From Verrucomicrobiota bacterium (GTDB lineage: Bacteria > Verrucomicrobiota > Verrucomicrobiia > Limisphaerales > Fontisphaeraceae), in the NCBI GenBank assembly GCA_037139415.1, contig JBAXGN010000091.1:1-30116 (forward strand): a stretch of DNA of 30,116 nucleotides, given 5' to 3'. Below the pieces are notes generated by a model. That model worked only from the letters and a program-made list of their open reading frames with translations. It did no database searches and was not told the DNA's origin. Numbering within the stretch: the stretch's first letter is position 1; every line of letters begins with the position of its first letter. The translations under genes were made by a program, and so were the position numbers. Of this stretch, positions 1 to 30,116 are shown piece by piece.

Positions 1-134
1 GGTGCGCAAAACGACGCCACAACCAGAGTAGTTAAAGTTACGAAGTCAAATTAATTAACCCCATGAACCTTTGGAGGTCAAGTCCAGGGCCAAGGATCCA
101 TCAACGCTCACTGCGGTGACTAATCAGTCAAGGA

Positions 135-986
135 TTGGGCAATGAACGTTGGGCAGCAGCGGGCCATCCAGTTTGTTGGTCAGGATGGCGCAACCAATTA
201 TTGCGACCACTGACATTTTTACGGTATTGCCAAATGGCCAGACTTGCGCCACACTCATCCCGCAACGCCATTATTCAGCAAACCCAAACGGCCGAGTCAC
301 GGTGTATGGGGTTGATGGTTGGCAAGGTTTTTGTACACGTGGAATTTATGTCGGAAAACAGCTCTGACACCCAGTTTATCACGGCCACGGATCGGGATTG
401 GGCGACGAAATTGAAGTCGCTGCAACCGACGCCGGGATACTGTATTTTCGTGGACATCGTCGGCTCCACGGCGCTGAAGGACAGCAGCATTTCCGAATGG
501 TGCAAGTTCATTCATCACACGTTCAACAGCACGCAATTCCACATTCCCGTGCCCATCCAGCCGCTTAAAAGCATCGGCGACTGCCTGATGTATTACATCC
601 CCGAGCCGCAGATGTGCGGTGAGACCCCGCTTTCATTGCTGGCCGGATTATACGGGCTGACCCGCCACACCGATGCCATCTTGCGCGATGTGCGCGTCTC
701 CATCGGTTATTGCCAGGATGTCTATGCCGTTTCTTTCCTGCTGGGCATGCACGACTTTTATGGCAAGGACATTGATCTCACCTCGCGCCTGTTAGCCATC
801 GCGCAGAGCAAGGAGATTTTGATGAACGAACCGTTTTACCAGCAGGTGCGGATGGAATTCAGCCACCACCAGAACTTCGAGCAGTACCCCTGCATGTTGG
901 AAATTCAGGGGCCTTGGACCCAAACCATGAAAGGGTTCCGCCAGCCGCTCCGCGTTTTTAAAGTCCATCCTCCCGAGCTTCCCTAA
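135..986 (+). CDS. hypothetical protein with a divergent class III nucleotidyl-cyclase (CHD)-like domain; true start probably internal (ATG at 306 or 351)
   Basis: 283 aa ORF. FVDIVGST resembles the first metal-binding Asp motif (F-x-D-I-x-G-F-T). IGDCLMYY resembles the second metal-Asp region. RVSIGY...GKDIDLTSRL resembles the R-x-G-I...N-x-A-x-R segment, but with Asp in place of the conserved Asn. GC is lower than the window average. Confidence 0.4.
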   Translation: MGNERWAAAGHPVCWSGWRNQLLRPLTFLRYCQMARLAPHSSRNAIIQQTQTAESRCMGLMVGKVFVHVEFMSENSSDTQFITATDRDWATKLKSLQPTPGYCIFVDIVGSTALKDSSISEWCKFIHHTFNSTQFHIPVPIQPLKSIGDCLMYYIPEPQMCGETPLSLLAGLYGLTRHTDAILRDVRVSIGYCQDVYAVSFLLGMHDFYGKDIDLTSRLLAIAQSKEILMNEPFYQQVRMEFSHHQNFEQYPCMLEIQGPWTQTMKGFRQPLRVFKVHPPELP

Positions 987-1158
987 TCCCCCCAACGCCA
1001 ACAGGGTCATTCAAAAAATTATGACCAGCAGATGCCAAGTCAGAAGCCAACTTTTGCAGAAATATTTTCGGGCACAAAAATAGGAAAATGGGACGGTTGC
1101 CAAGGGGATTCCATTTTCAACCGCCCCATTTTGATGGTTTGCATCGAGGGAGAGCAGG

Positions 1159-1431
1159 TTATTCAGGGACACTGATCATCCAGCGTTTGGCGCGGGTACG
1201 GCGGTCGAGGTAGGCGAGGAAGTCGAAGGCGGCGGATGCCGGGTCCTCCGGGATTTCGGCGGCGGGGATGGCGCGGGCAAGTTGTGCGATGCGGTAGCTG
1301 TCGTGGGTGCCTTGGGTGAGGTCGCGGGCAATCGCGCCCTGATTGACGAAGAGCAGGAACTTTTCCTGCCGGGTCCAAGGGTTGTTATTCATGGTCGTTA
1401 ATTCGTGTTTTATGTTCATAATGTTTATCAT
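1159..1431 (-). CDS. small hypothetical protein (start uncertain; ATG at 1392 also possible)
   Basis: 90 aa ORF with an AT-rich 5' end and no recognisable motifs. It lies just downstream of a hairpin/T-run at 1454-1488 on the same strand. Confidence 0.3.
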   Translation of the reverse strand: MINIMNIKHELTTMNNNPWTRQEKFLLFVNQGAIARDLTQGTHDSYRIAQLARAIPAAEIPEDPASAAFDFLAYLDRRTRAKRWMISVPE

Positions 1432-1453
1432 TTCGGGGAACAGCCTAAACCAG

Positions 1454-1488
1454 GGGGTAGGACAAATACGGTCCTACCCCTCAAAAAA
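1454..1488 (-). terminator. intrinsic-terminator-like hairpin (10 bp stem GGGGTAGGAC/GTCCTACCCC, 7 nt loop) followed on the minus strand by a T-run
   Basis: Plus strand reads ggggtaggac-aaatacg-gtcctacccc-tcaaaaaag, so the minus strand reads hairpin then CTTTTTTGA. Confidence 0.45.
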
Positions 1489-1527
1489 GTTTGAGAAATA
1501 TTTTGAGGGGAAAAGCCCAATCTCACC

Positions 1528-1755
1528 ATGCCCCGCATGGACGGTTGGGAGACCTTGGCAGCCCTCCGCCAGATCGTGCCCGGCATCCCGGTAATCCTCG
1601 CCAGCGGCTACGATGAAGCGCATGTCATGAAGGACGAGCACACGGAAAAGCCCCAGGCATTTCTGGGCAAACCATACGAATTGGATGCCCTGCGCAAAAC
1701 CCTTGAACGCGTGCTGGGGCAGGCCAAAACGGATTCCTCTACCCCAACCTCGTAG
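1528..1755 (+). pseudogene. remnant of a response-regulator receiver (REC) domain; C-terminal half only, beginning at the conserved MPxMDG motif
   Basis: MPRMDGWETLAALRQ...PVILASGYDE...LGKPYELDALRKTL matches the alpha3-beta5 portion of CheY-like receiver domains. The phospho-acceptor Asp and the upstream acidic pocket are absent. The upstream sequence is unrelated and contains a terminator-like hairpin. Confidence 0.5.
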
Positions 1756-2055
1756 CTGCCGAGGTAAGGAGACGGATCCCCTTTGCGTAGTCGCCGACGT
1801 CAGTCCGCGCAAATGCAGGCTCCTGCTTGCCCCTCTGATAATTGAGGCTAATGACACTCATAATACCACTTAATTACACCCTGTCATTCATAAAAAATCC
1901 CTCATAAAAACATTGCCCATTCCCTTCCAGTTTGAAATATTCCCGCCGTTTAACGTGGCGTCGGTTCGGTCTCCGGCGGGAATCAGGGCGGAACCGTGAC
2001 TGACAGCCCGGGTGGCCAACGTGTCACCCGATAAAATGCAACCATTGAAATTGAT

Positions 2056-3714
2056 ATGATAACTGAAATCTCGAATCTGCAAAAGGCGCGCGCGGCCTAT
2101 GAACCCAAGTTGCCCCAGGTGTTCGCCAAACACAACTTGGCGGTCAAAATCGTCAAGGGTGGCAAAACCGAATCCGTGGCGGACCAGGCCGAAATCAAGG
2201 CCATGTTCCCCAACACCTACGGCCTGCCCGTGCTCGGCATGGCCAAGGGGACCAAAAAAGTGAAAGCCCCGGCCTTGAAAGTCGGCGTGGTGCTTTCCGG
2301 CGGCCAGGCCCCGGGCGGACACAACGTCATCGCCGGCCTGTTCGACGGACTCAAGACTCTCAATGCCGGCAGCGTGCTTTATGGCTTCCTTGGCGGCCCC
2401 AAGGGCTTGGTCGAAAATAAATACAAGGTGCTCGACCATGCCACCATTGACGCCTACCGCAACACCGGCGGCTTTGACATCATCGGCTCCGGCCGCGACA
2501 AGCTCGACAAACCCGAGCAGTTCGACAAAGTGGCCGCCAACTGCAAGGAACTCGGCATTAAAGCCGTGGTCGTCATCGGTGGCGACGATTCCAACACCAA
2601 CGCCTGCCTGCTCGCCGAATACTTCCTTCAGCACAAGACCGGCATCCAGGTTATCGGCTGCCCCAAGACCATTGACGGCGACCTCAAGAACGAGCAGATT
2701 GAGACCTCCTTTGGCTTCGACACCGCCACCAAGGTTTACAGCGAACTCATCGGCAACATCCAGCGCGACGCCCTCTCCGCCAAGAAATACTGGCACTTCA
2801 TCAAGCTCATGGGCCGCTCCGCCTCCCACATCGCGCTGGAATGCGCCTTGCAGACGCACCCCAACGTGACGCTGATCTCGGAAGAGATCGCCGCCCAGCG
2901 CCAGTCCCTCAAGCAGATCACCACCTACATTGCCGGCATCATCCGCGACCGCGGCAACGCCAAGCAAAACTTCGGCGTGGTGCTGATCCCCGAGGGCCTG
3001 GTGGAATTCGTTCCCGAAATCAAGCAACTCATCCACGAACTCAACGACATCATCGGCAAGCATAAGGATGAGTTTGAAGGGATGACCCTTGATGGCCGGG
3101 TGCGCCTGGTGCAAGGGCATCTGCTCGAAGAATCCCTCCTGGCCTTCAATGCGCTGCCCAGCGTCATCCAGATGCAGCTCCTTAAGGAGCGCGATTCCCA
3201 CGGTAACGTCCAGGTGTCCCTGATCGAAACCGAGAAACTCCTCATCGAACTCGTCGCCAAGCAACTGGCCAAGTGGAAGGAAGACGGCACCTACACCGGC
3301 AAGTTCGCCGCCCTCAACCATTTCTTTGGCTATGAAGGCCGCTGCGCTGCGCCATCCAACTTCGATGCCGATTACGGCTACAGCCTTGGCTATACCTCCA
3401 GCCTGCTGATTGCCGATGGGCAGTCCGGTTACATGGCCGTCGTGAGCCAGGTCTCCAAGCCTGCCTCGGAATGGACCGCTGGCGGCATCCCGCTGACCAT
3501 GATGATGAACATGGAACGCCGCCACAACAAACACGTCCCGGTCATCCGCAAGGCGCTGGTGGAACTGAACGGCAAACCGTTCCAGGTGCTGCTGGGCCAT
3601 CGCGAAGTGTGGGCGGTGAACAGCGAATATATCTTCCCCGGCCCGATCCAGTACTTCGGCCCGTCGGAGGTCTGCGACCAACCGACCGTCACGCTCAAAC
3701 AGGAGCGCGCCTGA
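2056..3714 (+). CDS. pfp: pyrophosphate--fructose-6-phosphate 1-phosphotransferase (PPi-dependent phosphofructokinase, long ~550 aa type)
   Basis: 552 aa. GGDDSNTNA (Asp in place of the Gly of ATP-PFK GGDGS) and PKTIDGDL (Lys signature of PPi-PFKs). PFK fold motifs are present throughout. Followed by a strong terminator. Confidence 0.9.
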   Translation: MITEISNLQKARAAYEPKLPQVFAKHNLAVKIVKGGKTESVADQAEIKAMFPNTYGLPVLGMAKGTKKVKAPALKVGVVLSGGQAPGGHNVIAGLFDGLKTLNAGSVLYGFLGGPKGLVENKYKVLDHATIDAYRNTGGFDIIGSGRDKLDKPEQFDKVAANCKELGIKAVVVIGGDDSNTNACLLAEYFLQHKTGIQVIGCPKTIDGDLKNEQIETSFGFDTATKVYSELIGNIQRDALSAKKYWHFIKLMGRSASHIALECALQTHPNVTLISEEIAAQRQSLKQITTYIAGIIRDRGNAKQNFGVVLIPEGLVEFVPEIKQLIHELNDIIGKHKDEFEGMTLDGRVRLVQGHLLEESLLAFNALPSVIQMQLLKERDSHGNVQVSLIETEKLLIELVAKQLAKWKEDGTYTGKFAALNHFFGYEGRCAAPSNFDADYGYSLGYTSSLLIADGQSGYMAVVSQVSKPASEWTAGGIPLTMMMNMERRHNKHVPVIRKALVELNGKPFQVLLGHREVWAVNSEYIFPGPIQYFGPSEVCDQPTVTLKQERA

Positions 3715-3736
3715 GCGGAACGAAGGTTTTGAGCAA

Positions 3737-3772
3737 ATCCCCCGGCGGCAACCTTGCTGCCGGGGGATTTTT
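3737..3772 (+). terminator. rho-independent terminator of pfp
   Basis: atcccccggcggc-aacctt-gctgccgggggat, a ~12 bp GC stem with one mismatch and a 6 nt loop, followed by TTTTT, 23 nt after the pfp stop. Confidence 0.8.
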
Positions 3773-3904
3773 CATGGATGGAGGTGTCCTCATTTGCGCG
3801 CGTTGGCAGTTGTTTCGGAGCAGCACACAGCTCGACGATTCAAACGCCGGGTTGAACGGAACATATATTTGTCATTCTTGCTTTCATCGGCTTTCTTTTA
3901 GCCA

Positions 3905-4678
3905 ATGAAACGTAAAGCGGTTATTTTAGTCACGGCGAGCACCCAGAGCAAAGGCTCGGAGTTCGGTGACCTGTCATTGAGCCTTTCCGAATATTATTCG
4001 GAGGCCATCGTGGCCGCCGGTGGGGTGCCGCTGGTGTTGCCTTGCTTGGCCGACGAGACGGCGGTAGTGGCGGCGGTGCGTCAATGCGATGGGATTATGC
4101 TGACGGGTGGGGACGACGTGCAGCCCAAGCTGTATGCGCGCCGGCTGGCGCCCGCGCTGCGCCGCACGGTGGACCCCGTCCATCCCAAGCGGGAAATCGC
4201 TGAGCTATGGGTGATCCGCGAGGCGTTTCAGCAGCGGAAGCCTCTGCTGGCAATCTGTCGCGGCCAGCAACTTTTGAATGTGGCTCTGGGCGGGGACTTG
4301 GTGGTGGATATTTCCCAGCAATTGCCCGGGGCGTTAAATCACCAGCGAAGCGATAAGAAGGATCAATGGGTGCACGACGTGCGGCTCGAACCGGACTCGC
4401 TGTTGGCTAAAATCTCCGGCACCACCCGTTTGGGATCGAACAGCTCGCACCATCAGGCCTGTGGCCGAATCGCCGAGCTGTTGCGTGTGGTGGGCGTCAC
4501 GGGGGATGGCGTGGTTGAGGCCCTGGAATTGAAGCCCGAACACGCGCGGTTGCTACCGTTCATGGTCGCCGTCCAATACCATCCGGAACGCCTGTTTCGG
4601 CGGCATCCCCGGCACCTTGCGTTGTTCCTTTACTTTGTTCGCGTTTGTGCGAAACTAATCGGGAAGGTTAATACATGA
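3905..4678 (+). CDS. class I glutamine amidotransferase-like hydrolase, peptidase C26 / gamma-glutamyl-GABA hydrolase (PuuD) family
   Basis: 257 aa. LAICRGQQLLNVALGG (catalytic Cys), SSHHQA and VQYHPE (catalytic His) motifs typical of C26/PuuD. Stop overlaps the start of the next gene (ATGA at 4675). Confidence 0.75.
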   Translation: MKRKAVILVTASTQSKGSEFGDLSLSLSEYYSEAIVAAGGVPLVLPCLADETAVVAAVRQCDGIMLTGGDDVQPKLYARRLAPALRRTVDPVHPKREIAELWVIREAFQQRKPLLAICRGQQLLNVALGGDLVVDISQQLPGALNHQRSDKKDQWVHDVRLEPDSLLAKISGTTRLGSNSSHHQACGRIAELLRVVGVTGDGVVEALELKPEHARLLPFMVAVQYHPERLFRRHPRHLALFLYFVRVCAKLIGKVNT

Positions 4679-6021
4679 AACATCGTGTTCTCATCGTGGA
4701 CGATTCGCAGGATTTGCGAGGGATGTTGCGTTCCATCCTCGAAATCCAGGGTTATGACATTACCGAGGCGGGCAGCGGCGATGCCATGCGCAAGCAGATG
4801 GAGACGGGGCCGCAACCGGATGTCGTGTTGCTGGACCTGCATTTGCAGGATGGCGACGGCCTGGAGTTGTTGCCTGCCGTCAAACGTGCCTGGCCGCAAA
4901 CGGAAGTCATCATTCTGACCGGCTTCGCCTCGATTGACGCCGCCGTCACCGCCACCAAACTGGGCGCGTACGGCTTTTTGGAAAAGCCGTTCGATTCCAA
5001 GGTGCTGCTGTTGCACATCGAGCGCGCGCTCGAGCGCAAGCAGATGACCGAGGAGACGACCAAATTGCGCCAGGCCATCTCGGCCTTGAGCGGCGGCACC
5101 GCCCCGGTGTTTCAGAGCGCCTCGATGAAGTCCGTGGTGCGCACCGTGGAGAAAGTGGCCGGCAGCGACGTCTCCGTGCTGCTGGTCGGAGAAAGCGGGA
5201 CCGGCAAGGAAATCATTGCCGATCTGATTCACACGCTCAGCCCGCGCGCCAGCGGCCCCTTTGTCAAAGTCAACTGTGCCGCCCTGCCGCGCGAATTGAT
5301 TGAGAGCGAACTCTGCGGCTCGGTCAAGGGCGCGTACACCGGGGCGCATGCGGACCGGCACGGCCTGTTTCGGCAGGCGGAAAAGGGCACCTTGATGCTC
5401 GACGAAATATCGGAAATGCCGGTGGACACCCAGAGCAAATTATTGCGCGTGTTGCAGGACAAGGAAGTGCGGCCCGTGGGCGGCAAAAGCAGTTACACCA
5501 CCGATTGCCGCATCATCGCGGCCACCAATCGTCCGGTGCAACAGGCCATCCGTGATGGCAAATTGCGCGAGGATTTGTTTTACCGCATCAGCACCATCAC
5601 CATTTCCCTGGCGCCATTGCGCGAGCGGCCGGAGGATGTGTGCGCCCTGGCCAACTCATTTTTGCAGCGGTATGCCGCCCAGGCGGACCGCGCCTTCAGC
5701 GGGTTTTCCAAAAGCGCCCTGGAACGGTTGATGCGTTATGAATGGCCCGGCAATGTGCGGCAGTTGCAAAATGAAATACAACGCGCCGTGTTGATCGCGG
5801 AAGGCCCCGTCATCGAGCCGGACGATTTGTCCATCCAAGCCGAAGAAGGCGCGCACAGCACCGGGAATTCCGGGCTGCGCCTGATGGCGGCCATGGAGCG
5901 CAACACCATCGTGCAAGTGTTGAAAGATTGCGACGGGAACAAGGTCGAAGCCGCTAAACGGCTCGGCATCGGACGCCAGACGTTGTACAACAAGCTCAAA
6001 GAGTACGACCTCAAGGCATGA
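4675..6021 (+). CDS. sigma-54-dependent transcriptional activator, NtrC family (REC + AAA+ sigma54-interaction domain + Fis-type HTH)
   Basis: 448 aa. N-terminal receiver (LIVDDS...VVLLDLHLQDGDG). Walker A GESGTGKE. GAFTGA-loop present as GAYTGA. R-finger region. C-terminal HTH RLGIGRQTLYNKLKEY. Confidence 0.9.
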   Translation: MKHRVLIVDDSQDLRGMLRSILEIQGYDITEAGSGDAMRKQMETGPQPDVVLLDLHLQDGDGLELLPAVKRAWPQTEVIILTGFASIDAAVTATKLGAYGFLEKPFDSKVLLLHIERALERKQMTEETTKLRQAISALSGGTAPVFQSASMKSVVRTVEKVAGSDVSVLLVGESGTGKEIIADLIHTLSPRASGPFVKVNCAALPRELIESELCGSVKGAYTGAHADRHGLFRQAEKGTLMLDEISEMPVDTQSKLLRVLQDKEVRPVGGKSSYTTDCRIIAATNRPVQQAIRDGKLREDLFYRISTITISLAPLRERPEDVCALANSFLQRYAAQADRAFSGFSKSALERLMRYEWPGNVRQLQNEIQRAVLIAEGPVIEPDDLSIQAEEGAHSTGNSGLRLMAAMERNTIVQVLKDCDGNKVEAAKRLGIGRQTLYNKLKEYDLKA

Positions 6022-6079
6022 GGCCGCGCGCCCTGACACGGCGGAGGGGTTTTACGCCGATGATTAGGGGCAATGCGGG

Positions 6080-6655
6080 TTAAAGTCGGCGGGCCAATTC
6101 CGCTGAACTGTTGGCGTAGATCAACTGGTGCAGGGAATTACCTTGGGCATCCATGGTCACCACCGCCGGGAAATCCTTCACATCGAGTTCCCAGATGGCT
6201 TCCGGCGACCCGAATTCTTCAAGGAAATACACATTGCGCACCCGGGTGATGCACTCCGCCAACACCTGCGCCGCGCCGCCCACGGCGTGCAAGTAAACAC
6301 AGCCGAATTCCTTGCAGGCCGCCAGCGTGCGGTCGCCCATGCCACCCTTGCCGATGACACCGCGCAGCCCGAAATCCTTGATGATATGCCCTTGGTACGG
6401 TTCCTCGCGGATGGAGGTGGTGGGTCCGGCGGCAACCACCTTCCACTCACCCCGTTCATCTTTGATGACCACCGGGCCACAGTGATAAATCAGACCGTCC
6501 TTCAAGCTCACGCCTGGCGGCAACTGGCCACCTTCGTGCAGGTATTTATGCACCGCATCGCGCCCGGTGAACATCACGCCAGAGATCAGCACTTCATCGC
6601 CCACCTTGAGGGAGCGGATTTTGGCTTCATTAAATGGTAAAGTGAGGGGGATCAT
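6080..6655 (-). CDS. Fe-S hydro-lyase, tartrate/fumarate family, beta subunit (class I fumarate hydratase beta or L(+)-tartrate dehydratase beta)
   Basis: 191 aa. N-terminus MIPLTLPFNEAKIRSLKVGDEVLISGVMFTGRDAVHKYL is typical of FumB/TtdB-type beta subunits. Start overlaps the alpha-subunit stop. Confidence 0.85.
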   Translation of the reverse strand: MIPLTLPFNEAKIRSLKVGDEVLISGVMFTGRDAVHKYLHEGGQLPPGVSLKDGLIYHCGPVVIKDERGEWKVVAAGPTTSIREEPYQGHIIKDFGLRGVIGKGGMGDRTLAACKEFGCVYLHAVGGAAQVLAECITRVRNVYFLEEFGSPEAIWELDVKDFPAVVTMDAQGNSLHQLIYANSSAELARRL

Positions 6656-6656
6656 A

Positions 6657-7544
6657 TTAGTAGAGCCAGTTGAGGAGGTTGCCGTCGTTGGAAAGGGTCA
6701 CACCCATGCGCCGGAACGCCCAGCACATGTAGCTGACGCTGACGAAGTATGAGGCGGGTACGCGATTGATCGCACAAATCTTGACGCCCAGCAGCGTGGT
6801 CTTGCCTCCGAAACCCATCGGGCCAATGCCCAGTTCATTGGCGGTTTTCAGGATGTCCTGTTCCAGTTTATCGAGTTCGGGGTTGGGATTGCGATCTTCC
6901 AGCAAGCGCAGCAATTGGGTCTTGGAATACTCGAATCCGGTGGCGCGGTCGCCGCCGATGCAAACGCCCAGCACGCCCGGGCCACAGCCTTTGCCCTGAG
7001 CTTGGAGCACCGCGTCAAGGATCACCTTGCGGCACCCATCCAGATCCCGGTTGGCTTTGAGCTTTTCCAGCGGCAGGGAATACTGCGCACCCACGTTTTC
7101 GCACCCGCCGCCCTTGAGCATCAGGCGCACCTGGATTTCCGGTGAGCGATGTTGGTGAAAATGCAGGGTGGGCGCTCCGGGCCCTACATTGGTGCCATCG
7201 TTCTTGCCGGTGATCGAGTCCACCGAGTTCTGGCGCAGATACCCTTTCTTCGTGGCTTCCGTGACGGCCTCGCGGGCGGTCTCCGCAAACGTCACCTCAT
7301 CGTAGCCGATGGGGCACTCCACATAGAACAGCACGCTGCCGGTATCCTGACAAATCGGCTGGGATTTCGCCTTGGCCATCTCGATGTTTCGCTGAACGAT
7401 CTTCATGGCCGACTCGGCGATGCTGCCCTTTTTTTCCTGCTCCAGCGCGTTCAGGATGGCGCGTTGCACGTCGTCGGGGATCTCGGCGGAGGTTCGCCGG
7501 ATCAACTCAATCAATGATGTTTTTAAGCTGCTCATCTGCCCCAA
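6657..7544 (-). CDS. Fe-S hydro-lyase, tartrate/fumarate family, alpha subunit (start at 7544 or 7535)
   Basis: 295 aa. Conserved CQDTG motif (CQDTGSVLFYVE) and Cys-rich Fe-S ligand region. Translationally coupled to the beta subunit. Confidence 0.85.
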   Translation of the reverse strand: MGQMSSLKTSLIELIRRTSAEIPDDVQRAILNALEQEKKGSIAESAMKIVQRNIEMAKAKSQPICQDTGSVLFYVECPIGYDEVTFAETAREAVTEATKKGYLRQNSVDSITGKNDGTNVGPGAPTLHFHQHRSPEIQVRLMLKGGGCENVGAQYSLPLEKLKANRDLDGCRKVILDAVLQAQGKGCGPGVLGVCIGGDRATGFEYSKTQLLRLLEDRNPNPELDKLEQDILKTANELGIGPMGFGGKTTLLGVKICAINRVPASYFVSVSYMCWAFRRMGVTLSNDGNLLNWLY

Positions 7545-7603
7545 ACGCTAGACGGCGAATCGCAGGCTGTCAAAGAAATCCCTTCAAAAACCCACGGCGA
7601 AAT

Positions 7604-7969
7604 TAGGGCATGCAGATATTGCTCCAGAGCAACATCGCGTAAGCGGCGACCAGTCCCACCTGGCTGTGTTTGCCCATCACCTGGCGGTAGAGGTAGAAAT
7701 TGGGCTGCGCGTCCCGCTGCAAGGCCCCCCTGGTCAATCAGCCGGTCATAGTTTTCCTTACCCTTGGCATAGACGGCTGGAGAATAGAGATCGGTGCCCG
7801 GCGGCAGGTCAATCTCCGGTTTGCTGACGTGCAGAAAGCTCAAGGGCTTGTCCTTGGCCAGTGCCCGGGCTTCCTCGGACGACATCACGTCGTAAGGCAA
7901 TTCACAAACGCACCCCGCCAATTCGGGTTTGGGACGCAACGCGGCAAATGGGGTAACGTTGCTCATCAA
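7604..7969 (-). pseudogene. DUF1015-family gene remnant, frameshifted at a C6/G6 homopolymer (7725-7730) and truncated after ~130 codons
   Basis: N-terminus MSNVTPFAALRPKPELAGCVCELPYDVMSSEEARAL matches the DUF1015 start (PFRALRY...PPYDVIS). After the G6 run, the -1 frame gives ALQRDAQPNFYLYRQVMGKHSQVGLVAAY, matching DUF1015 EPAFYVY...GLVA. It then hits a stop just upstream of the fumarate hydratase alpha start. Confidence 0.5.
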
Positions 7970-8064
7970 GGTGATCGAGACCCAGGGGAACCTGAGCAGC
8001 CACTACGAAATCCAGCCAACCCAACCCTGACAAAGCCTTCGTGGAGAGCGAAAGCAAAGCCCTC

Positions 8065-11000
8065 TCACGGCTTACCCTCCAGCGCGCCGGCGTCCCGTTT
8101 GCCCGTCGGCGTTTGCCCGCAGAAGTCGCGCCCGGACGGCCCGGTGAATTCCCAGGCATACAACTCTTCGATGGTAGTTTTGGCGTCGGTGAGCGTCCCC
8201 AATGCGATGCGCAGAAATTCCATGGTGCCGGCCAGGCAGCGCCCGGACCGGGTGCCGCCCACCTGCAGGTCACTCGCATTGGCAAGCGACGGGCCGGGAC
8301 CAAAACCAGTGCCCGTGGCATCTGCCCGGCCATCCACGTAGAGTGCCAGCGTGCCCGCTTTGCGGTCCGCTTCGGCGATGAGGTGATGCCAATTCCCATC
8401 ATTGAGCTTAGCGGTGGTGTCCAGGTGCTGCTCTTTGTTGGCGGCTTTCAGGGTGAAACGCGCGCGCCCCTCGGCGGTGATCATCAACCCATAACCGGTG
8501 CTATCGCATTTTTCCGCCAGCACGCCTCCGGTGTGTCCCGGTTCGGTGCGGAAATACGTCTCGATCAGGAAGCTGGATTGCTGCACCTGCGGGCTGGGAA
8601 AACTGTCGCTCGTCTCCGCTCCATCCGCCGCACTGGCCGGGATGGTGTGACGCGTGATTTTGGTGTTGTCATCAAAGTTGCCGGTGGGCGATAGCCACAC
8701 GGTGAGCACATAGGTGCCGAGGTCCGGTTTGGCTTTGGGGGTGAAACGCAGGGAATGCAAACCGGCGGTGGCAGGCTGGGCGTTGCCGCCATAGGCGTTC
8801 ATGCCGCCAAACTTGCCATTGTTCCGTACCCAGTGCAGGTCGGCGCGCAATTTCATTCCCGGCTGATCCTGAAGCAGCGTCAGTTTGGCGGTGAACGTCT
8901 GTTCCGGAACAAGCTGTTCCGGCGCCTCGATTTTGAGCCAGTCGCTGGGCGTATTTTTCGGAGCGGCGACCGCCTTGGTGGAGGTGCGAGTGACCGTGCC
9001 GCCGCTGGACCACACCGCGTATTGGTTGCGCCCGTTGAATTTCAGTGCGCCGGGCGTCCAATCCTCCAGCGGCCCCTCGATATAATCGGCGGCGGTGACG
9101 TTGGTGGCGCGCAGCGGATAAACCGGCTGGCGCAGGTAAGAGGTGCGATCCGTGTAATGCGGTGCGAGGTAAAAGTGCTCGTCGGGAATCAGCGCGGGAT
9201 CATTGCCCACATGATGGAAAGTCCACTCGCCCACTACGGCCGAGAGCGCCCACGGGACAAACACCTTGACGCCGCGATCAGCCGCCGCGGCGGTGGGGCG
9301 GAAGTCATGCTGGGCCGGTGCCCGCAAGAGCGATGCGGCCGCGATGTCGCCCACTTGGCCGATGGAGCCGCGGGCGGCGAGTGCCTTCCGGAAGGGATCC
9401 AAGCCGGGATACCAGCGGCCCGACGGCTCGAATACAGCGAAGCGTTCCGGTACCCCGGAAAACATATTGTTGGCGTAGGCATTGGATTCATGTTCAAAGC
9501 TGGACTTCTGCGCGCCCGCATCGGCGGCGTTCGGATCGGCCATCACGTCTTTGGGATCGGCATGGCGAAAGACCATGTGCCCCATGTCCTGCCAGATATT
9601 CCCGAGATACTTGTTGCGGCCCGAGTCCGGCGCCTGGCGGCGCGAGCCGACCACAAAATTATAGATCGTGTTGTTAAAGATCGAGGTCAGGTAGCCGTAA
9701 ATTTCCTGGAAGGCGGCAGTGTTGCCCAGCGGACCGAGGGGATCGTTGGATTTTCCCCAGGCGATGTTGTTGAAGTAATACTGCTTGTACCCGCCATCCA
9801 TGTAATAGGCGTGGCCAAAGCGGGCGTTGGTGGGTTTGCCGGCATGCAGCAGCAGCCCCCATTTCTTGAAGCCGCCGGGATTCCCGGAAATATTGTCGAA
9901 CACATACGCCGGGCCGCCCTGCCAGGTTTCAATCCCGCCCCAGTCATTGTTGTTGAGCAGGGAATCGGTGACTTTGTTGTGATGAATCAGGATGCGCGAC
10001 AGCGGGCGATCCACTTTGGAGCCGGAACGCTTGCCGCCATAGACGAAGATGCCGGAGCCATACAGGCGATCGAGGATATTCCCGGCCACCTCGGCGGTCT
10101 CCGCGCAATCCACCTCGATGGCGTGTCCCTGGCCATAGCGGGTCGGGCGCAAGCCGATTTGGTAAAGCCGGTTGCGCAGCACCTGGACGTCCAGCAGCCG
10201 GGCAGTGTGGTAGTCCTTGCCCCATTCCCCGCCATCCTGCAACCAGATGGCCCCGTGATCCGTCCACCGGATGTCGTTGTCACGAATCACCACCCGATCC
10301 ACCACACTCGCTTCGCCCGTGCTTTTCAGGCGGACGGGCATGTGGACATGCTCAAAGACACAGTTGGCGATGACGATGTCCGATCCGGAGCCGAGCAGGC
10401 GGATGCAGGCAGGGTCCACATCCCGGTGCTGGGTGGGCGGCGCATCCAGGTTCCAATACGTGTTGACGAAGCGGAAGGTCAGTCCGCTGATCTGCACGTG
10501 CTGCAGGTTGGTGCTCTCGATCAGGCTCAGGTGTCGCGCTGCTTCCACGCGCGCCGTGTTGGGATCCGCATCACCGGGCAGGCGGAGATAAAGACGGCCG
10601 CCCTTGTTTTTGCGGTCGAACCAGAATTCCCCGGCCTCATCGAGGTAGTGCGGCTTGTCTTCCAAGAAGTAACGGGCGTGGCGCGGCATGTGATAGGAGT
10701 CGGCCGTGTCGCCCCACTGGCCGCCAAAGGCCAGCGCGCGCTGTTCCGGGAAAAACGCCTGAACCCGGGTGGGATACGGCGTGCCCATCACCCAGCCATA
10801 TTCCGGCCAGACATAAGCGCCCTGGTAATACGCCGGTGTGTTCGTGAGATGCACGGTGTCCACGCCCAGGTGCAGCGCCCGGCCATTATTCGTGGTCAAC
10901 TGGCCCCATGCATTTTTCGGGTTATCCCAAGCCCACCATTCGCTTTTGATATCATCCGGGTCGGTGACCTTCCAGTTGGGCGTGCGCGCCAGCGTGAGGC

Positions 11001-11538
11001 GTGTGACGGTACCATCCGTGGCCACGCTCCACACGTTGCGCGGGGTAAAATCGAGATCGGCATACCAGACCTTGTCCGCATTCGGAATATCCGGTTGCGT
11101 TGCGCCGCGCTGCCAGCGCGTCACCAATTCTGAGCCGCAAAGGACCGCCGGTCCCTGGCCCCAGTTGGGATCGCTGGTCAGCCGGATGGGGTTGCCCGCC
11201 TCACCGGAATCCCGGGTATTCAGTGTGCCCCGATATGCCACACCGCCCTTGAATACATAAGTGTGAATGCCGGAACCGGCTTGGGCGTTGGCAGTGGCAT
11301 TCGGATCCCATGGATGATGTTTCCACGGCTTAGCCTGGGTGCCGGGATTTGTGTCGTCGCCGGATGCAAAATCAATATGACGCACCGACGCACCCTTTTC
11401 GAATACGAACGGCTGCGGGGTCCATTCGAGATCGCCGGTGGGCACGACTTTGGCGTGTGGCTGTTGCCAGGAATACGTGGCCGCCAGAGTGGTGCCGGCC
11501 AGCCATAATGCCTGCAAAGAAAGCAGCGTTGGTCTCAT
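8065..11538 (-). CDS. large secreted right-handed beta-helix (pectin-lyase-fold) protein with C-terminal LamG/concanavalin A-like lectin domain; probable polysaccharide-active enzyme
   Basis: ~1157 aa from the ATG at 11538. Signal peptide MRPTLLSLQALWLAGTTLAATYSW. Repeated beta-helix-like segments in the middle. C-terminal ...GYGLMITAEGRARFTLKAANKEQHLDTTAKLNDGNWHHLIAEADRKAGTLALYVDG is LamG-like. The ORF-track start at 11625 lies upstream of the signal peptide and is unlikely. Confidence 0.8.
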   Translation of the reverse strand: MRPTLLSLQALWLAGTTLAATYSWQQPHAKVVPTGDLEWTPQPFVFEKGASVRHIDFASGDDTNPGTQAKPWKHHPWDPNATANAQAGSGIHTYVFKGGVAYRGTLNTRDSGEAGNPIRLTSDPNWGQGPAVLCGSELVTRWQRGATQPDIPNADKVWYADLDFTPRNVWSVATDGTVTRLTLARTPNWKVTDPDDIKSEWWAWDNPKNAWGQLTTNNGRALHLGVDTVHLTNTPAYYQGAYVWPEYGWVMGTPYPTRVQAFFPEQRALAFGGQWGDTADSYHMPRHARYFLEDKPHYLDEAGEFWFDRKNKGGRLYLRLPGDADPNTARVEAARHLSLIESTNLQHVQISGLTFRFVNTYWNLDAPPTQHRDVDPACIRLLGSGSDIVIANCVFEHVHMPVRLKSTGEASVVDRVVIRDNDIRWTDHGAIWLQDGGEWGKDYHTARLLDVQVLRNRLYQIGLRPTRYGQGHAIEVDCAETAEVAGNILDRLYGSGIFVYGGKRSGSKVDRPLSRILIHHNKVTDSLLNNNDWGGIETWQGGPAYVFDNISGNPGGFKKWGLLLHAGKPTNARFGHAYYMDGGYKQYYFNNIAWGKSNDPLGPLGNTAAFQEIYGYLTSIFNNTIYNFVVGSRRQAPDSGRNKYLGNIWQDMGHMVFRHADPKDVMADPNAADAGAQKSSFEHESNAYANNMFSGVPERFAVFEPSGRWYPGLDPFRKALAARGSIGQVGDIAAASLLRAPAQHDFRPTAAAADRGVKVFVPWALSAVVGEWTFHHVGNDPALIPDEHFYLAPHYTDRTSYLRQPVYPLRATNVTAADYIEGPLEDWTPGALKFNGRNQYAVWSSGGTVTRTSTKAVAAPKNTPSDWLKIEAPEQLVPEQTFTAKLTLLQDQPGMKLRADLHWVRNNGKFGGMNAYGGNAQPATAGLHSLRFTPKAKPDLGTYVLTVWLSPTGNFDDNTKITRHTIPASAADGAETSDSFPSPQVQQSSFLIETYFRTEPGHTGGVLAEKCDSTGYGLMITAEGRARFTLKAANKEQHLDTTAKLNDGNWHHLIAEADRKAGTLALYVDGRADATGTGFGPGPSLANASDLQVGGTRSGRCLAGTMEFLRIALGTLTDAKTTIEELYAWEFTGPSGRDFCGQTPTGKRDAGALEGKP

Positions 11539-11646
11539 GCGGATAGGTGTATCAGGAATTCCCGTGCGGCCAATCAAAAACGAACCCTCCCCAGAAACTT
11601 CGTAGCCGACGACGTCAGTCGGCACATAAATTGGTAGTTCAAGGGC

Positions 11647-14185
<2,539 letters not shown>

Positions 14186-14193
<8 letters not shown>

Positions 14194-15292
14194 TGGGATG
14201 CCTCTTGATGACTTCCCAGTGACCGGCCTTGTCGGAGCCCACGCGCTTGATCCGGCCCTGTTCACGGAGAACCTTGAGGTGTCGCTTGATGGTTTTGTCG
14301 GTTACGCCCAGCGTGAGTGCCATCTTCTGCGCCGTGGCTTTAGGATTGGCCCGCACCAGAATCAGAATTTTGTCCCGGATCTCGTTTACAGGGACATTTA
14401 CAGGGACATTTACAGGGACATCTTCCGTGATGCTTTCCCGGCTCTCCGTCGCCACATCAATGAACTTATACAGCGAATTCCCAATGGCATCGAGCATGAA
14501 GCTGATGAACGGACGACAGTCCACCGCGCCTGCCTGCGAATCCTGCAGCGCCTGGTAGTAAAGCGCTTGGTTGTGGTGGACCAGGGTTTCCACCGGCATC
14601 CAGGCAAACAGCGGATTCCATCGGGAAAGGACCAAGGTCTGCCACAGCCGCCCGATTCTGCCGTTGCCGTCGAGGAAGGGATGGATGTTTTCCAGCATGT
14701 AGTGGACGGCAGAACTCTTGATGAGCGGGTGCGCTTCGCTGGCCTTCCCCCAGTGCAGGAGCTGCTCGACGAGGGCGGGCACCTGTTTCGCCGGGGCACC
14801 GCGATGCATCACCGCGCCATCGCCGCGCACGACGGCCACGCCGACCGTCCGGAACTGGCCCGACTCCCCGATGAGTGCATCGGTCAGGTGCGCGTGGGCT
14901 TTCAGCAAGTCGCTCACCGACCAGGGCTCATAGTCAGTCATTTCGTTGTAGGCATGCCACGCGTTCTGCACCTCCTTGATGTCCTTGGGCGGCCCCCAGA
15001 CCGGCTTGCCGTTGATGACATCGGTGACCTGGCCCAAGGTGAGCTGGTTGCCTTCGATGGCGGTGGAGGCATGGATCGAGAGAATGCGATTGAGTTTGCG
15101 CAGGTGCAACACATCGCCGGACTGTTCCTCCCTGATTTTGACGCGCTCGAGCAGGGCGTGAATCTCGCCGATCTTTTCATGCCATCCTGGGGCTTCCGTG
15201 TAGAACTGTTCCAGCGGCTTCACGGTCTTGTCTCCTTTGGTTTGCCACCAGGTCCGGACAAGCGCTGTTTCACCTCGTGCGTAGTCTGCCAC
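14186..15292 (-). CDS. Fic/Doc family protein (class II Fic, N-terminal inhibitory motif) with C-terminal winged-HTH domain; start uncertain
   Basis: Fic active-site motif HPFLDGNGRIGR. Upstream STAIEG matches the (S/T)xxxE(G/N) autoinhibition motif. C-terminal RANPKATAQKMALTLGVTDKTIKRHLKVLREQGRIKRVG is a wHTH. Contains an in-frame VPVN x3 tandem repeat. Confidence 0.8.
14385..14420 (-). repeat. perfect 12 bp x 3 tandem repeat (TTTACAGGGACA) inside the Fic coding sequence, encoding VPVN-VPVN-VPVN in the linker before the wHTH
   Basis: Direct reading of the sequence; in frame. Confidence 0.9.
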
Positions 15293-15399
15293 ACCTTGTG
15301 CAACCCCTTGTGCGCCTTGTCAGCGATGGCGTAGGCGTAGATGCGCAACCGGGTTTCCGGCTTCGGCGCAAGGATTTCTTCGATGGTGGGTTTACTCAT
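15220..15399 (-). pseudogene. duplicated N-terminal fragment of the T5orf172-helicase gene (59-codon ORF MSKPTIEEILAPKPETRLRIYAYAIADKAHKGLHKVWQTT...), junction repeat copy 2
   Basis: Begins with the same ATGAGTAA overlap on the DUF1016 stop. Its first 40 codons are near-identical to the helicase N-terminus, after which it diverges and stops. It overlaps the annotated Fic start region. Confidence 0.7.
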
Positions 15400-16597
15400 C
15401 GTTGCGGTCCTCTAGGGTGGCCTCCTGCAGCCGCCGCTCCTTCTCGATCTCCAGTCGGAGTTGTTCTTCCGTTGGCAGGCAAAGCATGTATTTAGAGGCG
15501 AAGATCTGCTTGCGATCGCTCAGCACCGAATAGCGGGCCACGGTCTCGTTCTTTTCAGTGCAGAGAATGAGCCCGATTGTCGGGTTATCGTCCGGCGCGA
15601 TGAACAGGCCGTCATACATCCGCACGTAGCCGTCCATCTGGCCGACATCCGCATGGGTCAATTCCCCCACCTTGAGGTCAATCAGAAGGTAGAACTTCAG
15701 CCGGCAGTGATAGAATACCAGGTCAATGTAGCGGTCCTGCTCCTCGATGCGGACATGCTTCTGCCGGGCGACGAAGGCGAACCCGCTGCCCAGCTCCAGC
15801 AGGAAGCGTTGCAGATGGGTGATAATGGCCCGCTCCAGATCCGACTCGTGAAACGCCGCCCGATCCGGCAGCCCCAGAAACTCCAGCACATACGGATGCT
15901 TCAACGCCTCGCCGGCCGGAACGGCGGGAACGGGCAGCTTGCGTCCCTCCGCGAGCATCTTCTCGGGCTTGCGGCTTTTGAGGATGCGCTCGTAATAGAA
16001 CGATTGAATCTGCCGCTCCAACGTGCGCTTGTCCCACCCACCCGCGACCGCCTCGCGCTCATAGAAATCCCGCGCCTCAAGGTTTTTCACGCGCATCAGC
16101 GCGCGGTAATGCGACCAGGAAAGCTGGGGCGAGAAACCTGCCAGGGATTCGCTACCCGCTGGATAGCCCTTCCTGGACCGGGCCAATTCTATCCCCAACG
16201 GGGAGAGAATTTCGGGTTCCGAAGATTCAGTACCCGTTGGGTACGGAATTCCCATCGCCGAAGATTGTGCGCCCATTGGGCGCACAATTCTAAGCCGCTC
16301 ACTGTAAACGAGATAAAACTGTTTGAATGACTTGATGTTTCGTCCAGAGAATCCCTCCCCATACCGCTCCGTCAGCCGTGCAGACAGAACCTCGACCACC
16401 TTTTTGCCATACTCCGCCCGCGCCGCGCCGCCCTGCAATTCCTGGACGATCTCGCGCCCGATCAGCCAGTAGGCCAGCACCATGTTGCTGTTCACCGCCC
16501 GGACCACATTGCCACGCGCCTGCTCCAGAATGGAAACCACGCGCTCAAAAAGCGCTTCCGGCTTTTTCGCGGCAATTTTTTGCTTTGGCTTGGTCAT
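15392..16597 (-). CDS. DUF1016 (YhcG-like) PDDEXK-family nuclease domain protein
   Basis: 401 aa. YhcG N-domain. LSWSHYRALMRV...FYEREAVAGGWDKRTLERQI. ELGSGFAFVARQ...IDLVFYHCRLKFYLLIDLKVGELTHADVGQM (PD-(D/E)xK core). Contains an unusual in-frame palindrome-rich insert (16171-16290). Confidence 0.85.
   Translation of the reverse strand: MTKPKQKIAAKKPEALFERVVSILEQARGNVVRAVNSNMVLAYWLIGREIVQELQGGAARAEYGKKVVEVLSARLTERYGEGFSGRNIKSFKQFYLVYSERLRIVRPMGAQSSAMGIPYPTGTESSEPEILSPLGIELARSRKGYPAGSESLAGFSPQLSWSHYRALMRVKNLEARDFYEREAVAGGWDKRTLERQIQSFYYERILKSRKPEKMLAEGRKLPVPAVPAGEALKHPYVLEFLGLPDRAAFHESDLERAIITHLQRFLLELGSGFAFVARQKHVRIEEQDRYIDLVFYHCRLKFYLLIDLKVGELTHADVGQMDGYVRMYDGLFIAPDDNPTIGLILCTEKNETVARYSVLSDRKQIFASKYMLCLPTEEQLRLEIEKERRLQEATLEDRNDE
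16171..16290. repeat. cluster of three hairpin palindromes (CCCCAACGGGG; GTACCCGTTGGGTAC; ATTGTGCGCCCATTGGGCGCACAAT) with AATTC-flanked ~33 bp sub-repeats, embedded in frame in the DUF1016 linker region
   Basis: Direct reading. Encodes the low-complexity insert GIPYPTGTESSEPEILSPLGIELARSRKGYPAGSESLAG. The CCCCAACGGGG hairpin also occurs in REP copy A. Confidence 0.7.
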
Positions 16598-16620
16598 CGT
16601 TGGTCTCCAATCTTGGTTTC

Positions 16621-16720
16621 AGCCCCAACGGGGCGGGCTACGTCAGCCCAGGGCAACGCCCTGGGAACCGGGTCAAACCAAACCCACCAGCCCTGAAAGG
16701 GCGGCCCAACGCGCCGTTTA
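16621..16720 (+). repeat. REP-like palindromic element, solo copy A (hairpins CCCCAACGGGG, CCCAGGGCAACGCCCTGGG, GCCCTGAAAGGGC)
   Basis: About 85% identical over ~75 bp to copies at 18524-18621 (same orientation) and 19073-19158 (inverted). Confidence 0.8.
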
Positions 16721-16728
16721 ATCGCACT

Positions 16729-16836
16729 CTGCACCCGCACTTCCACCCCGTCGCCGCCGGTCTGGTAGGCGAAGGTTAGAAATTCCGCCGTGCTGTTGCG
16801 GATGCGCACACTGTTCGGTGATTGCTTTTTAGGCAT
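16729..16836 (-). pseudogene. RhuM-family N-terminal fragment (~35 codons) truncated by REP copy A
   Basis: MPKKQSPNSVRIRNSTAEFLTFAYQTGGDGVEV parallels the RhuM start at 19570 (KKSTAVSLVRSSAAEYLTFVAASGQGGVEAV). The reading frame then runs into the REP sequence. Confidence 0.55.
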
Positions 16837-16850
16837 GGGTGTCTCCGTGT

Positions 16851-16892
16851 CTATGGCTTCGGCGCCAGAATTTCTTCGATGGGTTTACTCAT
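16851..16892 (-). pseudogene. junction repeat copy 3: 13-codon relic of the T5orf172-helicase N-terminus (MSKPIEEILAPKP*) overlapping the MTase stop as ATGAGTAA
   Basis: Sequence atgagtaaacccatcgaagaaattctggcgccgaagccatag directly follows the MTase stop at 16885. Confidence 0.7.
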
Positions 16893-18471
16893 CGCTGTCG
16901 CCTTCGGCCATTGGGCGGATCATTGACTCAATGAAGGCGATTTCATCCTTCGTGAGCTTGTATTTTTGATAGAGGAGAGCGTCTGTCCATTTGCGACTCC
17001 ACTGCTGCTGCGGAAGCCATGAATACGTTCCCCGCGGCAAATCTTGCGTAATCTTCCGCAACGAAATGAGAAAGCGCGCAAATCGAGTGCGAAGATATGC
17101 GTCGCAACTCACCGCCTCTGTCTCGGATGAGAAAGGCCCGGCAACGACGTAAGTCTGAGTGCAGACAGAGTGTGGGCCAGCGACAACCCTAGGACCAAGG
17201 ACGTTCGCAGGGATCGCTCCACGCTCTCCGTATGCTTTCGGGAGAAGCAATTTCCAAACGGGAATGAGATGCCTGTTTTTTGTGACTGATGAATCTTTTA
17301 TCCAGCCGACTACGCGCTTCTGGTTAACGGACACGTGTAACTTGATGGCGCTCTTGAAGGGCTTCTCCTCGAAATCCTCGAAGTTCGTGGCGAGCCCGAA
17401 TGGCGTGTCTCCGCTCACGAGGTCTGCCACCGAAAGTTCATTCAAGCGTTGAACTTTCTTCAAAATGCTAACCGCACGCGTGTCTCGCACGAAGATGTCG
17501 AACTCATCCAGCTTGCGAGCAACAGGCTGCTGCTGTTCGTCTCCAAGCACGAGACTATATTTGCAGTCGCCTTGATGATTTCCGTCCCATAAGAAGTAAC
17601 CAACCCCACCTTCAAAATCTACGCCCGGAAATGCAGTGGACATCTTCGTGTAATCAACAAGGTGGCTGATGTGTCCGCCGGTAAGCATGGACTTTCGGAA
17701 CTCGTCCATGCCGCGTCCACCGGCCAGCCACCTTGACGGGATCACCATGCTCAGGAAGCGCGGGTCGAGCTTCAGCGCCTGCTCTACAAAAAGGTGGTAG
17801 ATCGAGGAGTCGCTCGAACCGCCTGCACCACCCTTCATTTGATACGGTGGATTTCCGATGATAACGTCGAATTGCATGTTGCCTCCAAATATCTCGGCGA
17901 GCCGAGTCTTGATGTTGTCGGTGTGAATGAACGCGTAGGCGTGGGTTTCAAGGCCTTTGGCCCGATCAAAAACGGATCGTCCGGCCCCACAATACTCGCA
18001 CTTGTCCCCATCCCAGGTGTGTTCCATGCGCTGAAACCAGATATTCCCATCATCGCTGGTGAAAGATTTGGCGATGGAGTGCTCACCTTTGGCGTGCTTG
18101 GAGCAATACACACTCCGGCGCGCCAGCAGGCTGGTGATTTGCGTGATGCCGATGCCGAACACCTGCTTTGTCAGGATGTGGTTCACGCGCTTCTGGAGAA
18201 CGGGAATCTCGCCCTCCAATCCCTTGGTGAGGCGGTTGGTGATCTCGCGCAGGAACACCCCGGATTTTGTGCAGGGATCCAGGAACTTCACCGTCTTGTC
18301 CGCCCATATATTTGCGCCATTGTTGTTCGCCGCCCACGCCTCGGTCAGCGTGTCCAGCATCCGGTTCGCGAACTCGGGCGGCGTGAACACCTCATCATTG
18401 GAGAGATTCGCGATGCACGTCAATACATCCGGGTTGCGGCCGCGCAGGGTGAATGACGCTTGTTCATTCAT
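16885..18471 (-). CDS. N6-adenine DNA methyltransferase, gamma class (motif order X-I-IV; M.TaqI/Eco57I-like) with ~300 aa C-terminal putative target-recognition region
   Basis: Start MNEQASF at 18471 with an AGGAG-like RBS. Motif X DEVFTPPEF, motif I FLDPCTKSGVFL, motif IV DVIIGNPPYQ. The ORF-track start at 18501 is less likely. Confidence 0.85.
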   Translation of the reverse strand: MNEQASFTLRGRNPDVLTCIANLSNDEVFTPPEFANRMLDTLTEAWAANNNGANIWADKTVKFLDPCTKSGVFLREITNRLTKGLEGEIPVLQKRVNHILTKQVFGIGITQITSLLARRSVYCSKHAKGEHSIAKSFTSDDGNIWFQRMEHTWDGDKCEYCGAGRSVFDRAKGLETHAYAFIHTDNIKTRLAEIFGGNMQFDVIIGNPPYQMKGGAGGSSDSSIYHLFVEQALKLDPRFLSMVIPSRWLAGGRGMDEFRKSMLTGGHISHLVDYTKMSTAFPGVDFEGGVGYFLWDGNHQGDCKYSLVLGDEQQQPVARKLDEFDIFVRDTRAVSILKKVQRLNELSVADLVSGDTPFGLATNFEDFEEKPFKSAIKLHVSVNQKRVVGWIKDSSVTKNRHLIPVWKLLLPKAYGERGAIPANVLGPRVVAGPHSVCTQTYVVAGPFSSETEAVSCDAYLRTRFARFLISLRKITQDLPRGTYSWLPQQQWSRKWTDALLYQKYKLTKDEIAFIESMIRPMAEGDSDE

Positions 18472-18523
18472 GGTTTCTCGTCTCCTGCCTGCCGTGGCCA
18501 ATTAAGCCCGAACTCCGAAGTTG

Positions 18524-18621
18524 CAGGCCAAAGGCCTGACCCATGCCAGCCCAGGGCAACGCCCTGGGAACCGGGACAAACAAAATCCACCAGCCCTGAA
18601 GGGGCGGCCCAACGCGCCGTT
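18524..18621 (+). repeat. REP-like element copy B (3' flank of RAYT gene)
   Basis: ggccaaaggcc hairpin, then cccagggcaacgccctggg and ccagccctgaaggggcggcccaacgcgccgtt. Confidence 0.8.
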
Positions 18622-19070
18622 CAATCCCACACATACCGTTCATCGAACACCACGCCGTGGCGTTCCAAAAACGCACGGTATTCCTCCTGGAACGATTTGC
18701 GCCGGTGGTGTTCCGGCTGGCGGGCGATGTAATCGCGGACGGATGGCACGTTGGATTCGCTGACGGCAAACGCCCCGTAACCCGCCTGCCACGCGAAAGA
18801 ACCCAATTCCATTCCCTGCGTTTTAATCCATTTGGAAGAGGTTTTTTTGACCTCTTCCACCGCCTGGCTGACCGAGACCGTGCGGGCAAGTTCAAAAAGG
18901 ATGTGGACATGATCGGCCACGGAGTTGATAAGCACGGGCGCGCAGCCAAGGTTTTGGAGCACGGCCATGTAGGCGTGCAGGGAATCACGAACGGCGTCAG
19001 TGATGAGGCGCTCGCGATGTTTGGTGCTGAAGATGAGATGGACGTGGAGACGCGCGAGGGATTGAGGCAT
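18621..19070 (-). CDS. REP-associated tyrosine transposase (RAYT), IS200/IS605 TnpA-like HUH Y1 transposase
   Basis: 149 aa. HUH motif HVHLIF. Catalytic Tyr region DYIARQ. Size and motifs are typical of RAYT/TnpA_IS200. Flanked on both sides by inverted REP-like repeats. Confidence 0.8.
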   Translation of the reverse strand: MPQSLARLHVHLIFSTKHRERLITDAVRDSLHAYMAVLQNLGCAPVLINSVADHVHILFELARTVSVSQAVEEVKKTSSKWIKTQGMELGSFAWQAGYGAFAVSESNVPSVRDYIARQPEHHRRKSFQEEYRAFLERHGVVFDERYVWD

Positions 19071-19072
19071 GG

Positions 19073-19158
19073 GTTGGGCCGCCCTTTCAGGGCTGGTTTG
19101 GGGTTGCGGTTTGGATTCCCAGGGCGTTGCCCTGGGCTGGGCTTGGGCCGCGCCGTTG
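19073..19158 (-). repeat. REP-like element copy C (5' flank of RAYT gene, inverted relative to copy B)
   Basis: Reverse complement reads ...ggcccaagcc-cagcccagggcaacgccctggg...ccagccctgaaagggcggcccaac, directly abutting the RAYT ATG. Confidence 0.8.
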
Positions 19159-19159
19159 G

Positions 19160-19570
19160 CGCTGTGACGGGATCAATGATGCCGGAGGCCCATTTGCGGA
19201 ACTGCACGGCGCGTTCGGAGTTGACCTTGTAGCCAACGGCGATGATGGCGGCGAGGTTGTAGTGCTGGGTGTCGTAGGATTTGCCGTCAGCGGCAGTTAT
19301 CCGAAAATATTGGATAACTGAATCTGCCTCCAACTCATGGTCAATAAACACCTTTTGCAGGTGGTAGCTGATCGTCCTGACATCTACATCGTAAAGCAGC
19401 CCCATCATCTTCTGGGTGAGCCAGATATTTTCATCGGCGTAAACGGCTTCGACGCCACCCTGGCCGCTGGCCGCCACAAAGGTCAGGTATTCCGCCGCCG
19501 AAGAGCGAACCAGGGAGACGGCGGTGCTCTTTTTGGCGCGACCGTCTGGTGTGGGTTTGCTTTTGCTCAT
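19160..19570 (-). pseudogene. RhuM (virulence_RhuM family) gene, N-terminal ~137 codons intact, 3' part replaced or interrupted by the REP/RAYT element
   Basis: AEYLTFVAASGQGGVEAVYADENIWLTQKMMGLLYDV...DGKSYDTQHYNLAAIIAVGYKVNSERAVQFRKWASGII matches the conserved RhuM core. The ORF-track 368 aa product is a read-through across REP and RAYT-flank sequence. Confidence 0.6.
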
Positions 19571-20244
19571 GGCGCCGCCCTCCGGTTGGCAAGCGAAACT
19601 TCAGCGGCCTCCAGTGCCACGGCGGCCAATTCACCCACGGTCATGGGCGGATAGGTTTTGGCCGGCGTGAAAATCTCGTGTTTGCCAAGGTGGGCAAAGA
19701 GCGAACCCTCGGCACTGTAGGCGGATGATTGAGTGAGGCTATCGAACCGGAAGTCACGCCGCTGGAACCGGCCTTTGCCCAGATAACCCCACTCGGCGAA
19801 AGTGATCGGCAGGTTGCCTTGGGCGCGCATCGTCAATGCGTCGCCGTGGACGAGGTTTTGCGAAAGCACGTAGAAGGCGGCGTGATACAGGTCGTTCGCC
19901 GGAGCGAGGTTCAGATACTCGGCAAAGATTTCGAGCAGGTTGGCGCGGCACTCAGCGATGTTGTCTGGTAACAGTTCGATGCCGTAAATACACATCAAGC
20001 CAAGCAGCGCGTAGTGGCGTCGCTCGAAATCGGACTGCCCGTATTTGAGTTCCACAGCGGCAAGCTTCCGCCGCAGAATCTGCACGAGGAAGTTGCCATC
20101 CCCGCATGCCGACTCCAAGAAGCGTGAGTCAATCCGCTCCGTCTCGCTCTTTACAAGATCAAGCATGGCCTCGACCAGCCAGGCTGGAGTGAAGACCTCC
20201 CCGTGGTCGGCGACCCGTTGTTTGGACTTCACCAGGCTCATAGG
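19567..20244 (-). CDS. methyltransferase-like protein fragment (gamma-class N6A-MTase N-terminal region, catalytic motif IV degenerate); probable inactivated paralog or remnant
   Basis: Start MSLVKSKQ at 20244. Motif X GEVFTPAWL. Motif I FLESACGDGNFL. At the position expected for GNPPY the sequence is GNLPITF. Only ~225 aa with no TRD. Stop overlaps the RhuM start as ATGA, in the same style as the MTase/helicase junction. Confidence 0.5.
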   Translation of the reverse strand, partial: PMSLVKSKQRVADHGEVFTPAWLVEAMLDLVKSETERIDSRFLESACGDGNFLVQILRRKLAAVELKYGQSDFERRHYALLGLMCIYGIELLPDNIAECRANLLEIFAEYLNLAPANDLYHAAFYVLSQNLVHGDALTMRAQGNLPITFAEWGYLGKGRFQRRDFRFDSLTQSSAYSAEGSLFAHLGKHEIFTPAKTYPPMTVGELAAVALEAAEVSLANRRAAP

Positions 20245-20449
20245 GCAAATGAGAAAACTGGGCTGGGCAGAACAAGGCACATAACCGCCGGATATTCGCG
20301 CGGATTTGGCGTTGCTGCACTAACCGATGACCTGCTTGCTGCCATATATCTTCACCGTCCGACCACCCGTGTTAAAGGTGCCTAGCCGGGTTAGTTACTT
20401 CGGTAATGACCTTAACGGGAGAGGGACAAGGCAGCAAGGACAAAGGCGG

Positions 20450-20866
20450 TTACGGTTGGGAACGGGTGGAGAGAAAGTTGGTCGGTGTGACGGCCGCCAC
20501 AGGCGAACCGGCGAAGTCGGCCACGTTGCGGGTGATGATGTAATCGCAATGGCCGGCCTCGGCCAGGCTGGCAACGACGGCATCCTCAAAGTCCGGGAGG
20601 GCCAATTGGCGGGCGCGACGGAACACCGCTTTATCGGCTACGGCGACATCGAAATGAGCCAGCATCCAATCAATGATTTGGTCAGCTTTGGGCTTGGCGG
20701 ACGCTTTGGCCAGGATGTAGTAGAGGGTGGTCAACGCGTGACTGGGGAGCAAGGCTTCGATTTCCCCGAGGCGGGCCAAGCTCAGCACCTCCGCCGAATC
20801 CTGGTAGTAGGGCAGCCGGTTTTGGACGACATCCAGCACGACGTTGAGGTCGAGCAAGACTTTCAT
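20450..20866 (-). CDS. PIN-domain toxin (VapC-like)
   Basis: 138 aa. N-terminal LLDLNVVLDV (first acidic residue), later DFEDAVVASLAEAGHCDYIITRNVADF (PIN acidic residues). Overlaps the upstream small gene by 4 bp. Confidence 0.7.
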   Translation of the reverse strand: MKVLLDLNVVLDVVQNRLPYYQDSAEVLSLARLGEIEALLPSHALTTLYYILAKASAKPKADQIIDWMLAHFDVAVADKAVFRRARQLALPDFEDAVVASLAEAGHCDYIITRNVADFAGSPVAAVTPTNFLSTRSQP

Positions 20867-21099
20867 CGGTGCTTATCGAGCAAATGTTGGCGGTATTCGG
20901 CCTTGGCGTCGAGGTCCGGCGGAACCAGTCCGGTGATGGCTGCCACCTCCGGGTGGATGACGGGACGGACGCGGGTATGCAGACGCCGCACCGTCTGGCC
21001 AAGGGCTTCGGCCACGGTCAGGCCGTGCTGTCGGGCATATCCCTCGAGAAACTCAATGTCCTCGGCGGGCAAGGTCACTGTTAGTGTCGCTGCTGGCAT
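20863..21099 (-). CDS. putative antitoxin of the PIN toxin (small DNA-binding protein)
   Basis: 78 aa ORF immediately upstream of, and translationally coupled to, the PIN gene. Typical type II TA arrangement. No strong motif assigned. Confidence 0.5.
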   Translation of the reverse strand: MPAATLTVTLPAEDIEFLEGYARQHGLTVAEALGQTVRRLHTRVRPVIHPEVAAITGLVPPDLDAKAEYRQHLLDKHR

Positions 21100-21362
21100 A
21101 GCTCAGGCTTTCGTTCTGTCTCGCAAAGCCAAGATAACACGGCGACAGCCGGAAGGAAAGTGCGAAGTTGGGGGAAGAATGGCTCACGCGTGTTTGGTGA
21201 ACCTGGGCGCTGCGTAAATCTGCCCTTTTTTGCTCTGCGCACTCTGCAATGGTGAATCCGGCTATCAGTTTGGAGATGGGTTCGACGATAACCTCCCCTC
21301 CCCTCCGGTTTGCTCCGGAGAGGAGGGTTTTCAAAATCACCACCCAACAGTGGCAATTACGG

Positions 21363-22436
21363 TTACTTGCGAAGTTCCGGCACGGGCACTTGCAGCATCA
21401 CGTTGGCCGACTCTTTCCCGTTGCCCCAATACCAGGACGGGTAATGGCCATCCCATTTTTCCACCCGCGCCTTTTCCACTTCCATGGCCTTGAGTTGCAT
21501 GAGGATGGGGTTGCTGCTGGCTTCCTCAGCCGCCTGGCTGATCTCCCGGATGGCCTGAGCCTCGGCGGTGGCGGCGGTACGGCGGGCATCTGCCAATCCC
21601 ATGGCTTCGCGTCGCGCTTTCTCCGCTTGCGCCTGCGCTTCGAGTTCGATGCGGTCGTTCTCGCGCTTCTGCGCCTCAAATTTCGCTTCGCTGACCACCT
21701 TCAGTTGCTGGGCAATAAAGGTCTGGTCAATGGACTTCTGGATTTCCGGGTTCTCATAAGTCATCCCGCCAAACATTCCTGCCGTGGTGATGGTTACCCC
21801 GCGCGCCTGGAAAAAGTTGGTCACATCCTTTTTCACCGCATCGGCGATCTCCTGTTTTTTCGAGCGCAGGCTGTCCAGTGGATACCGTGCCGCCACTTCC
21901 GCGGCCGCCTGTTGGATGCGTCCCCGCACTTCGTGATCCATCACTTCGGCCAGTGTCCCGCTCGGGTACCAGTACAGGAAGCGCGACGCATCATCCTCGC
22001 TGACGAATGCCGTACACGTGAATCCCATGCTGAAGCCCACGCTGTCGGCACTCTCGATCCAGATGGCCTTGTCCGTGCGCTGTGCCGCCGTGCCGCTGCC
22101 GGTCGTCTGCGTGGTGGTCCATTCCCGCGTGATGGGGGAACGGTTGACCTTCACCAGTCGCACCGTGGCAATCCAGCGGCCATCATGGCTGAGCCGGCCT
22201 TCCTGGGACCACCGGTGCGTGATTTGCACCCGCTTGGCGGCCACCTTGCGTTGCTTGAGGTATTCCTCGGATTCAAACCGCGCCTGTTGCGTGGTGTCGC
22301 CCTCCAGCGGAATCAGAAAGCCCGTGTCGGACGTGTCAATCTCCACATATTCCGGCCGGTCATAAGGCTTCACGCATCCGCCGAATAACGGCAGCACCAG
22401 CACTGTCAACAGGGCGGTGGTTTTGCTGCGGGCCAT
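21363..22436 (-). CDS. SPFH/band-7 (prohibitin-homology) domain lipoprotein
   Basis: Start MARSKTTALLTVLVLPLFGGC (lipoprotein signal with lipobox). SPFH core with FGGMTYENPEIQKSIDQ and a Glu/Ala/Gln/Lys-rich coiled coil (EAQKRENDRIELEAQAQAEKARREA). The ORF track extends in frame to 22742, an alternative start. Confidence 0.75.
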   Translation of the reverse strand: MARSKTTALLTVLVLPLFGGCVKPYDRPEYVEIDTSDTGFLIPLEGDTTQQARFESEEYLKQRKVAAKRVQITHRWSQEGRLSHDGRWIATVRLVKVNRSPITREWTTTQTTGSGTAAQRTDKAIWIESADSVGFSMGFTCTAFVSEDDASRFLYWYPSGTLAEVMDHEVRGRIQQAAAEVAARYPLDSLRSKKQEIADAVKKDVTNFFQARGVTITTAGMFGGMTYENPEIQKSIDQTFIAQQLKVVSEAKFEAQKRENDRIELEAQAQAEKARREAMGLADARRTAATAEAQAIREISQAAEEASSNPILMQLKAMEVEKARVEKWDGHYPSWYWGNGKESANVMLQVPVPELRK

Positions 22437-23133
22437 GTGCGCCCGTGCCCGTTCCCAGGCGTGCCGCAACCATGGCGCAAAGCACAACCAGCCTGTGGTC
22501 AGGATGGCCAGCAGGGCCAGAACGTGCATCCCGTCACGCCATGCCTCGGCCAATCGCATTCCGCCGCTGGCGTCGGCGCGCGGGTTGAATTGCTGCAACG
22601 CCAGCGCCGTGTAAGGCGCGGTTTGCGAGCGGCTGAGCCAGTACATTTCCGCCGTTGAAATCGTGGCGGCTACCAACGCGAATAACAGGATACGTTTCAT
22701 AATCAGACTCCATCTGTGCGTCGTCTCCGGTGCTAGGTACAACGGGGCAGCGGCCTTTATGCCGGGATGAAAGTCCCGTCATCAAGACACCAGCACCCGC
22801 ATGCCGGGGCACACGGACACAACGTGTTGTTACTTACGGGGAGATCAGATGGTGCCACGACCTGTGGCCCTAGAGGATCGCCCTTCCAATTGCCTGCGAG
22901 GTTAGCTGACGGGCTCGGTCCTGGAAGTGACCTGGGAGTTGGTTCACAACTCCGTTCGCCCCAACCACCGTTCCAAGGTGGCATTTGGTTCCCCCGTGTC
23001 GTCCCGCAGGAAGGCGGTCCGACTTCGGCTGCATACTTCAGACATGGCACCTATCGCACATGAGGACAAACTTGTCAATAGGTGCCTCTGGAAGTGACTG
23101 ATAATCAGGGTAATCCTGATAGATAATCCTGCC

Positions 23134-23883
23134 CTATTGCGCCATCAACACCTGTAACATGCGCTGTGGGTTGGACAGGAAATCACGTGTGACCCGGTAA
23201 TGTTCAGTCTCTTCATAAGCAACCCGCTCGATGCCCTTGGTGGAAAAGGCGTAGATGGTGGCGTTCGGGTACGCCATCAAAATTGGCGAATGGGTGGCGA
23301 TGATGAACTGGGATTTTTCCTCGACCAAGTCGTGAATGCGCGTGATCACGGAGAGCTGGCGGCGGGGTGAAAGTGCCGCCTCCGGTTCATCCAGCAGGTA
23401 CAACCCTTCACCGCGAAAACGGTTGACCAGCAGCGCAAGAAAAGATTCCCCGTGCGATTGCTCGTGCAATGAGTGTTTCCCGTAGGCAGGGCCAATCGGC
23501 GGCCCGCCTCCCGGTTCAGCATCCAGCCGCTCAATTTCCGTCGCCACATTGAAAAAACTTTCCGCCCGCAGAAAAAAGCCGTCACGCGGCCGGGTGATGC
23601 CTCGCGAGATGCGCAGGTAGCGATGCAACTCCGAGTGGGAGCTGCGCGTTCCAAATTGGAAATTCTTGGAGCCCCCTTCGGCATTGAACCCGCAGGCCAC
23701 CGCAATGGCCTCCATCAGCGTGGATTTGCCCGACCCATTTTCTCCCACAAAGAACGTGACCGCCGGATGTAGTTCCAGACGATCCAGCGGTCGCACCGCC
23801 GGTAGCGAAAACGGATACCGGTCAAACGACTCCACGGCTTCCCGCTTTAGACAAATTTCGGCGATATATTGCTTTGAAATCAT
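23134..23883 (-). CDS. small ABC/SMC-like AAA ATPase (AAA_21/AAA_15-like ATP-binding protein)
   Basis: 249 aa. Walker A GENGSGKST. Signature/Walker B region LYLLDEPEAALSP. H-loop ATHSP. No partner gene on either side. Confidence 0.7.
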   Translation of the reverse strand: MISKQYIAEICLKREAVESFDRYPFSLPAVRPLDRLELHPAVTFFVGENGSGKSTLMEAIAVACGFNAEGGSKNFQFGTRSSHSELHRYLRISRGITRPRDGFFLRAESFFNVATEIERLDAEPGGGPPIGPAYGKHSLHEQSHGESFLALLVNRFRGEGLYLLDEPEAALSPRRQLSVITRIHDLVEEKSQFIIATHSPILMAYPNATIYAFSTKGIERVAYEETEHYRVTRDFLSNPQRMLQVLMAQ

Positions 23884-24023
23884 GGTAACCCATCATCATT
23901 CTATCGTGCCATCAGTAGCGAAATTAAGCGATTTCCATGAAATTACGAGCCTTTTTTGGGTTTTTATCACAAGTATAACATCCTTATTAACAAACTATTG
24001 CATAAAAGTGTCAAGATTCGCAT

Positions 24024-24052
24024 TTGCATTGCGAAACTTTCGCAGTTATAAT
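24024..24052 (+). promoter_or_regulatory. consensus sigma70-type promoter (TTGCAT-17 bp-TATAAT) with palindromic operator TGCGAAACTTTCGCA in the spacer and outer inverted repeat GATTCGCAT...ATGCGAATC
   Basis: Direct reading. The -10 hexamer ends 7 nt before the ATG at 24060, implying a leaderless or near-leaderless transcript. Confidence 0.45.
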
Positions 24053-24059
24053 GCGAATC

Positions 24060-25286
24060 ATGACACAGTATCGAAAACGTGAAGTTGGCCGATTCCTCGC
24101 GAAGGTGTTGCTGCAATTCCCTGTAGTCGTGATTAGCGGCCTGCGTCAAACGGGAAAAAGCACGTTATTGCAACTGGACCCGATTGCATCTGACAACCGT
24201 AGCTATCGTACACTGGACGATTTGAATACGCTTGAACAGGCGCGCAGCAATCCGCAGCAATTATTGGCAACCGCATCGGCACTGGCTTTGGATGAGGTGC
24301 AACGAGTGCCAGATATATTCCTGCCCGTCAAACGTTCGGTGGATCAAGAGCGCCGTCCCGGACGTTTTATTCTGACCGGTTCGGCCAATTTGCTGTTGAT
24401 GAAACAAGTTGCTGACAGCCTTGCTGGTCGGGCCATTTATGTTCAATTGCATCCGCTAAATCGCCGCGAGCTTTTTGGAAATGTCAGCGAAACACCTGCG
24501 TTGGTTCAGTTTCTTGAGACTGGCCAGTGGCCAAAGGTGGTTATCCCGCCGGTGACTGAGAGTGAAATTCTGCGTGGAGGTTTTCCGGAAATAGCCTTGA
24601 ATCCCGCTTTGGATGCCAATCTGTGGTTTGAAGGTTTTGAAAAAACCTATTTGGAACGGGATGTCCGGGATTTGCGGCGCGTGGAAAACTTATCGAGTTT
24701 CCGGCGTCTCTTGCGGTTATCGGCCTTGCGCATTGGCGGGATACTGAATGTCAGTAACCTGGGACGTGATGCTCACTTGCCGGAATCCACCACCCGCAGC
24801 CATCTGGATTTGCTGGAGGCTCTGATGGTAATTCAGCGGCTACCCCCGTTTTTTGGTAATCGCACTTCGCGACTGGTCAAGGCACCTAAATTATATTTTG
24901 CGGATTCAGGTCTGGCTGCATTTTTAGCCGGGATAACCGATCTCCATGACCATTCAGCCGAACCATTGCGGGGCGCACTCCTGGAAAATTACCTATTGCA
25001 GCAGCTACGGGCCACTTTGGATCCTTGGCTGAACGGCGTGCAGTTTCACTATTGGAATGAGCAGGGGCGTTACGAGGTGGACTTGGTGCTTGAACATAAG
25101 CGCCGAGTGCTGGCCATTGAAGTCAAGGCGGCCAGCCGTCTTTCCCCAAGTGATTGGCGATGTCTGGAAATGTTTCAGTCCATCACTCCCAACTGCTGTG
25201 GTGGCATTGTCGCTTATCAGGGAACGGAAATAGTGCCGCTGGGGAATAAGCTATGGGCGGTACCAATCCACGCTTTTCTGGCCTGA
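24060..25286 (+). CDS. AAA_14 / DUF4143 family ATPase
   Basis: Walker A GLRQTGKSTLL near the N-terminus. Walker B region LALDEVQRVPD. C-terminal DUF4143-like region. Start at ATG 24060 (or 24051). The ORF-track TTG at 24024 lies inside the promoter and is unlikely. Confidence 0.75.
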   Translation: MTQYRKREVGRFLAKVLLQFPVVVISGLRQTGKSTLLQLDPIASDNRSYRTLDDLNTLEQARSNPQQLLATASALALDEVQRVPDIFLPVKRSVDQERRPGRFILTGSANLLLMKQVADSLAGRAIYVQLHPLNRRELFGNVSETPALVQFLETGQWPKVVIPPVTESEILRGGFPEIALNPALDANLWFEGFEKTYLERDVRDLRRVENLSSFRRLLRLSALRIGGILNVSNLGRDAHLPESTTRSHLDLLEALMVIQRLPPFFGNRTSRLVKAPKLYFADSGLAAFLAGITDLHDHSAEPLRGALLENYLLQQLRATLDPWLNGVQFHYWNEQGRYEVDLVLEHKRRVLAIEVKAASRLSPSDWRCLEMFQSITPNCCGGIVAYQGTEIVPLGNKLWAVPIHAFLA

Positions 25287-25341
25287 ACTGCCCCACCATT
25301 TCTCATTGTCAAATCCGCAGCTCACGTCCACTCTGGCGTCC

Positions 25342-27273
25342 ATGAACGCACCGCCTTTTTATACCATCGCCCTTGGGTTGCTCGTGGGCTTGTTTTCAAG
25401 CCCCTCCGCGCACGCCGCCAGCACGCCCAACATCGTCCTGATCTTTATTGACGACATTGGTTATGGCGACATCGGGCCGTTTGGTTCGACCAAGAACCGC
25501 ACACCCAACCTGGATCGCATGGCGCAACAGGGCATGAAATTCACCAGCTTTTATGCCGCCCCGGTCTGCTCCGTCTCCCGTGCCCAGGTCAACACCGGCT
25601 GCTACGGCCAGCGTGTTTCCATTCCGGGCGTGTTTCCACCCGCCAGCCGCAACGGGATTAACGCCGCCGAGCACACCACCGCCGAACTGTTAAAGGCCCA
25701 AGGCTACGCCACCATGATCATCGGCAAATGGCACCTTGGCGATCAACCGGAGTTCCTGCCCACCCGCCACGGATTTGATCATTATTTCGGCCTGCCTTAC
25801 TCCAACGACATGAACAAGCATTCCACTCAAAAGGGAGAAAAGGTCGTGCCGCTGATGCGCGACGAGAAAGTCATTGAACTCCTCACGGGTCCGGACCAGG
25901 ACCAGTTGACGGAGCGTTACACGGAGGAGGCATTGAAGTTTATCCGCGAAAATCAGTCCCGCCCGTTTTATCTCTACCTGCCGCACACCGCCGTGCATGT
26001 GCCGATTCATCCCGGTGACAAGTTCAAGGACAAATCCAAAAATGGCCGCTATGGCGACTGGGTCGAGGAAGTGGATTGGAGCGTTGGCCGGGTGCTTGAT
26101 ACTTTGCGTGAACTCAAGCTGGACTCCAACACGCTGGTGGTTTTCAGCAGCGACAACGGCCCCTGGCTGGTCAAGGGCGCGGACGCCGGTGAAGCCGGAC
26201 CGTTGCGCGGTGGCAAAGGCAGCACTTGGGAAGGCGGCGTACGCGAACCCACGCTCGCCTGGTGGCCGGGCCGCATTGTTCCCGGCACCGTCTGCGATGC
26301 CGTGGCGGGCAATATTGATTTCCTGCCCACCTTCGTGAAGCTTGCCGGTGGCTCCGTGCCGACCGATCGCAAGATTGATGGCCGCGATTTTTCCCCCTTG
26401 TTGTTTGGCACCAGCAAGGAATCCCAGCGCGAGGCGCATTATTATTATCATGGCTACAAACTCGAAGCGGTTCGCGTTCGTTCTTGGAAACTCGCTCTCA
26501 GTCCGCAAGCCGAAGGCATGGGGCTGAAAAAAGCCGATTCCGATGCCGCCAAACCGGGGCTCCGCCTCTACAACCTTGATTCCGATATCGGCGAACGCAC
26601 CAACCTGGCGTCCGCGCACCCGGACATTGTGAAACGATTGCAGGACCTTGCCGCCAAAATGGCCGCTGAATTGGGCGATGGCAAACCCGGTCCCGAGGTC
26701 CGCCTGGCAGGCCAGGTGGAAAATCCCGTGCTGCTGTATCCCTCCGACGATGTGCCCAAAGCCAGAAAAGGTAAGGGGAAGGCGGCGGCGGCCAAAGGGG
26801 CTCATGCCTCCACCGCACTCGAAGCGCTGAAAATCGGCGACGTGCTGGATGCCGAGGAAGCTCTGCAAATCGCGAATCGCCCGATCACCATCACCTGCGA
26901 CGTGGAACCGAAAGCAAAAAACGGGGTGATCATTGCTCACGGTGGTTCGGCGGTTGGCTATGCGCTCTACCTTAAGGAGGGGAAGGTCATGTTCACCGTA
27001 CATTCTGGCGCCAAAACCAAGGTCAATCTCACCGCCAGCGAAACTCCATCTGGCCGTCTGGCCATGGTCGCCCAACTGACCAAAGACGGCACCATGACCC
27101 TTTCGCTGAACGGTAAGCTCGTGGCGACAGGCAAGGCCGAAAGCCTGATCGCCCGCCAGCCCCAGGAAAATTTCTGCGTGGGTCATGACGATAAGGTCAC
27201 CGTCGGCGATTATGACGGCAAAACCCTGTTTCAAGGGACGATCGAAAACCTGAAGGTTACGACCAATCCGTAA
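25342..27273 (+). CDS. secreted sulfatase (formylglycine-dependent arylsulfatase family) with Lys-rich linker and C-terminal LamG-like beta-sandwich domain
   Basis: Signal peptide MNAPPFYTIALGLLVGLFSSPSAHAAS. Metal site IFIDDIGYGD. Formylglycine motif present as CSVSR (C-x-V-x-R rather than C-x-P-x-R) followed by AQVNTG. KWHLGD, HTAVHVP, FSSDNGP. C-terminal ~160 aa jelly-roll-like segment after KARKGKGKAAAAKG. Confidence 0.85.
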   Translation: MNAPPFYTIALGLLVGLFSSPSAHAASTPNIVLIFIDDIGYGDIGPFGSTKNRTPNLDRMAQQGMKFTSFYAAPVCSVSRAQVNTGCYGQRVSIPGVFPPASRNGINAAEHTTAELLKAQGYATMIIGKWHLGDQPEFLPTRHGFDHYFGLPYSNDMNKHSTQKGEKVVPLMRDEKVIELLTGPDQDQLTERYTEEALKFIRENQSRPFYLYLPHTAVHVPIHPGDKFKDKSKNGRYGDWVEEVDWSVGRVLDTLRELKLDSNTLVVFSSDNGPWLVKGADAGEAGPLRGGKGSTWEGGVREPTLAWWPGRIVPGTVCDAVAGNIDFLPTFVKLAGGSVPTDRKIDGRDFSPLLFGTSKESQREAHYYYHGYKLEAVRVRSWKLALSPQAEGMGLKKADSDAAKPGLRLYNLDSDIGERTNLASAHPDIVKRLQDLAAKMAAELGDGKPGPEVRLAGQVENPVLLYPSDDVPKARKGKGKAAAAKGAHASTALEALKIGDVLDAEEALQIANRPITITCDVEPKAKNGVIIAHGGSAVGYALYLKEGKVMFTVHSGAKTKVNLTASETPSGRLAMVAQLTKDGTMTLSLNGKLVATGKAESLIARQPQENFCVGHDDKVTVGDYDGKTLFQGTIENLKVTTNP

Positions 27274-27623
27274 AAGAGACCGACTGGGATGACGTTTATA
27301 TGAAGCCTAAAAAAATGGTCGTATAATGCCAATAAAATTAGTTTTGTCTGTTTGCCACAGTATCAGTGTTTTTACATTGCTGGGAATCACCCGCTGGGTG
27401 GGAAGGAGGGGCATCGGGATTATTTTAGGTTCGCTATGCACAATAATTGGCCGGTTTTCTGTTTAGCCACCCAAATCTCCGCCCTAATAAAATTCATACT
27501 TGAATCCCCATGGAGGTGGCGTAGGGTAACCCCAAAAAACAGTGAGCCAAAAGCAATGCTCCTTTACCGTAGTGTTAGCGATAGCATGAAACGTTCCAGA
27601 AATTAATAGTTTTATTAGTTTGA

Positions 27624-29018
27624 ATGAAGATCGATCGCCGTATTCGGGATACAGTCCATGGTTTTGTGGCGCTCACCGCCGAGGAATCTGCTCTACTTGA
27701 TACTCCCGCACTTCAGCGGCTGCGTCGTGTTCGCCAGTTAGCTATGGCTTCGCTGGTGTATCCGGGTGCCGTTCATACACGGTTTGACCACACCTTGGGT
27801 GTGTTGCATATTGCTAATATGATGTGCGACCGGTTACAGATTGAAGAGCGCTATTCTCCAACCATTCGCCTCGCTGCCCTGCTTCATGATGTTGGGCATG
27901 GCCCTTTCTCCCATGTCTCCGAATCAGTTCTCAAGATAGTGGCTAGAACCAATCTCGCTAAGTTGGCGAAACAGCAGGATAAAATTCATGAATTGATTAC
28001 TCGTGACATCATTCTTACGCATCAAGGTTTTGATAAAACGCTCACTAAAGGCGAACGCCAAAATATCACCGACCTTCTTAATGATGGACTCAAGGATTCA
28101 GTTCACAAAGCCATCATTTCCGGGCCAGTGGATGCGGATAAGCAAGATTATTTATTGCGCGATAGCCATTATTGCGGCGTGCAATACGGTCGCTTTGATA
28201 TAGCCCATCTTCATAACGTGCTTACGCCAGTCGAAGACGTGGACCAAAAGGTTTTGATGGTCGAGCCATCTGGCATTCATGTGATTGAGCAGTTTGTCCT
28301 CGCCAAGTATTATCTTACTACCCAGGTTTATCGTCATAAGGTTCGCCTGATAACGGACCAGATGCTTACGCGTGCGCTGGTTCTAGGAGTGGTCAAAGAT
28401 CATTTACCGTTCTTGGAAAAGTTGTACGTGTACAAATCCACTCCGGATTATATCGAGAACTATTTGACTTGGGACGATTCACGCCTCACCCAAGAGTTGT
28501 TGAAAGAGGAATACTCAAAAACTAATGCAGGGCAATTTTTTAGGCGTTTGGTCCACCGTCAACTGTATAAGCGCGTCTGCCAAGTTTCCTTGAATGATAT
28601 CTCGGGTAACGCTCAGATTGCCTCAGCCGAGGAATTCCTGAAGAAACGGGGAGAGATGGAAAAGGGGATGGCCGTTTGGTTGAAAGAAAAAATGGGTATT
28701 AAACTCAGCGCTGATCATGTTATTGTCCATCATTATTCCATTGAATCTGCTAGGAAACAATCAAGAAATTCCGAACGCTCTATTCCCATCCATACCTTGC
28801 CTTCCCCGACGATCTTTGAAGATGCTTCAAGTCTCTTTCACTCGATTGATGAAAAAGGGAAGGAAGAATTTGTAGAGTGCTACGCACCATTGGACGGCTT
28901 GTCACGTATAGTGCGCAGTGATATGGAAAACAATGCCAAAAAGTTCCTGGTGCAGCTTTTGGCTGATATTTTCCCGAATAATCACCAAAAATCTAAGAAT
29001 GGAGGAAAATCATCATGA
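27624..29018 (+). CDS. HD-domain dNTP triphosphohydrolase-like protein (dGTPase/SAMHD1 family)
   Basis: 464 aa. IRDTVHGFVALTAEESALLDTPALQRLRRVRQL...HTRFDHTLGV, LLHDVGHGPFSH, DADKQDYLLRDSHYCGVQYGRFD reproduce the three signature blocks of dGTPase/SAMHD1 HD hydrolases. Embedded in a ~47% GC island. Translationally coupled to the next gene. Confidence 0.8.
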   Translation: MKIDRRIRDTVHGFVALTAEESALLDTPALQRLRRVRQLAMASLVYPGAVHTRFDHTLGVLHIANMMCDRLQIEERYSPTIRLAALLHDVGHGPFSHVSESVLKIVARTNLAKLAKQQDKIHELITRDIILTHQGFDKTLTKGERQNITDLLNDGLKDSVHKAIISGPVDADKQDYLLRDSHYCGVQYGRFDIAHLHNVLTPVEDVDQKVLMVEPSGIHVIEQFVLAKYYLTTQVYRHKVRLITDQMLTRALVLGVVKDHLPFLEKLYVYKSTPDYIENYLTWDDSRLTQELLKEEYSKTNAGQFFRRLVHRQLYKRVCQVSLNDISGNAQIASAEEFLKKRGEMEKGMAVWLKEKMGIKLSADHVIVHHYSIESARKQSRNSERSIPIHTLPSPTIFEDASSLFHSIDEKGKEEFVECYAPLDGLSRIVRSDMENNAKKFLVQLLADIFPNNHQKSKNGGKSS

Positions 29019-29584
29019 AAGTTCGTAGTGTTATTTTATTGTCGTTGGATGCCTTTGGCGGAATCGTCTCTGGAAAAACCATGCTCCAGAAACGACTCTT
29101 CTTCATGGCTCAATATTTGAAACAGGAATGGGGATTTAACGCCCACTATTATGGCCCTTATTCCAATCTCATTGCATCAGAGCTGGTTACGCTTAAAGTT
29201 CAGGGCCTTGTTGCTGAATCATGCCTTAGGTACGGTGGAGCCGACAGCAGTGGTTTTGAGAAAAAGCGTTGTGATTACACGCTTACTGAAACAGGGAAGA
29301 ATGCTGTTCAGTGGCTAAAAAAGGAATTCCCGAATGATTCTAATAAGTTACGCCAAATTGCCTTACGGATTGTAGAGGCAGGCGATTTGGGCTATGAGGA
29401 TCTCAGTATTGCAGCTAAAGCGTATTTTATTCTGAAACAATCTGAGTCTGACATGCTTTCAACGGCTGAAATTGCTGACAAGGCGCGCAAATTCTCTTGG
29501 CAGGTGACAGAACCGCAGATTTCAAAAGCCTGTGGTTACCTGGTCTCGTTGGGGCTAGTCAAAGCTCCGAGAAAAGCCGCATGA
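29015..29584 (+). CDS. Panacea (DUF4065/SocA-like) domain protein, putative antitoxin/partner of the HD hydrolase
   Basis: 189 aa. GKTMLQKRLFFMAQYL...HYYGPYS matches the Panacea core (KLQKLLYfaq...w.yGPv). Start overlaps the HD gene stop (ATGA at 29015). Same low GC. Confidence 0.55.
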   Translation: MKVRSVILLSLDAFGGIVSGKTMLQKRLFFMAQYLKQEWGFNAHYYGPYSNLIASELVTLKVQGLVAESCLRYGGADSSGFEKKRCDYTLTETGKNAVQWLKKEFPNDSNKLRQIALRIVEAGDLGYEDLSIAAKAYFILKQSESDMLSTAEIADKARKFSWQVTEPQISKACGYLVSLGLVKAPRKAA

Positions 29585-29755
29585 CATGCTCGCATTTCAT
29601 GGAGGCTGTATCCCTTATCTTTTCATGAAAGACGTTTCCACCTTTTTGGCAAGGGCTCCACACTTTTGGTGGCCGAAGCCACTTGGTCGCTTGGTCGACA
29701 ATAAATATTCCGCGCAAACCGCGTGATGCAAATTCTCGTCGAACTATGAAATGAT

Positions 29756-29995
29756 CCGGTGTTGTCGGCCAATGAGCGGAAGGATTTGATCGAGGACTTG
29801 AACGAGGATGGTCTTTCAGACCCCAAGCATCCGGGGCCACAGGATTTGCCGTTAATTCTGAGCCGGTTGGCCCTGATTGAAACGGTCGCTCCCAATGCCA
29901 TGGATGACATCAATGCCGCCGCCTTCGCCGAGGCATACAAGGACCTCGCCAATATGGCGAACCAACTCTTGCCAGCTCCGAGACCTGGGAAATAA
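29756..29995 (+). CDS. small hypothetical ORF (GTG/TTG start), acidic; weak call
   Basis: 78 aa ORF, higher GC than the adjacent island, no motifs. Confidence 0.15.
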   Translation, partial: PVLSANERKDLIEDLNEDGLSDPKHPGPQDLPLILSRLALIETVAPNAMDDINAAAFAEAYKDLANMANQLLPAPRPGK

Positions 29996-30116
29996 TCCCG
30001 TGAGGCCACCATTCGCCAGCCAGAAAGCTCGCGCCCCGCGACCATCTGGGTGAAAAACACGCTAGCAGGTTGCGGAGTTACCGCAACCTGCCAGTTCGTT
30101 ACTTCAAAAAGCTGAG

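Follow-up and report, generated by a model that had tools for sequence, protein, structure and literature searches.

The analysed stretch of 30,116 nucleotides (the window) very probably holds a REPtron-like unit, in which an intact gene for a Y1 HUH nuclease/transposase of the IS200-like branch is bracketed by its own cognate repeat in two inverted copies (Table 1). This unit fills a gap in RhuM, which lies after the first gene and before the Eco57I-type methylase gene of a three-gene restriction-modification-like operon. Three repeat modules (A, B and C) and one nuclease gene are visible in the window, i.e. one extra module copy beyond the flanking pair.

Table 1 Features of the unit and of the surrounding operon (H1 to H3, hairpins of a module)
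Feature	Position	Strand	Remarks
237-aa ORF, first operon gene	19567..20280	minus	weak N6_Mtase and MmeI_Mtase matches
RhuM 5' remnant	19163..19570	minus	codons 1-136; ATG overlaps stop of the upstream 237-aa ORF
REP module C	19071..19162	minus	upstream of nuclease gene; H1 19150-19162, AG foot 19137-19138, H2 19118-19136, H3 19081-19093
GGCCCAAC after H3 of module C	19073-19080		
Y1 HUH nuclease gene	18621..19070	minus	149 aa, IS200-like subclass 1.2 type; H54/H56, Y114, Q118
REP module B	18524..18620	plus	downstream of nuclease gene, inverted relative to C; H1 18524-18538, AG foot 18548-18549, H2 18550-18568, H3 18593-18605, then GGCCCAAC 18606-18613
Probable RhuM 3' scrap	18468..18523	minus	...SEFGLNWPRQAGDEKP and stop; stop overlaps methylase ATG (18471-18469); tentative, short
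Eco57I-family N6-adenine DNA methylase	16885..18471	minus	Pfam PF07669 4.6e-34; directly downstream of unit
Second RhuM-like N-terminal scrap	16728..16836	minus	joined directly to module A; about 35 codons (...STAEFLTFAYQTGGDGVEVRVQ)
Nuclease-gene 3'-end scrap in module A	16711-16727		about 13 nt including stop codon; read from alignment
Solo REP module A	16622..16727	plus	H1 16622-16634, H2 16647-16665, H3 16690-16702

The 149-aa protein matched Pfam Y1_Tnp (PF01797) with 80.1 bits (1.8e-22, cut-off 23), residues 6-118 covering profile positions 3-121 of 121. Its HUH motif is D53-H54-V55-H56 within ADHVHILF and aligns with DHVHLL of the ISDra2 TnpA. Y114 in DYIARQ aligns with the tyrosine of YIESQ of ISDra2, and Q118 follows four residues on. 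In the first-pass annotation DYIARQ was recognized as the tyrosine motif, but HVHLIF (residues 9-14) was taken for the HUH motif. The latter was ruled out by the alignment to ISDra2 TnpA and to the relatives: HVHLIF is strand beta-1, aligns with YHLIWCVKYR of ISDra2 TnpA and contains H11 as its sole residue invariant among the relatives. D53, H54, H56, W94, Q95, Y114, Q118, E120, H121 and H122 are invariant in 8-9 relatives with 44-89% identity. The ORF is an intact Y1 HUH nuclease. An exact copy of the protein was not found on record by sequence look-up.

The subclasses of TnpA-Y1 and their motifs were taken from Quentin et al. (2018; PMC6006769). DHVH, WQ, YIARQPEHH, the length of 149 aa and a conserved C-terminal tail (FQEEYRAFL..DERYVWD, kept in the relatives) agree with subclass 1.2; the motifs W[TS] and Y[IV]ENQ of subclass 1.1 (IS200/IS605) are replaced by WQ and YIARQPEHH. 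The nearest solved structures are IS200/IS605 TnpAs (ISDra2; IS608 TnpA also matches), and E. coli TnpA-REP was absent among the matches to solved structures. The gene had been labelled as a RAYT. Since it reached 25.3 bits with the NCBIfam RAYT model REP_Tyr_transpos (NF047646, cut-off 80) but 61.5 bits with the NCBIfam IS200 equivalog model (cut-off 55), and since its tyrosine motif is YxxxQxxHH instead of the Y-x-x-x-N-P of class 2 RAYTs, it is not a canonical RAYT.

Each module is about 95 nt long. A hairpin with variable stem (H1) is followed by 12-13 nt, H2, about 22 nt and H3 (GCCCTGAAAGGGC). H2 consists of an 8-bp stem with a 3-nt loop and is preceded by a YAG 'foot'. As the first-pass annotation had claimed, the gene lies between two inverted hairpin repeats of about 90 bp, and the flanks do fold: A, B and C each form three hairpins as single-stranded DNA with z-scores of -2.1 to -3.8. 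The stem of H1 differs in each copy and always pairs (GCCCC/GGGGC, CAGGCC/GGCCTG, GCGCC/GGCGC). The inverted arms of B and C are 100% complementary over 25 nt (18546-18570 / 19116-19140), and a second arm pair is 83% complementary over 40 nt (18589-18628 / 19058-19097). The conserved arm was thought to end exactly at the ATG of the nuclease gene; the edge of module C lies 2 nt before it, and the complementarity of the arms crosses the start and the stop codon. Module A, which the first-pass annotation did not report, has the orientation of B, and over 103 nt the two copies are 85% identical. The 19-mer CCCAGGGCAACGCCCTGGG was found in three exact copies in the window against 0.02 expected, the 23-mer CAGCCCTGAAAGGGCGGCCCAAC in three copies with at most one mismatch against 0.00 expected. 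The only inverted module pair in the window encloses the nuclease gene. Thus, no gene-free REPIN doublet is present here, and the disruption of RhuM cannot be called REPIN activity as proposed, the nuclease-bearing unit itself being what sits in RhuM.

The pairing of the stems is conserved beyond the window. In 50 aligned modules pairing holds in 97.9% of the cells, with changes on both sides in 17 of 18 pairs. None of 500 shuffles reached this value, and slid controls gave 24-56% pairing. H1 and H3, neither of which was selected for pairing, were paired to 95.6% and 96.8% in these modules. The foot was examined in 145 modules: position -2 was A in 140 of them, position -1 was G in 139, and position -3 was a pyrimidine in 131. 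G at -4 was detected in 9 of the 145, so the foot is YAG and not the canonical GT[AG]G. Single mispairs of H2, read on the strand of the foot, were G:T in 26 and A:C in 9 cases, and 16 of 50 modules have T:G as the closing pair of H3. A function as intrinsic terminator was considered and dropped, as none was predicted on any module and the modules are without T runs.

Part of the module is already catalogued as RNA. Module A (35.8 bits) and module B (28.4 bits; 18524-18568, minus strand) matched the Rfam family Acido-Lenti-1 (RF01687) below its gathering score of 37; module C was not listed among the Rfam Acido-Lenti-1 matches in the window. Near homologous nuclease genes 12 matches with 37.7-49.7 bits were detected in 8 of 20 loci, and in several loci they flank the gene in opposite orientation. 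The two hairpins of Acido-Lenti-1, joined by CUR and about 12 nt, correspond to H2 and H1 on the opposite strand. The family is known from Acidobacteria and Lentisphaerae and, like the module, has many copies per genome; in contrast to the full module, the Rfam model is without the third hairpin. The H2 and H1 pair is thereby identified with the Acido-Lenti-1 motif. Weinberg et al. (2010; PMC2864571) described the motif as a candidate trans-acting sRNA with covariation and without gene association, and reported no link to transposases or REPs.

The modules could also be read as genes or regulators of structured RNA (an Acido-Lenti-1 sRNA, terminators or stabilisers) that have no functional relation to the nuclease gene. 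The entry in Rfam as a covarying candidate sRNA (PMC2864571) and the strong covariation of the stems agree with this. We consider it very improbable. The gene has one module at a fixed distance from its start and another at a fixed distance from its stop, and because these are oppositely oriented, transcription in one direction would yield the Rfam orientation for just one of them. Furthermore, the wobble pairs (26 vs 9) speak for the strand that is complementary to the Rfam model, terminator-like sites and T runs are lacking on the modules, and from lineage to lineage the stems covary with the neighbouring nuclease gene. Natural lineages of covarying protein and hairpin include CCCAGGGC vs CCTGGGGC.

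The recurrence of the repeat, which the first-pass annotation had expected, was confirmed by module A and by other genomes. The H2 19-mer is present in at least 120 stretches of other genomes. Nine of the 120 listed stretches hold a nuclease homologue with 45-77% identity, most of them with inverted H2 on both sides. In the other 111 the module is present without a nuclease gene in the fetched stretch. Eight assemblies occur twice among the first 120 H2 matches listed. For 59 of 156 module copies an inverted partner lies 60-260 nt away, most commonly at a spacing of 105-130 nt, and 45% of the module copies fall inside long open frames vs 87% of random positions.

The association was also examined from the side of the protein. 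For this, 80 metagenome loci with homologues were picked without regard to the repeat, 70 of which had 150-nt flanks. An inverted repeat between the flanks was detected in 57 of the 70 loci and was missing in about 13; with five shuffles each, none of the 70 reached the same score. These repeats are variants of H1-H2 or of H3. The pattern 'AG + perfect 8-bp stem + 3-nt loop' occurred in 66 of 148 flanks, with 18 different stems, and in none of 257 control segments. In the clade of the window the modules were present in all 12 checked loci (eight distinct contexts). Records with module-flanked genes are labelled Verrucomicrobiota, Planctomycetota, Acidobacteriota, Nitrospirota and others. H2 is identical letter for letter in genomes labelled as different phyla, next to proteins with just 48-59% identity to that of the window. 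Spread by phages or plasmids is disfavoured: the hairpin was found in 21 viral stretches and a relative of the nuclease on 2 of 72,556 plasmids.

The canonical systems used for comparison were groups 2 and 3 of Bertels et al. and subclasses 2.2 and 2.5 of Quentin et al. With the REPtron of E. coli TnpA-REP (RAYT, YafM) and with the REPIN-RAYT system of Pseudomonas the unit shares a Y1 HUH gene, apparently of low copy number, between inverted hairpin repeats, the scattering of the repeat outside genes in other genomes, often as inverted doublets, a short 5' foot and the covariation of repeat and protein. In contrast, the canonical RAYTs carry YxxxNP instead of YxxxQxxHH, and their REPs have the foot GT[AG]G instead of YAG and consist of a single palindrome instead of a three-hairpin module. 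REPs are usually species-specific, whereas H2 is identical across phyla.

In the table of Quentin et al. (2018; PMC6006769) subclass 1.2 has no REP and is mainly confined to Cyanobacteria and Bacteroidetes. The family of the window resembles it in DH[IV]H, WQ and Y---Q--HH, in a length of about 148 aa with a conserved C-terminal tail of about 30 aa, and apparently in its low copy number and occurrence off plasmids. It differs in the broader range of phyla and in the REP-like flanks of most sampled homologues. Bertels et al. (2017; PMC5581495) described a group, IS200 Group 3, with abundant flanking 16-mers and no gene duplicates, which they suspected to be RAYT-like. The equation of our family with both published groups is based on motifs and properties, not on their sequences. 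In the literature searched, which included REPtron and TnpA-REP work since 2018 and left most subscription journals outside, no description of the module or of REPs of subclass 1.2 was found.

Alternatively, RhuM could have been the target of an ordinary, autonomous IS200-family insertion sequence, with the modules simply as its ends. The nuclease has the HUH, tyrosine and Tyr+4 glutamine layout of the IS200/IS605 TnpAs (IS608, ISDra2), it passed the IS200 model, and its nearest solved structures are of this type. The left RhuM junction is exact at the module edge, and within the same operon the slot that holds the unit differs between the window and sister loci. Nevertheless, we regard this explanation as improbable. 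IS200/IS605 elements (IS608/ISDra2) have asymmetric ends whose hairpins both lie on the same strand. The ends of the unit are long inverted modules of about 95 nt, and tnpB is absent from it. The motifs WQ and YxxxQxxHH are not those of IS200/IS605 (PMC6006769). The protein variants P0035, P0115 and P0063 were each found on at least 24 contigs and always in one genomic context. Most modules are gene-less (111/120 listed stretches), and plasmids and viral stretches yielded the few relatives and hairpins given above. In addition, unit and neighbouring genes are equally diverged between the window and the sister locus L001.

The element was said to be inserted in a RhuM gene. The RhuM remnant on the left side has 81-84% DNA identity to the RhuM genes of loci L211 and L212 up to 19173 (blastn). 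By eye, the similarity goes on with substitutions past WASGII (residue 132) to T136 at 19163, and H1 of module C begins at 19162, abutting codon 136. As noted in the first-pass annotation, the RhuM likeness ends exactly at module C; this end is not at WASGII, but four codons later. The 10 nt between WASGII and H1 had been considered as filler carried from the usual slot of the unit via an ATTGA microhomology. This was ruled out by RhuM codons 133-136 of L211 and L212 at these 10 nt. The remnant scored 54.2 bits against Pfam PF13310 and covered profile positions 1-52 of 252 alone, short of a full-length match. The 368-aa ORF of this region is a chimeric read-through as stated before, with residues 84-132 as its sole Pfam RhuM match.

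On the other side, about 17 codons beyond the edge of module B (18523 to 18468) end in ...GDEKP and stop, with a CCATGA overlap onto the methylase ATG. Because the intact RhuM genes of L211 (...KKGDKP and stop) and L001 (...KKKP and stop) share this type of ending and the same CCATGA overlap, at the level of a weak local alignment, RhuM scraps probably flank the unit on both sides. Thus, a REP-gene-REP unit within RhuM was corroborated, but not a clean insertion. Some 200 codons of RhuM are missing from the whole window, in which tblastn with a 352-aa RhuM matched nothing beyond residue ~139. The second RhuM scrap resembles the RhuM N-terminus by eye and, being too short, had no Pfam match.

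The surrounding genes have relatives in sister loci. The methylase shows 59-65% aa identity to those of L238 and L229, and the 237-aa ORF 82-86% aa identity to their first genes of 214-215 aa. In L001, L228-L230, L238 and L241 the nuclease unit is placed after the methylase and not in RhuM. In the window this slot, the junction of methylase and third gene, is occupied by the solo module and the last ~13 nt of a nuclease gene. The unit of L001 is as diverged from the window copy (84% DNA identity) as are the neighbouring genes (81-85%). Because of this equal divergence and of the other slot in the sister loci, the unit is apparently an old resident of the operon.

A link of the nuclease with restriction-modification across the whole family was rejected, as just 4 of 55 sampled loci (at least 3 kb) have such neighbours. 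Five homologue loci of 63-82% identity sit among ordinary metabolic genes. The link is confined to the clade of the window (at least 81% identity). Within this clade the nuclease gene may be a habitual guest of restriction-modification operons and, as a weaker extension, may join the turnover of guest genes.

It could be argued that the unit was not inserted by the nuclease at all, and that the arrangement arose as guest genes of the operon recombined and underwent deletion, the repeats doing no more than marking the breakpoints. The missing ~200 RhuM codons agree with this, and so does the fusion of the second RhuM scrap to the nuclease-gene scrap at module A. Internal deletion is common among RhuM relatives, the nearest of which are all remnants of 127-231 aa. 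Moreover, the 5' end of the third gene is duplicated at the border of every guest gene of the operon, which indicates repeated recombination at these junctions. In our view this explanation is unlikely, though it has to be taken more seriously than those discussed before. RhuM abuts the first base of H1 without foreign filler, and the identical module edge (A followed by GCGCC...) was found in seven unrelated contexts, as predicted for the insertion of a defined element. The other side keeps the apparent RhuM stop overlapping the methylase start.

For a REPtron-like unit the following history seems most likely. A copy of the whole unit would have entered RhuM or a RhuM remnant, with the loss of about 200 codons. 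An older copy of the unit at the junction of methylase and third gene would then have decayed by deletion, leaving solo module A. Five or six sister loci served to reconstruct this order of insertion, deletion and decay. By analogy with IS608 and ISDra2 TnpA and with E. coli TnpA-REP, the protein may act as a dimer that binds the hairpin on single-stranded DNA. The metal would be held by H54, H56 and Q118; the nuclease would read the nucleotides of the foot, and would cut and rejoin via a 5'-phosphotyrosine on Y114. In this way modules and doublets could be spread through the genome.

With a little less than even confidence, we propose that the modules belong to a so far unrecognised REP system. 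The Acido-Lenti-1 'sRNA' would in fact be a DNA hairpin that serves the Y1 nucleases of subclass 1.2 as substrate, this branch would link IS200 and the domesticated RAYTs, and the hairpin would be more conserved than the protein. The system would be easily testable, as the protein has 149 residues, the substrate is a hairpin of 21 nt with a foot of three bases, and covarying natural pairs can serve as specificity controls. If the proposal is true, the modules would, for genome annotation, mark breakpoints in defence islands and create spurious long ORFs such as the 368-aa chimera, and one Rfam 'sRNA' family would have to be re-assigned to a DNA repeat. REP-type repeats would extend beyond the class 2 RAYTs, the IS200-like branch having its own, and this would bear on the question of single or multiple domestication of IS200-type transposases.

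The nuclease gene is bracketed by modules B and C, two copies of a repeat of about 95 nt in opposite orientation. A further copy, module A, is oriented like B and shares 85% identity with it over 103 nt. All three modules contain the central 19-mer CCCAGGGCAACGCCCTGGG without mismatch (chance expectation in the window 0.02), and a 23-mer around the third hairpin gave three matches (chance expectation 0.00). Folded as single-stranded DNA, each module forms three hairpins, H1 to H3 (z-scores -2.1 to -3.8); the stem of H1 differs among all three modules and pairing is kept in each. The two inverted hairpin repeats around the ORF, as described in the first-pass annotation, were thus confirmed. The inverted repeat of B and C crosses the start and stop codons of the gene (19058-19068 and 18621-18630), with CAATCCC inside ATGCCTCAATCCC (MPQS) at the gene start and GGGATTG inside TGGGATTGA (WD and stop) at its end. 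In the nuclease, residues M1, Q3, S4 and L5 do not vary and the C-terminal YVWD hardly does. At its two ends the gene may serve at once as coding sequence and as part of the DNA element.

Repeat and nuclease gene belong together. A scan of species-representative genomes with the H2 19-mer yielded at least 120 stretches. Among the matches listed, the records were labelled Verrucomicrobiota, Planctomycetota, Acidobacteriota, Lentisphaerae, Desulfobacterota, Bacteroidales (Prevotella, Segatella), Akkermansia, Chlamydiae, Hydrogenedentota and others. A nuclease homologue (45-77% identity) was found in nine of the 120 stretches listed, mostly with H2 on both sides and inverted; the other 111 contained the hairpin without the gene in the stretch. 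In 145 modules H2 was preceded by AG (A in 140, G in 139) and, as third base, by C or T in 131. In 125 of these modules, compared to 99 of 725 random segments, a hairpin with 5 bp or more was located 12-13 nt upstream of H2, and the third hairpin began 21-25 nt downstream.

For a sample picked by protein and blind to the repeat, 80 metagenome loci were used, 70 of them with 150-nt flanks. Upstream and downstream flanks were joined by an inverted repeat in 57 of the 70; with shuffled flanks (five shuffles per locus) the real score was attained at none of the 70 loci. The sequences common to both flanks, as listed, were variants of H1-H2 or H3. The pattern of AG, perfect 8-bp stem and 3-nt loop was present in 66 of 148 flanks, most often at 44-62 nt from the start or stop codon; none of 257 control segments contained it. 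The stems were of 18 different kinds (e.g. CCTGGGGC/GCCCCAGG, CCCAGCCC/GGGCTGGG, CATGGGGC/GCCCCATG). In an alignment of 50 modules 97.9% of the cells were paired and two-sided changes were present in 17 of 18 pairs, a level of pairing and covariation matched by none of 500 shuffles; slid controls gave 24-56% pairing. H2 had been chosen for pairing, H1 (95.6%) and H3 (96.8%) had not. The canonical H2 sequence was kept beside proteins only 48-59% identical to that of the window. In some lineages the hairpin is under tighter conservation than the protein. In some lineages (nuclease gene flanks of L138, L150, L165, L172, L187, L195) an insert of 10-18 nt, itself able to pair, replaces the 3-nt loop of H2 (e.g. 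CCCAGGGT-CAGCGCGAAGCGCGCC-ACCCTGGG).

The 149-aa protein matched Pfam Y1_Tnp with 80.1 bits. Alignment to the solved ISDra2 TnpA (IS608 TnpA was also matched) placed the HUH motif at D53-H54-V55-H56 within ADHVHILF and the catalytic tyrosine at Y114 in DYIARQ. Q118, four residues on, occupies the position that in IS608 provides the third metal ligand. The tyrosine motif had been recognized correctly in the first-pass annotation; the N-terminal HVHLIF, named there as the HUH motif, was rejected, as it corresponds to strand beta-1. Proteins of about 290 aa with two tandem Y1 domains (P0242-P0244, P0246, P0247 and others) were among the best matches of the representative library. Since Y1 transposases act as dimers, as in IS608, these proteins may be single-chain dimers.

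The NCBIfam IS200 model was passed (61.5 bits, cut-off 55), but the model for REP-associated tyrosine transposases was not reached (25.3 bits, cut-off 80), and the protein does not belong to the canonical RAYTs. With DHVH, WQ, YIARQPEHH and 149 aa the protein fits subclass 1.2, for which the motifs DH[IV]H, WQ and YIKNQKEHH, a median length of 148 aa, a low copy number, the entry 'REP: no' and occurrence in Cyanobacteria/Bacteroidetes were reported (Quentin et al. 2018, PMC6006769, Table 1). The 'IS200 Group 3', without duplicates, not on plasmids and with abundant flanking 16-mers, was suspected of being RAYT-like (Bertels et al. 2017, PMC5581495). By its published description this group is probably the same branch.

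Features of the locus at 16.6-20.3 kb and further observations in the window
Feature	Position	Strand	Remarks
237-aa ORF	20280-19567	-	weak methylase-type matches
RhuM N-terminal remnant	19570-19163	-	directly after 237-aa ORF in transcription order
Repeat module C	19162-19071	read along -	inverted relative to B
149-aa Y1_Tnp ORF	19070-18621	-	Pfam Y1_Tnp
Repeat module B	18620-18524	read along -	inverted relative to C
About 17 codons resembling RhuM end	18523-18468	-	frame and stop/start overlap with methylase
Eco57I-family methylase	18471-16885	-	Pfam match
35-codon scrap of second RhuM-like gene	16836-16728	-	
Module A joined to about 13 nt like 3' end of Y1 gene	16727-16622	read along -	
DUF1016/YhcG nuclease gene, Fic gene, 872-aa ORF	downstream of module A	-	in transcription order
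12-nt unit (TTTACAGGGACA), three times in tandem	14385-14430		within Fic/HTH ORF
PIN_3 toxin gene and upstream 78-aa DUF6364 partner	20450-21099	-	right edge of island; L216 (contig of another sample, identical PIN protein) ends about 370 nt beyond PIN gene, island side
459-aa ORF	21363-22742	-	counterpart in L216 with weak Band_7 match
c-di-AMP riboswitch (ydaO type)	22876-23040	-	upstream of 459-aa ORF; 69.1 bits, gathering score 38
Near-perfect palindrome	24008-24066		29-nt arms, 83% complementary, 1 nt between; could be an operator; at start of ORF 24024-25286 (+), divergent from ORF 23134-23883 (-)

A 352-aa RhuM query matched the window with residues 9-139 only; its C-terminal part was found nowhere in the window. 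The RhuM N-termini of the related loci L211 and L212 show 92% and 84% protein identity to that of the window. DNA similarity to them extends through codons 133-136 (ESFT/ASFT there, DPVT in the window) and stops at 19163, one base short of H1 of module C; after the HUH motif, this boundary is the second correction to the first-pass annotation. This module edge, between A and GCGCC, is common to seven other contexts. Beyond module B the frame ending in SEFGLNWPRQAGDEKP and a stop runs into CCATGA, overlapping the methylase ATG, and matches the RhuM ends of L211 (KKGDKP, stop) and L001 (KKKP, stop); the stop of RhuM in L211 lies immediately next to the homologue of window 18479. This ending points to RhuM scraps on both sides of the unit of gene and modules, as insertion predicts, with about 200 codons gone. 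The first interpretation, a Y1 gene with REP flanks placed inside RhuM, holds in kind, but not as a clean insertion, given the missing codons. The best 120 RhuM relatives are all short (117-231 aa) and the L211 copy is internally deleted; insertion may have struck a gene that was already reduced to a remnant. The best 120 relatives of the N-terminus are cut or internally deleted at differing points, and long contigs are among those that carry them. Remnants seem to be the main form in which this RhuM lineage persists; alternatively, the N-terminal domain is kept alone.

The 237-, 538- and 872-aa genes are orthologous to the 215/528/845-aa sets of the sister loci L229 and L230 (82%, 65% and 86% amino acid identity) and to that of L238. 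In L228-L230, L238, L241 and L001 the hairpin-gene-hairpin unit follows the methylase, where the third gene begins, and is embedded in a duplicate of the 5' end of this gene (M.K.IEEILAPKPEARPRIYAYS...). In the window this slot holds only module A, of the 'downstream' type like B, fused to the terminal ~13 nt of the nuclease gene. In the simplest reading RhuM would have received a copy of the unit from about 2 kb downstream, and most of the older copy after the methylase would have been deleted afterwards. Each guest gene in the operon, namely Fic, DUF1016 and methylase, is followed by a repeat of the 5' end of the 872-aa gene (true start ATG 14193, MSKPTIEEILALKPEARPRIYAYS...; 14049-14193, 15255-15399, 16845-16882); in L229 and L241 the unit has the duplicated third-gene 5' end on both sides. 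Guest genes appear to join the operon at this junction, either along with such a copy of the start of the downstream gene or by recombination on it.

Ten contexts were examined for relatives sharing at least 81% identity with the nuclease of the window. Seven are restriction-modification operons: four are of this Eco57I type (215/528/845-aa), in two type I operons the gene separates hsdM from hsdS, and the last contains HsdM and RhuM scraps. In L131 one neighbour is DUF1016-like; P0052 and L132 have neither restriction-modification nor DUF1016-like neighbours. The gene is co-oriented with the adjoining operon genes. In the wider family the link to restriction-modification is weak (4 of 55 loci), and more distant relatives are mostly found among ordinary genes. 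Loci with proteins of at least 81% identity include L218-L227, L228-L237, L238, L240, L244-L246 and L001; other typical guests adjoining these genes are RhuM, DUF1016, PDDEXK_3, DUF3800 and HigB.

A resident, low-copy gene fits better than an active IS, because each of three protein variants, present on at least 24 contigs each, has a single genomic context, and plasmid and viral matches are few (nuclease relatives on only 2 of 72,556 plasmids, the hairpin in 21 viral stretches, both collections being poor in the relevant phyla). Furthermore, the units of the window and L001 share 84% identity, equal to their flanking genes (81-85%). With the unit after the methylase in the sister loci, this speaks against the recent insertion assumed at first.

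On the opposite strand H2 and H1 match Rfam RF01687, Acido-Lenti-1, with 35.8 bits for A and 28.4 bits for B (gathering score 37). Beside homologous genes modules exceeded the threshold in 8 of 20 loci (37.7-49.7 bits), in several of the eight on both gene sides in opposite orientation. Acido-Lenti-1, for which 89 representatives were reported from Acidobacteria and Lentisphaerae, was classed as a candidate sRNA; the only context noted was an occasional location near group II introns (Weinberg et al. 2010, PMC2864571). We favour a DNA-level element over an sRNA on four grounds. The modules are paired and inverted around the gene; single mispairs on the foot strand are more often G:T than A:C (26 vs 9), and the closing pair of H3 is T:G in 16 of 50 modules; no T runs or terminator-like sites were found at the modules; and modules are depleted from long open frames (45%, compared to 87% of random positions). 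Of 156 copies, 59 have a partner in opposite orientation at a distance of 60-260 nt, in most cases 105-130 nt, with H3 towards H3. Such a gene-less pair resembles a REPIN, and its geometry is that of the gene-bearing unit minus the gene.

All steps of the mechanism beyond anatomy and conservation are ones we infer. Against the literature examined, the element represents a variation on the REP/RAYT theme within the IS200-like branch. Its repeat, with three hairpins and a YAG foot and present across phyla, coincides with what Rfam lists as an 'sRNA'.
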